A stretch of 44,384 nt of DNA. Origin: Rikenellaceae bacterium (lineage in GTDB: Bacteria > Bacteroidota > Bacteroidia > Bacteroidales > Rikenellaceae). The DNA is taken from assembly GCA_044433405.1 (NCBI GenBank), contig JAWXTQ010000001.1, positions 1-44,384 of the forward strand. Direction: 5' to 3'. A program made the position numbers and the translations under genes. The notes beneath the pieces are model-generated. The model had not been told where the DNA came from. It was given only the letters and a program-made list of their open reading frames with translations, and did no database searches. Positions 1-44,384 of this stretch are shown here, one piece after another (the first letter of the stretch is position 1; every line of letters begins with the position of its first letter).

Positions 1-1060
1 ACAATTGGCACCACACCTCTCCCTGTGTTGACTGCACTAGTATCGACCCAACAATAGGCCCAGTACATGAGAACGAAACAAGAACTAATGTTAATGCCAT
101 AAAGAAAGTTCCAATAAAACCACCTTTATCCGACTTTTCGTCGCTCTTGTTGACCAACCACGATGGTAAGACAATCTCGAATGCTCCAAAAAATGAGATA
201 GCAAACACCATAAACACCAAAAAGAACAAAATATTTGGCAACCAATGGGTAGAAAGCCAGTTGAATATATCAGCCGTAACAGCATCGCCTCCAAGCAGGT
301 AGGTGATTAATATAATCGCTGCAATAGGCAGTGTGTAAAGAGCTATAATCGACAGACCATACATAGAAGCTAATGCTCTACCTTTGGTTTTAGACTCGCT
401 ACTTTTCATAAAAAACGAAACAGTCATAGGCACCATAGGAAAAACACAAGGCGTTAAAAGTGCTGCAAATCCCCAAATTATCGCCTCAATAATCACCGAC
501 CAAAGCGACTTTTGCGGCACGTTGGCAACCTCAAAAGAGTCACTTGCGGCTGAAACTACTTTGGTGCTTGTAGATGCCTCCTTAGTGTCTGCCTCCACTG
601 CTGCCGACGCTTCGCCCAGCTTAAATGTGAAATCAAAATCGTCTGGTGCAATACAAGACTCATTATTACACGATTGCCACATTACGGATGCCTCTACCTG
701 GCCTTCTCCACTAACATTTACAATCTGCTCGAAAACAGCCTTCTTGTAGAGTTTGTCAATATCCATTGCGAACATCTCATCATAGATTGTTTTCACCTCT
801 GACACAGTAGATAAAGAGCCCTCTAGTGTGATATTATCTGGAAGTGTGATTTGAATTTGTGTTCCCATAGGACCATCTTCATAATCTTTATTTCCATATA
901 TATACCAACCCTCATCAATATCGGCTATAAATATAAGCTTATATTGATTTTCTGCTATTTTTTCGCTCTTCGAACTCCACTGCACAGGCTCAACAATTTG
1001 AGCAACAACGGAAGTAGTTAGCAAAAGTAAAACAATCGTAAGATAATGTTTGAATCTCAT
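1..1060 (-). CDS. dsbD: DsbD/CcdA-family thiol:disulfide interchange membrane protein, N-terminal ~353 codons (3' end beyond window edge)
   Basis: Absent from the ORF track because there is no stop in the window. My translation from ATG 1060..1058 gives MRFKHYLTIVLLLLTTSVVAQ (signal peptide), a soluble Cys-containing domain (WQSCNNESC), then TM segments with the hallmark motifs LTPCVFPMVP and SFSCTGPIVG. The frame stays open to position 1. Confidence 0.75.
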   Translation of the reverse strand, partial: MRFKHYLTIVLLLLTTSVVAQIVEPVQWSSKSEKIAENQYKLIFIADIDEGWYIYGNKDYEDGPMGTQIQITLPDNITLEGSLSTVSEVKTIYDEMFAMDIDKLYKKAVFEQIVNVSGEGQVEASVMWQSCNNESCIAPDDFDFTFKLGEASAAVEADTKEASTSTKVVSAASDSFEVANVPQKSLWSVIIEAIIWGFAALLTPCVFPMVPMTVSFFMKSSESKTKGRALASMYGLSIIALYTLPIAAIILITYLLGGDAVTADIFNWLSTHWLPNILFFLVFMVFAISFFGAFEIVLPSWLVNKSDEKSDKGGFIGTFFMALTLVLVSFSCTGPIVGSILVQSTQGEVWCQL

Positions 1061-1082
1061 AATTTTTGTTATTGTTTGTGTG

Positions 1083-2546
1083 TTAATCTTTTAATTCCCA
1101 GTCAAAACCATCTTTTCGGTCTTTCACCACAACACCTACATCCGAAAGTCTATCTCTAATTTTATCTGATATCTCCCATTGTTTGGCCTCTTTAGCCTCC
1201 TGACGAATAGATAGTATCATATTCACCACACCATCTAGCACATCTTTGTTATCGCTAGATTGCGCTACATCTAATCCCAACAAGTCTATCAATATAAAGC
1301 TCATATCGCTCTGTAATTTTGTTAAATCGGCAGCCGAGATATTCTCTTTTTTGTCATATATTTGATTAATCACCCTAACTGCATCAAAAAGATGAGATAT
1401 AGCAATTGGTGTATTCAAATCATCACATATAGCCTCTAGTACTTTTTCGCGTAACGATGATAGATCCACAGTAGATTTGTCACTAGGAGTTATCTTAGAC
1501 AGAGTTTCAAACGCTTTAACCATACGTTCAAAACCCTTAGATGCAGCAGTTAACGCCTCGTTAGAAAAGTCTAGAGTGCTTCGATAAGATGCTTGAAGCA
1601 CAAAGAAACGGATAGTCATTGCCGAATAAGCACTCTCTAAAAGAGGGTGTGAACCTCCAAACAACTGTTCAAGAGTTATAAAATTACCTAACGACTTACC
1701 CATCTTTTGACCATTAATGGTAATCATGTTGTTATGCACCCAATAGCGTGCTCCTTTATCGCAATGTGCAACAGTGCTTTGAGCAATCTCACACTCGTGG
1801 TGAGGGAAAAGTAGATCCATTCCACCTCCGTGGATATCAAAACTTTTACCAAGGTATTTTGTACTCATAGCTGAACACTCCATATGCCAACCAGGAAAAC
1901 CCACACTCCAAGGTGAGTTCCAACGCATAATATGTTGTGCTGAAGCCTTTTTCCATAGAGCAAAATCAAAAGGCGAATGCTTGTCGCTCTGACCATCAAG
2001 TGTTCGTGTTGCAGCATTCATATCTTCCAACACCCTGCCTGACAAGACTCCATATTTAAACTCTTTGTCGTACTTCTCAACATCAAAATAGATAGAGCCA
2101 TTGCTCTCATAAGCAAAACCTTTGTCTATGATAGTTCCAATCATCTCAATCTGCTCCATCATGTGGCCTGAAGCCTGTGGCTCAATCGAAGGGGGAAGAA
2201 CATTTAACATCTTCATTGCATCTCTATAGCGATTTGTGTAGTAGGTTGCAACCTCCATTGGCTCAACCTGATCTAGGCGCGCCTTTTTGGCAATTTTATC
2301 CTCACCCTCGTCAGCATCATTTTCAAGATGGCCAACATCGGTTATGTTTCTCACATATCGCACTTTATAATCGAGAGCTTTTAGCACCCTAAAAAGCGTA
2401 TCAAAAGTAATAGCTGGCCTAGCATGACCTAAATGTGGATCACCATACACTGTTGGACCACACACATACATTCCCACAAAAGGAGGGGTTATTGGTTTAA
2501 AAAGCTCCTTTTTTCTACTTAAAGTATTATAAAGATATAGTTCCAT
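1083..2546 (-). CDS. cysS: cysteine--tRNA ligase
   Basis: 487 aa. Class I aaRS HIGH motif (PHLGHARP) and KMSKS motif (KMGKSLGN), with the overall CysRS layout. Confidence 0.95.
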
Positions 2547-2574
2547 TTTTGTTTTTTGTTGTTACAATAAACTA

Positions 2575-2582
2575 CAAAGGTA
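2575..2582 (-). promoter_or_regulatory. candidate Bacteroidetes -7 box (TACCTTTG on minus strand) for cysS
   Basis: Matches TAnnTTTG about 30 nt upstream of the cysS ATG. The nearest TTTG (-33) is spaced shorter than the usual 19-21 nt. Confidence 0.35.
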
Positions 2583-2709
2583 ACTATTTATTTTGAACAA
2601 AACACGAAATACAATTTTTTATAATCCTCAGAACCCTCTCTAAACAATCTAAGAGAGATTATATTTGTTTTTTTATTGAACTTTGTAGCTAACTTATTAT
2701 TTTTTTGAT

Positions 2710-2717
2710 TATTTTTG
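2710..2717 (+). promoter_or_regulatory. candidate -7 box (TATTTTTG) for the 2761 lipoprotein gene
   Basis: TAnnTTTG match 44 nt upstream of the ATG. A TTTG lies at 2682-2685, slightly long spacing. Confidence 0.4.
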
Positions 2718-2760
2718 CAAAGTTAACCTATTTACAAACGCTAAAAAACATATAAAATTC

Positions 2761-3558
2761 ATGAATATACATCACAAATTCATTTTGTTGTTAATATCAA
2801 CATTTATTGTCTCTTGCAACAACGAAAATAGCGGTGAATACTCGATATACACGCTACTGACTGAAATTGAAACCACCAATTATGAAAGCAACGAAATTTC
2901 GATTTACGAGCTAAGCTATTGTGGATACAACGAGAATGGGGAAAAAGTTCCTATCGTAATTGGCGAAACAAACGACTACGGAGAGCCTATTTTATCGAAG
3001 ATTAACGCAATAAATGGCTCATTTAGCTCTGTAGAATACACATACATCAATAGCAAAAGCTATCTAGACATATCAATAGTAGGAAACAAGGGCAGCAATA
3101 TTGAGGAGAGCTACAAACTTAGCAGAACATATATGGCTGAATACGAACTTGTTGGTGACGATTATGAGATAATGGCAGATATTAGATATAATGATGGCGG
3201 TTATCGTACTGAGTGGTATGGATACGAACTTAGCCCAAATGATGGGATCTACAATAGTGCTGAATATGGTGAGCTAATTTCAGTAAACTATCACTACTCA
3301 TTAAAATACAACACTTTGCAATTTCAACAAACAGGTATCATAGGTGCTCCATTCTACCAAAATATCACTGGTAATTTTGGCAAACAGAGCCAATATTTAC
3401 TTTCCTATTTTGAGCTAACAGAGAATGGCACTACCACAACATACGCCTTTGAGTATGAGACTGACTATTTTGGCAACATAACTCAAGAGAAGATTACACG
3501 TGACGGAGAAAACTATATTCGAAACATATATAGCTACTCTTCAACATTAGCACAATAA
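2761..3558 (+). CDS. hypothetical lipoprotein
   Basis: 265 aa. N-terminal signal with lipobox ([10 protein letters not shown]). Asn/Tyr/Glu-rich mature part with no recognisable catalytic motif. Confidence 0.8.
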
Positions 3559-3577
3559 TAAAATCAACAATAGAATA

Positions 3578-4624
3578 ATGCAATTTACAGCAGAGATTAT
3601 CGCTTCGTTTTTAGAGGGCGAAGTTGTCGGAGATAAAAACGCAACTGTTACTACAGTGGCTAAAATAGAAGAGGGAACAGCTGACACGCTCTCTTTCTTA
3701 TCGAATCCTAAATATGAGCACTTTATTTATACTACACAATCATCAATAGTGATTGTAAAGAGTGATTTTGCCCCAACTGCACAGATCAGCGCAACTCTTA
3801 TAAAGGTAGAAGATCCATACGCATCATTTGCCAAACTTCTTGAACTATACGCTGCATCTAAACCACAAAAAGAGGGAGTAAGCTACCATTGTGTTGTTGC
3901 TGAAGGGGTAGTATTACCAGACGATATATACATTGGTGAATACGCCTCAATTGGCACAGGGGTGTTGTTGGGTGAGAATGTAAAAATTTACCCTCATGTG
4001 GTTATTGGTGACAAGGTGGTTATTGGTGATAACACAACTATATTTCCGCACGTTACAATATACGAAGAGTGTAAAATTGGCAATAGAACAACAATACATA
4101 GTGGCACGGTGATTGGCTCTGACGGCTTTGGATTTGCTCCTGAGGGCGACAAATACAATAAAATCCCTCAAATAGGCAATGTTATAATCGAAGATGATGT
4201 AGAGATAGGCTCAAACTGTTCAATTGATAGAGCAACTATGGGTTCTACTATTATCAAGAAAGGAACAAAGCTTGACAATCTAATTCAAGTCGCACACAAT
4301 GTAGTTATTGGAGAGAATTGCGTTGCAGCATCTCAAGTGGGCATTGCTGGTTCAACAACTATAGGTCACAACTCAATTTTTGGAGGGCAAGTTGGTATCA
4401 GCGGGCATCTAAAGATTGCTCCACGCACAACAATCTCATCTCAGTCAGGAATATCAAACAGTGTTAAGAACGATGGTTCTATATTGATGGGAACTCCTGC
4501 CTTTGATGCGGGCAAATATCGAAGATCAGCTGCAATATTCAAATCCCTACCTACTCTATCTCAAAAAGTATACGCGTTAGAGAAAGAGCTACAGGAGTTA
4601 AAAGAGCTCCTAAACAGGCAATAA
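3578..4624 (+). CDS. lpxD: UDP-3-O-acylglucosamine N-acyltransferase
   Basis: 348 aa. Long run of left-handed beta-helix hexapeptide repeats ([LIV]-G-x-x-x-x), with the LpxD-type N-terminal domain and C-terminal helix. Confidence 0.9.
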
Positions 4625-4634
4625 TACCCAATAA

Positions 4635-5180
4635 ATGAGAATAGTAGGCATAGACCCTGGCACTAACAAAATGGGGTACGGAGTAATCGAAACCTCTGGT
4701 AATAAGGCAGAGGTTGTAGCGATAGGGTATATAGATTTAACAAAATTTAGCGATCCATACGCCAAATTGGCTCACATATTCAAACGTGTTAGTGGCATCA
4801 TTGAGGAGTATTCACCTGAAGAGATGGCACTAGAAGCTCCATTCTACGACAAGAACGTCCAAAGCATGCTAAAACTAGGGCGCGCACAAGGCGTAGCAAT
4901 GGCAGCTGCACTCAACAAGAACGTAGATGTGTTTGAATATGCTCCACGAAAGATAAAGATCGCAATTACTGGCAATGGAGCAGCCTCAAAAGAGCAAGTA
5001 GCAACTATGCTACAAAAGATTTTAAAGATAAAAGAGATGCCAAAAAACCTAGATGCAAGTGATGGTTTAGCAGTAGCCCTCTGTCACCACTACCGTCGCA
5101 ACAACCCATTAGCAAGTGCCGAAAGCAACTCATGGGCCGACTTTATCTCTAAAAATCCCAATAAAATCATCAAAAGATAG
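4635..5180 (+). CDS. ruvC: crossover junction endodeoxyribonuclease RuvC
   Basis: 181 aa. MRIVGIDPG...GYGVIE start, EAPF and DASDGLAVALCH motifs typical of RuvC. Confidence 0.9.
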   Translation: MRIVGIDPGTNKMGYGVIETSGNKAEVVAIGYIDLTKFSDPYAKLAHIFKRVSGIIEEYSPEEMALEAPFYDKNVQSMLKLGRAQGVAMAAALNKNVDVFEYAPRKIKIAITGNGAASKEQVATMLQKILKIKEMPKNLDASDGLAVALCHHYRRNNPLASAESNSWADFISKNPNKIIKR

Positions 5181-5201
5181 TATGCAAAGCCACCCTATTA
5201 A

Positions 5202-5233
5202 TTTGGAAAAACAAATTATTTTACATACTTTTG
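5202..5233 (+). promoter_or_regulatory. Bacteroidetes-type promoter for tRNA-Leu (-33 TTTG 5202-5205; -7 TACTTTTG 5226-5233)
   Basis: Both boxes are present with 20-nt spacing. The -7 box ends 13 nt before the mature tRNA 5' end. Confidence 0.65.
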
Positions 5234-5246
5234 CACTACGTTAATC

Positions 5247-5330
5247 GCCCAGGTGGTGAAATTGGTAGACACGCTACCTTGAGGGGGTAGTGCTGGTTCC
5301 AGCGTGCAAGTTCGAGTCTTGTTCTGGGCA
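5247..5330 (+). tRNA. tRNA-Leu (anticodon GAG), long variable arm
   Basis: Hand-folded cloverleaf: acceptor GCCCAGG/TCTGGGC, anticodon stem CTACC/GGTAG with loop TTGAGGG, long variable arm TGCTGGTTCCAGCGTG, T-loop TTCGAGT. No encoded CCA. Confidence 0.9.
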
Positions 5331-5335
5331 CTACA

Positions 5336-5372
5336 ATAGCATTTTAGATTTTATATCTAGGATGCTATTTTG
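5336..5372 (+). terminator. intrinsic terminator after tRNA-Leu
   Basis: Extended hairpin (ATAGCAT..TAGAT / ATCTA..ATGCTAT) followed by TTTT. Confidence 0.6.
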
Positions 5373-5508
5373 CTTTTGGGGCGGCTTAGGGAGTTCTAGG
5401 ATGGTTTAGAGCGGCTTCGAGGTTTTAACAGTGACAGGTTTTACAGGGTCTTTCAACTACATCTTTTTACTAGTTTTACACTGCCAATATAATACATTAT
5501 TTTGACTT

Positions 5509-5583
5509 AACTGCACTAATTTCGATTTTTTACACATCTAAACTGCACTAAATTGCATTTTTTGACTTTACAAACTGCACTAA
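5509..5583. repeat. three copies of AACTGCACTAA at an exact 32-bp period (degenerate 32-bp tandem repeat)
   Basis: Copies at 5509-5519, 5541-5551 and 5573-5583. Units 1 and 2 also share TT..ATTTTTT after the core. Confidence 0.8.
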
Positions 5584-5626
5584 AACGGGATTCTTAGCGA
5601 GAATCATTATTCCTATGCTCGACTAT

Positions 5627-5677
5627 CGCGAAGCTATACATCACCTACAGGAGAATCCCCAGCGAACGCAAGTGAGC
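5627..5677 (+). repeat. dispersed ~52-nt intergenic repeat, copy 1 (CGCGAAGC...CCTACAGGAGAATCCCCAGCGAACGCAAGTGAGC)
   Basis: Aligns in the same orientation with 26618-26669. The 34-nt core differs at 2 positions. Here it is followed directly by T7. Confidence 0.8.
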
Positions 5678-5745
5678 TTTTTTTCTAAACAAAGCCGCCA
5701 GGTACTCCAGCGGCTTTCTCTGATTAATTTATCGACCTCCTGTCG

Positions 5746-7881
5746 CTAGTCAGCTAACAATATCTCCATGATCTTGTTTGCAGCAGTGGTGACTGATGTA
5801 CCAGGACCAAAAATTGCCGCTGCACCTGATTGGTATAGGTAGTCGTAGTCTTGTGCTGGGATTACACCACCAACTATAACTACTATATCCTCACGGCCTA
5901 ATTTTTTAAGCTCGCCAACAATCTGAGGCACTAAGGTTTTGTGACCTGCCGCTAGAGATGAGACACCCACTACGTGAACATCATTCTCAACAGCTTGTTT
6001 TGCAGCCTCTTCTGGAGTTTGGAATAGTGGTCCCATATCTACATCGAAACCTATGTCGGCATAGCCTGTAGCTACTACTTTAGCTCCACGGTCGTGACCA
6101 TCTTGACCCAATTTTGCAATCATGATACGAGGTTGACGACCCTCTTTTTTAGCAAACTCTTCACATTGAGTTTGTGCTTTTTGGAAATCTGAATTATCTT
6201 TCACAACTGACGAATATACTCCTGAAATTGAACGAATAACCGCTTTGTAGCGACCTACGATACACTCACATGCATCTGATATCTCACCTAATGAAGCGCG
6301 TAATTTTGCTGCCTCAACAGCTAACTCTAAAAGGTTGCCTCCGCCACCTTCGACGCACTTAGTGATAGCCTCTAGAGCTGCTTTAACCTTAGCCTCATCA
6401 CGATTTGCACGAAGCTCATTTAGGCGTTCGATTTGTGATATACGCACTGCGGTGTTGTCAACATCAAGAATATCAATTGGATCTTCTTTCTCTAAACGAT
6501 ATTTGTTTAGACCAACAATAACGTCGATATTTGAGTCGATACGAGCCTGTTTACGTGCAGCAGCCTCTTCGATACGCATTTTTGGAATACCAGTTTCGAT
6601 AGCTTTAGCCATACCGCCAAGCTCCTCTACCTCTTCGATTAGTTTCCACGCTTTTTGCGCAATCTCTTGAGTCAAACTCTCAACATAGTATGAACCTGCC
6701 CAAGGGTCAACAGCACGACAGATGTTAGTCTCCTCTTGTAGGTATATTTGAGTGTTACGTGCAATACGAGCAGAGAAATCGGTTGGAAGAGCAATCGCCT
6801 CATCAAGTGCATTTGTGTGAAGTGATTGAGTGTGACCAAGTGCTGATGCCATTGCCTCAATAGCTGTACGAGCTACATTGTTAAATGGATCTTGCTCAGT
6901 TAACGACCATCCTGATGTTTGGCTATGAGTACGTAACGCTAGAGATTTTTTGTTTTTAGGCTCAAATTTGTTAACTATCTTAGCCCAAAGCAGACGAGCA
7001 GCGCGCATCTTAGCAATCTCCATAAAGTGATTAGTGCCAATTGCCCAGAAGAACGATAGACGTGGTGCAAAAGCATCAATACTCATACCAGCGTTTACTC
7101 CAGTACGAAGATACTCTAAACCGTCAGCCAATGTGTAGGCTAACTCGATATCAGCTGTAGCACCTGCCTCCTGCATGTGATAACCTGAAATTGATATAGA
7201 GTTAAACTTAGGCATATTCTTAGAGGTGTACTCAAAGATATCTGCAATTATTTTCATTGAGAATTTAGGTGGGTATATATATGTATTACGCACCATAAAC
7301 TCTTTAAGGATGTCGTTTTGGATAGTTCCGCTAAGTTGATCTAAAGTGCAACCTTGCTCTAAACCTGCAACGATATAGAATGCAAGCACTGGAAGTACAG
7401 CACCATTCATTGTCATCGAAACCGACATTTTGTCAAGAGGAATACCATTGAAAAGAACCTTCATATCCTCTACCGAGCAGATAGAAACCCCTGCCTTACC
7501 AACATCACCAACCACACGTGGGTGGTCAGCATCGTAACCACGGTGAGTTGCAAGGTCAAAAGCTACCGACAAACCTTTCTGCCCAGAGGCAAGGTTACGG
7601 CGATAGAACGCATTCGACTCTTCAGCGGTAGAAAAACCTGCATATTGACGAATAGTCCAAGGGCGCATAACATACATTGTACTGTAAGGACCACGCAGAT
7701 ATGGCGCAATACCAGCAGCATAATTTAGGTGCTCCATCCCTTCAAGATCACTCTCGCTATACTCTCCTTTAACTTCGATTTGCTCAGCGGTCAACCAAGG
7801 TTGAACAGTAGAGCCTTCGCTATTTTTTGTGCAACACTCTCTTGTTGCATTTACATTTATATCTGAAAAATTTGCTCTCAT
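5746..7881 (-). CDS. mutB: methylmalonyl-CoA mutase large (catalytic, B12-binding) subunit
   Basis: 711 aa. Mutase TIM-barrel domain plus a C-terminal cobalamin-binding domain with the DxHxxG motif ([11 protein letters not shown]). Confidence 0.93.
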
Positions 7882-7893
7882 TGTAATAAGTTT

Positions 7894-9753
7894 TTAGATG
7901 CCTAATTCATTAACGTAACCTTTAAGTGTCTCTAACACGTTAGATTTCACACTAATGAAGTTGTTTATGCCTTTTTCTTGCAACTCAGCTTTGCAACTAG
8001 GCTCGCCTGCTACAACAAATATAGCTTTATCTTTTAACATTTCATACGCTTGTGGTGCTAGGGTTGTATACTCATCGTCAGACGAACAGATAACCACAAT
8101 ATCAGCATTTGCTTTAATTGCAGCCTCAACACCCTGCTCTACAGAGTCAAAATGCACATTATCCATAGGCTCTATACCTGCACAACCAAAGAAGTTAGAT
8201 GCAAACTGAGCGCGCGCACGACAGAAAGCCAAACTTCCAAGAGTCAACATAAACGCTTTTACGCTCTTACCGCTACGATCAACTCTCAAACGAAGCTGTT
8301 CGAATGGCATTCCCACGCGATAAGGCTTGATAGTCTCTAGAGTTGCCTGCTTAGCACAACAGCACGAAGTGCACTCCTTAGGTTTAATGCTATCCTCAGT
8401 GATTGCATCTTCAGCTTTTTCAGTGAAGTTAGGATATTGATTTGTTCCAAGTAGAATCTCTCTACGAGTTGCAATATTAAGATCACGTTTTGCAGCCGAC
8501 TCAGCAATTTTAGATTGAATAATTCCTTGTTTAGAAGCCTCAATATAACCTCCAACCTCTTCAATCTCTTTAAATAGAGCCCAAGCAGCATCTGCAATTG
8601 ATTGAGTTAATGTTTCGATATAATATGAACCACCAGCCGCATCAGTTACTTGCTCAAAATGAGACTCATCTTTAAGTAGAAGTTGAGTATTACGCGCAAT
8701 ACGTGATGAGAACTCGGAACTTGCGGTATAAGCTGCATCAAAAGGAAGAACCTCTATTGATGAAACACCTGCAATTGCAGCACTCATAGCCTCAGTAGTT
8801 CCACGAAGCATATTCACATAAGGGTCATAAACACTCATGTTAAATTTCGAGGTTATGGCATGAACTTTCATCTTTGTAGCACAAGGCTTATCAGGATTAT
8901 AACCACCTACGATATTAGCCCAAAGCATACGTGCAGCTCTGAATTTTGCAATCTCCATAAAGTAGTTTGCTCCAACTGCCATATTAAATTTGATGTTACG
9001 TGCAGCTCTAACTACAGGAACACCTGCCTCGATAAAGGTTACTAAATATTCATGAGCAGCCGAGAGAGCAAATGCCAACTCTTGAACAATTGTTGCTCCT
9101 GCTGAATTGAACACTTGACCATTTACGGTTGTAAAACGAATACGACGATACTTGTCAGCTCTCTCAATTAGAGCGACAATTTTATCCAATTTCAACCCCT
9201 CTTCGATATTAAGTCGACCTTTAACAGAGATTTTATTTATTATTTTGTCAATATTGAACGAAACATTTACATCCTCAGAAGTGAGAGCTGTTTTTTCGAT
9301 TTTGTCAAGAAATATTTGTGCCGTTCTTTCAACCTTGCACCCCTCGAAGTTAAGCTCTACAGCTGATATAACCACACCCTCTAATAGCGTGTCCATATCC
9401 TCCTCAGAGAAATCCTTGTTTGAAATCACAAAACAAAGCGACTCAACACCTCTAGAGAGAATATCTAAAGCTTTGGTATTTGCCTCTTTAGGATTGTTAA
9501 CGACAATTGTTTGACGCACTAACCAATTGTTGTCATTTTTGACGCCACGCACATAAGGAAATTCTCCAGGTTTGCTGCCTAGATGGCGTACATTTGTCAA
9601 ATCCTCTGCCCTATAGTAGGGACGTACCGAAAAGCCTTCGATAGTTCTCCATACGAGTTTCTTGTTGTAATCTGCACCTTTTAGGTCGGTGTTTATCACC
9701 TCTTCCCATTTAGATGTCTCAACAGGTGGAAACTCAGCAAATAATTTTGCCAT
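7894..9753 (-). CDS. mutA: methylmalonyl-CoA mutase small subunit
   Basis: 619 aa. Paralogous mutase fold ([25 protein letters not shown]) lacking the His-containing B12 motif. Lies immediately upstream of mutB (12-nt gap). Confidence 0.88.
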   Translation of the reverse strand: MAKLFAEFPPVETSKWEEVINTDLKGADYNKKLVWRTIEGFSVRPYYRAEDLTNVRHLGSKPGEFPYVRGVKNDNNWLVRQTIVVNNPKEANTKALDILSRGVESLCFVISNKDFSEEDMDTLLEGVVISAVELNFEGCKVERTAQIFLDKIEKTALTSEDVNVSFNIDKIINKISVKGRLNIEEGLKLDKIVALIERADKYRRIRFTTVNGQVFNSAGATIVQELAFALSAAHEYLVTFIEAGVPVVRAARNIKFNMAVGANYFMEIAKFRAARMLWANIVGGYNPDKPCATKMKVHAITSKFNMSVYDPYVNMLRGTTEAMSAAIAGVSSIEVLPFDAAYTASSEFSSRIARNTQLLLKDESHFEQVTDAAGGSYYIETLTQSIADAAWALFKEIEEVGGYIEASKQGIIQSKIAESAAKRDLNIATRREILLGTNQYPNFTEKAEDAITEDSIKPKECTSCCCAKQATLETIKPYRVGMPFEQLRLRVDRSGKSVKAFMLTLGSLAFCRARAQFASNFFGCAGIEPMDNVHFDSVEQGVEAAIKANADIVVICSSDDEYTTLAPQAYEMLKDKAIFVVAGEPSCKAELQEKGINNFISVKSNVLETLKGYVNELGI

Positions 9754-9863
9754 AATCTAAAAATTTAAGTTTATATTTCTATGTTGTTATTTTACTGCAA
9801 ACTTGCACAATGCAAATGTATAAAAAGTTTTTGTAATAATGATAAGAATTTACATAAAATAGA

Positions 9864-11291
9864 CTATTTTTTGCTTTTTTCTTTTAATTTTTCATATAAT
9901 GATGCAACTAATTGCTCTGCAATCACCCTTGCACCCTTATTATTTATGTGAGTGTAATCTTTCGCTGCCCAACCACGTTCAACAAATCCTTTAATCCCTC
10001 CATAATTCTGCATCGCATCATAGGTGCTCCAAAAAAGCACTCCACAACGCTCTGCTATTTGGCGTTGGTGTCTCTCCATCGCTTCAATTTCACTCATAGG
10101 TTGGTAGACACCGTTTTGTTTTATCATCCTATCACTCACACCCATCACTAGGAGTGTGGCGTTGGGATAATACTCTCTTAAATCATCTACTATTTTAACC
10201 ATTCGATTCTCGTAAGCTGTATAGTTTTGCTGCCCTGCATACATTACATTCAAGCCATACTGCACCACAATCAAGGAGTATCCGCCACTAAGGGTATCAA
10301 ACATCATGCATTGCTCTTTGGATAACTTGGTCAGCTGCATCCCTGAACTACCTCTATCAGAAAAGTTGTCGACATAGATGCCGCTACCACCCTCAAAACT
10401 CACACCATAAGAGTAAAAATCCTTTTGAGAAGGGATTGTAATCTTAACCCTCTCAATATAACAGCTATCAAGCGATAGTTCTACACTCTGCATCAAAGTG
10501 CTAGCCTCAGTGGTGAGGCTTCTAGAAATAGAGTCGTTTATCAAGAGCTCTATTTTGCTCGCTCTTTCACTTATAAAGAAGTAGCGCAAACTAGTCACCT
10601 TGTCTAGATTGTTGCGCGAATGGGTAATCTCATACTCCATTTGAGCATTGACATTTTGAGCTTTACTATAAAATGAACAGATAATAAACTTTTCGTCTAT
10701 AGCTTCACTGCTTTTTTTCTTTATGTTAAAGCTCTCCCAACCGCTATATTTGTGTTTTATAGTTCCACGGAATGAGGCAGCTACAGAGGTTGTTGGAACA
10801 AACCCTACTCCATTACCACCAAACATCTCTTGCATCATCTCCCTAACATCACAGCTTAGTATGTCGCCCTCAATAAACGAATCTCCAATAAACCCAACTC
10901 TTGAGATTGAGTTTTGAATGTTTTCGAGTGATTTTTCGAATTTCTCTATCTCGTCATTTTCGACACTGAAATCTTCAATCTCTGGCAGCTTTCCTTCTCC
11001 CTCAAAACCAGGAAACTCAAATGATTGTCGTCTCTTATGCTGCTTAAACATCAAATCGTGATTGGCAAAAATGGCCTTTACATCTACACTAGCATAGAGG
11101 TGATCCAACATTGAGCTAAAATCAATCTCTGGAGTCTCTGTCTTAACAAGCAGCGAATCCATCACCACCTTTTGGGAGCTATTTCTTTTCGAGACATTTA
11201 TTAATCGAGAGTGAATAAGCGTGGCTGACTGCAACGATAATACAAAGAGTGATAGGGCAAAAATTGAGGTAAAATGCTTTAGGCGGTTCAT
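9864..11291 (-). CDS. secreted SGNH/GDSL-family hydrolase
   Basis: 475 aa. N-terminal signal peptide, block I GDSFIEGD, and a C-terminal D-x-x-H type block (KDYTHIN). Confidence 0.75.
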   Translation of the reverse strand: MNRLKHFTSIFALSLFVLSLQSATLIHSRLINVSKRNSSQKVVMDSLLVKTETPEIDFSSMLDHLYASVDVKAIFANHDLMFKQHKRRQSFEFPGFEGEGKLPEIEDFSVENDEIEKFEKSLENIQNSISRVGFIGDSFIEGDILSCDVREMMQEMFGGNGVGFVPTTSVAASFRGTIKHKYSGWESFNIKKKSSEAIDEKFIICSFYSKAQNVNAQMEYEITHSRNNLDKVTSLRYFFISERASKIELLINDSISRSLTTEASTLMQSVELSLDSCYIERVKITIPSQKDFYSYGVSFEGGSGIYVDNFSDRGSSGMQLTKLSKEQCMMFDTLSGGYSLIVVQYGLNVMYAGQQNYTAYENRMVKIVDDLREYYPNATLLVMGVSDRMIKQNGVYQPMSEIEAMERHQRQIAERCGVLFWSTYDAMQNYGGIKGFVERGWAAKDYTHINNKGARVIAEQLVASLYEKLKEKSKK

Positions 11292-11351
11292 TTAATTCGT
11301 TAAATTGTTAAATATAAAGAGACAAAAATAGCTATTTTTTTAAAAATATTG

Positions 11352-11359
11352 TATCTTTG
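11352..11359 (+). promoter_or_regulatory. candidate -7 box (TATCTTTG) for the 11381 gene
   Basis: TAnnTTTG match 22 nt upstream of ATG 11381. It overlaps the TTG start proposed by the ORF track at 11357, which argues for the shorter CDS. Confidence 0.45.
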
Positions 11360-11380
11360 TCGATATTAATATTTAAAAGT

Positions 11381-12004
11381 ATGATTGATATTCTTTTGTT
11401 ACCGAAAAATTTTACTGACGGCAAGTTAAATGCTGCTACTCTAAAAGCCGCAAACGACATTATCAAGCGTTATGGTGACGTTTCTATCTCCGTTTTGCCC
11501 AATAATGTGGATGAGATTGGTGTTACATTCTTGGATAAGGAGTGCACATTAGGCTCTATATCAAGCTTTGCACCAAACACTTACCCTGAAGTTACAGCGC
11601 TTGAAGTGGCAATGGCAATAGAGAATGGGGCTGATTTTGTTGAAATACCTTTTGACGTTGAAAAATATCACGCCAACCCCGACCAAACTCTCTCTTTTAT
11701 TAAGTTTGTTGCAGAGGAGATAGGCGATGATGCTGAGCTTTGGGTAGAGCTTGAAAGTAACAATTTTGAAGATTTTGATTCTTATAGGGCAGCAATCAGC
11801 AGCGTAGCTGAGGCTGGTGTTGACGGAGTAGTATTAAATTCTAGCGCAACGGATCTTAATAATATCGCTCACTTCAAAAAGTGTATAGTAGAGTACGGCA
11901 ACCCTTCCAATAGGCTAAAATTCAAGATATTAACAAACAACACTCCGCACATTCAAGACATTATATCTTATGCTAAACACATAATCCCTAGGATTATATT
12001 ATAA
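11381..12004 (+). CDS. DeoC-like (class I aldolase TIM-barrel-like) protein, function uncertain
   Basis: 207 aa from ATG 11381. EVAMAIENGADFVEIPF resembles the DeoC E..AI.NGADE[VI]D block. The region expected to hold the Schiff-base Lys reads GVVLNSSA. Confidence 0.55.
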   Translation: MIDILLLPKNFTDGKLNAATLKAANDIIKRYGDVSISVLPNNVDEIGVTFLDKECTLGSISSFAPNTYPEVTALEVAMAIENGADFVEIPFDVEKYHANPDQTLSFIKFVAEEIGDDAELWVELESNNFEDFDSYRAAISSVAEAGVDGVVLNSSATDLNNIAHFKKCIVEYGNPSNRLKFKILTNNTPHIQDIISYAKHIIPRIIL

Positions 12005-12074
12005 TTAATTACTAGTTAGTAGCAATTTTTCTCCGAAGTTTTTCGTTAATTATGGTAATTAATAATATTTTTAC

Positions 12075-12082
12075 TACCTTTG
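12075..12082 (+). promoter_or_regulatory. candidate -7 box (TACCTTTG) for bamD
   Basis: TAnnTTTG match upstream of ATG 12135. It lies upstream of the TTG start at 12102 proposed by the ORF track. Confidence 0.4.
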
Positions 12083-12134
12083 CCGCGATTGTGCATCGCC
12101 ATTGGGCATCCAATTTTTAGATAAGATTTTTAAT

Positions 12135-13226
12135 ATGACAAAATTAGCTAGGTTCCTCCTTTGTGGAATCGTAATTTCAGTAATGGTTTCTTGTGGTGGT
12201 TATAACCAACTCGTTAAAGGAAGAGACTACCAAGCAAAATATGAAGGTGCGATGCGTTATTACTACGAAAATAACAACAATCGCGCGATTACACTATTCA
12301 ATCAGATTGCTAGCGTATACGAAGGTAGCGACAAAGCCGACACAATTAGATTCTTTCTAGCTAAGGCAATGTATAACAACTATGAGTACGAAGAGTGCGC
12401 TGTGCTTTTTGACAATTTTAGAAAAAGTTATGGCCGTAGTCCTTTCTTAGAAGAGGCTGAATTTTTGTATGCAATGAGCCACTATAATGTTGCTCCTAAA
12501 TATGAGCTAGATCAAACGCCAACAAATACTGCTATTTCATCTCTGTCAGAGTACAAATCACGTTATCCTAGAGGGCCTAGAACTGACACTGTTAACTATA
12601 TGCTTGAGGACCTGAGACGTCGTTTGCACAATAAGTCTTTCCAACTAGGCGAGACTTACTACAATGTGACCTACTATAACTCAGCAATTACAACATTTAA
12701 CAACACTCTACGCGAGTACCCAGCACACCCTAGACGTGAAGATATTCTGTTTTTAATTGTTAAATCGCACTACCTATTTGCTCGTGGCTCTGTAGTCGAT
12801 AAACAACGCGAAAGATATATAAACACTGTTGATGCAGCGTTGAATTTCATTACTGAATACCCTAATAGCAAGTACTTTAAAGAGGTGTTGTCGATAAAAG
12901 AGAATGCCGATAAACTATCTAAAAACAGAGAGCTACTAGAGAATGCAGATAAGAGCCTACGACTTACAGAGAAGGAGATAATCAAAATTTCTAGATACGC
13001 TGAGAAAAAAAGGAAGAGAGTAGAAAAAGGGAAACTTCTTCCTGAAGAGGCTGAAAAGTTAATTTCAGACAAAAGCAAGAAGATAGAAAAGCGCGCACAA
13101 CGCAGATATGAGCGTATTAAGCGAAACTACACAATGGTAGAATCTTTCGAGGAGAAAAACCCTTCACAAGAGGAGGTAGCAGAGAGAGCGAAAGAGGAAC
13201 AGGCTCAAGGTAGAGGCAAGAAATAG
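12135..13226 (+). CDS. bamD: outer membrane protein assembly factor BamD (YfiO-like lipoprotein) with a long Lys/Glu-rich C-terminal tail
   Basis: Starts MTKLARFLLCGIVISVMVSCGG (lipobox). TPR-like helical body. The bamD-rpoZ-coaBC context is common in Bacteroidota. Confidence 0.75.
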   Translation: MTKLARFLLCGIVISVMVSCGGYNQLVKGRDYQAKYEGAMRYYYENNNNRAITLFNQIASVYEGSDKADTIRFFLAKAMYNNYEYEECAVLFDNFRKSYGRSPFLEEAEFLYAMSHYNVAPKYELDQTPTNTAISSLSEYKSRYPRGPRTDTVNYMLEDLRRRLHNKSFQLGETYYNVTYYNSAITTFNNTLREYPAHPRREDILFLIVKSHYLFARGSVVDKQRERYINTVDAALNFITEYPNSKYFKEVLSIKENADKLSKNRELLENADKSLRLTEKEIIKISRYAEKKRKRVEKGKLLPEEAEKLISDKSKKIEKRAQRRYERIKRNYTMVESFEEKNPSQEEVAERAKEEQAQGRGKK

Positions 13227-13294
13227 CATAAACTGCCTACTTTAACCATTTTGAAATAGAAATAAAGTTATAATTTTTAAGAATATACAACATT

Positions 13295-13606
13295 ATGGAG
13301 TTTAAAAAAACAACAATTCCAACTAACACAACAACCCGCACACTAAGCGATTTTGATGAGCAAACTGGCAATTTATATCAATCGGTTATTGCGATTTCTA
13401 AACGTGCAAACACTATCAGCACTGAGATTAAAGAGGAGTTAGTTAAAAAGTTGAGTGAATTTCACACAGCTAGCGATACTCTTGAAGAGACTTTCGAAAA
13501 TCGTGAGCAAATTGAAGTATCACGCTACTATGAGCGTCTACCTAAATCTACTCTAATTGCAATCGAAGAGTATCTTGATGGTGATTTTGAAATTGTTAGA
13601 AAGTAA
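13295..13606 (+). CDS. rpoZ: DNA-directed RNA polymerase omega subunit (Rpb6-like)
   Basis: 103 aa. The NLYQSVIAISKRANTIS block matches the omega N.Y.LV..A.KRA motif. Confidence 0.7.
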   Translation: MEFKKTTIPTNTTTRTLSDFDEQTGNLYQSVIAISKRANTISTEIKEELVKKLSEFHTASDTLEETFENREQIEVSRYYERLPKSTLIAIEEYLDGDFEIVRK

Positions 13607-13629
13607 GTAGCTTATTAAAAGGCAAGTTT

Positions 13630-14847
13630 ATGCTTAATGGCAAAAAAATATTGCTAGGAATAACTGGAGGTATAGCAGCTTATAAAGCTGCTATTCTTGT
13701 CAGACTACTAAAAAAAGAGGGATGCGAAGTTAAAGTTATTATGAGTGAAAATGCAAAGCAATTTATCACTCCTTTAACGCTTGCTACGCTCTCTGGAAAC
13801 CCGATTTCTGTTGAGTTTTTCAACCCTGAAAATGGAGAGTGGAATTCACACGTGAAGTTGGGATTATGGGCTGATGCCTATTTGATAGCTCCTGCAACTG
13901 CCTCAACAATGGCTAAAATGGCTAGTGGCGTTGCTGATAATCTGCTAGTGACTAGTTATTTGTCAGCAAGATGTCAATGTTTTGTTGCTCCAACCATGGA
14001 TCTTGACATGTTCTCTCACCCAACCACAACGCGTAATATCAACACCCTTAAAAATGATGGTGTTAAGATTATTGATGCCGATAGCGGCTTTTTGGCTAGT
14101 GGATTAGAGGGTAAAGGGAGAATGGCTGAACCTGAAGTTATAGTAGAGAGCCTAAGAGAGCACTTCTGCGTAGCTAAAGATTTGAGTGGTAAAAAAGCGC
14201 TTGTAACTACAGGTGGCACTATCGAGGCTATAGATTCTGTACGATTTATTAGCAACTACTCCTCTGGCAAGATGGGTTATGCAATAGCCTCTGCACTAGC
14301 AAAGCGTGGTGCTGAAGTTACGATTGTAAGAGCAGGTGTTGATGCACGATTAAAAGGCTCAATTAAGGGAGTTCACGAAATAGAGGCGATGAGTGCAAAG
14401 CAGATGTATGATACGGTAATTCCTATCTCACAGCAGAGCGACATTATAGTAATGGCTGCCGCGGTAGCCGACTATACTCCTGAGGTAACTGCAAACAAGA
14501 AGCTAAAAAAAGATGATTTTTGCGGTGAGTTATCAATCAAGCTAAAGCAAACATGCGATATAGCAGCCAAAATTGGTGAAATAAAAGGAGATGATCAACT
14601 CTTCTTGGGGTTTGCACTTGAAACCGACAATGAGATAGACAATGCCGTAAAAAAGATTAAATCAAAAAATTTAGACTATATAATCCTCAACTCGCTAAAA
14701 GACAAAGGGGCTGGATTTGGTGTTGACACCAACAAAGTCACTATAATATCAAGCGAGGGAACAGCTACCTCGATTGAACTCAAATCAAAAAAAGAGCTAG
14801 GAGTAGATATTGCTAGCTTAATAGCTAATCACCTCAATAAAGTATGA
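13630..14847 (+). CDS. coaBC: bifunctional phosphopantothenoylcysteine decarboxylase / phosphopantothenate--cysteine ligase
   Basis: 405 aa. N-terminal flavoprotein domain (GITGGIAAYK, PATASTMAKMASGVADNLL) and C-terminal CoaB domain (ISNYSSGKMG). Confidence 0.92.
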   Translation: MLNGKKILLGITGGIAAYKAAILVRLLKKEGCEVKVIMSENAKQFITPLTLATLSGNPISVEFFNPENGEWNSHVKLGLWADAYLIAPATASTMAKMASGVADNLLVTSYLSARCQCFVAPTMDLDMFSHPTTTRNINTLKNDGVKIIDADSGFLASGLEGKGRMAEPEVIVESLREHFCVAKDLSGKKALVTTGGTIEAIDSVRFISNYSSGKMGYAIASALAKRGAEVTIVRAGVDARLKGSIKGVHEIEAMSAKQMYDTVIPISQQSDIIVMAAAVADYTPEVTANKKLKKDDFCGELSIKLKQTCDIAAKIGEIKGDDQLFLGFALETDNEIDNAVKKIKSKNLDYIILNSLKDKGAGFGVDTNKVTIISSEGTATSIELKSKKELGVDIASLIANHLNKV

Positions 14848-16700
14848 TACAACTGAGCGAAATAAGTAAATGGTATGGAGATTTTCTGTTATATGAAAAT
14901 CTCTCTTTGTATATAACAGAAGGTAGTCGTATTGCGCTAGTTGCGCGAAATGGAACTGGTAAAACGACTCTCCTAAATATCATTGCAGGCGTAGAGAGCA
15001 GCGATGGTGGCGAGGTAACTTTTCGTCGCGACATAAGGGTTGGCTATTTAAGTCAATCTCCTGCATTCAATCCTGACGACAATGTAATTGATGCCATTTA
15101 TGGCTTTGTATCTCAAACAAAAGAGGTTATAGATTCATACTATAAAGCTCTTGAGAGTGGTGATGCCGACAATATCGCGACACTAACCACAAAGATGGAG
15201 GCTCTAGGAGCGTGGGATTTAGAGGTGAGAGCAAAGAGCATTCTCACTAAACTAAATATCACCAACCTTAATCAAAAGATGGGCACTCTCTCTGGGGGTG
15301 AAAGACGACGTGTTGCACTTGCAAGCGTACTAGTTGAGAACCCAGATGTGCTGATTCTTGATGAGCCCACAAACCACCTCGACTTAGAGATGTCCGCTTG
15401 GCTAGAGGAGTATCTATTAAAATGGGGCAAAACGCTATTAATGGTGACTCACGACCGCTACTTCTTAGATCGAGTATGCACTGACATCTACGAATTAGAT
15501 CAAAAACAACTCTACTCTTACAAGGGTGGTTATAGCGATTATATTAAATATAGAGCTGAGCGCATTGAGCTATTCGGCCTGCAGAGAGAAAAGGCGCAAA
15601 ATCTTTACAAGAAAGAGCTAGAGTGGATGAGGCGAATGCCTCAAGCACGTGGAACAAAAGCAAAGTATCGTAAGGATGCTTTCTATGATATCAAAGAGAA
15701 GGCTTTTGCTGGTCGCGACGATAGCAATCTAAAGATAAATATTGCCCACTCTCGCCTAGGCACAAAGATATTTGAAGCACACTCTTTATCGAAAAGTTTC
15801 GCCGACAAACAGGTGATAAAAGATTTTAGTTACACCTTCTCACGAGGTGAGAAACTAGGAATAATTGGCAAAAATGGCAGTGGCAAGAGCACACTTCTTA
15901 AGATGCTAACACTCTCACTTGAGCCCGACAGTGGCGAAGTAGAGGTGGGAAGTAGCGTAAACTTTGGCTACTACACTCAGGAGGGAATAACCTTTGATGA
16001 GAATGCAAAAGTGATAGATGTTGTTCGCGACATAGCTGAAGTTGTGACTCTTGGCGATGGCACAACCATAGGAGTCTCTCAGTTTCTAACTCAATTCCTC
16101 TTTGAACCTGCTGTGCAGCACTCATTTGTTGCAAAACTCTCAGGGGGTGAACGCCGTAGACTATATCTACTGACAATCTTGATGCGCTCACCAAACTTCT
16201 TGGTGCTTGACGAACCTACCAACGATTTAGATATAGCTACTCTTAACGTCTTAGAGCAATATTTAGAAAACTTCGGAGGGTGTTTAATTGTCGTATCGCA
16301 CGACCGCTACTTTATGGATAAGGTAGTTGATCATCTCTTAGTATTTGAGGATGATGGTTCTACTCGTCTTTTCGAAGGCAACTACACCCAGTATCGCAAC
16401 TCTGTAGAAGAGGAGGCAGATCTAGCTAAACCAATTGAGAAGGCAAAAACAGAACAAACTCCATCTCAACAAAACCGCAATAACAATCGCACCGTAAAGC
16501 TAAGCTACAAAGAGCAGCGCGAATTAGAGTCGATAGTTGCAGAGGTTGAAAACCTAGAGCAAGAGATAGCCACTATAGAGCAAAAGTTGTCACAAGGTAC
16601 GCTTGCCGAATCCGAACTGCTAGAGATGTCAACCAAATATGGCGAACTAAAAGAGCTTCTAGACGAAAAAACCATGCGCTGGCTTGAGCTAGAGGGTTAG
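14844..16700 (+). CDS. ABC-F family ATPase (two NBDs, C-terminal coiled coil; Uup-like)
   Basis: 618 aa. Two Walker A motifs (ARNGTGKTT, GKNGSGKST), two LSGGERRR signatures, no TM domain. Its start overlaps the coaBC stop (ATGA). Confidence 0.9.
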   Translation: MIQLSEISKWYGDFLLYENLSLYITEGSRIALVARNGTGKTTLLNIIAGVESSDGGEVTFRRDIRVGYLSQSPAFNPDDNVIDAIYGFVSQTKEVIDSYYKALESGDADNIATLTTKMEALGAWDLEVRAKSILTKLNITNLNQKMGTLSGGERRRVALASVLVENPDVLILDEPTNHLDLEMSAWLEEYLLKWGKTLLMVTHDRYFLDRVCTDIYELDQKQLYSYKGGYSDYIKYRAERIELFGLQREKAQNLYKKELEWMRRMPQARGTKAKYRKDAFYDIKEKAFAGRDDSNLKINIAHSRLGTKIFEAHSLSKSFADKQVIKDFSYTFSRGEKLGIIGKNGSGKSTLLKMLTLSLEPDSGEVEVGSSVNFGYYTQEGITFDENAKVIDVVRDIAEVVTLGDGTTIGVSQFLTQFLFEPAVQHSFVAKLSGGERRRLYLLTILMRSPNFLVLDEPTNDLDIATLNVLEQYLENFGGCLIVVSHDRYFMDKVVDHLLVFEDDGSTRLFEGNYTQYRNSVEEEADLAKPIEKAKTEQTPSQQNRNNNRTVKLSYKEQRELESIVAEVENLEQEIATIEQKLSQGTLAESELLEMSTKYGELKELLDEKTMRWLELEG

Positions 16701-16751
16701 AATAATACAAAATCTATATCAAGTTGATTTTTTTGTTGGTTTACACCTTTT

Positions 16752-16796
16752 AGCGGTTTTCACCGCATATGCTGCGCATATGCGGTGAAAACCGCT
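16752..16796. terminator. perfect 20-bp palindrome (REP-like), likely a bidirectional terminator between convergent genes
   Basis: AGCGGTTTTCACCGCATATG / loop CTGCG / CATATGCGGTGAAAACCGCT. Related copies occur at 42.84-43.02 kb. Confidence 0.7.
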
Positions 16797-16833
16797 AAGC
16801 AAAATCGCTAAACACTCCATCGACTTTAATTCT

Positions 16834-18465
16834 CTATTTTGGCTCTTGCCAATATATTACCCCTTGGAAATCTAAGCGCATCTTATCTATCTCAAGACGC
16901 TTTAAAAAATCGTCATAAGAGCATTGATTTTCATTAGTCCAACCAATCTCAGCTATTGCGCACAGACGTGGGAATGTTTGAATATCATTAAGCTCTTGCG
17001 TATTTGTGAATATAGTCCATAGATTGCCCTGCAAACCCATCACTAATCCCTCATTACCTTGATTAGTTAACACTTGCGGTACTGGATTGAAATTATAAAC
17101 TACATCAATTGGAACATAACCTGGCCAATGAGTTGGGTGGAGAGGACTCTTGCTTTGCCCTCTATCAAGATATAGGTATTGCTCTGGCGACATAACAATT
17201 TTTTTGCCTTGCTGGGCAGCTTTTACACCTCCATCAACTCCTCGCCACGACATAACAGCTGATTGTTCAGGAAGTCCACCTTCGAGTATCTCATCCCAAC
17301 CAATTAATTTGCGACCATATTTAGATAATATCTTCTCTGCACGTTTGATAAAGTAGCTCTGCAGCTCCTCTAGCGATTCTAATCCCTCCTCTTCCATTCT
17401 TTTCTGACACTCTGGACAATTTGCCCACTGCGACTTTGCAACCTCATCACCTCCAATATGTATATACTCCGAAGGGAACAACTCACATGTCTCACCAATG
17501 ATGTTATCTATAAACTGAAATGTCGACTCTTTTCCTGCACACATCACATCAGCACCACCAGGAGGGAAACGCTGCTCAGTGGCTGGATAGCTATAGAAGT
17601 GAGCAACCTCTACCTTTTCGACATTCGAGCAAGCCAATAAATCGGGATATGAAGCAAGTGCAGCTGACGAATGGCCAGGCATCTCTATTTCTGGAACTAC
17701 AGTAATAAAACGCTCCTTAGCATAATCAACAAGCAGGAGAATCTCCTCTTGAGTGTAATAGCCTCCATATCTATTTGTTTCACCCTCCGTTGGGTAACCA
17801 GGCTGCATTCTCCAAGCACCAATCTCTGTAAGGTTAGGATACAGAGCACTCTCCATTCGCCAACCATGGCCATCAACTAGATGCCAATGAAAGATATTCA
17901 TCTTGTAGTGTGACATTAAGTCAATCATCCTAAGAAGCTCTAAAAGGGGCTGAAAATGGCGTGACGAATCAACCATTAAACCTCTCCACTCAAAGCGGGG
18001 CGCATCACTAATCTCAACACACGGAATAGACCACTCTACACTCTCTTGTTTAGTTGTTGCATACGCCTCTACTGGCATCAATTGGCGCAATGTTTGCAAT
18101 CCCCTAAACACTCCCTCTACTGTCGAAGCCTCAATCTCTATTCTCTGCTCTGTTACCTCTATTTTATACTCCTCTTGCTCCATCCCTTTAATTAAGGATA
18201 GTTCTATTATCTGTGACTTAGAGGAAGAGGCTCTTCGTGCCACCGAAAGAGGCTTACCAAAAGGTGCTATGAACAACTCCGAGAAGTAACACGCTACTGG
18301 TTCTAGATCTTTAGGTGCGACTATTACTGCTGATGGTGAAAATGTAAAACTTCCACTATTAACCACTACACTGTTTGGTTTGGGAATAAGGTTTAACTCC
18401 TCTGCCTGTGCATTACAGATTAATAGGAGTGCCGTAATAAACATTATTAAAGATTTTGTTCTCAT
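16834..18465 (-). CDS. beta-N-acetylhexosaminidase (GH20)
   Basis: 543 aa. Signal peptide, HWHLVDGHGWR and HIGGDE catalytic-region motifs. Confidence 0.9.
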   Translation of the reverse strand: MRTKSLIMFITALLLICNAQAEELNLIPKPNSVVVNSGSFTFSPSAVIVAPKDLEPVACYFSELFIAPFGKPLSVARRASSSKSQIIELSLIKGMEQEEYKIEVTEQRIEIEASTVEGVFRGLQTLRQLMPVEAYATTKQESVEWSIPCVEISDAPRFEWRGLMVDSSRHFQPLLELLRMIDLMSHYKMNIFHWHLVDGHGWRMESALYPNLTEIGAWRMQPGYPTEGETNRYGGYYTQEEILLLVDYAKERFITVVPEIEMPGHSSAALASYPDLLACSNVEKVEVAHFYSYPATEQRFPPGGADVMCAGKESTFQFIDNIIGETCELFPSEYIHIGGDEVAKSQWANCPECQKRMEEEGLESLEELQSYFIKRAEKILSKYGRKLIGWDEILEGGLPEQSAVMSWRGVDGGVKAAQQGKKIVMSPEQYLYLDRGQSKSPLHPTHWPGYVPIDVVYNFNPVPQVLTNQGNEGLVMGLQGNLWTIFTNTQELNDIQTFPRLCAIAEIGWTNENQCSYDDFLKRLEIDKMRLDFQGVIYWQEPK

Positions 18466-18498
18466 TACTACTATTTTTTTTGATTATCTACATTAAGG

Positions 18499-20853
18499 TT
18501 ATTTCACATCGTATCGCTTTGCTGACTCATCTATGATGCAGCTATTTTGCAGCTGTGCACTTAGGCGAGCAGCATAATTTTCTATCTGTTCGCGATTGCG
18601 CTCACACATCACCAATTCGCTCTCTATATCACCTCGCGGTGTCTCTTTTAGGCGTTTCTTGCCAATCTCTATAAGCTCTATTGCACGCTCATATCGCTCC
18701 TTGTCATCTCTAATTTTATCTAAGCACGGACTTTCGCTAGGTCTGTCAAACGACACTTGAGCACTCATATTGCGATACCACGCATTTAGCGACCAGAAGT
18801 TGAGCTCTACCAACTCACCTAGCTCTTTTATCTCTTCGTTAGTCAATGGTGAACGCCCAGAAAGCACATTATCAAATGCCGATTCATACACTGGATAGTA
18901 TACCCCATTGATATCCATCCACGTGTATAGTATCTTCTTCTCGCTATCTTTTAACTTAACTCCATGGTGATTAGAGTCGATAATTTGGGTGAGTCGACTC
19001 TTATGTGAACCCCAAGAGTAGGGCTCTTGAAGTGCTGCTGGCCCACCACCAATTAGGGTTACAACCTTTTTAACATATAGATTTACATAGGCAGCATTAA
19101 AAAAAGGATTTTTATCTTTTGCTAAAACCAATTTATCCCTATCATTTTTATCAAAGTCGTGACAACTAACACAACGTTTATCTAGTATTGGTTGCACCTG
19201 CTCCATAAATGAGAAGTTTTGAGGCTCTTTATCCATCCACTCCTCCATTTTACGACTCGGCTGTTTAAGTGCTATTGGCGTTTTAGCTAGAGGTAGAGGC
19301 ACACTGAGCCTATCTTCGTGACAACCGATACATCCATTTACTTCGCCTGGCATTAAGGATACTCCACTTCGCATTGTCTGTATCATCTTCATATCCTCAT
19401 CTAGCAATTGAAAGTAGAGATGTTTGCCAGCAGGAGCTTCAAAACTTGCCGAACCATCCTCCTCTACTGGCACAACGCCCAACACTCTCTTAACCTCAAA
19501 ACTGTGCCAATTGACTCCTGGAGCTTGCTCTCCCTCGCCACCCCAGCCACCAACTGTCCAACTCTTTTTAGCAGGCGACTCTACGACCCTTAAATACTTC
19601 ACACTTCCCCTATCTACCGACTCCATGTGAGTACCTTCGTAGACATTCTGCACATAAAATTGCCCCTGCTCATCTGAATAGTTTCGCATTGATGGAATCT
19701 CAGTTGGCTTAAAACGAGGCTCAATAGGCATAGGGTCAAAGAGACTTAAACTACCCTCAAACAGCAACTCCTCAGTTCCGTCAATTCCGACAAGATAGAT
19801 ACCCATTTTTTGATCTATAATATTCCAACCTCCATCTTTAACCCATATAGATTTTGACACCAAGAAGTAACCATTACCTAGAGGATATGGATCTTCATAA
19901 AAGGCTGTTAACTCCTTAAATGAGTCTAGATTACCATTACCAACCCATGCAGCACTGCTTTTAGGCCAAATATGCACTACTGGTTCTGCTCCATCAACAC
20001 CTTTATTTCTATCAATTATAGCCATCGCACCCCAAGGTCGATCGTGACATGAGCCAAATATACACACCACCTGATCACTATCAGGTATTGCACGCGCATC
20101 AATCACACCACCTGGTGAAGCTGTATTGTTACCATAATATATGGCGTGCTTAGTTCCATCTGGATTAACACTCCATAAACCCTGTGCATCGCCAAAATTT
20201 CGATCAACATACTCCCATCTATCATACAATATACGTCCATCATTTAAAAGCGCAGAATGCCCCTCAAATAGCGTACTTACTCCAATTTGCGAAATGTTTG
20301 CACCATCTCCATCCATACGATAGAGATTGGCCATGATATGACGATTGCACATGCAATATTTGGGCTCTCTAGTAGAGCTAAAGACAATACCCCCATCGGG
20401 CAGATATAGCGGATCAATATCAGAGATTCCCTCTGCAAATGTAAGTTGGTTTAGGTTATCGCCATTAATGTCAATTTCATAAATATGATACCCATCCTTT
20501 AACTCTTTGCGCATCGAGAATATTATTTTCTCACCATCAAACGAAAGCTCTGGATCACGTATCACACCGCTCTGAGTCTCTAGAAGTGTTGTAACACTCC
20601 GCGTATCAACATCAAAGACTCTCAATGCCCCACCAGGAGCAAAGCTGTTTTGATTAATCTCTCCATACTCAAACAGGGTTGCAGTGTTGTGATGATCATT
20701 TGCATACTGCTCTCTTTCAACGAATAAGATTTTCTTACCTTTAAGAACTTCGGCACTTCGCTGCAAAATAATAGACCTAGGAGCTAACTGTCCGTGAGAC
20801 AATGCTGCCGAAAATAGCAAAATCAATGTCAATGTCAAGGTTTTTGGTATCAT
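18499..20853 (-). CDS. secreted TolB/PD40-like beta-propeller protein with two C-terminal CxxCH (heme c) motifs
   Basis: The start is moved to Met22 of the track ORF (MIPKTLTLTLILLFSAALSHGQ signal), because a TATCTTTG -7 box sits inside the longer ORF. Motifs CIGCH and CVSCH lie in the C-terminal third. Confidence 0.8.
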   Translation of the reverse strand: MIPKTLTLTLILLFSAALSHGQLAPRSIILQRSAEVLKGKKILFVEREQYANDHHNTATLFEYGEINQNSFAPGGALRVFDVDTRSVTTLLETQSGVIRDPELSFDGEKIIFSMRKELKDGYHIYEIDINGDNLNQLTFAEGISDIDPLYLPDGGIVFSSTREPKYCMCNRHIMANLYRMDGDGANISQIGVSTLFEGHSALLNDGRILYDRWEYVDRNFGDAQGLWSVNPDGTKHAIYYGNNTASPGGVIDARAIPDSDQVVCIFGSCHDRPWGAMAIIDRNKGVDGAEPVVHIWPKSSAAWVGNGNLDSFKELTAFYEDPYPLGNGYFLVSKSIWVKDGGWNIIDQKMGIYLVGIDGTEELLFEGSLSLFDPMPIEPRFKPTEIPSMRNYSDEQGQFYVQNVYEGTHMESVDRGSVKYLRVVESPAKKSWTVGGWGGEGEQAPGVNWHSFEVKRVLGVVPVEEDGSASFEAPAGKHLYFQLLDEDMKMIQTMRSGVSLMPGEVNGCIGCHEDRLSVPLPLAKTPIALKQPSRKMEEWMDKEPQNFSFMEQVQPILDKRCVSCHDFDKNDRDKLVLAKDKNPFFNAAYVNLYVKKVVTLIGGGPAALQEPYSWGSHKSRLTQIIDSNHHGVKLKDSEKKILYTWMDINGVYYPVYESAFDNVLSGRSPLTNEEIKELGELVELNFWSLNAWYRNMSAQVSFDRPSESPCLDKIRDDKERYERAIELIEIGKKRLKETPRGDIESELVMCERNREQIENYAARLSAQLQNSCIIDESAKRYDVK

Positions 20854-20875
20854 ATCTTCATAATTTTGTTGCTTA

Positions 20876-20905
20876 CAAAGATAGTTTAAAATTTTCAAAA
20901 ACAAA
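20876..20905 (-). promoter_or_regulatory. candidate promoter of the propeller/GH20 operon (-7 TATCTTTG at 20883..20876; TTTG near 20905..20902)
   Basis: TAnnTTTG lies 22 nt upstream of ATG 20853, with a TTTG about 18 nt further upstream. Confidence 0.5.
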
Positions 20906-20956
20906 ACCTTTGACAAAGTATCTAAGAATTAACGCTGCCTAGCAACAAAACTATTT

Positions 20957-20988
20957 TTTGTTTTTCTTAAAATAAATTCGTAAGTTTG
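20957..20988 (+). promoter_or_regulatory. Bacteroidetes-type promoter (-33 TTTG 20957-20960; -7 TAAGTTTG 20981-20988) driving the structured element below
   Basis: Both boxes are present with 20-nt spacing. The predicted start falls at about 20993-20996, the first bases of the closing helix. Confidence 0.6.
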
Positions 20989-20992
20989 TAGT

Positions 20993-21158
20993 GCATTTCA
21001 TATCAGCAAAGGTGGGGAAACCTGCCTAATAGCAAGGCGGGCATTTTTTATGCCTTGCCTCCCTATTATACCTGCACGTGGTTTCACCCCCGTGTGGTGT
21101 ATTAATGTACCCACTGCCTTTGCTGGTGAAATGCAACGGGTCAGTGAAATCACTTTTT
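20993..21158 (+). ncRNA. candidate structured RNA (sRNA or cis-regulatory leader), class not recognised
   Basis: An 18-bp closing helix (20993-21012 with a 2-nt bulge / 21117-21134) encloses internal hairpins and a possible loop-loop pairing (GGGGAAACC 21014-21022 with GGTTTCACCCC 21080-21090). A small hairpin plus T5 follows at 21143-21158. Confidence 0.45.
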
Positions 21159-21205
21159 ATATCTTTCACGGCCTCATTGTTTAACACTAAGACTTATTTA
21201 AGGCC

Positions 21206-21529
21206 ATGGAACAAAAAAACAGAGTGCAGTTTACAACTTCTCAAATCTTCATTTTAGAGCATGAAGAACAAAAAAGGCTCTACACCTATCTATCACTATT
21301 TCAGTATTGCTACCTACGTTATCCTAGCTACAATGAACTTCAATTGTTCAGAACACTAGAGAAAGACTTCAAGTTATTCTCGCAAGAGATGCAGAGTCAA
21401 TATGTTAAAGACCCCAACAATTTAACTTTAAGTAGGATAAATAAATTTTTCGCAGCTCACTACAGTAATATTAAACATCTTCGCGAAGAGATGGAAAACA
21501 CTACTAACAGTAGTGTTGATAATGATTGA
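21206..21529 (+). CDS. hypothetical protein (orphan)
   Basis: 107-aa ORF with an ATG start, directly downstream of the structured element. No recognisable motifs. Confidence 0.4.
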   Translation: MEQKNRVQFTTSQIFILEHEEQKRLYTYLSLFQYCYLRYPSYNELQLFRTLEKDFKLFSQEMQSQYVKDPNNLTLSRINKFFAAHYSNIKHLREEMENTTNSSVDND

Positions 21530-21593
21530 TATTTTTTTCGGTAAAGTCAATAGCTACAAGCACAATAAACCAAAGAGAAGTGAACACCCCAAA

Positions 21594-21771
21594 GCACCTT
21601 TAGGTTTAGCGTTAAGAAATTTTTGAAAAATTGGATAGAGGAAATTGAATGTTTGAAGCTCTCTCTAACCTATACTTCATAGGCAAGAGCAACACCAAAC
21701 ATCGCAGAGGAGAGCAAGTCTCAATTTCCCCAATTTTTCAAAAATTTTAGCGTTAAAAACCTAAGAAGTGC
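21594..21771. repeat. 178-nt imperfect inverted repeat forming a rod-like hairpin
   Basis: Arms include a perfect 18-bp pairing (AAATTTTTGAAAAATTGG 21617-21634 / CCAATTTTTCAAAAATTT 21730-21747), GGAAATTGA 21640-21648 / TCAATTTCC 21721-21729, outer GCACC..AGGTTT / AAACCT..GTGC, and an apical CCTAT/ATAGG hairpin. Confidence 0.7.
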
Positions 21772-21879
21772 AAGTTCTTTGTTTCTTTCTTCAAAGAAAG
21801 GAAATCAAAAGAAATGAAATTAAAAATCATATAGATGCAAAACCAAACCTCACCAATAGCAAACCTATTGTTCTACCTT

Positions 21880-21915
21880 AAAAAACTCAACCTGTCGCTA
21901 AAGGTTGAGTTTTTT
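21880..21915. terminator. bidirectional intrinsic-terminator-like hairpin
   Basis: AAAAAACTCAACCT / loop GTCGCTAA / AGGTTGAGTTTTTT, with an A-run upstream and a T-run downstream. Confidence 0.65.
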
Positions 21916-22112
21916 AACACCACGCCACCCTGCACTTTTTGCTACGCAAAAAGTGCTTTTAACGGGCGGTGGCGAGGTTGAGATCTGGACTGTCCTTGCG
22001 GACGGCAGGGGTCAGAGACCCCTTTGGGAGAAACTGCGTTTCTCCTGTGCATAGGCTCGGTGAATAGGGGCAACATCAGCACAAAAACCACCTAAACACT
22101 AATTCGTCACAT

Positions 22113-22155
22113 AAAAAATAGAGCTGCCTAATAATATTAGGCAGCTCTATTTTTT
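22113..22155. terminator. strong bidirectional terminator downstream of the TPR lipoprotein gene
   Basis: AAAAAATAGAGCTGCCTAAT / AAT loop / ATTAGGCAGCTCTATTTTTT, roughly 20 bp of perfect stem flanked by A/T runs. Confidence 0.85.
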
Positions 22156-22177
22156 ATTTCTTGTCTAAAGGATAAGA

Positions 22178-23866
22178 CTAGATTTCGAAGTTGATAAATT
22201 CTACTTCTTCTTTTGCTTTAGCTTCAAATGATGAATCTTTAGCGATTGCATCTTCTAGGTTTGAAGTTACACCTGATTGGTTACCTTCGCGAGCTGCGAT
22301 GATAGCTTTCAAGTAAGATGCAGAAGCTGAATCTTCTTTGCTAAGAATTGATTTAGCTTGAGATATGTTACCATTACAGAACTCAGCAACAGCTAGGTTG
22401 TAACCGTTAAGAACTTTAACAGCTGCATCATAGTTACCTTCTTGTAGGTTTACTAGACCCATGTTGTATTTAGAATCGCTAGTAGAGATAGAAGATAAGT
22501 ATTTTTTAGCTTCAGCAGTGTTTCCTTCGAATAGAGCAACAGCACCTAAGTTGTTGATAACTTCGTTAGAAGAAGAGTTCAATTGAGCAGCTTTAGCGAA
22601 TGAGCCTTTAGCTTCGTTGATTTCGCCCTCTCTTGCTAAGATAACACCAAGGTTGTTCCATCCACGGAAATCGCTAGCGAATTGTTTAGTTGCAGTTGCA
22701 TAAACTTTAGCTTTTGTAGCGTTGTCAGTGAAAAGAGTTGCGCTATAAAGTAACTCTTCAAGTTTAAGAGAGTTGATATCACCATTAACTTTAGCTTTAA
22801 TCTCATCATCAGAAAGACCTTCGATGTCTACGTTAACTTGTAGTTTAGAACGACGAAGTTCTGGAAGAATTTTCTCAGCTAACACTTTGAATACAGCAGA
22901 AAGATTTTTGATTTCAGCATCACGTTTTTGAGGATCTGAAGTCATAGCAAGGATTTGAAGAATCAAATCTTTTTGATCGATATCAGAAGCTTGAACTAAT
23001 GCTTTGAAACCTTCCCAGTCCTCACCAAGAGCGTCAATTTCTAGACCTTTGTAAGGAGTGTCATCTTTCTTAAATTTGCTAGTAATTGCTTTATCAGTAG
23101 ATTTACCACGGTTTACAGAAAGCTCATCGTTGAAGTTTAGAGGACCATCAGGAGAAGCGTAAGCTTTAGCAGTTACGTTGCTTACAGTTCTACGATATGC
23201 ACCTTCGTTCTCTTTGATGAAGTTTTGAAGTGTAGCAAGTTCTTCAGTAGAAAGAGCTTGGTTACGAACCACAGCAGAGTTGATAGTGTACATAATGTGA
23301 GCCTCTTCAGTAACAGTTGTGATACGTTTGAAGTTATCTGGAGCGATTGCTAATTTAGCAAAATCGTCAGCTAACAACTGAACTGTGCTAATGCCTTCAG
23401 CAACGAAGATATCGTCTGGAAGAGCAACAAATTCTTCTGAAGTATCAGCAGTACCCTCTTTAGAACACATAGCTTCAACTTTTAAGAATAAAGTAGAACG
23501 CTTAGCAGCAGGGATGTAATCGAAAGATACTGATTGAGTAACTTTGCTAGGAGTGCTCCATGCAACAACTTGGTAGTTATCGCTAACTTTTTCTCCTTGA
23601 AGGAATTTAGGAGTTCCTACTATTTCACCATCTGCATACTTAAGAACAGGAGTGATTTTTAGGATAGCCGTTTTTGCAAATACTTTTGCAGGGATATCCA
23701 AAGTGTAAGTTGCATCTACAGTAGAGCCTTTAAGAGACAAAATAGCTGGAGAGCTTGATACACCTACAGTGTCAATTTTGTTTGAAACCTTTTTGAAACA
23801 GTTACAGCTGTTCAACGCAAGAACAGACATTACTGCAACAACGCCAACTTTCAAAAACTTTTTCAT
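22178..23866 (-). CDS. lipoprotein with a degenerate OmpA-like segment and C-terminal TPR repeats
   Basis: 562 aa. Signal plus Cys (LALNSCNC), AYASPDGPLNFNDELSVNRG (OmpA-C-like block), and repeated TPR-like units (WNNLGVILAREGEINEAKGSFAKAAQL...). Confidence 0.85.
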   Translation of the reverse strand: MKKFLKVGVVAVMSVLALNSCNCFKKVSNKIDTVGVSSSPAILSLKGSTVDATYTLDIPAKVFAKTAILKITPVLKYADGEIVGTPKFLQGEKVSDNYQVVAWSTPSKVTQSVSFDYIPAAKRSTLFLKVEAMCSKEGTADTSEEFVALPDDIFVAEGISTVQLLADDFAKLAIAPDNFKRITTVTEEAHIMYTINSAVVRNQALSTEELATLQNFIKENEGAYRRTVSNVTAKAYASPDGPLNFNDELSVNRGKSTDKAITSKFKKDDTPYKGLEIDALGEDWEGFKALVQASDIDQKDLILQILAMTSDPQKRDAEIKNLSAVFKVLAEKILPELRRSKLQVNVDIEGLSDDEIKAKVNGDINSLKLEELLYSATLFTDNATKAKVYATATKQFASDFRGWNNLGVILAREGEINEAKGSFAKAAQLNSSSNEVINNLGAVALFEGNTAEAKKYLSSISTSDSKYNMGLVNLQEGNYDAAVKVLNGYNLAVAEFCNGNISQAKSILSKEDSASASYLKAIIAAREGNQSGVTSNLEDAIAKDSSFEAKAKEEVEFINFEI

Positions 23867-23939
23867 GTGAAAACTTGTTTAAGTAAATTAATTATATTAG
23901 TTATTATTTTTATCACAAATACAAATTTGCTAGATAGCG

Positions 23940-23947
23940 CAAAGATA
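23940..23947 (-). promoter_or_regulatory. candidate -7 box (TATCTTTG on minus strand) for the TPR lipoprotein gene
   Basis: TAnnTTTG match about 74 nt upstream of ATG 23866. Confidence 0.35.
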
Positions 23948-24153
23948 AGTTATTTTTTTGATAAATAATAATCAATTACTAACAAAAGTCGTATTGATTT
24001 TAGGTTCATTTATTAAAAGAATCTCAAACTTTGGGCTAATTAGCTTATTTATAAGATGTTGTTAATCTACTTTAATAAATAATATCTAGTAATAAATTAC
24101 GTAAAACATTACTTATTAAAGTAAATTTTCAATATTTATCAGCAGATTGACAA

Positions 24154-26367
24154 CTATTGACGTGGTTTTCTGTCGCGTGAGCCACCATTAAACCCACCTC
24201 TAGGACGCGAATCTCTAGGTGGACGTACTGGCTCAACCCAACCTTCTGGTTTAGGAAGTAACGCTTTACGAGAAAGTTTTAACTTACCTGTTTTTGAGTC
24301 AACATCAATTAGTTTCACCTCTACAGTGTCACCCTCTTTAATAGGTGTCTCTTCCATTGTCTCGAAACGTTTGTAGTCGATTTCAGAGATGTGAAGTAAT
24401 CCATCTTTTCCTGGAAGAATTTCGATAAATGCACCAAATGACATTATTGATTTAACAGTTCCAGTGTAAACTTCACCAACTTCTGGTACAGTTACGATAG
24501 CTTTGATACGAGCAACCGCTGCATCAAGGGCTGTTTTATCAACTGCAAAAATGTCGATTACGCCCTCTTTCTCAACCTCTGTGATTGTGATAGTTGCACC
24601 TGTTTGTTTTTGCATCTCTTGGATAACTTTACCGCCTGGGCCGATTACAGCACCTATAAACTCACCTGGGATTCTCATTTGAACAACTCTAGGAACGTTA
24701 GGTTTGTAATCCTCACGTGGCGCGCTAATAGTCTCTAAAATTTTACCTAAGATATGAAGTCTACCCTCACGAGCTTGCTCTAATGCTTGAGTAAGAATTT
24801 CGTATGAAAGACCCTCGACTTTGATATCCATTTGAGTAGCAGTAATACCATTTTCAGTACCTGTCACTTTGAAGTCCATATCACCTAAGTGATCCTCATC
24901 ACCTAAGATATCTGAAAGAACTGCAAATTTACCAGTTGTTGTGTCGGTGATAAGACCCATCGCAATTCCCGAAACTGGACGTTTGATTGGCACACCTGCA
25001 TCCATCAATGCTAATGTTCCAGCACAAACTGTTGCCATTGACGACGAACCGTTTGACTCTAAAATATCTGAAACCACACGAATAGCGTATGGATTAGCCT
25101 CACCTGTAGGAATCATAGGTTTTAAAGCACGGAAAGCTAAGTTACCGTGACCAATCTCTCTTCTTGAAAGCGAACGTGCTGGACGAGCCTCACCAGTAGA
25201 GAATGGAGGGAAGTTATAGTGAAGAACAAACTTCTCACTACCTTGGTTCAACACCTCATCAATCTGTTTTTCGTCAAGTTTTGTGCCTAAAGTAACAGTT
25301 GTAAGAGATTGAGTTTCACCACGTGTAAACACAGCTGAACCGTGTGCACCTGGAAGATATGAAATCTCTGACCAGATTGGACGAATTTGATTAGTTTTAC
25401 GACCATCAAGGCGTTTTCCTTGATCAAGAATCATGTTACGCATTGCTTTTTTAAGCACTTCATCGTGGAAGTAACGCTTAATCATAGAGCCTTTTTCAGC
25501 AAGCTCTTCTTCGCTAAATTGCGCTAGGAACTCATGCTCTACCTCTTCGAATTTCTCACTACGCTCATGTTTTGCAGAGTCGCTCATTGCAATTTCAAAA
25601 ACTTTATCATAAGTCTCCTTAATTACGCGCTCTTTTAACTCCTCGTCGTTCTTTTCGTGACAATATGTGCGCTTAACATCTTTACCTAGCTCTTTAGATA
25701 ATTCGATTTGAGCTAGACAGTGTTTTTTAATCTCGTCATGTGCAACTTTGATTGCCTCTAGCATTTCAGCCTCAGACACCTCTTTCATCTCACCCTCAAC
25801 CATCAAGATATTGTCATAAGTAGCACCTACCATGATATCAATATCAGCATCTGGCATCTGAGAGAATGTTGGGTTGATAACCCACTCACCTGAAATTCTT
25901 GCAACACGAACCTCTGAGATAGGCGCAGCAAAAGGTATATCTGAAACAGCAAGAGCAGCACTAGCTGCCAAACCTGCTAAAGCGTCTGGTTGAATATCTT
26001 TATCAGCAGAGATAAGATTCACAGTCACAAATACATCAGCATGATAATCAGCTGGGAAAAGTGGACGAATTGCTCTGTCGATAAGACGAGAAGTCAAAAT
26101 CTCTGAATCAGTTGGACGAGCTTCGCGTTTAAGGAAACCTCCTGGAAAACGGCCAATTGAGGCGTATTTCTCTTTGTACTCTACTTGAAGAGGCATAAAA
26201 TCGCAATCCTCTTTAGCATCTTTAGCTGCAACTACAGTTGCTAGCAACATAGTATCGCCTTGGCGTACTACTACAGAACCGTCAGCCTGCTTGGCTAACT
26301 TTCCTGTCTCGATCACTATCTGGCGTGAACCAGGTAGGTCGATAACTTTTTGTGTAAGATTATACAT
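24154..26367 (-). CDS. pnp: polyribonucleotide nucleotidyltransferase (PNPase)
   Basis: 737 aa. Two RNase PH-like domains, KH ([11 protein letters not shown]) and S1 ([14 protein letters not shown]) domains, and an Arg/Gly/Pro-rich tail. Confidence 0.95.
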
Positions 26368-26408
26368 ACAAATCTTAAAAATTTATTTATACTCTGTGTA
26401 ATTTGCGA

Positions 26409-26416
26409 CAAATATA
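26409..26416 (-). promoter_or_regulatory. candidate -7 box (TATATTTG on minus strand) for pnp
   Basis: TAnnTTTG match about 42 nt upstream of ATG 26367. Confidence 0.4.
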
Positions 26417-26617
26417 CGTAAAGTTTTGTAATTCACCGCATAAATTTCCATTTTTTTTAATTATTTAGGCAAAAACCACATTTTTTCGTAGATTTTGTCG
26501 AGTTTGATGTCGATGACTCTGCGATTTTGACAACAAAAATACCTTGACAGGGATGGATATTGCAGCGACTAAACTGCGTCGGTAGCAAGTCCTTGAAAGA
26601 CCCATCCCAGCAGAAAC

Positions 26618-26669
26618 CGCGAAGCCACACACTTTCCTACAAGAGAATCCCCAGCGAACGCTAGTGAGC
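26618..26669 (+). repeat. dispersed ~52-nt intergenic repeat, copy 2
   Basis: CGCGAAGCC...CCTACAAGAGAATCCCCAGCGAACGCTAGTGAGC aligns with 5627-5677. Here a 23-nt GC-rich segment (CCGAGGAGCGGCAGCGACGAAGG) separates it from the T7 run. Confidence 0.8.
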
Positions 26670-26775
26670 CCGAGGAGCGGCAGCGACGAAGGTTTTTTTA
26701 CCAGTGGTAGGCTGCTAGGAGTCTTTTTTAGCGAATTGGCTTAAAGCCAAGAAGCTAAAAATGGCTCATAGTAGT

Positions 26776-28146
26776 CTAGCACGTGGTTTTTTTTCTAAAA
26801 TAACTCTTAATTCGCTTATTCGTAATATTTAAAAACACCACACACATTGCAATTTGGATTATCGTTGCCGCAGGGGTAGCCAAGCCAATTCGGAACAGCG
26901 ATACTGGCTCTATCAGGCTCAACACGTAGGTTAATGTTAAGCGCACTATTACCGCACCGACAACACCTTGAATCATAACATACATTGTTGCACCACTACC
27001 AGTAAGATATCCTGTTAAACAGAACAGGAATGCTACCAGAACAACATCAATCACATAGGCGTTTAGATATGATTTTGCAGCTGCTAATACTTGTGGGTCT
27101 TGATTAAATATACTTATTATTATCTCTCCATGGAATATCGAGAGATAAGCCATCAACAAGCTAGTGGAGACTGAAATTATCATTCCAACCTTTACGCCTT
27201 GTTTCATTCGGTTAAAGTTTCTAGCTCCATAATTTTGGGCTACAAAAACTGAAATTGATTGCATAAATGATAGAGGTATTAACATCATTGAGCCTATTAG
27301 CTTCTCAATCACTCCAACTGCTGCCGAGAATATCACACCAAACTTATTCACTATCAACATTACAAACAGAAAAGAAATTGATGTAAGTACACTTTGAAGT
27401 GCAATAGGAACACCAAGTACGATTATACGTTTTATATACTCCATATTTAGAGCAAAGGTACTACGATTCATCTTGTAGGTAAAGAGTGATTTTTTTCGAA
27501 TAATGTATATCGAAACAACGACACTTATAGTTTGAGCTAAGATTGTTGCTATAGCTGCGCCTGGCGCACCCATGCCACAATATGCAACTAATATTAAGTC
27601 ACCGATAACGTTTACCGCACACGCAATGGCTACAGCCATAAGAGGGGTTTTAGAGTCTCCCAATCCCCTAAAGATACTACCTAGAATATTGTAGGCAAAA
27701 ATCATTGGAATTCCGAGCGAGCTATAAAATATGTAGCCTCTAGTTTTGATTACCGCTGTATCTGGGGTATTCATCATATCAACGATTGCATGGTTGAATA
27801 TCAACATCAATGTCATTATAACTATCGACATTGCCATAAATAGCATAATTGAGTTAGAGATAACACTGCCTATTTCACTATCCTTTCGCTCTCCTCTTTT
27901 TTGACCTATAAGAATTGTAGTACCCATAGATAGGCCTATGCATAGAGATGTTAGTGTGTTGATAAATTGACTACCAGTCGAGACACCTGATACATCGTTG
28001 ATTTGGGCAAAGTTACCCACAATAAACATATCTATTGCACCATACATTATCTGTAAGAATAGTGCAAATAGAATTGGGATTGTGAATGATACTAATGATT
28101 TTGTAACCTTACCAGATATTAGGGCATCGCCCTTTTCTAACTTCAT
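26776..28146 (-). CDS. MATE family efflux transporter
   Basis: 456 aa, about 12 predicted hydrophobic helices, with the typical MATE N-terminal region (PILFALFLQIMYGAIDMFIVG). Confidence 0.88.
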   Translation of the reverse strand: MKLEKGDALISGKVTKSLVSFTIPILFALFLQIMYGAIDMFIVGNFAQINDVSGVSTGSQFINTLTSLCIGLSMGTTILIGQKRGERKDSEIGSVISNSIMLFMAMSIVIMTLMLIFNHAIVDMMNTPDTAVIKTRGYIFYSSLGIPMIFAYNILGSIFRGLGDSKTPLMAVAIACAVNVIGDLILVAYCGMGAPGAAIATILAQTISVVVSIYIIRKKSLFTYKMNRSTFALNMEYIKRIIVLGVPIALQSVLTSISFLFVMLIVNKFGVIFSAAVGVIEKLIGSMMLIPLSFMQSISVFVAQNYGARNFNRMKQGVKVGMIISVSTSLLMAYLSIFHGEIIISIFNQDPQVLAAAKSYLNAYVIDVVLVAFLFCLTGYLTGSGATMYVMIQGVVGAVIVRLTLTYVLSLIEPVSLFRIGLATPAATIIQIAMCVVFLNITNKRIKSYFRKKTTC

Positions 28147-28182
28147 TATTTTTTATTTAACGTTATTTTTTAATTGCGCCGC

Positions 28183-28190
28183 CAAAGTTA
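28183..28190 (-). promoter_or_regulatory. candidate -7 box (TAACTTTG on minus strand) for the MATE gene
   Basis: TAnnTTTG match about 37 nt upstream of ATG 28146. Confidence 0.4.
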
Positions 28191-28284
28191 TGTTTAATGA
28201 CTCAATAATCAAAATTCTTCACATCATTTATCTACTCATCACCCACTACTCTAACAATTAATACTTGTTTAAATGGTAGAATTA

Positions 28285-28316
28285 TTTGTTATAATAGATG
28301 AAAGTCAGTACTTTTG
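28285..28316 (+). promoter_or_regulatory. Bacteroidetes-type promoter for the C11-like peptidase gene (-33 TTTG 28285-28288; -7 TACTTTTG 28309-28316)
   Basis: Both boxes are present with 20-nt spacing, 44 nt upstream of ATG 28360. Confidence 0.6.
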
Positions 28317-28359
28317 CACCATTCATGCACTTAGTATTAAGTAAATTAAAAATTTATAG

Positions 28360-29760
28360 ATGAAAAATTTATTAACCTGGTATACCACCATTACTCTTCT
28401 AGCTATTGCCATCGTTTTTGCATCATGTGACAAATCACACGACGAAACTATCGATATCGACCAGACCGACTATGCAGATCACACCATTATTATGTATGGT
28501 TGCGGCGGTGGCGATCTTGACGACTTCCTCCTACTAAACCTATGTGAGATTGAATATTTTGGTTATACAGAAAATGTAAATTTTACAGCTTTGGTAAAAT
28601 TCTCAGAGAGCTACCAAGACCAATACCCTGGCACACGACAGATTACTTTGGAGCAGTCAGGATTTACAGATGTTCTCTATAGTGATGTAGCCTTTGAACT
28701 AAACGATCCTAGCAACATTGCCCAGTTCATTTTGGAGGCAAAAGAGAGAATGCCAGCAAAAAAATACACCCTGATCTTATGGAATCACGGCGGTGCTATA
28801 AGTGCATACGATCTCCCTTATAGCACGACAAAAGCTATCTGCTTTGACGACTACTATGAAAATACGGCTATATCTATTTTGGATCTTGAAGATGCTCTTG
28901 AAATAGCAGGAGGTGTTGACCTTGTCTATTTTGATGCCTGCTCGATGAATATGATTGAGAATGTGTATCAACTTAGAGACCAAACAAACTATGTACTTGG
29001 ATCGGCACATGTAACACCAGCATTTGGAGGAAACTATATTGAACTATTAGACGCACTAAACAACAATGAAGATATTGTAGATGCTATTGAAGTGTACATT
29101 CCTAAAGCTTTGAACCTTTGGAAAACTCTATCTGGGGAGAGTGAAGGGTTGGATTTGACACTTATTGATGTAACCTGCCTAGAAGAGCTTGTAGATTATA
29201 TAGCAATATATATTGACATGTTGATTGAACTTAGAGGGTCGTACCTAAACGGCAGTGAACAAGATGAGCTAGAGTTTTATTACTATAATGGCGACTCATC
29301 TGACTATGCTAGAGAATACTTCGAATCACAAGATGAAGATAGTTATCATTATTATTATAGTGAGGGTGGAATATTAAACACCTTCCCATACTCTCGCTAC
29401 AGCGTTGACTTGGCTTACGCGTTTGAACAATTCTCCTACCTTAATGAATATAACGTTGTGTCTACATCAATTATGGTAACATATTTAATGAATAAAGCAA
29501 TAAAAGCACAATCTTATGTTATTGAACCCAGCGCTACTATGTGTAACGTTAGCCTAGGGATCTGCTGGAGTTCTAACGAAGATTACTATACCGAGAAACC
29601 AAATGGAGCTAGACTAGCCGACGTCTACCCTCTTCTCGATTTCGAAAAAGCAACTCAATGGAGCAGATTTATTGAAGGCAACTACATGCGACCTGTCGGA
29701 ATAAGAGAAGAGCTAGATATCGAAACTGGCGAATACTATAATGTATATTACGAGCTATAG
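28360..29760 (+). CDS. clostripain-like (C11 family) cysteine peptidase lipoprotein
   Basis: 466 aa. Lipobox (IVFASC), with a His (LILWNHGGA) and Cys (VYFDACSMNM) dyad context typical of C11. Confidence 0.7.
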   Translation: MKNLLTWYTTITLLAIAIVFASCDKSHDETIDIDQTDYADHTIIMYGCGGGDLDDFLLLNLCEIEYFGYTENVNFTALVKFSESYQDQYPGTRQITLEQSGFTDVLYSDVAFELNDPSNIAQFILEAKERMPAKKYTLILWNHGGAISAYDLPYSTTKAICFDDYYENTAISILDLEDALEIAGGVDLVYFDACSMNMIENVYQLRDQTNYVLGSAHVTPAFGGNYIELLDALNNNEDIVDAIEVYIPKALNLWKTLSGESEGLDLTLIDVTCLEELVDYIAIYIDMLIELRGSYLNGSEQDELEFYYYNGDSSDYAREYFESQDEDSYHYYYSEGGILNTFPYSRYSVDLAYAFEQFSYLNEYNVVSTSIMVTYLMNKAIKAQSYVIEPSATMCNVSLGICWSSNEDYYTEKPNGARLADVYPLLDFEKATQWSRFIEGNYMRPVGIREELDIETGEYYNVYYEL

Positions 29761-29768
29761 TATATTAT

Positions 29769-29804
29769 CGGATTAAGCTTAGTAATTAAACTAAGCTTAA
29801 TCCG
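29769..29804. terminator. perfect 14-bp hairpin between convergent genes (C11 peptidase and the island operon)
   Basis: CGGATTAAGCTTAG / loop TAATTAAA / CTAAGCTTAATCCG. Confidence 0.6.
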
Positions 29805-29948
29805 AAACATTATTTGTTTGCTTGGATGTATTTCATAACGGCATTTGCAACCAACGTGCCGAGGGACATCCCTAAATTAAAATCTAACGTCTCAATATCC
29901 TGCATTGAGCTACTCGCTGAACGCCAAGACAATGGAAGCACAAAAGCG

Positions 29949-30578
29949 TTACATACCAAGTAGCTCGCAGAGTCGATTATATTGCGCCTCGGTGATAGGA
30001 TCTACTTTCAAACCCAGTACTAACCATAGTCCACTTTGGCAGATCTTCTCGATGGGTGAGTGGTTGCCGAGCCAATTGGATGATGGAGGGCAGCTCGATT
30101 TAATAGTGGCTATAATAGCCGTCTCTAACTCCAAACGCTCCTCTTTGGTCTCGACAGGGAATACAACAAAGGTGAAATGACCCTGCATATACTCTGTAAC
30201 CTCCTTCTCTATTAATTCTTGGCGCTGTGCGTCTATCAAAGATCCATATCGCTCTTTGTTTTTTCGAGAGGTCAGGTCGTAGTTCCACTTTGTGAGGTAA
30301 TCATCGTTTTGTCCATTGAGGATTGCACGCCCTATGTTTTTGCGAAATATACTGCGATCCTTATTTTTTGCGAGAAGATGTTGTTTGATTCGCGAACAGA
30401 GTTGATTATTGCCCGTATGCGTTCCGACACGCACAATACGATCAAGTTCCCCAAACTTCTCACCCTCCTCGAAGAAGATGTAGATTCCATTCTTGGGAAT
30501 GTCGTTAGGGTCAAAGGTGTGGTTGTAGCGAGGTAGATTGTTGAAGAGCTTATGTAGCTCAAGTGCATAATCTTTCAT
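29949..30578 (-). CDS. GIY-YIG-superfamily (T5orf172-like) nuclease-domain protein (island gene H)
   Basis: 209 aa. NGIYIFFEE (GIY), IVRVGTHTG (YIG-like), conserved Arg candidates (SRIKQH, FRKNIGR), and Glu in RLELETAIIA. Assigned by motif only. Confidence 0.6.
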   Translation of the reverse strand: MKDYALELHKLFNNLPRYNHTFDPNDIPKNGIYIFFEEGEKFGELDRIVRVGTHTGNNQLCSRIKQHLLAKNKDRSIFRKNIGRAILNGQNDDYLTKWNYDLTSRKNKERYGSLIDAQRQELIEKEVTEYMQGHFTFVVFPVETKEERLELETAIIATIKSSCPPSSNWLGNHSPIEKICQSGLWLVLGLKVDPITEAQYNRLCELLGM

Positions 30579-30582
30579 TGCG

Positions 30583-30993
30583 TTAGTTTTTAGGGGTTAA
30601 AAATGATAGCTGCCTGCCGATAGACATTCGCTCCATCGGCACATCGCAGTGTTTGAGTTTGGCAAAGATAAACTCTCGGTATTTCATACCTGCTAAGACT
30701 GTGAAGTGGTCATTGTCAAGGTCGCACTCCTCACGCAGGTCGTTCAGCACCCCTTGCGCCCAGAGACGACGATCGTTGACCCCTATCTTGTTTAGTGTCT
30801 TGTTGTATGGCGCAATGACCCGATCAAGGGGCAACAGACCATGCTCCGCCGATAGGATAAAAATCCTGTCTAGATTTAACGACTTTGCATACGCCAGAGC
30901 CTTTTTAAATAGAGGGCTGACGTATAGCTCTTCGGCAGGATGTGGTGTGTCGAGTTTCTTGCTTACGCAGAATATTAAGATAATCTTCTTCAT
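30583..30993 (-). CDS. DUF6884-like small alpha/beta protein (island gene G)
   Basis: 136 aa from Met35 of the track ORF (MKKIILIFCVSKKL...). Pattern C.SKK...PA..LY.SPLF ... ILSAEHGLL ... PYNKTL ... RLWA recalls Pfam DUF6884. The longer N-terminus overlaps the zinc-ribbon ORF in another frame. Confidence 0.6.
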   Translation of the reverse strand: MKKIILIFCVSKKLDTPHPAEELYVSPLFKKALAYAKSLNLDRIFILSAEHGLLPLDRVIAPYNKTLNKIGVNDRRLWAQGVLNDLREECDLDNDHFTVLAGMKYREFIFAKLKHCDVPMERMSIGRQLSFLTPKN

Positions 30994-31060
30994 ACTATAA
31001 TTAATATATACTTTGTGACACAGAGCAGGTATCAGCTGTTCTGTGTCTAAATGTTTGGTA

Positions 31061-31288
31061 TTATACGCGTTTCCACTTACCATCTTCCCAGGCATGTTTT
31101 AATACCTTTGCGTTGCAGTGTTTGCATCTGCAAGCTCCAATTAATGGGTCTTTAGCACAACTTTCGCATATTGTTCCACAATTAGAACAGATGTATTTGT
31201 ACCACTTGTCAAATGGGTTAAGTTTTGAAGCCAAAGACTCGCTTACTACGCCACAGTGTGCGCATTCAAAATCTGATTTTGCCAGAAT
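31061..31288 (-). CDS. Cys-rich zinc-ribbon protein, start codon unresolved (island gene F)
   Basis: A 78-codon open frame (31297..31061) missing from the ORF track because it has no ATG/GTG/TTG near its 5' end. It encodes KLKILAKSDFECAHCG...CSNCGTICESC...CRCKHCN...WEDGKWKRV, with four CxxC-type pairs. The 5' end given here is a possible ATT codon. The opposite-strand 62-aa track ORF has no such features. Confidence 0.5.
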   Translation of the reverse strand: MLAKSDFECAHCGVVSESLASKLNPFDKWYKYICSNCGTICESCAKDPLIGACRCKHCNAKVLKHAWEDGKWKRV

Positions 31289-31313
31289 TTTTAGTTTTTA
31301 GTTAAACATTGGT

Positions 31314-31937
31314 TTATAATCCTAATTTTTTCTTGATATCCTCTTGCGGTTGGTTACTGAGTTCGACACTTTTACGATCACCACCTGGTGTATTTACGAC
31401 TATAGGCTTTACAAACTTAAGCAACTGAGTTGCGAACTCTTTATTGTTGAAAATTTCTAAATAGGTAATGAATTGTTCGAGTAGAGAGTTATATTTTGTT
31501 GCCTCTGTGTTATATTTTTCATTATCAGAATAAGAATAAACGGAACTTTCTGTCAAATCGGGCGCATTGGCAAACTCCACCTTTGTGAGAAATTGAAGAG
31601 TCTTTGTTTTACCTTGACTCTCATATATATCTGACAGTTTTGGCATAAATAACTCAGTAAAGATATTGGCGCATTCCTCCTCTTGAGCGAGGCTATACGC
31701 TTGGTCTATACTTCCTGAATTAAGCAAGAAGGCTATTTGAGCACGGTTAATCTTTTCGTATGCACTATCGTTATATTTCATATTTGCAGCACAGGCTCTA
31801 GCCTCTGTAAAATCACCTTTGCCAATAGCTTGTTGCATCTTAGACTCCCATTCTGCGCTATTATCGCAAGAGGAGAGTATAGTAGCACATAAGATAACCT
31901 GCGCAATCATTAAAATGTTTAATAATCTTTTTTTCAT
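31314..31937 (-). CDS. hypothetical lipoprotein (island gene E)
   Basis: 207 aa. Lipobox (ATILSSC). Helical-looking mature part with no recognised family. Confidence 0.75.
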   Translation of the reverse strand: MKKRLLNILMIAQVILCATILSSCDNSAEWESKMQQAIGKGDFTEARACAANMKYNDSAYEKINRAQIAFLLNSGSIDQAYSLAQEEECANIFTELFMPKLSDIYESQGKTKTLQFLTKVEFANAPDLTESSVYSYSDNEKYNTEATKYNSLLEQFITYLEIFNNKEFATQLLKFVKPIVVNTPGGDRKSVELSNQPQEDIKKKLGL

Positions 31938-32037
31938 TTTATTTGTAGGGTATTAATTGTTGAATTTAGAAACTCCCGACCCATCAAATGGATCCCAATC
32001 GCCAAAGTGTACCACCTTGCGAATCCAAGGCAGGCGC

Positions 32038-32610
32038 TCATAGGCAGCATCTTTTTTGTATTTGTTGAGCAATTCTTTGGCTTGACTCGCTAATCATTTG
32101 CAAGATGTTGCTGTCCGAAATAGAGATTGACGAAATAGCGTTTTGAAGTGCCAACTCTGCGCTGTCACCCACACCCATAACCTCTATCGTTGTTGAGCCA
32201 TATGCATCGCCTGTGATGATATTAGCGACATAAAGCGTTACCGAATATTTTAACATCGTTTTGGGCGGCACAGTTGCGGTGACACTCTCCGAAAGGAGGG
32301 CAAAGATTGGAGCTATAACAATAGTTGGCGAGCCTCCCACGCCGCTTATTCCGCCGCGGGATACTACCTGTAATAGCTTGCTTTGAACAAGAGATTGATT
32401 TGCTTGGGTGAAATCAGTTGGCACCATAACAGAAATTTTCACACCTGTCGATAAAGTATTCTGCTCTTGTGTTGTTGTAGGTCGATAATCAACTTTTGTT
32501 TCGCTCTTTTGTGGAGCAAAGGTTATAGGTGCGCTACTGCTATTGCTGCTGGGCGAGCCTCCGCAACCCACCATAGAGGAGAAAAGGAGTGCGTGTAAAA
32601 TCCTCTTCAT
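32038..32610 (-). CDS. hypothetical lipoprotein with a Ser/Thr-rich linker (island gene D); 3' end may be frameshifted
   Basis: 190 aa. Lipobox (SSMVGCGG). Shares a module with gene C (see findings). An alternative frame stays open from 32093 to a stop at 31955..31953. Confidence 0.7.
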   Translation of the reverse strand: MKRILHALLFSSMVGCGGSPSSNSSSAPITFAPQKSETKVDYRPTTTQEQNTLSTGVKISVMVPTDFTQANQSLVQSKLLQVVSRGGISGVGGSPTIVIAPIFALLSESVTATVPPKTMLKYSVTLYVANIITGDAYGSTTIEVMGVGDSAELALQNAISSISISDSNILQMISESSQRIAQQIQKRCCL

Positions 32611-32617
32611 ATTTCAA

Positions 32618-33757
32618 TTATTTGATTACTATATGTGATGTAGCCAATCCCTGTGAGTTATTAACCACTTGAATTTGGAATATGCTATAGAACTCCTTAC
32701 GGAATTTATCAGCAAAGTCGTATGCGTTGAACTGCTGTCCATCCTCTTGTAGGTTCTCGATACGTACATCCACGAAGTGCATCTCGCTAGTGGTATTTCG
32801 TTGCATTGTAGCGGCACCCATCTTTGCGTTTTGACGTACCCAGTTACGAATCCAATCGCCATAGCTATCGCCATCGGTGTTATACATATCTTGGAGGTTG
32901 ATAGCTGCTCCATTTTGTAGTGACACTGTAAATGTAATCTCTCGACCATTAGTTAAGATGTCAGAGAAGTAGCTCTTAATCTGCGTAGAGAGTTGCGAGA
33001 GATTGTTTTTAATCTCTTGGTTGAGTAACACCGATACATTATTAATATTGTTACTCTCGATTGCTACACCAGGGTTATTGATCGAACCGATTGATTTATT
33101 AGAGAAAGCGTCAAGCAATACAATATTATAGCTTAGTTGCGTATTACTCTCCTCGCGTGATACCATCTTTGTTGAAATATCATAATCGAATTCGATGATG
33201 ATGTCAGGACGAGCGGTGGTCAATAAGAGTGTCTTAGCATCTTTAGCCAATCCATCGGCTGCATCGAGTGCACTTTGATTTTCAAGAGACTTTAGGCTTT
33301 GCTCCAAATCAACGAGTGGATAGCCTGAGTCGCTAAAACTACGCTGAATAGTTGTTATTACCTGCTTGTGATAATCACCAGACAACATAAATGCTTGATA
33401 ATCACGAGAATAAAGCGTCTTTCCCATGGACTGAGAGGTCTTGAGAGCACCATTCTTCTGTAACATATTGTCGCTCGGAATCACCATAATCGTCTGCTTA
33501 GTTTGATTTAGTGTGTTTATCATGGCACCATTGCCAATCTCACGAAATGAAACATTGGTCAATGAATGACCTCCATTAAATATCTGATTCTTAAACATAA
33601 TGCCACCTACAATAATGACAACTGCACCTATAAGGTACTTTAACCATCCACCTTTAAGTGAATGATTCGATGAACGAGTTTTGTGTTTAACAATGTCGGT
33701 CGGTTTTGGTATTACCTTGCGAAGCCTACCGACCTTTTTCTTGGGTGTTGTTACCAT
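32618..33757 (-). CDS. single-pass membrane protein with a basic cytoplasmic N-tail and a large periplasmic domain (island gene C)
   Basis: 379 aa. Lys/Arg-rich residues 1-36, TM WLKYLIGAVVIIVGGIMF, then an about 320-aa extracytoplasmic region. A vague LpoB/DUF6175-like impression only. Confidence 0.75.
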   Translation of the reverse strand: MVTTPKKKVGRLRKVIPKPTDIVKHKTRSSNHSLKGGWLKYLIGAVVIIVGGIMFKNQIFNGGHSLTNVSFREIGNGAMINTLNQTKQTIMVIPSDNMLQKNGALKTSQSMGKTLYSRDYQAFMLSGDYHKQVITTIQRSFSDSGYPLVDLEQSLKSLENQSALDAADGLAKDAKTLLLTTARPDIIIEFDYDISTKMVSREESNTQLSYNIVLLDAFSNKSIGSINNPGVAIESNNINNVSVLLNQEIKNNLSQLSTQIKSYFSDILTNGREITFTVSLQNGAAINLQDMYNTDGDSYGDWIRNWVRQNAKMGAATMQRNTTSEMHFVDVRIENLQEDGQQFNAYDFADKFRKEFYSIFQIQVVNNSQGLATSHIVIK

Positions 33758-33769
33758 GGTTTATTTTTT

Positions 33770-33928
33770 TTACAATTCATATCCCTCACCTCGCTTACGC
33801 ATATGGCTCAGATCTAATCCTTTGGGTTTGCTATTTTCAAAGTTGCGGTTAAACGATTCGGTAAAATTGTATGCGCCTAATGCTGTACGATTTTGTGCCT
33901 TTCCAAACACTTTAATTTTAGTTGCCAT
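33770..33928 (-). CDS. small basic protein, 52 aa (island gene B)
   Basis: Below the ORF-track cutoff. ATG 33928..33926 lies 3 nt after the stop of gene A, and the stop 33772..33770 lies 12 nt before the start of gene C. Sequence: MATKIKVFGKAQNRTALGAYNFTESFNRNFENSKPKGLDLSHMRKRGEGYEL. Confidence 0.5.
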   Translation of the reverse strand: MATKIKVFGKAQNRTALGAYNFTESFNRNFENSKPKGLDLSHMRKRGEGYEL

Positions 33929-33931
33929 AAT

Positions 33932-34294
33932 TTAAAATTTTGTACGAGAAGCCTCCCCAATAGTCATACTGTTTGGAACGAGCTTCTTGCCTGTTATGTC
34001 TTTTATTTGAACGGTTAGTCCGTAATGTTTTTCAAACTCTTTCTCGGCATCGCCTACCTTCATACTTGCTTTAATCCTGAGTCCGTTACCCGAAGTTTTG
34101 ATGTCTGCTGAAACCATTTTGTTTAATTGATTGATAGTTAGGGAGTCATCCGCAAGATGCTTACCTTTGTAGATAAATAGTGACACCCCGAAGTTTGCTT
34201 TGAAATCGGTCGAAATTGTCTTTAATTTCTTGTTTGGCGCAACCGTAAAGTCAGCAGCTTTGAAGTTGTCCATGATTTTGTTTAGTAGACCCAT
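33932..34294 (-). CDS. hypothetical cytoplasmic protein made of two tandem ~45-aa repeats (island gene A)
   Basis: 120 aa from Met33 of the track ORF (MGLLNKIMDNF...). Internal repeat: KLKTISTDFKANFGVSLFIYKGKHLADDSLTINQL versus MKVGDAEKEFEKHYGLTVQIKDITGKKLVPNSMTIGEA. Confidence 0.7.
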   Translation of the reverse strand: MGLLNKIMDNFKAADFTVAPNKKLKTISTDFKANFGVSLFIYKGKHLADDSLTINQLNKMVSADIKTSGNGLRIKASMKVGDAEKEFEKHYGLTVQIKDITGKKLVPNSMTIGEASRTKF

Positions 34295-34381
34295 AGTCGT
34301 TGATATTTTTAATTGTAAACGATTCCTATACTTTACGATTGTCGCATAATAGCATCTATAACTTTTGCTCCAGTTTGACGA

Positions 34382-34789
34382 GTGGTCCAATTATCATACT
34401 ACAATAGAGCATTAGACTCAATATTAGGTGATATAAAAACATCATCGCTATATCTCAATGCCAAGCGCAACATCACCTCACATAACAGCGAACTATTCAC
34501 AGCAATGCGCAACAGCTTCCCTGCGATGTTCTGGATTCACACGGAGAATCTCTATCGCTCAGCAACCGACCCGTTAGCCGATTCACTCCAACACCTAGCT
34601 GCTCCTGAGCTCCCCCTAAACTACACAGAACTAAGCTATATGGAGCAACAAGCTGAAAATAACCGTTATCAAGCAGCAATTAAGGAGTACAAAAAATCAA
34701 CCCTTGAAGTGTGGGCTATAGCCTATCGCAAGCATCACAATCTCTCTCCACTCACAGCTGAACTTCTCGAATATTTTTCTTCGAAGTAA
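34382..34789 (+). CDS. hypothetical ORF divergent from the island operon (doubtful)
   Basis: 135-aa ORF with a GTG start (an internal ATG at 34505 gives 94 aa). No motifs. Composition resembles the island. Confidence 0.3.
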   Translation: MVQLSYYNRALDSILGDIKTSSLYLNAKRNITSHNSELFTAMRNSFPAMFWIHTENLYRSATDPLADSLQHLAAPELPLNYTELSYMEQQAENNRYQAAIKEYKKSTLEVWAIAYRKHHNLSPLTAELLEYFSSK

Positions 34790-34931
34790 TGGATTAAGGT
34801 GAATTCTTTGCGGTTTGTAACTGGAACGGGAGTTACGGAGTCTTACAAGACCCGCCTTAGTTAAAAGCAACCTAACCAAAGTCGCTCAAAATAGGCTATT
34901 TCATCAATTTTTTGAATAAATTTAGGTAATA

Positions 34932-34963
34932 TTTGTATGTTTATAAAATAGTTATTATATTTG
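34932..34963 (+). promoter_or_regulatory. trp operon promoter (-33 TTTG 34932-34935; -7 TATATTTG 34956-34963)
   Basis: Both boxes are present with 20-nt spacing, 21 nt upstream of the leader-peptide ATG. Confidence 0.6.
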
Positions 34964-34983
34964 CCGAGTAATAACAGAAGATA

Positions 34984-35049
34984 ATGACAACTTTTATTTT
35001 AAATAACTATTGGTGGCGTGGCTTACAAATTGATGAATTCGTAAGTTAG
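34984..35049 (+). CDS. trpL: trp operon leader peptide (21 aa) with tandem Trp codons
   Basis: ATG ACA ACT TTT ATT TTA AAT AAC TAT TGG TGG CGT GGC TTA CAA ATT GAT GAA TTC GTA AGT TAG = MTTFILNNYWWRGLQIDEFVS. Trp codons at 35011-35016. Confidence 0.7.
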   Translation: MTTFILNNYWWRGLQIDEFVS

Positions 35050-35089
35050 TGCAGCTGTGTATATTTAAGTGAAAGTTTTATATAGTACA

Positions 35090-35125
35090 AAGAGGTCTGT
35101 CGCGCTTGCGGTAGACCTCTTTTTT
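35090..35125 (+). terminator. trp attenuator terminator
   Basis: A 15-bp stem (AAGAGGTCTGTCGC / loop GCTT / GCGGTAGACCTCTT, including two G-U pairs) followed by a T-run, 35 nt upstream of the trpB ATG. Confidence 0.85.
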
Positions 35126-35160
35126 CGTTTGATTTTTTAAAAATATAATAAATAAATATA

Positions 35161-36357
35161 ATGAGTAAATTTAATGTTGATGACCAAGGGTACTATGGTG
35201 AGTTTGGAGGTGCTTATATACCCGAAATACTCTATGCTACAGTAGAGAATTTAAAAAACAACTACCTGCAAATAATTGAGAGCGAGAGCTTTCAACAAGA
35301 GTATCACTCTCTGCTTAGAGATTATGTTGGGCGACCTTCACCTCTATACCATGCTAAACACCTTAGTGAGCTTTATGGTGCAAAGATATATCTTAAACGT
35401 GAGGATTTAAACCACACTGGAGCACACAAAATCAATAATACTGTTGGGCAGATATTGATTGCTCAGAAGATGGGGAAAACCAAAATTATTGCCGAAACTG
35501 GAGCAGGGCAACACGGTGTTGCAACAGCTACTGTATGTGCCTTAATGGGGTTAGAATGCATGGTGTTTATGGGTAAAACCGACATCGAACGCCAGATGCC
35601 AAATGTTAAGAAGATGGAGATGCTTGGGGCTACGGTTGTGTCAGTAACTTCAGGAAATATGACATTGAAAGATGCTACTAATGATGCTATTAGATATTGG
35701 TGTTCACACCCTAGCGACACTTTTTATATTATTGGCTCTACGGTTGGACCTCACCCTTATCCCGACATGGTAGCTAGACTTCAATCGGTGATAAGTAGCG
35801 AAATTAAGAGTCAAATGATGGAGAAAGAGGGAAGAGAGTATCCTGATAGATTGATTGCATGTGTTGGTGGTGGCAGCAATGCTGCTGGTACAATATTTCA
35901 CTTTCTAGATAATGAGAAGGTTAAAATTAGTCTAGTTGAGGCTGATGGATTAGGATATAAAGATAAGAGTGCTGCTACAATGAAATTTGGAACTCAAGGC
36001 ATTATTCATGGAGCAAAAACAATGTTGATGCAGGATGAAGATGGACAAATCACTGAGCCGTATTCTATCTCGGCAGGGCTTGATTATCCAGGTGTTGGGC
36101 CTATACATGCTCACCTAGCTACAACTCACCGCTCAGAGGTTCTCTCTGTAACCGATGATGAGGCTCTAAAGGCTGCATTCTTGCTCACTAGAATTGAGGG
36201 TATAATACCTGCACTTGAGAGTTCGCATGCGCTTGGAGCACTGCCTAAAATCGAGTTTAAAGAGGGAGAAATAGTGGTTTTAACTCTATCAGGGCGAGGA
36301 GATAAAGATATGGATACGTATATCAGAGAATCAGATAGGATTAATTCGTTAGCTTAA
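35161..36357 (+). CDS. trpB: tryptophan synthase beta chain
   Basis: 398 aa. PLP-Lys motif HTGAHKINN, GGGSNA and the other TrpB blocks. Confidence 0.95.
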   Translation: MSKFNVDDQGYYGEFGGAYIPEILYATVENLKNNYLQIIESESFQQEYHSLLRDYVGRPSPLYHAKHLSELYGAKIYLKREDLNHTGAHKINNTVGQILIAQKMGKTKIIAETGAGQHGVATATVCALMGLECMVFMGKTDIERQMPNVKKMEMLGATVVSVTSGNMTLKDATNDAIRYWCSHPSDTFYIIGSTVGPHPYPDMVARLQSVISSEIKSQMMEKEGREYPDRLIACVGGGSNAAGTIFHFLDNEKVKISLVEADGLGYKDKSAATMKFGTQGIIHGAKTMLMQDEDGQITEPYSISAGLDYPGVGPIHAHLATTHRSEVLSVTDDEALKAAFLLTRIEGIIPALESSHALGALPKIEFKEGEIVVLTLSGRGDKDMDTYIRESDRINSLA

Positions 36358-36390
36358 AACAATAATATTCATCATTAAAACAGTATAGTT

Positions 36391-37776
36391 ATGGTAAAGA
36401 AAAAATATAATATCGTAGAGAGGGAGTTTGAGGGCGATTTGCACACTCCTGTGAGTGCATACCTTAAGTTGCGCGACCTTTATCAACAATCTGCGCTTCT
36501 AGAGAGTTCGGACTACCACTCAGCAGAGAATAGTCGTTCGTTTATTGCAATAGCACCAATAGCGCAAATTGCTATCAATAACGCAAAGGCAAAAATGAGC
36601 CTTGAATCTAAGGAGTTTGCCTCTAAAAATATCACCTCTGATTATAGTGTAGGCGATTCAATAAAAGAGTTTATGGGTAACTTTGAGATTGAGGGCGACT
36701 ACAATATTTATGGTTATACTGCCTATGATACGGTTAAATATCTTGAAGAAATAGACGTTGATAGCCATTCGCTAAAGGAGAATGATGCTGCCGATATGTT
36801 ATATATTCTTTTCCGTTTTACTATTGTTTTTGACCACTTCCGCCACACCCTTACAATTAGAGAGTTGGTAGAGGAGGGAGCTGAGAGCGAGATTAATAGC
36901 ATTATTTCAGTAATTGAAAGCCGTAATTTTGCCTCGTATGGTTTCAAAAAGTGCGGAGAGCCCTACTCTACTATCACCGACCAACAATACATAGATATGG
37001 TAAAAGAGGGTGTACGCCACTGCCATAGAGGTGACGTGTTTCAGATTGTGCTAAGCAGACGTTTTATCCAGAAATATAGCGGTGATGATTTTGCTCTTTA
37101 TCGTAGATTGCGACGTATAAATCCATCTCCATATCTATTCTATTTTGATATGGGTGGAGTTAGAATATTTGGTTCATCGCCTGAGACTCATTGCAAAATC
37201 GAGGATGGTAAGGCCACTATCGACCCAATTGCAGGAACGGCCTTTCGTTGTGGCGAAATTAACGAGGATAATAGGCGAGCAGAGGAGCTTTTGCGCGATC
37301 CCAAAGAGAATGCAGAACATGTGATGCTCGTAGATTTAGCACGCAATGATTTGAGCCGAAATTGCAGCAATGTTGGGGTTGACTTTTATAAGCAGGTGCA
37401 ATTTTATAGCCATGTTATTCATCTTGTATCGCGCGTTTCAGGCACGCTTAAAGAGGGGGTTAATCCAATAAAAGCCTATACTGATACTTTCCCTGCTGGA
37501 ACGCTAAGTGGCGCACCAAAAGTGAGAGCAATGCAGTTAATAAATGAGCTTGAACCTCATAACAGAGGTATATATGGTGGCGCTATAGGTGTTATCAACT
37601 TTAATGGAAACTCTAATCATGCAATAACCATTCGCACATTTGTGTCACGTAATGGCCAGTTAGAGTATCAAGCAGGAGCAGGAATTGTGGCTCTAAGCTC
37701 TCCAGAGAGAGAGTTGCAGGAGGTAAATAGTAAATTAGGTGCTCTCTCTAGAGCTATTAACGAGGATTCTAAATAA
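36391..37776 (+). CDS. trpE: anthranilate synthase component I
   Basis: 461 aa. Chorismate-binding domain motifs (GDVFQIVLSRRF, NPSPYLFYF, GTLSGAPKVRAMQLI, GGAIG). Confidence 0.93.
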   Translation: MVKKKYNIVEREFEGDLHTPVSAYLKLRDLYQQSALLESSDYHSAENSRSFIAIAPIAQIAINNAKAKMSLESKEFASKNITSDYSVGDSIKEFMGNFEIEGDYNIYGYTAYDTVKYLEEIDVDSHSLKENDAADMLYILFRFTIVFDHFRHTLTIRELVEEGAESEINSIISVIESRNFASYGFKKCGEPYSTITDQQYIDMVKEGVRHCHRGDVFQIVLSRRFIQKYSGDDFALYRRLRRINPSPYLFYFDMGGVRIFGSSPETHCKIEDGKATIDPIAGTAFRCGEINEDNRRAEELLRDPKENAEHVMLVDLARNDLSRNCSNVGVDFYKQVQFYSHVIHLVSRVSGTLKEGVNPIKAYTDTFPAGTLSGAPKVRAMQLINELEPHNRGIYGGAIGVINFNGNSNHAITIRTFVSRNGQLEYQAGAGIVALSSPERELQEVNSKLGALSRAINEDSK

Positions 37777-37785
37777 TAAGAAAGC

Positions 37786-38364
37786 ATGCAGAAAATTTTA
37801 ATTTTAGATAACTACGACTCTTTTACCCATAATATAGCACACATGGTTGAGTCATTAGGTTTTGAGTGTGACATCTTTCGCAACGACAAGATAGAGCTTG
37901 ACGATATTGAGAAGTATGACAAAATCATCCTCTCACCAGGCCCTGGGATTCCATCCGAAGCGGGAATATTGTGTAGCCTTATCGAGCGATATGGTGCAAC
38001 TAAGAGCATCTTCGGCGTGTGTTTAGGAGAGCAAGCTATAGGTGAGGTGTATGGTGCTAAGCTTATTAATTTATCAACCGTATTTCACGGCATTGAGAGC
38101 GATATTGAGATTACCGAGCCAAGCGAAGCTATCTTTGACTCCCTTGAAGGGGAATTCAAAGCGGGTAGATACCATTCGTGGGTAGTAAGTGGTGATGAGC
38201 TTCCTAGCGATATTGAGGTGACAGCTATCGAGAAAACAACAGGTCAGATAATGGCAATTCGTCACAAAAAATATGATGTTAGAGGGGTGCAATTTCACCC
38301 AGAATCGGTGTTAACACCTCAAGGTGCAACTATCTTAAGCAATTGGTTGACATCAACTAAGTAA
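37786..38364 (+). CDS. trpG: anthranilate synthase component II (glutamine amidotransferase)
   Basis: 192 aa. Triad context GVCLGEQ and FHPES. Confidence 0.92.
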   Translation: MQKILILDNYDSFTHNIAHMVESLGFECDIFRNDKIELDDIEKYDKIILSPGPGIPSEAGILCSLIERYGATKSIFGVCLGEQAIGEVYGAKLINLSTVFHGIESDIEITEPSEAIFDSLEGEFKAGRYHSWVVSGDELPSDIEVTAIEKTTGQIMAIRHKKYDVRGVQFHPESVLTPQGATILSNWLTSTK

Positions 38365-38383
38365 CCCAATTAAATATGAGCAA

Positions 38384-39379
38384 ATGAAAAAAATATTAGA
38401 TCAACTTTTTGACTACGAGCCGCTAACTACAGAGCAGGCACGTGAGCTATTTTTAGGTATAGCTGAAGGTAAATACAATCACGCACAATTGTCGAGTTTA
38501 ATAACTGTGTTCTTGATGCGAAACATCTCACTTCAAGAGCTTAGTGGCTTTCGTTCAGGCCTTTTGGCTCTTGCCAAACCTATAGATTTTGGCACGCATG
38601 ACTATATTGACATTGTTGGTACGGGAGGCGATGGCAAAGATACATTTAACGTTAGTAGCTGTGCTGCCGTGGTTGTTGCAGCATCAAACTACAAGGTTGT
38701 AAAGCATGGTAATTATGGGGCATCGTCAGTGAGTGGAGCTTCAAATGTTATGGAGAACCACGGTGTGAAATTTACTGATAGCAATGATATTCTTAACCGT
38801 TCGCTAGAGCAGACAAACCTAGCCTATCTCCACGCTCCAATGTTTAACTCTGCAATGAAGGCTGTTGCGCCAGTGCGTAAGGATTTAGGTATTCGTAGCT
38901 TCTTTAATATGCTAGGCCCACTTATTAACCCTGCAACACCAAAATATCAACTTTTAGGTGTTTATAATCTTGCGATGCAACGACTATATTGCTATATGTT
39001 CCAACAAAATAAGAGCGATTTTGCAGTAGTTCATTCATTAGATGGGTATGATGAAATATCGTTGACATCTCAATTTAGTGTGAGCTCAACAAATGGCGAA
39101 AAAATATACTCTCCAGAGGATTTAGGTTTCGAGAGAGCGGCTCAAAGCGCACTGTATGGCGGAGAGACACCACAAGAGGCGGCTAAGATATTCAGTTCGG
39201 TATTGGATGGCACTTCTACCAAGGCTCAAAAAGATTGTGTTATTGCCAATGCAGCATTTGCAATAAATGTTATAGAGAGTCAAAAAGATATTAAAGAGTG
39301 CATTGCTATAGCCACTGAGGCTATTGATAGTGGCAAGGCGCTTTCGACATTCAAAAAATTTATTGAGATTAATTCATAA
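38384..39379 (+). CDS. trpD: anthranilate phosphoribosyltransferase
   Basis: 331 aa. DIVGTGGDGKDTFNVS and KHGN motifs. Confidence 0.92.
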   Translation: MKKILDQLFDYEPLTTEQARELFLGIAEGKYNHAQLSSLITVFLMRNISLQELSGFRSGLLALAKPIDFGTHDYIDIVGTGGDGKDTFNVSSCAAVVVAASNYKVVKHGNYGASSVSGASNVMENHGVKFTDSNDILNRSLEQTNLAYLHAPMFNSAMKAVAPVRKDLGIRSFFNMLGPLINPATPKYQLLGVYNLAMQRLYCYMFQQNKSDFAVVHSLDGYDEISLTSQFSVSSTNGEKIYSPEDLGFERAAQSALYGGETPQEAAKIFSSVLDGTSTKAQKDCVIANAAFAINVIESQKDIKECIAIATEAIDSGKALSTFKKFIEINS

Positions 39380-39384
39380 TTTAA

Positions 39385-40167
39385 ATGGAAGATATACTAC
39401 ATAAAATAGTCGAAAATAAGCGAGTAGAACTCTCTAAAACCAATTTTGATGGCATTGAGCAGAGAGCTCGAGAGTGCAAGCGTGTGCCTATCTCGATGGC
39501 TAATGCTCTTCGCACAAAAAAAGGGGGTATAATAGCTGAGTTTAAGCGCAAAAGCCCTTCGAAAGGGTGGATTAATCAGGATGGCAATCCAATCGAGGTG
39601 GTTAAAGGGTATAGCCAAGCTGGCGCGGCTGCCTGTTCTATTTTGACAGACAAAGATTTTTTTGGTGGCGATATCAACGATTTGATAGCTGCACGAAGTG
39701 TAGCAGGTGATACACCGCTGCTTCGCAAGGAGTTTATTATCGACCCTAGGCAGATTTATCAAGCGCGTGTTGCAGGTGCTGATGCCGTGTTGTTGATTGC
39801 AGCATGTCTCACAAAAGAGGAGTGTGCAGAGCTAGCCTCAGTAGCTCACAGTGTGGGTTTAGAGGTGCTCTTAGAGGTGCATGCAGAGAGCGAATTGGAG
39901 TATGTGAGTGATGATATAGATATGCTTGGGGTTAACAATCGCAATCTAGGAAGCTTTAAAACCGACATAAACAACTCCTTTATGATGGCCTCAAAGATGA
40001 GAGCTACAAATGCTAATGTTGTCCTTGTTTCGGAGAGTGGAATTGACGGGGTAGGCACTATCAAAGAGTTACAGAATGCAGGTTTTGAGGGATTTTTGAT
40101 AGGTGAGAGTTTTATGAAAAGAAGCAACCCTGCACAGGTAGTTAACCAGGTAATAAACGAGCTATGA
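39385..40167 (+). CDS. trpC: indole-3-glycerol phosphate synthase
   Basis: 260 aa. IAEFKRKSPSKG, LRKEFIID, LLEVH and NNRNL blocks. Confidence 0.92.
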   Translation: MEDILHKIVENKRVELSKTNFDGIEQRARECKRVPISMANALRTKKGGIIAEFKRKSPSKGWINQDGNPIEVVKGYSQAGAAACSILTDKDFFGGDINDLIAARSVAGDTPLLRKEFIIDPRQIYQARVAGADAVLLIAACLTKEECAELASVAHSVGLEVLLEVHAESELEYVSDDIDMLGVNNRNLGSFKTDINNSFMMASKMRATNANVVLVSESGIDGVGTIKELQNAGFEGFLIGESFMKRSNPAQVVNQVINEL

Positions 40168-40781
40168 TAGTTAAGGTTTGCGGCATGAGAGACAAGGCGA
40201 ATATATCCGCTCTAGCTCAACTAAAACCAACAATGATTGGCTTTATATTTTATGAAAAATCACCTCGCTATGTGGGTTCAACAGCGATGGAGACACCTAG
40301 TGAAATTTCGCGTGTGGGTGTGTTTGTCAACGCATCATTTGATGAGATTATCTCAAAAGCTCAAAGTTTTAAGTTGTCGCATGTTCAATTGCACGGCTCA
40401 GAAAGCGCAGAGCTATGCCGTAAGCTGCAAGGTAGTGGATTAAAAGTTATTAAAGCTATCTCGGTAGAGGGTGAAAGCGATCTCGAAGCGTGTAAAAAAT
40501 ATGACTCGGTGGTAGATTTTATTCTATTAGACACAAAATGTAGCCAATATGGTGGTTCGGGCCGACGATTTGATTGGAATATTTTGTCAAGCTACCATGC
40601 AGAAGCTCCATTTCTGTTAAGTGGTGGCATTGATGAAGATATGGCAGAGGAGATAACCCTAATTTGCCACCCTAAATTTAAGGGCGTTGACCTTAATAGT
40701 AGATTTGAGATATCGCCAGGGGTTAAAAACATAGAGAAACTAACTAATTTTATATCAACAATAAAGAACATAACACAATAA
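40164..40781 (+). CDS. trpF: phosphoribosylanthranilate isomerase
   Basis: 205 aa. MIVKVCGM start, QLHG and LSGGI blocks. Its start overlaps the trpC stop (ATGA). Confidence 0.9.
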   Translation: MIVKVCGMRDKANISALAQLKPTMIGFIFYEKSPRYVGSTAMETPSEISRVGVFVNASFDEIISKAQSFKLSHVQLHGSESAELCRKLQGSGLKVIKAISVEGESDLEACKKYDSVVDFILLDTKCSQYGGSGRRFDWNILSSYHAEAPFLLSGGIDEDMAEEITLICHPKFKGVDLNSRFEISPGVKNIEKLTNFISTIKNITQ

Positions 40782-41554
40782 TGAACAGAATAGATAAACT
40801 TTTTGCAGAGAAGGATAGTAATATTTTATCGGTATACTATCCTGCTGGATTTCCAAAGCTTGATGATACTATGGCAATCCTAACAGAGCTTCAAACACAA
40901 GGAGTAGACATGGTAGAGCTAGGAATTCCTTTTTCTGATCCTATGGCCGATGGCGTAGTGATTCAGGAGGCTGCTACTCAGGCTCTAACCAATGGAATAT
41001 CGCTAAAACTTCTTTTTGAGCAGATTGCCTCAATGCGTTCAACTATAGACATTCCCGTGATTTTAATGGGCTATCTAAACCCTATAATGCAGTATGGTTT
41101 CGAGCAATTTTGCGCTGATTGCCGCAAGGTGGGTGTTGATGGGGTGATTATTCCTGATCTTCCATTTAAGGATTATATCGAGAATTATAAAGAGATTTCA
41201 GAAAAATATGATATTAAGACGATCATGTTTATAACCTCCGAAACCTCTGCTGAGCGTATCAAACTAATTGATAAACACTCTTCAGGCTTTATATATATGG
41301 TCTCTAGTGCTGGTACAACAGGAGCGCAAAGCTCATTCGAAGAGTCTAAGGTAGCCTATTTCAACGAGATAGATAGCATGCAGCTTCAAAATCCTCGTTT
41401 GATTGGGTTTGGTGTCTCCAACAAACAAACGTTTGACTCTGCTTGCAAAAATGCAAAAGGTGCAATTATAGGGAGTCACTTCGTGAAGCTCCTAAAATCG
41501 CAACCAACAATCAGGGAATCAGTTTCAACATTAATTAATGACCTAAAAAAATAG
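40781..41554 (+). CDS. trpA: tryptophan synthase alpha chain
   Basis: 257 aa. ELGIPFSDPMADG and GFGVS blocks. Its start overlaps the trpF stop (TAATG). Confidence 0.93.
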   Translation: MNRIDKLFAEKDSNILSVYYPAGFPKLDDTMAILTELQTQGVDMVELGIPFSDPMADGVVIQEAATQALTNGISLKLLFEQIASMRSTIDIPVILMGYLNPIMQYGFEQFCADCRKVGVDGVIIPDLPFKDYIENYKEISEKYDIKTIMFITSETSAERIKLIDKHSSGFIYMVSSAGTTGAQSSFEESKVAYFNEIDSMQLQNPRLIGFGVSNKQTFDSACKNAKGAIIGSHFVKLLKSQPTIRESVSTLINDLKK

Positions 41555-41559
41555 TGTCA

Positions 41560-41587
41560 ATCAATAATTTTTTTATTGATGTTTTTT
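41560..41587 (+). terminator. weak AT-rich terminator after trpA
   Basis: ATCAATAA / TTTTT / TTATTGAT followed by GTTTTTT. The stem has only one G-C pair. Confidence 0.4.
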
Positions 41588-41591
41588 GTAT

Positions 41592-41599
41592 TACATTTG
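41592..41599 (+). promoter_or_regulatory. candidate -7 box (TACATTTG) for gcvT
   Basis: TAnnTTTG match 39 nt upstream of ATG 41638. No well-spaced -33 TTTG. Confidence 0.4.
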
Positions 41600-41637
41600 T
41601 GGATTATAAACTAAATAATATTTAAATTTCATATCCT

Positions 41638-42738
41638 ATGAAAACAACAGCATTTACTAATTACCATATTGCATCTGGTGCAAAGATGGCTGAATTTGCA
41701 GGTTACAATATGCCTATAGAGTTTACTGGCATCAACGACGAACATAAAACAGTACGTGAAGGCGTAGGTGTTTTTGATGTGAGCCATATGGGTGAAATAT
41801 GGGTTAAAGGTGAAAAAGCTGAGGCGTTTTTGCAAAAAGTTACAACCAACAATGTTGCTCTACTTTACGACGGAAAAGTGCAATACTCTTGCTTCCCTAA
41901 TGGTGAGGGTGGTATTGTTGATGATTTATTAGTTTACAGAATTGACTCTGTAACATATCTTCTTGTTGTTAACGCTTCAAATATAGAGAAAGATTGGGAT
42001 TTCCTTTGCAAACATGCAGAAGCAGAAGGACTAGAGATTGGCAAAGAGCTATATAACGCTTCAGACGAGATTGCTCAACTTGCAGTTCAAGGGCCACTAG
42101 CCATGAAACTAGTTCAAAAACTTTGCAGCGAAGAGGTTGAAAATAACGAGTATTACACTTTCACAAAAACTACAGTTGCTGGGTGTAGTGCTATATTATC
42201 TATCACAGGTTACACTGGTTCAGGTGGTTGTGAGATATATGTTGCTAATGAAGATGCAGCTAAACTTTGGGAAGAGCTTTGGAAAGAAGGCGAAGAGTTT
42301 GGTTTGAAAAATATCGGACTTGGAGCGCGTGATACACTTCGTTTAGAGTCAGGTTTCTGCCTATACGGAAACGACATTGACGACACAACATCACCAATCG
42401 AAGCAGGTCTAGGCTGGATTACTAAATTTGTAGATGGCAAAAACTTTATTGATAGAGACAAAATGGAGGCATTAAAAGCTAACGGCGTTAGCCGCAAGCT
42501 AGTAGGTTTTGTTATGACTGAGCGCGGAATTCCACGCCACGGATACGCTATCGTTAATAAAGAGGGCGAAGAGATTGGTCATGTAACCTCAGGAACAATG
42601 TCACCATCATACAAGGTAGGCTTTGGAATGGGTTATGTTGCAACTGAACACTCTAAACTTGAAAGCGAAATCTACATCTCAATCAGAGATAAGAAAATCG
42701 CAGCTAAAGTAACAAAATTACCTGCTGGATTAAAATAG
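41638..42738 (+). CDS. gcvT: glycine cleavage system aminomethyltransferase (T protein)
   Basis: 366 aa. GVFDVSHMGE, TGYTGSGG and GLGARDTLRLE blocks. Confidence 0.93.
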   Translation: MKTTAFTNYHIASGAKMAEFAGYNMPIEFTGINDEHKTVREGVGVFDVSHMGEIWVKGEKAEAFLQKVTTNNVALLYDGKVQYSCFPNGEGGIVDDLLVYRIDSVTYLLVVNASNIEKDWDFLCKHAEAEGLEIGKELYNASDEIAQLAVQGPLAMKLVQKLCSEEVENNEYYTFTKTTVAGCSAILSITGYTGSGGCEIYVANEDAAKLWEELWKEGEEFGLKNIGLGARDTLRLESGFCLYGNDIDDTTSPIEAGLGWITKFVDGKNFIDRDKMEALKANGVSRKLVGFVMTERGIPRHGYAIVNKEGEEIGHVTSGTMSPSYKVGFGMGYVATEHSKLESEIYISIRDKKIAAKVTKLPAGLK

Positions 42739-42838
42739 ATAATGATTAATGTGGCTGCTCACCAAACATAAGCAATAGAGAAACACAAGTTTCTTAGAAG
42801 AGGCGTTAACGGGTTAATCTGAAAAGTCGGTGGAGTGG

Positions 42839-43024
42839 TTAGCGGTTTTGGTTGATTTGTGCGGCTTTCACCGCATATGCTGCGCATATACTTGTAGTAA
42901 TAGCTTTTAATTTCTTATACTCATACCTTTAGGTATGAGTATAAGAAATTAAAAGCTATTACTACAGGGCGTGAGCTTTAGCTCATGCGGTGAAAACCGC
43001 TAAAGGAGTGAAAACCACTAAGAA
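42839..43024. repeat. composite REP-like element: interrupted copy of the 16.75-kb palindrome plus a nested 97-nt insert with a perfect 35-bp hairpin
   Basis: TTAGCGGTTTT (42839-42849). Left half GCGGCTTTCACCGCATATGCTGCGCATAT (42861-42889). Insert 42890-42986 containing arms 42893-42927 / 42932-42966 (loop TTTA). Right half CATGCGGTGAAAACCGCTAA (42984-43003), then a second GAGTGAAAACCACTAAGAAT. Confidence 0.8.
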
Positions 43025-43068
43025 TACATTTTGATACATATTGATCAATTTTCACCCCATTTTAGGCA

Positions 43069-43101
43069 TAAAAAAAGAGCTACATTTCTGTAACTCTTTT
43101 T
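43069..43101 (-). terminator. terminator downstream of tRNA-Phe (bidirectional shape)
   Basis: A-run, stem AAGAGCTACA / TTTC / TGTAACTCTT (one mismatch), then a T-run. Read on the minus strand it is followed by T7. Confidence 0.65.
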
Positions 43102-43106
43102 AACAG

Positions 43107-43179
43107 TGGTGCCACCAAGAATCGAACTAGGGACACAAGGATTTTCAGTCCTTTGCTCTACCAACTGAGCTATGGCACC
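43107..43179 (-). tRNA. tRNA-Phe (anticodon GAA)
   Basis: The reverse complement GGTGCCATAGCTCAGTTGGTAGAGCAAAGGACTGAAAATCCTTGTGTCCCTAGTTCGATTCTTGGTGGCACCA folds as a cloverleaf (acceptor GGTGCCA/TGGCACC, anticodon loop CTGAAAA). One U-U mismatch in the T stem. No encoded CCA. Confidence 0.88.
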
Positions 43180-43194
43180 GTTGTATTTCGTGTG

Positions 43195-43225
43195 CAAAGG
43201 TAATAAAAATTTTTATGTATCCAAA
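43195..43225 (-). promoter_or_regulatory. Bacteroidetes-type promoter for tRNA-Phe (-7 TACCTTTG at 43202..43195; -33 TTTG at 43225..43222)
   Basis: Both boxes are present with 19-nt spacing. The -7 box ends 15 nt before the tRNA 5' end. Confidence 0.65.
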
Positions 43226-43414
43226 TTTTTAGAGTAAAAAACTTTTTATTTTTTGATTTCGAGAGGGCTATTTTTATGTAGTTTGTTGATAATCTGTTTT
43301 TTGAGCAAGTTAATATTTTTTAAGATATATTTGTGAAATTTGCATTTCCAGATTTGTTTTGTAAATTTGTGGTTGTTCGTGTGATTGTTAATTGTAAAGT
43401 TAAAAGTAATCAAA

Positions 43415-44341
43415 ATGAAGAAAAATTTATCATTAGTTGTGACATTGTTGGTGTCACTAGTTTGTTTTGGTCAAACAAATCAACAAATCAGTGTAGCCTA
43501 TCCAAATCATGAGGTTGTGAGAGTTATATCCTATAATATTTGGAATGGCTTTGAGAACCAAAGTGATGTGTATCGTATGGAGGAGTGCGCATCATGGATA
43601 AAAGAGATAGATCCTGAGATAGTTGCATTGCAAGAGTTGTGTGGATTTACTGAAGAAAAGCTAGCAAAATTTGCTAAAATGTATGGTCATGATTATGTGG
43701 CGATACAGAAAGAGAATGGTTATCCTATTGGAGTTACCTCTAAACGTCCGATTGAGAAGATTCATGTCAATACAAAAGATATGGGGCATGGTTTTATCCA
43801 TGTCAAAACTTACGGAATAGATATAATTGCCACCCATTTAACCCCTTTTAATTGCAATAATAGATTGGCTGAGGCAAGGTTAGTAACAAGCTATATTAGT
43901 GATAATAAACTAGAAAAGTTTCTAGTTATGGGTGACTTGAATTCCCATTCTCCATTTGATGCTGAGCAGATAGAGACTCACACTGAGCTTGTGCGCAATT
44001 ATGCAGTGTATGGGCAGAATTACCCTGATAAAGACAACATCAGAGGTGATTTGCTTGACTACTCAGTTATATCGCATTTTATTTCTCACCCTATGGAGGA
44101 TGTTATAAGGCTATATGTTCCTGTAAAAGAGCGAATGACCTATCCTGCATTTTTCTTGCATGCTGACAACTACAAGGGCAAAGAGCATTTGTTACAGCGT
44201 GGTGAGCGAATAGATTATATATTCTCATCATATTCACTGATTAACAGCTGTATTAATGGACATGTATGGAATGGAGAGGATACAAAATATTTGTCTGATC
44301 ATTTTCCAGTAGGGATAGACATGTTATTAAAAATGGATTAA
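43415..44341 (+). CDS. secreted endonuclease/exonuclease/phosphatase (EEP) family protein
   Basis: 308 aa from ATG 43415 (MKKNLSLVVTLLVSLVCFGQ signal). EEP blocks (SYNIWNG, ALQEL, GDLNS, SDHFPV). The TTG start of the track ORF at 43385 is less likely. Confidence 0.85.
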   Translation: MKKNLSLVVTLLVSLVCFGQTNQQISVAYPNHEVVRVISYNIWNGFENQSDVYRMEECASWIKEIDPEIVALQELCGFTEEKLAKFAKMYGHDYVAIQKENGYPIGVTSKRPIEKIHVNTKDMGHGFIHVKTYGIDIIATHLTPFNCNNRLAEARLVTSYISDNKLEKFLVMGDLNSHSPFDAEQIETHTELVRNYAVYGQNYPDKDNIRGDLLDYSVISHFISHPMEDVIRLYVPVKERMTYPAFFLHADNYKGKEHLLQRGERIDYIFSSYSLINSCINGHVWNGEDTKYLSDHFPVGIDMLLKMD

Positions 44342-44384
44342 GCTGAATTCTTAGCGGTTTTATTGGGCGACTTTATTGGGCGGC

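What the first reader, a model, noticed from the sequence alone, without database searches (positions are those of the whole stretch)
20957..21205. Promoter-to-terminator candidate structured RNA upstream of an orphan 107-aa ORF
A well-spaced TTTG/TAAGTTTG promoter predicts a transcription start exactly at the first base pairs of an 18-bp closing helix (20993-21012 / 21117-21134). The helix can extend through a 3-nt bulge to TGGG/CCCA. Inside are a GCAAGGC...GCCTTGC hairpin and an ATAC..TGCACG / CGTGTGG..GTAT hairpin. The loop of the second hairpin (GGTTTCACCCC) is complementary to the unpaired GGGGAAACC near the 5' side, which would form a pseudoknot. Downstream, GTGAAA(T) occurs again at 21145-21150 and TTTCAC at 21164-21169. 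The 3' strand of the closing helix therefore has competing partners, and a small hairpin plus T5 (21143-21158) precedes the ORF at 21206. This architecture fits either a stand-alone sRNA or a riboswitch-like leader. I could not match it to any class I know. I compared it by eye with cobalamin, TPP, c-di-GMP, ZTP and Moco consensus features.
Basis: partly seen in the sequence, partly recalled or inferred. Interest (0 to 1): 0.65.

Follow-up and report, generated by a model that had tools for sequence, protein, structure and literature searches.

The report
Novel structured RNA of Bacteroidota mobilome
The flagged region is a real copy of a previously undescribed, about 170-230 nt, multi-helix RNA that has its own promoter and sits in front of many unrelated small genes on phages and integrative elements across Bacteroidota, most likely as a switch controlling their translation.

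Summary
The sequence features are real. A Bacteroidetes-type promoter (TTTG 20957-60, TAAGTTTG 20981-88) is followed directly by an RNA that folds far better than shuffles (z -5.9). Rfam 15 has no match. I collected 69 distinct homologues: about 90% of cells pair, 42 pairs show compensatory change, and register-shift controls drop to 33-46%.

The fold is:
- a 9+9 bp closing helix P1;
- four hairpins P2-P5;
- a 3' hairpin T2 that encloses the T-run.

GGGGAAACC is the small GNRA-capped hairpin P2, not a pseudoknot strand. TGGG/CCCA is not a P1 extension.

The family is not tied to the 107-aa ORF. It occurs in Rikenellaceae, Bacteroidaceae, Prevotellaceae, Tannerella, Odoribacter, Butyricimonas and Chitinophagaceae, in at least 11 Porphyromonas gingivalis phages and in 17 IMG/VR contigs. 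It always has its own promoter and is usually followed by one of at least 15 unrelated small ORFs, two of them SymE-like toxins.

In at least 10 distant loci the start-codon region repeats the P1 5' strand and co-varies with it, so the P1 3' strand has two partners, as in a translational switch. In the window's own subgroup this evidence is weak.

Best reading: a new cis-regulatory leader whose signal is unknown.

The parts
20957..20988 (+). Bacteroidetes-type promoter: -33 TTTG (20957-60) and -7 TAAGTTTG (20981-88). The predicted start is about 20993-96, at the first pairs of P1.
   Evidence: Read directly from the sequence. The motif pair is conserved at the same distance in homologues.
20992..21012 (+). 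P1 5' strand: P1a 20992-21000, internal-loop TAT 21001-03, P1b 21004-12.
   Evidence: P1a pairs in 95.8% of cells and P1b in 98.5%; 16 of 18 pairs have changes on both sides.
21013..21024 (+). P2: 4-bp hairpin TGGG/CCTG capped by the GNRA tetraloop GAAA (21017-20).
   Evidence: 89% of cells pair and 3 of 4 pairs have double-sided change. One search assigns the preceding GG to P1b.
21028..21067 (+). P3: long hairpin of variable length. Lower part AATAG/CTATT, upper part AGGCGGGCAT/ATGCC.TGCCT.
   Evidence: The apical 7 bp pair in 91% of cells and all 7 pairs covary. The lower part is poorly conserved (60-69% paired).
21072..21097 (+). P4: hairpin CTGCACG/CGTGTGG with the conserved loop TGGTTTCACCC. 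Its last 4 nt (GTGG 21094-97) are shared with P5.
   Evidence: The core pairs in 95% of cells with one-sided changes only. The loop residues GGTTT and CCCGT are at least 90% conserved family-wide.
21094..21114 (+). P5: hairpin GTGG.GTAT / GTAC.CCAC region with the invariant loop motif TTAATG (21102-07).
   Evidence: every one of its 7 pairs shows double-sided change.
21117..21135 (+). P1 3' strand: P1b 21117-25, bulged G 21126, P1a 21127-35.
   Evidence: Same as for the P1 5' strand.
21134..21169 (+). 3' domain.
- Near-invariant (at least 90% conserved) CAACGGG at 21134-40.
- Weak stem T0, GGGT 21138-41 with ACTT 21152-55.
- T-run at 21154-58.
- Helix T2, GTGAAA 21145-50 with TTTCAC 21164-69, which encloses the T-run.
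   Evidence: (helix 10). T2 partners co-vary. In T0, G-U outnumbers A-C 26 to 0.
21170..21205 (+). A/U-rich leader, conserved in the Rikenellaceae subgroup (..GTTTAAC..AAGGC before the ATG). AAGGC..TGG (21200-09) is complementary to CCA..GCCTT (21111-20).
   Evidence: The complementarity is at a consistent site in at least 15 of 24 relatives but without covariation, so the evidence is weak.
21206..21529 (+). 107-aa ORF, co-transcribed cargo gene. It belongs to a family of 51 clusters with no Pfam, NCBIfam, PHROG or PADLOC match. The predicted fold is three helices.

Best explanation
The element is one copy of a new family of structured 5' leader RNAs carried by mobile genetic elements of Bacteroidota (temperate phages, integrative mobilizable elements and their chromosomal remnants).

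A constitutive-looking Bacteroidetes promoter starts transcription at the foot of an 18-bp clamp, P1. P1 closes a junction of four hairpins: P2 with a GNRA loop, the variable P3, P4 with the conserved GGUUUCG..CCCCGU loop, and P5 with a UUAAUG loop. A short 3' domain follows (CAACGGG, then helix T2 around a U-run). About 40 nt further on lies the start codon of a small cargo gene that has no promoter of its own.

The folded 5' domain most likely acts as a sensor or scaffold for a signal common to all these elements: a small molecule, an ion or a host or phage factor, not identified here. It sets how much cargo protein is made. When P1 (and P5) are closed the start region is free. When they are opened, their 3' strands can capture the start-codon region and block initiation, which in Shine-Dalgarno-poor Bacteroidota depends on an unstructured start region.

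Shown: the fold, its covariation, the promoter, the variable cargo, and the co-varying complementarity between the P1 3' strand and the start codon in other subfamilies.

Inferred: that this complementarity works as a switch, its direction, the existence of a signal, and that the window's own copy uses the same logic through the weaker AAGGC..UGG / CCA..GCCUU complementarity.
For: Structure and conservation.
- Folding z-score is -5.9.
- 69 distinct homologues: 89.9% of cells pair, 42 of 52 pairs have changes on both sides, 618 such cells against 175 +/- 13 in shuffles, and 33-46% paired when partners are slid by 1-3 columns.
- Highly conserved unpaired residues lie in the P4 and P5 loops, around the P1 internal loop and in the tail after P1 (L4, L5, CAACGGG), as in ligand- or protein-binding RNAs.
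- The promoter is conserved at a fixed distance.
- G-U exceeds A-C in P1, P3, P4 and T0, which fixes the strand as that of the ORF.

The function does not depend on the protein.
- The same RNA precedes at least 15 unrelated small ORF families. These include two SymE_toxin proteins and many orphans.
- The ORF is the only recurrent neighbour.

Switch evidence.
- In L123 (two copies), L130, L131, L134, L135, L145, L147, L148 and L162, with shorter 7-nt matches in L119 and L160, 8-10 nt at or over the start codon repeat the P1a 5' strand. The sequence differs in each locus (TGACTTACAC, TGAACTTCAC, TGTCATACAC, TGCATTCCAC and others). The chance of one 8-nt match in a 100-nt window is about 0.0015.
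- No promoter motif lies between the RNA and the ORF, and the RNA-to-ATG distance is constrained.
- The U-run lies inside the covarying T2 hairpin, not after a strong stem.

Mobile-element context: integrases, HTH_17, DUF3408, MobC and relaxase neighbours, 11 P. gingivalis phages and 17 IMG/VR contigs.

Expression: family members are present in metatranscriptome contigs.
Against: - No ligand, protein partner or transcript ends were determined. The RNA runs available are assembler contigs only and may contain DNA.
- P1 is long and stable and is transcribed before the competing start region, so by itself it should win. What would open it is unknown.
- In the window's own subgroup (107-aa ORF) there is no repeat of the P1 5' strand at the start codon. 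The alternative complementarity there shows no covariation.
- Some copies keep an intact RNA next to a decayed ORF (L108, L100, L111a), and RNAs occur in tandem (L123, L139, L133). This would also fit an RNA that functions on its own.
- A hairpin plus U-run after P1 could terminate a discrete sRNA.
Confidence: 0.5

Rival explanations
1. Stand-alone, trans-acting small RNA of about 165-175 nt encoded by mobile elements. It is transcribed from its own promoter and ends at the T0 hairpin and U-run. The downstream ORFs are only read-through passengers.
For: - Own promoter exactly at the 5' end of P1, which would give a 5'-protected stable RNA.
- Hairpin plus U-run conserved after P1.
- Intact RNA copies with a decayed or missing ORF.
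- Tandem RNA copies.
- Raised depth over the RNA in metatranscriptome contigs.
Against: - T0 is only 4-5 bp with an 11-nt loop.
- The U-run sits inside the covarying T2 hairpin.
- An ORF follows on the same strand at a fixed distance, with no promoter of its own, in nearly all intact copies.
- The co-varying match between the start codon and the P1 strand has no role in this model.
Confidence: 0.2
2. RNA antitoxin (type I- or type III-like) of toxin-antitoxin modules. The small downstream proteins are toxins. The upstream RNA neutralises them by pairing with the toxin start region or by binding the protein, and the terminator sets the RNA:toxin ratio as in ToxIN.
For: - Two downstream ORFs are SymE_toxin family proteins.
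- The layout promoter-RNA-U-run-small ORF resembles type III loci.
- The modules are multi-copy, linked to mobile elements and often decaying.
- The P1 3' strand is antisense to the start region.
Against: - One conserved RNA is paired with at least 15 unrelated proteins, which argues against specific RNA-protein neutralisation.
- There are no tandem repeats in the RNA.
- The antisense segment is locked in P1 of the same molecule.
- No toxin similarity was found for the 107-aa family.
- One ORF copy (P0044) is intact without an RNA directly upstream, although another RNA copy lies next to it.
- No antisense promoter of the SymR kind was found.
Confidence: 0.12
3. Processive antitermination RNA (like HK022 put). 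The folded RNA binds the transcribing RNA polymerase just after the promoter and lets it read through the following terminator into early or cargo genes.
For: - Promoter-proximal position.
- A terminator-like site directly after it.
- In P. gingivalis phages it lies in the early rightward operon, between the repressor-side genes and the primase.
- Its function would be independent of cargo identity.
Against: - No similarity to put or EAR in the Rfam searches.
- The model does not explain the complementarity between the start codon and P1.
- The candidate terminator is weak.
Confidence: 0.08
4. A DNA-level element: a recombination or attachment site, a MITE with terminal inverted repeats, or a single-strand origin or promoter of a conjugative element. 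On this reading it is not an RNA.
For: - The minus strand folds equally well (z -5.87).
- The element is linked to integrative and mobilizable elements.
- It is multi-copy.
Against: - Fixed orientation behind a promoter and in front of an ORF.
- G-U tolerated far more than A-C in several helices, for example 26 to 0 in T0.
- Four internal hairpins with conserved loops and compensatory changes.
- No flanking target-site duplications.
- It lies inside phage early operons rather than at element ends.
Confidence: 0.03

Closest known systems
Translational ON riboswitches, e.g. the add adenine riboswitch of Vibrio vulnificus
   Same: A structured 5' domain is closed by a P1 helix. The 3' strand of P1 can instead pair with the translation-initiation region, so a closed P1 leaves the start free. 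Conserved unpaired nucleotides lie in loops and junctions.
   Different: No sequence or model similarity (Rfam). P1 is 18 bp rather than a few pairs. There are five helices plus a separate 3' domain. No ligand is known. The element is carried by phages and integrative elements in front of unrelated orphan genes rather than metabolic genes. The start-codon pairing is seen in only part of the family.
Type III toxin-antitoxin loci (ToxIN, CptIN, TenpIN)
   Same: The gene order is promoter, non-coding RNA, terminator-like site, small protein gene. They are mobile-element linked and often multi-copy.
   Different: Type III antitoxins are tandem arrays of 34-45 nt repeats, processed by and specific to one toxin family. 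This RNA has no repeats, is a single 5-helix fold, and is combined with at least 15 unrelated proteins.
SymE-SymR type I system of E. coli
   Same: SymE-family proteins follow the RNA in two loci. An RNA segment is complementary to the symE-like start region.
   Different: SymR is a short cis-antisense RNA from the opposite strand. Here the complementary segment is part of the same-strand upstream leader. No antisense promoter is found, and most cargo genes are not SymE.
Phage HK022 put and Bacillus EAR processive-antitermination RNAs
   Same: A promoter-proximal structured RNA in phage early operons or long operons, followed by a terminator-like site, acting independently of downstream gene identity.
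   Different: No homology. put is two stem-loops of about 70 nt. Antitermination was not tested here.
Orphan large structured RNAs of phages and mobile elements (e.g. GOLLD, HEARO, ROOL, raiA in Rfam)
   Same: Found by comparative analysis, strongly covarying, linked to mobile elements or prophages, biochemical function unknown.
   Different: None of their models matches. This RNA is smaller, restricted to Bacteroidota, and is tightly coupled to a promoter and a downstream start codon.

Membership tests
Any Rfam 15 family (4227 models) | Score at or above the family's gathering threshold. | tested here: not met
   Window: only two tRNAs elsewhere. At E<=10 over 20800-22250 only noise overlaps the element (SCARNA7, MESTIT1_3). 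15 distant loci give 0 hits. L134 at E<=5 gives noise only.
Riboswitch (as a kind) | A conserved aptamer-like fold supported by covariation, with conserved unpaired nucleotides. | tested here: met
   42 covarying pairs, and 20 unpaired columns at least 90% conserved.
Riboswitch (as a kind) | An expression platform with mutually exclusive pairings that link the aptamer to the start codon or a terminator. | tested here: inconclusive
   Met in at least 10 distant loci, where the P1a 3' strand pairs with either the P1a 5' strand or the start region and the sequences co-vary. In the window's subgroup only a non-covarying 5+3 bp complementarity is found.
Riboswitch (as a kind) | Direct binding of a small-molecule ligand. 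| not testable with these tools
   Needs in-line probing, ITC or similar with candidate ligands.
Riboswitch (as a kind) | Association with genes of a coherent pathway that points to the ligand. | tested here: not met
   The downstream genes are at least 15 unrelated small orphan families plus SymE-like toxins.
Type III toxin-antitoxin RNA antitoxin | Tandem direct repeats of a short unit upstream of the toxin gene. | tested here: not met
   TRF finds nothing in 20900-21600. No repeat family lies within the element.
Type III toxin-antitoxin RNA antitoxin | A cognate toxin of the ToxN, CptN or TenpN endoribonuclease family. | tested here: not met
   The 107-aa protein has no Pfam or PADLOC hit and a generic 3-helix fold.
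Type I toxin-antitoxin, SymR-like antisense RNA | The antitoxin is transcribed from the opposite strand across the toxin start. | tested here: not met
   No recurrent reverse-strand TAnnTTTG promoter lies downstream of the start codons. The conserved promoter is on the ORF strand.
Intrinsic terminator-ended sRNA | A strong G+C-rich stem directly followed by a U-run, and a 3' end there. | tested here: inconclusive
   A weak 4-5 bp stem plus T5 is present. The U-run is enclosed by the covarying T2. The 3' ends could not be mapped.
MITE or other inverted-repeat DNA element | Terminal inverted repeats flanked by target-site duplications, in either orientation relative to genes. | tested here: not met
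   The orientation is fixed behind the promoter, no flanking duplications were seen, and G-U exceeds A-C.

The most novel reading that the evidence does not exclude
A phage- and ICE-borne sensor RNA shared across Bacteroidota that reads one common cellular signal (a metabolite, a nucleotide second messenger or a host or phage factor). It gates translation of fast-evolving accessory cargo: toxins, and possibly anti-defence or superinfection-exclusion proteins. If so, it is both a new riboswitch-like class and a genomic flag for islands of unknown mobile-element effector genes in gut and oral Bacteroidota.
Probability: 0.25. Interest if true: 0.9.

Novelty: new variant of a known kind. Interest (0 to 1): 0.75.

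Why it matters
Bacteroidota dominate the gut and are important in the mouth, yet few cis-regulatory RNAs are known in them, and their translation initiation largely lacks Shine-Dalgarno pairing.

This is a strongly covarying five-helix RNA shared by P. gingivalis phages, gut prophages and integrative elements. It sits in front of hypervariable orphan genes, among them SymE-like toxins.

It offers three things:
- a new RNA fold to solve and a candidate sensor to de-orphanise;
- a concrete model for how start-region structure controls translation in this phylum;
- a sequence handle for finding unannotated accessory, toxin or anti-defence genes of Bacteroidota mobile elements.

It also corrects gene calls. 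In the P. gingivalis phage records the RNA is annotated as the N-terminus of a 189-aa protein.

Tried and rejected
- **Synteny.** The 80 loci holding relatives of the adjacent 805-aa gene contain no copy of the element. It is not a conserved feature of that chromosomal neighbourhood.
- **Nested helix or pseudoknot GAAACC:GGUUUC.** RNAalifold predicted it on the close relatives, and it appeared iso-energetic with the P4 alternative. I dropped it once distant homologues showed the 5' partner is a covarying GNRA hairpin and the complementarity is not kept. The invariance of GGGAAACCTGCC in my first set was partly caused by my own search pattern.
- **A P4-long versus P5 two-state switch.** The 4 shared nucleotides can pair both ways in nearly all sequences, but the covariation signal is modest (94 of 104 cells against 89 in shuffles; 16 of 2000 shuffles as high). 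I left it as a possibility only.
- **Function of the 107-aa protein.** The AlphaFold model is confident (pLDDT 88.6), but there is no Foldseek hit at E<=0.001 and no PDB, Pfam, NCBIfam, PHROG or PADLOC relative. An RHH-like reading of the N-terminus could not be supported.
- **Antisense SymR-like promoter.** Not found.
- **Long-range pairing of the conserved leader with the core in the window's subgroup.** RNAalifold finds none. RNAduplex finds only a short non-covarying site.
- **Expression and transcript ends.** Only assembler contigs were available. They show presence, not boundaries.
- **Plasmid collection.** No match.
- **Literature searches.** FopS; SymE plus Bacteroidetes; RNA motif; P. 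gingivalis phages. None gave a description of this RNA.

Full report
**What is in the window**

Positions 20957-21205 lie between a divergently transcribed 805-aa gene (18499-20916, minus strand, HZS_alpha domain) and a 107-aa ORF (21206-21529, plus strand). The sequence holds a textbook Bacteroidetes promoter: TTTG at 20957-60, a 20-nt spacer, then TAAGTTTG at 20981-88. The following 170 nt fold at -69.6 kcal/mol against -46.0 +/- 4.0 for 200 dinucleotide shuffles (z -5.9). The complementary strand folds equally well. Rfam 15 gives nothing at gathering thresholds for the whole window except two tRNAs elsewhere. At E<=10 only noise overlaps the element.

**Finding relatives**

- The neighbouring genes place the window in Rikenellaceae. 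Identical DNA occurs in fish-gut metagenomes.
- The element is absent from 80 loci syntenic for the 805-aa gene.
- The 107-aa ORF has relatives, 4 at first and 51 clusters with a profile, all at E<1e-25 and none annotated.
- Every relative I could place on a contig is preceded by a homologous element (nhmmer E 4e-15 to 7e-27), with obvious compensatory changes in the closing helix.
- A pattern built from two blocks that were invariant in those five sequences found 22 further copies. All are in Rikenellaceae MAGs, with up to five or more per genome.
- That pattern fixed GGGAAACCTGCC by construction. I therefore ran a second pattern anchored in the P4/P5 loops and the 3' tail.
- The second pattern opened the family up. 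It found copies in Bacteroidaceae, Prevotellaceae, Butyricimonas, Odoribacter, Tannerella, Alistipes, a human-gut Rikenellaceae isolate and two Chitinophagaceae. All were confirmed by the covariance model at 54-179 bits; one extra fragment scored 23 bits.
- The family also occurs in 17 IMG/VR viral contigs, one faecal phage and 11 Porphyromonas gingivalis phages.

**Structure**

On 69 distinct sequences aligned to the model:
- 89.9% of cells form standard pairs;
- 42 of 52 pairs show changes on both sides;
- 618 cells carry such changes, against 175 +/- 13 in column shuffles;
- sliding the 3' partners by 1-3 columns drops pairing to 33-46%.

The alignment is fitted to the model, which inflates these figures somewhat. 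An independent MAFFT/RNAalifold run on 24 sequences gave the same helices, with 27 covarying pairs.

The supported fold is:
- P1a (9 bp), a 3x1 internal loop, and P1b (9 bp);
- P2, a 4-bp hairpin with a GNRA loop;
- P3, a variable hairpin with a well-conserved apical stem;
- P4, with a loop in which GGUUU and CCCGU are at least 90% conserved;
- P5, with an invariant UUAAUG loop;
- then CAACGGG and a 3' domain.

The GG before P2 belongs to P1b. It is unpaired in 0-1 sequences and has 9 and 5 double-sided changes there, against 8-11 unpaired cells if it is given to P2.

In the 3' domain, helix T2 (GGYGRAA with UUYCRCC) encloses the U-run. Its strands co-vary: the mean longest stem is 7.0 with own partners and 5.99 +/- 0.19 with swapped partners.

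G-U pairs outnumber A-C mismatches in P1, P3, P4 and above all T0 (26 to 0). With the promoter, this fixes the RNA strand as the ORF strand.

- Right: the promoter, the closing helix, the P3 hairpin, the hairpin with the GGTTTCAC loop, the small hairpin plus T-run, and the absence of a known class.
- Wrong: the pseudoknot. The complementarity of GGGGAAACC to the P4 loop is real in the window, and RNAalifold even nests it as a helix on close relatives. In distant members the 5' partner varies as a hairpin of its own while GGUUUCG is constant.
- Wrong: the TGGG/CCCA extension. It is displaced by P2 and P5.
- Unresolved: the outer part of the second hairpin shares four nucleotides with P5. Both pairings are possible in nearly all sequences, but the statistical support for the P4 extension is modest.

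**Context**

- In several Rikenellaceae contigs the RNA-ORF pair lies inside integrative mobilizable elements. Neighbours there include tyrosine integrases with Arm-DNA-bind_5, HTH_17 excisionase-like genes, DUF3408, MobC and a relaxase.
- In other contigs, and in the window, it stands alone between housekeeping genes.
- The only recurrent neighbour is the ORF.
- Decayed copies of either part occur, as do tandem copies and one copy split by a small insertion.
- Outside this subgroup the 107-aa family is not found downstream. Instead the RNA is followed, at a similar distance and on the same strand, by at least 15 unrelated small ORFs. Two are SymE_toxin family members (PF08845, E 4e-14 and 6e-10). 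The others match no Pfam family above its curated cut-off.
- In P. gingivalis phages the RNA lies about 3 kb from the left end, between repressor-side genes and the primase. It is annotated there as the N-terminal third of a 189-aa hypothetical protein. The shorter ORF starting after the RNA is the likely gene.

**The key mechanistic clue**

In L123 (two copies), L130, L131, L134, L135, L145, L147, L148 and L162, with shorter 7-nt matches in L119 and L160, the 8-10 nt at or immediately before the start codon repeat the P1a 5' strand. They are therefore a perfect complement of the P1a 3' strand.

The sequence differs from locus to locus and changes in step with P1:
- TGACTTACA / ATGACTTACAC
- GAACTTCA / ATGAACTTCAC
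- TGTCATACA / ATGTCATACAC
- TGCATTCCA / ATGCATTCCAC
- GATCTACA / GATCTACAAAATG

.

An exact 8-mer in a 100-nt window is expected about 0.0015 times per locus. So one strand has two mutually exclusive partners, one closing the structured domain and one covering the start codon. This is the layout of translational ON riboswitches.

Because the same RNA serves unrelated proteins, it is unlikely to recognise its protein product. A signal common to the carriers is more plausible.

**Limits for the window's own copy**

- In the 107-aa-ORF subgroup the start region does not repeat P1a.
- Its conserved AAGGC(A/U)AUGG is complementary to CCA(C/U)UGCCUU, that is the P5 3' strand, the junction and the top of the P1b 3' strand. 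RNAduplex picks this site in at least 15 of 24 relatives. Both partners are simply conserved and there is no covariation.
- RNAalifold finds no leader-core helix.
- Transcript ends are unknown. Metatranscriptome contigs from the same fish-gut study cover the family at raised depth, but they cannot define ends or exclude DNA. Wastewater RNA contigs for a distant member are equally uninformative.

**Rivals**

- A free sRNA ending at the U-run fits the promoter, the U-run and the RNA-only copies. It does not fit T2, the fixed ORF spacing or the start-codon complementarity.
- A toxin-antitoxin reading fits the SymE cargo, the copy number and the decay. However, one RNA with many unrelated proteins, no repeats and no antisense promoter argue against known type I and type III mechanisms.
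- Processive antitermination fits the phage position but is untested.
- A DNA-level element is disfavoured by strand asymmetry and fixed orientation.

**Verdict**

This is a real feature and a new RNA family. I found no Rfam model and no description in the searched literature. It is best read as a cis-regulatory, probably translational, leader of mobile-element cargo genes in Bacteroidota. Confidence that it is a conserved structured RNA is about 0.97. Confidence in the leader/switch mechanism is about 0.5 for the family and lower for the window's copy.

Noticed in passing
window 21564-22103: The non-coding stretch after the ORF is highly repeated in the source metagenome. DNA contig depth is 380-1300 against about 13 for the flanks, and it is also very high in the RNA run. 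It contains a long palindrome (18-nt perfect arms 21617-34 / 21730-47, extendable) and a perfect 16-bp hairpin at 21878-21917. No Rfam hit and no copy in the fetched loci. It may be a MITE-like or other dispersed repeat.
   Followed up: partly
window 22111-22157: A perfect 23-bp palindrome flanked by A-run and T-run. It is a bidirectional intrinsic terminator at the 3' end of the 562-aa TPR gene. It produced the only sub-threshold Rfam hits in the region (sau-5971, L20_leader), which are terminator look-alikes.
   Followed up: partly
L107 2712-2900: In one Rikenellaceae copy a roughly 180-bp insertion with inverted ends (CTTAAGAAACTGTTTAA ... TTAAACAGTTTCTAAA) sits between the RNA's T2 and the conserved leader. 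The ORF behind it is intact.
   Followed up: no
L123 6416-7472 (human-gut Rikenellaceae isolate MGYG-HGUT-00128): Three tandem copies of promoter + RNA + ORF start, spaced about 295 nt apart. The first two carry only the first ~25 codons of the ORF and the third a full 95-aa ORF. The surroundings look prophage-like (many small same-strand ORFs, including one with a KilA-N/Bro-like N-terminus, judged by eye and not tested).
   Followed up: partly
L147 2926-3495; L166 2965-3534 (Porphyromonas gingivalis phages BK068101, PP754931): The RNA is annotated as the N-terminal third of a 189-aa 'hypothetical protein'. A 110-aa ORF starting at ATGCATTCCACAG after the RNA is the more likely gene.
   Followed up: partly
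window 20983 / 21802: One DNA contig in run X1 joins 20983 to 21802, skipping 818 bp that hold the RNA and the ORF. Its depth (13.9) is close to the flank depth. Only 22 nt lie on the shorter side, so it may be a variant lacking the module or a chance or repeat-driven join.
   Followed up: no
L117 6001-6600 / L118 696-1010: One ORF of the 107-aa family (P0044) has lost the RNA but keeps the last ~45 nt of the leader. In L117 it is followed at once by a second RNA copy whose own ORF is truncated.
   Followed up: partly
window 18499-20916 (minus strand): The 805-aa neighbour carries a hydrazine-synthase alpha middle domain (PF18582). It has more than 500 relatives across Bacteroidota, Planctomycetota, Verrucomicrobiota and Lentisphaerota at 50-75% identity. 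It lies next to a GH20 hexosaminidase, so it is probably a glycan-related secreted protein and not part of this finding.
   Followed up: no

Follow-up and report, generated by a model that had tools for sequence, protein, structure and literature searches.

PDC-M57 is a candidate phage-defence system catalogued in PADLOC. It corresponds to cassette CAS_00183 (FAM_03160>>FAM_00294) and was assigned computationally by "guilt-by-embedding", the original cassette being embedded in BREX, DISARM and restriction-modification (R-M) loci (Payne et al., bioRxiv 10.1101/2024.01.29.577857). In that preprint, seven other systems were validated, and PDC-M57 is found in Table S8 only, with no domains or mechanism described. 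A literature search for papers naming PDC-M57 or the Pfam family PF26468 found none.

One of the protein families concerned is DUF6884, for which CxxxK and LSAxxG were described as conserved motifs by the Pfam curators (PMC11701544). The curators linked this family to the DNA-binding protein YaaA and modelled base flipping for the B. subtilis member YfjM. DpdC, which converts preQ0-DNA to ADG-DNA, is the sole biochemically characterised DUF6884 member. It is a modifying enzyme of about 310 aa that acts on a base inside duplex DNA, and it belongs to an 11-gene system together with DpdA/B and que genes. YaaA (DUF328, PDB 5caj) and YfjM share the "cantaloupe" alpha/beta fold with a basic DNA-binding cleft. 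Double-stranded DNA co-purifies with YaaA, and ties of this protein to the response to DNA damage, to mutation rate and to peroxide stress have been described. Baits containing abasic sites or ribonucleotides enriched YfjM.

The other family belongs among the GIY-YIG proteins. GIY-YIG domains are classic nucleases of homing elements, and it is in phages that free-standing homing genes of this type are concentrated. The GIY-YIG domain of UvrC, in turn, performs repair incision. Type IV (modification-dependent) restriction enzymes, which serve in mapping epigenetic bases, can consist of a base-flipping reader and a nuclease; examples are SRA-domain enzymes such as those of the PvuRts1I/MspJI type, and PD-T4-3 (PDB 9u75), a GIY-YIG enzyme specific for 5hmC.

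The DNA analysed here (the window) is a stretch of 44,384 nt from a Rikenellaceae bacterium (contig JAWXTQ010000001.1, positions 1 to 44,384). A first-pass annotation, made from the sequence, had singled out three minus-strand ORFs, F, G and H, as a possible nucleic-acid-targeting effector module composed of a zinc ribbon, a DUF6884-like protein and a GIY-YIG-like protein. All three ORFs were present, and the 4-nt distance between G and H was confirmed. The features of the locus are listed in Table 1.

Table 1. Positions of the genes and flanking elements of the G-H locus in the window
Feature	Position	Strand	Comment
Perfect hairpin, 16 bp, 6-nt loop	29768..29805	.	Between the convergent C11 peptidase gene (stop 29760) and H (stop 29949)
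Gene H, GIY_YIG_3, 209 aa	29949..30578	(-)	PADLOC PDC-M57B, proposed nuclease subunit
4-nt spacer, G stop to H ATG	30579..30582	(-)	Operon junction; in-frame fusion in 9/80 other loci
Gene G, DUF6884, 136 aa	30583..30993	(-)	PADLOC PDC-M57A, proposed reader/sensor subunit
Cassette 5' edge	30994..31002	(-)	Homology to the closest related cassette (L081) begins 9 nt before the G ATG
Imperfect inverted repeat, 19 nt, 79% complementary	31010..31054	(-)	Between F stop and G start
Gene F, 4xCxxC zinc-ribbon-like small protein	31064..31291	(-)	Last gene of DUF6175 lipoprotein operon

Assignment of genes G and H

Both genes were found to match the PDC-M57 profiles nearly end to end. G matched PDLC04712 (E=6.2e-55; residues 35-168 of the long ORF, that is, 1-134 counted from M35), and H matched PDLC04713 (E=4.8e-88). 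The genes are adjacent and co-directional, stand in the A-then-B order and are 4 nt apart, and no structural difference from PDC-M57 was observed. The G-H pair is another instance of this catalogued candidate and is not new. The H family is likewise already in Pfam as GIY_YIG_3 (PF26468), which is a precomputed domain on the window's own H protein (P0001). The pair of the window differs from the original cassette only in its surroundings, since it is not embedded in BREX, DISARM or R-M loci.

The proposal that G belongs to DUF6884 was borne out by the profile search (PF21818, E=1.2e-43, 148.9 bits against a cutoff of 30, profile positions 1-134 of 135). The motifs C9-VSK-K13, LYVSPLF, ILSAEHGL and PYNKTL could be read from the sequence, so that G keeps both CxxxK (C9-V-S-K-K13) and LSAxxG (L47-S-A-E-H-G52). 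In an alignment of 27 homologues, C9, Y24, S26, F29, L47-S48-A49, Y63, T66, L67, W78, G102 and Y105 were invariant, and K13 was at least 90% conserved. The start of G was placed at the ATG at 30993 (MKKIILIF). A 170-aa version of G starting from 31095 was rejected as an over-extension running into F, because all homologues and both profiles begin at M35 of that ORF, which is the ATG at 30993. Public gene calls place the start codon of G wrongly.

The fold was assessed on P0094, a natural G-H fusion with whose N-terminal domain G aligns. The top PDB match of the G-like domain of P0094 was E. coli YaaA (5caj, E=1.8e-3, probability 1.00), and on this model G is predicted to be a YaaA-like "cantaloupe" alpha/beta DNA-binding fold. 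DpdC profiles were weakly matched by G-family proteins across the motif region. The earlier description of DUF6884 as a family with no assigned function needs some qualification, as the relation to YaaA drawn by the Pfam curators and the membership of DpdC provide hints. G shares with DpdC the Pfam family and the N-terminal region containing CxxxK and LSAxxG, but it is only 136 aa long, has a nuclease as its only partner and is accompanied by no linked deazaguanine genes. YaaA and YfjM resemble G in fold and basic cleft but are stand-alone proteins with links to oxidative stress and DNA damage and with no coupled nuclease.

The motifs that had been noted in H, GIYIFFE and RVGTH, were located at residues 31-37 and 50-54, with 16 residues separating Y33 and R50. 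In an alignment of 26 homologues, 46 columns were invariant. These included G31-I32-Y33, which sit at the beginning of predicted strand 31-42. The second motif is V49-R50-V51-G52, in which an invariant Arg stands in place of the YIG Tyr; the lack of this second Tyr is a family-wide variant and not a defect of this copy. Y33, R50, R63, H67, R148 and E152 were invariant and were kept even in the divergent partner at locus L089. Y33, R50 (at the position of the YIG Tyr), R63, H67 and E152 are candidate catalytic residues. R63 and H67 are located in helix 60-68, and E152, the Glu being identified by position alone, is located in helix 145-162, after strand 135-141.

In the AF2 model of H (pLDDT 91.2), the secondary-structure elements follow the order strand-strand-helix-helix...strand-helix, in agreement with the beta-beta-alpha-alpha-beta-alpha order of GIY-YIG domains. 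H resembles I-TevI, the UvrC N-terminal domain and R.Eco29kI in the GIY hairpin with its Tyr. Arg and His lie four residues apart on the next helix, where R63/H67 may correspond to R27/H31 of I-TevI, and a Glu is present on the helix after the third strand, where it may be the counterpart of the canonical metal-binding Glu. H differs from canonical domains in having VRVG, extra helices (about 45 residues in all) between helix 2 and strand 3, and a conserved C-terminal extension (WLG...SGLW), and no significant sequence or fold match was found between H and any solved structure.

The three commonest sub-threshold Pfam matches among the 26 H-family members were DUF123 (21 members), GIY-YIG (11) and GIY_YIG_2 (6), with a best E of 6.5e-4. 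T5orf172 (PF10544), which the first-pass annotation had also named, gave no match in H or in any of the 26 members even at E<=5; the T5orf172 label was dropped, and the GIY-YIG relationship was retained. When the H model was compared with the PDB by Foldseek, the top two matches, R.Eco29kI and PD-T4-3, were non-significant (E=2.2-2.4, TM about 0.25). No significant match was obtained in BFVD either (best E=0.26), where many of the weak matches were GIY-YIG endonucleases. A search of all PDB sequences with the H-family profile yielded no matches at E<=10. Comparison of the H family by hhalign with the I-TevI catalytic domain and with the GIY_YIG_2 partner of locus L085 gave no significant alignment; the sensitivity of hhalign was limited here because the H alignment is low in diversity (Neff 2.2). 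The sole segment aligned with I-TevI, at a probability of 0.2%, placed VRVG on VYVG, R63 on R27 and H67 on H31; R27 and E75 are the I-TevI residues mutated in structures 1ln0 and 1mk0. The assignment of H as a putative GIY-YIG protein holds on the Pfam naming, the motifs and the consistent sub-threshold matches. The H protein of the window has a 2-residue deletion and is without the first Cys of the family CxxC.

Coupling and fusion of G and H

The best 80 related loci, all from other species, were surveyed for the neighbours of G and H. G was located immediately 5' of H in 61 of them, and the two were fused in 9, always in the order G then H (Rosetta-stone fusions). The coupling supposed earlier therefore far exceeds chance, with G and H adjacent or fused in 70 of the 80 loci. 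A longer, divergent DUF6884 protein was encoded upstream of H in 3 further loci. Distant relatives of G precede a GIY_YIG_2 protein (Pfam E=7e-26), a divergent GIY_YIG_3 protein or a protein with the canonical GIY..YIG..R pattern, so three GIY-YIG lineages partner G-type proteins. The pairwise identities of G and H were correlated (r=0.70). Solo H genes were found at loci L022, L049 and L062 and on haloarchaeal plasmids. All-against-all clustering of 1,019 neighbour ORFs from the 80 loci revealed no third recurrent gene, each other family being present in 5 loci at most. The two genes pass together through inheritance and transfer and in some loci have become a single gene, and neither a methyltransferase nor an immunity gene accompanies them.

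The AF2 model of the fusion P0094 (pLDDT 96.1, pTM 0.87) contained a helix, residues 125-151, that bridges both domains, and the natural fusion is confidently predicted to fold as one rigid body. G and H very probably constitute one functional unit of a DUF6884 reader and a GIY-YIG nuclease, a PDC-M57 member to which F does not belong. Of the possibilities raised in the first-pass annotation, a nucleic-acid-targeting effector with a partner sensor was judged the most reasonable.

The other possibility raised there was a toxin-antitoxin system, in which H would be the toxic nuclease and G its labile antitoxin. The small size, shared direction and 4-nt spacing of the two genes, the upstream position of the putative neutraliser and the lack of any other visible immunity gene for the nuclease would suit such a system. 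However, a single polypeptide with a continuous bridging helix, as predicted for the 9 fusions, is incompatible with the release of a toxin by degradation of its antitoxin. Moreover, G has a conserved enzyme-like pocket and a predicted DNA-binding fold, which are not of the antitoxin type, solo H genes exist, and no match to toxin-antitoxin families was found in Pfam, NCBIfam or PADLOC. This option is very improbable.

An arrangement resembling R-M, in which G would mark host DNA as DpdC does and H would cut unmarked DNA, was also considered. DpdC chemically alters a DNA base, the putative catalytic Cys and Lys are kept in G, and the gene order and tight coupling are like those of M-R operons. 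Nevertheless, DpdC acts only on preQ0 previously inserted by DpdA/B, and no dpdA/B, que or cofactor-supplying genes accompanied G-H in the 80 loci. A protein of 136 aa without a recognisable cofactor-binding domain is unlikely to be a de novo modifier, and the fusions and their rigid model suit a reader and effector better than two enzymes competing for a site. Such an arrangement is therefore regarded as improbable. It had been stated earlier that the pair is not a classic R-M pair, and indeed, no methyltransferase was found in the window, nor did any recur beside G-H in the 80 loci.

Gene F and the upstream operon

F had been counted as the third member of the module. The part of this description that stood is that F encodes a real conserved small protein with four CxxC motifs; its association with G-H did not stand. 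The ATG at 31309, which had been taken as the upper limit of the module, is in the F frame, but two stops in that frame come after it (TAA at 31300-31298 and 31294-31292). The open frame of F comprises 76 codons and contains no ATG, and the Met codon of the family is CTG here (31285-31283), as it also is in L083 and L084. A search at E<=1e-3 yielded 10 homologues of F. The 8 that were aligned, 68-74 aa in length, span query residues 3-75, and all of them start with Met, 7 with MAK.D.

No F homologue was present in any of the 80 other G-H loci, and an unrelated 84-aa gene was found upstream of the closest relative of G. Conversely, an F homologue that is 85% identical (P0214) was found in the same DUF6175 operon without G-H. 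Because F is part of the DUF6175 operon and does not co-occur with G-H, the module is a pair and not a trio, and F is a separate conserved small protein with a non-ATG start. That F might serve G-H by binding DNA as its partner or by regulating it was also considered, and was rejected on synteny and co-occurrence. Synteny with L101-L104 stops at the F stop codon, and in a relative, the slot after F is filled by a PDC-S26-like PD-(D/E)XK gene in place of G-H. The site downstream of F is a small variable slot, occupied by different nuclease genes in related genomes.

Distribution and genomic context

A search of 185,579 species genomes found only 387 candidate stretches that encode a relative. 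The pair is patchily spread over both Bacteria and Archaea, with an identity of about 60%; of the best 80 loci, 34 were archaeal. DPANN or CPR organisms, whose genomes are reduced, account for many of the hosts. The identity of H between Archaea and Bacteria (0.61) equals that among Bacteria (0.61). The closest related cassette, L081, lies in a different genomic context; blastn aligned window positions 31002-30126 with its positions 3373-4249 at 78.7% identity, and nothing further upstream aligned. The GC content was 0.44-0.48 in G-H versus about 0.36-0.39 in the flanks. The window as a whole has about 40% GC and resembles Bacteroidota-type chromosomal sequence in this and in its gene content.

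Considering this distribution, G-H could be a selfish free-standing homing cassette, in which H would cut the cassette-free site, G would recognise the DNA and repair would copy the cassette in. GIY-YIG domains are classic nucleases of such elements, and among the weak structural neighbours of H there are many endonucleases of phage introns or of homing. The cassette is also very compact, its homology to L081 starting 9 nt before G, and its spread over the domains of life is promiscuous. However, no cassette was found in 50,697 phage genomes, and of 2.9 million viral contigs, only 9 contained one. The flanking genes differ in essentially every one of the 80 loci, so that no target gene is conserved, and neither introns nor inteins were seen around the cassette. 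When flanking repeats, tRNAs and Rfam RNAs were searched for as marks of an integration site, only an AT-rich direct repeat with 14 of 16 positions matching, probably fortuitous, was detected, and the nearest tRNAs are more than 12 kb away. Homing is thus quite improbable.

DNA repair is an alternative of more weight. G would sense a damaged host nucleotide (an abasic site, an embedded ribonucleotide or an oxidised base), and H would incise the DNA, so that the pair would be a compact mobile counterpart of UvrC/Cho- or Endo V-type incision, useful in small genomes. The baits on which YfjM was enriched, the association of YaaA with peroxide stress and mutation rate, the part played by the GIY-YIG domain in incision by UvrC and the many hosts with reduced genomes are all consistent with repair. 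In the window, the pair lies in a chromosomal context of housekeeping and lipoprotein genes, with no other defence genes near it. Elsewhere, its neighbours include pyrimidine-dimer glycosylase (twice), NUDIX (twice), UvrD and Hjc. Nevertheless, no consistent linkage to any repair gene was found in the 80 loci. The extreme patchiness also argues against repair, and since identity between the domains of life is equal to that within a domain, the pair behaves as is typical of mobile accessory genes and not of repair cores. In addition, the syntenic relative lacks the cassette and has another candidate defence nuclease in its place, and PDC-M57 was originally found inside R-M, BREX and DISARM loci. 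A function in repair is considered rather doubtful.

Proposed mechanism and role

The explanation preferred as a whole is that the G-H operon encodes a single enzyme in which G reads a base and licenses cutting by H in defence; this reading is given about an even chance. G and H would form a stable heterodimer, with the C-terminal helix of G running into the N-terminal helix of H, as in the fusions. G would read a flipped base; for DpdC, too, access to preQ0 in DNA must involve something of this kind. When G recognised a base abnormal for the host, the tethered GIY-YIG domain would be positioned or licensed to nick or cut nearby. Self DNA would be spared, as it would lack the ligand, and therefore no methyltransferase would be needed, which is the logic of a Type IV restriction enzyme.

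With Type IV enzymes, G-H shares the lack of a cognate methyltransferase, the single-polypeptide or tight two-subunit form and a sporadic horizontal distribution, and probably also the combination of a reader and a nuclease. It differs from them in its putative reader, which is DUF6884/YaaA-like and not SRA, YTH, DUF3427 or similar. This comparison concerns the possible working mode and not membership.

The biological role would most likely be defence against invading DNA, with repair as a possibility. For defence speak the embedding of PDC-M57 in BREX, DISARM and R-M loci, the presence of Type I R-M and MADS genes among the immediate neighbours elsewhere, the patchy spread with equal identities within and between domains of life, the PDC-S26-like gene at the same site in a relative, the sharp 5' edge of the cassette and its GC content; against it speak the housekeeping and lipoprotein genes around the pair of the window, the mostly unremarkable immediate neighbours elsewhere and the ties of the G relatives YaaA and YfjM to DNA damage. 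Defence against phages or other mobile genetic elements was judged to fall a little short of an even chance. Under the proposed mechanism, a hypermodified base of the phage type is the most plausible candidate for the abnormal base, and a lesion or a ribonucleotide would be the alternative. Taken as a separate claim, a modified base as the specific trigger is unlikely.

A broader interpretation would be that the DUF6884 "cantaloupe" represents a new base-flipping reader class for non-canonical bases, which together with GIY-YIG forms a compact methyltransferase-free restriction enzyme exchanged freely among DPANN archaea, CPR bacteria, methanogens and Bacteroidota. As DpdC is a relative, DNA of phages with 7-deazaguanine-type bases or with other hypermodified bases might then be the target. 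This interpretation seems unlikely to hold. If it were true, it would provide the first DUF6884 function outside the Dpd system and a new reader fold among modification-dependent nucleases, with a possible use in mapping modified bases. If G-H is a reader-licensed nuclease, this would supply a mechanism for one of the 145 candidate systems of PADLOC and a molecular role for the DUF6884 family, and it would mean that immune or repair enzymes of very small size, with just two domains, are exchanged between Archaea and Bacteria. A nuclease that acts specifically on modified or damaged bases would also be of practical value.

Flanking elements

A sigma-70 promoter scan performed no better on the locus than on shuffled sequence; the consensus used may not suit a Bacteroidota-type genome. 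The imperfect inverted repeat between F and G, which is not part of the region common to L081, could either terminate the upstream operon or have a regulatory function. The perfect hairpin downstream of H probably acts as a terminator in both directions, closing the G-H operon.

Identity of the G-H pair

Comparison with PADLOC-DB identified G as PDC-M57A (E=6.2e-55) and H as PDC-M57B (E=4.8e-88), both nearly end to end. PDC-M57 is one of the 145 "phage defence candidates" (PDCs) of Payne et al. (bioRxiv 10.1101/2024.01.29.577857), whose guilt-by-embedding approach concerns cassettes nested within BREX, DISARM or R-M loci. In that work it appears in Table S8 only, as cassette CAS_00183 (FAM_03160>>FAM_00294) with a count of 46; it has no domain description there and was not among the systems assayed (10.1101/2024.01.29.577857). 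A literature search for the name PDC-M57 found no paper, and according to later papers most PDCs are still unvalidated. The window locus is a new instance of a catalogued, mechanistically blank candidate system, and the novelty of the pair implied by the first-pass annotation is not upheld.

Coupling of G and H across genomes

More than 3,500 homologues of H were found. Scanning 185,579 species, each represented by a single genome, gave 387 stretches encoding a relative, and the best 80 of these loci were analysed. A full-length G gene lay directly upstream of H on the same strand in 61 of the 80 loci, and in nine others G and H were fused in a single reading frame, with the order G then H kept (e.g., in the fusion proteins P0028 and P0094). 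G was found at a distance of 406 nt in one locus, the upstream gene was a longer divergent DUF6884/YaaA-like gene in three, two loci were truncated or degraded, and G was not found in four, one of which had too little upstream sequence. The pairwise identities of G correlated with those of H (r=0.70). Because every other gene family occurred in at most five of the 80 loci, it was concluded that there is no third component. In the model of P0094 (pLDDT 96.1, pTM 0.87), one helix (residues 125-151) joins the end of the G domain to the start of the H domain, which argues that the separate G and H proteins may form a fixed heterodimer. These results strongly confirm the coupling proposed from the window alone: G and H function as a single unit. 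The first-pass annotation had also offered a toxin-antitoxin pair as an option; this less likely reading is specifically opposed by the G-H fusions.

For each of the most distant G-type proteins found, a GIY-YIG gene came next: a GIY_YIG_2 gene in L085 (Pfam E=7e-26), a divergent GIY_YIG_3 gene matching PADLOC's second M57B model in L089, and a gene for a canonical GIY..YIG..R protein in L090. Since these partners differ, the partnership spans at least three GIY-YIG lineages. In L085 (3497-5019), as in the contigs L086 and L087, the PDC-M57A-like DUF6884 gene and the GIY_YIG_2 gene overlap by 4 nt, and a conserved 164-aa gene of unassigned function lies 5' of the variant pair in all three contigs; the GIY_YIG_2 nuclease of this variant module is not covered by PADLOC. 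In the archaeal locus with the unusual 406-nt gap (L066:6753-7980), a gene for the Holliday-junction resolvase Hjc is located just upstream of G.

The locus in the window

The features of the window are collected in the table.

Coordinates of features in the window
Feature	Position	Strand	Description
H	29949-30578	minus	209 aa; GIYIFFE at residues 31-37, RVGTH at 50-54
Deletion in H	about 30090-30110	minus	2 residues relative to family; H residues about 158-165
G	30583-30993	minus	136 aa; ORF as listed, 170 aa from 31095
Stretch affected by upstream-extended public calls of G	30994-31095
F	31061-31234 as listed	minus	57-aa ORF, TTG-initiated
Stretch with the family Met codon of F	31283-31291	minus	Met codon reads CTG, preceded by ATT
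Site 3' of F	29949-31062
Operon upstream of F	31314-33757	minus	DUF6175 (379 aa), 190-aa and 207-aa proteins
Direct repeat	29733-29748 and 30992-31007		AT-rich, 16 nt, 14/16 identical
HZS_alpha ORF	18499-20916	minus	805 aa; hydrazine-synthase alpha-subunit middle domain, E=2e-36

Both profiles (DUF6884 and PADLOC) and all G homologues start at codon 35 of the long ORF (MKKIILIF), and the extent of G was set accordingly; its stop codon is separated by 4 nt from the ATG of H. Public calls of G (P0121, 166 aa) begin 5' of the true start and overlap the 3' end of F, which is uncalled on those contigs. This upstream extension is an annotation artefact.

The GC content was 0.44-0.48 in G-H versus about 0.36-0.39 in the flanks, and a perfect 16-bp hairpin 3' of H is common to the convergent C11 peptidase gene. 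Nucleotide homology between the window cassette and its closest relative, which came from the same study and lies in another context, begins 9 nt 5' of the G ATG; therefore, the transferable unit is essentially the two ORFs alone. The direct repeat flanking the cassette, with one copy within the 3' end of the C11 gene and the other at the start of G, is probably a chance match. The remaining window is ordinary chromosomal DNA (cysS, lpxD, ruvC, methylmalonyl-CoA mutase, pnp, a MATE pump and the C11 peptidase, together with a DUF6175 lipoprotein cluster and the trp operon), and no methyltransferase, recognisable mobile-element gene or further defence-system match was found in the window. The surroundings of the HZS_alpha ORF are otherwise ordinary and Bacteroidota-like.

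F belongs to a separate operon

The frame of F is open back to 31291, and the added stretch contains another CxxC (CAHC); two stop codons follow the in-frame ATG at 31309, which had been taken as the upper limit of the trio. With the 76-codon frame as query, an exhaustive search yielded ten homologues at E<=1e-3, and an alignment of eight (68-74 aa) spans the entire extended frame. Met was first in all eight, seven began with MAK.D, and C10, C35, C38, C42, C56 and C59 (window numbering) were invariant; the opening residues of the family are mostly MAKSDF. Because the homologues share the Met start and the invariant Cys residues, F appears from its sequence to be a genuine zinc-ribbon-like micro-protein. 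The CTG found in place of the family Met codon is not a sequencing error, since it recurs in L083 and L084, contigs from two separate assemblies of the same organism. F would thus either be translated from a non-canonical start or be a pseudogene of recent origin whose 76-codon frame is otherwise uninterrupted.

The F homologue P0214 (85% identity) closes a DUF6175 -> x -> ~210-aa -> F string in a related genome. This string has 71-75% nucleotide identity to the window, and homology ends at the stop codon of F. What follows F in the relative (L101:3294-4505) is not G-H; it is a 403-aa PD-(D/E)XK_4 protein matching PADLOC PDC-S26. The site 3' of F seems to be a small slot whose nuclease/defence-type genes vary. 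No F homologue was found in any of the 80 G-H loci, and in the closest relative of G (79% identity) the gene upstream is an unrelated one of 84 aa. Therefore, F, which ends the DUF6175 operon, is not part of the G-H module, and the proposed F-G-H trio was abandoned. The 190-aa and 207-aa operon proteins have lipoprotein-like N-termini and no family assignment; the 190-aa gene covers just a portion of its 371-aa counterpart in L101.

H as a predicted GIY-YIG nuclease

In local copies of Pfam and NCBIfam, no match of H reached the threshold. In a large protein database, PF26468, named GIY_YIG_3 in gene tables, is precomputed for the window's own H protein and all 120 homologues listed; thus, Pfam curators have already placed the family under GIY-YIG. 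The commonest sub-threshold Pfam matches among 26 H-family members were DUF123 (21), GIY-YIG (11) and GIY_YIG_2 (6), all three being families of the GIY-YIG clan. The T5orf172 label initially given to H was not borne out among the family members.

The AlphaFold model of H (pLDDT 91) has the element order expected for GIY-YIG: strand 31-42 (GIY), strand 45-52 (VRVG), helix 60-68 (R63, H67), helix 77-89, inserted helices, strand 135-141 and helix 145-162 (R148, E152). The GIY, VRVG, R63, H67, R148 and E152 residues were invariant in the family alignment and retained in a divergent member. Unlike canonical GIY-YIG proteins, H has Arg where the second Tyr is expected. The top Foldseek matches of the model were the GIY-YIG nucleases R.Eco29kI and PD-T4-3, at a non-significant E=2.2-2.4, and the picture against BFVD was similar and likewise non-significant. 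The H-family profile had no match among PDB sequences. With I-TevI (sequence checked against 1mk0 and 1ln0), hhalign aligned a sole segment, VRVG/R63/H67 on VYVG/R27/H31, at negligible probability. H is a GIY-YIG-type protein whose candidate catalytic residues are intact, and its prediction as a nuclease is well supported, the fold and profile tests themselves falling short of proof. Besides carrying the small deletion, the window's H departs from its family at a nearly invariant CxxC immediately ahead of the conserved C-terminal WLG...SGLW region: the first Cys of this motif is missing.

G as a putative reader and the role of the pair

G matched Pfam DUF6884 with E=1.2e-43, and the sequence features first noted in G and H were correct. 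The best PDB match of the fusion P0094 was E. coli YaaA (5caj; E=1.8e-3, prob 1.00), in agreement with Pfam's own description of DUF6884. Double-stranded DNA co-purifies with YaaA; the DUF6884 enzyme DpdC converts preQ0 to ADG within DNA without needing DpdA/B; and YfjM was enriched by abasic and ribonucleotide baits, Pfam curators reporting a confident model in which it flips a nucleotide into the motif pocket (PMC11701544). G has a DNA-binding fold with an intact conserved Cys/Lys pocket and is obligatorily coupled to H.

In the proposed mechanism, G would read a flipped nucleotide and license H to cut via the rigid G-H junction, and host DNA would be spared because the ligand would be absent from it. 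This would be the logic of a Type IV restriction enzyme with a new reader fold. Defence is the most likely role of G-H, a tentative assignment. The main rival, a lesion-incision (repair) module that moves horizontally, is judged rather unlikely. R-M-like and homing readings are less likely. The unit has no methyltransferase, immunity gene or third gene. As a candidate, the pair is clean, compact and highly testable; the proposed reader-nuclease logic, if confirmed, would be new for the DUF6884 fold.

Distribution and mobility

Among the best 80 of the 387 loci, 34 were archaeal (Woesearchaeota, Nanoarchaeota, Pacearchaeota, Methanosarcinales, Thermoplasmatota and others) and 46 bacterial, from more than 10 phyla, CPR lineages included. 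The mean identity of H between Archaea and Bacteria (0.61) equalled that within Bacteria (0.61), and family-level coherence was seen in one clade only, Flavobacteriaceae (0.89). The immediate neighbours of G-H vary, with a few genes of type I R-M and MADS systems and a few of repair type among them. H was found in none of 50,697 phage genomes, and of 2.9 million viral contigs only 9 contained it. Seven haloarchaeal megaplasmids carry a divergent solo H, which matches PADLOC's second PDC-M57B model (E=4e-64) and is not preceded by a DUF6884 gene. In the one plasmid whose solo-H neighbourhood was examined (Haloarcula sp. CBA1115, NZ_CP010532.1, 113614-114366; L100), H lies between ArdC-like and HNH endonuclease genes.
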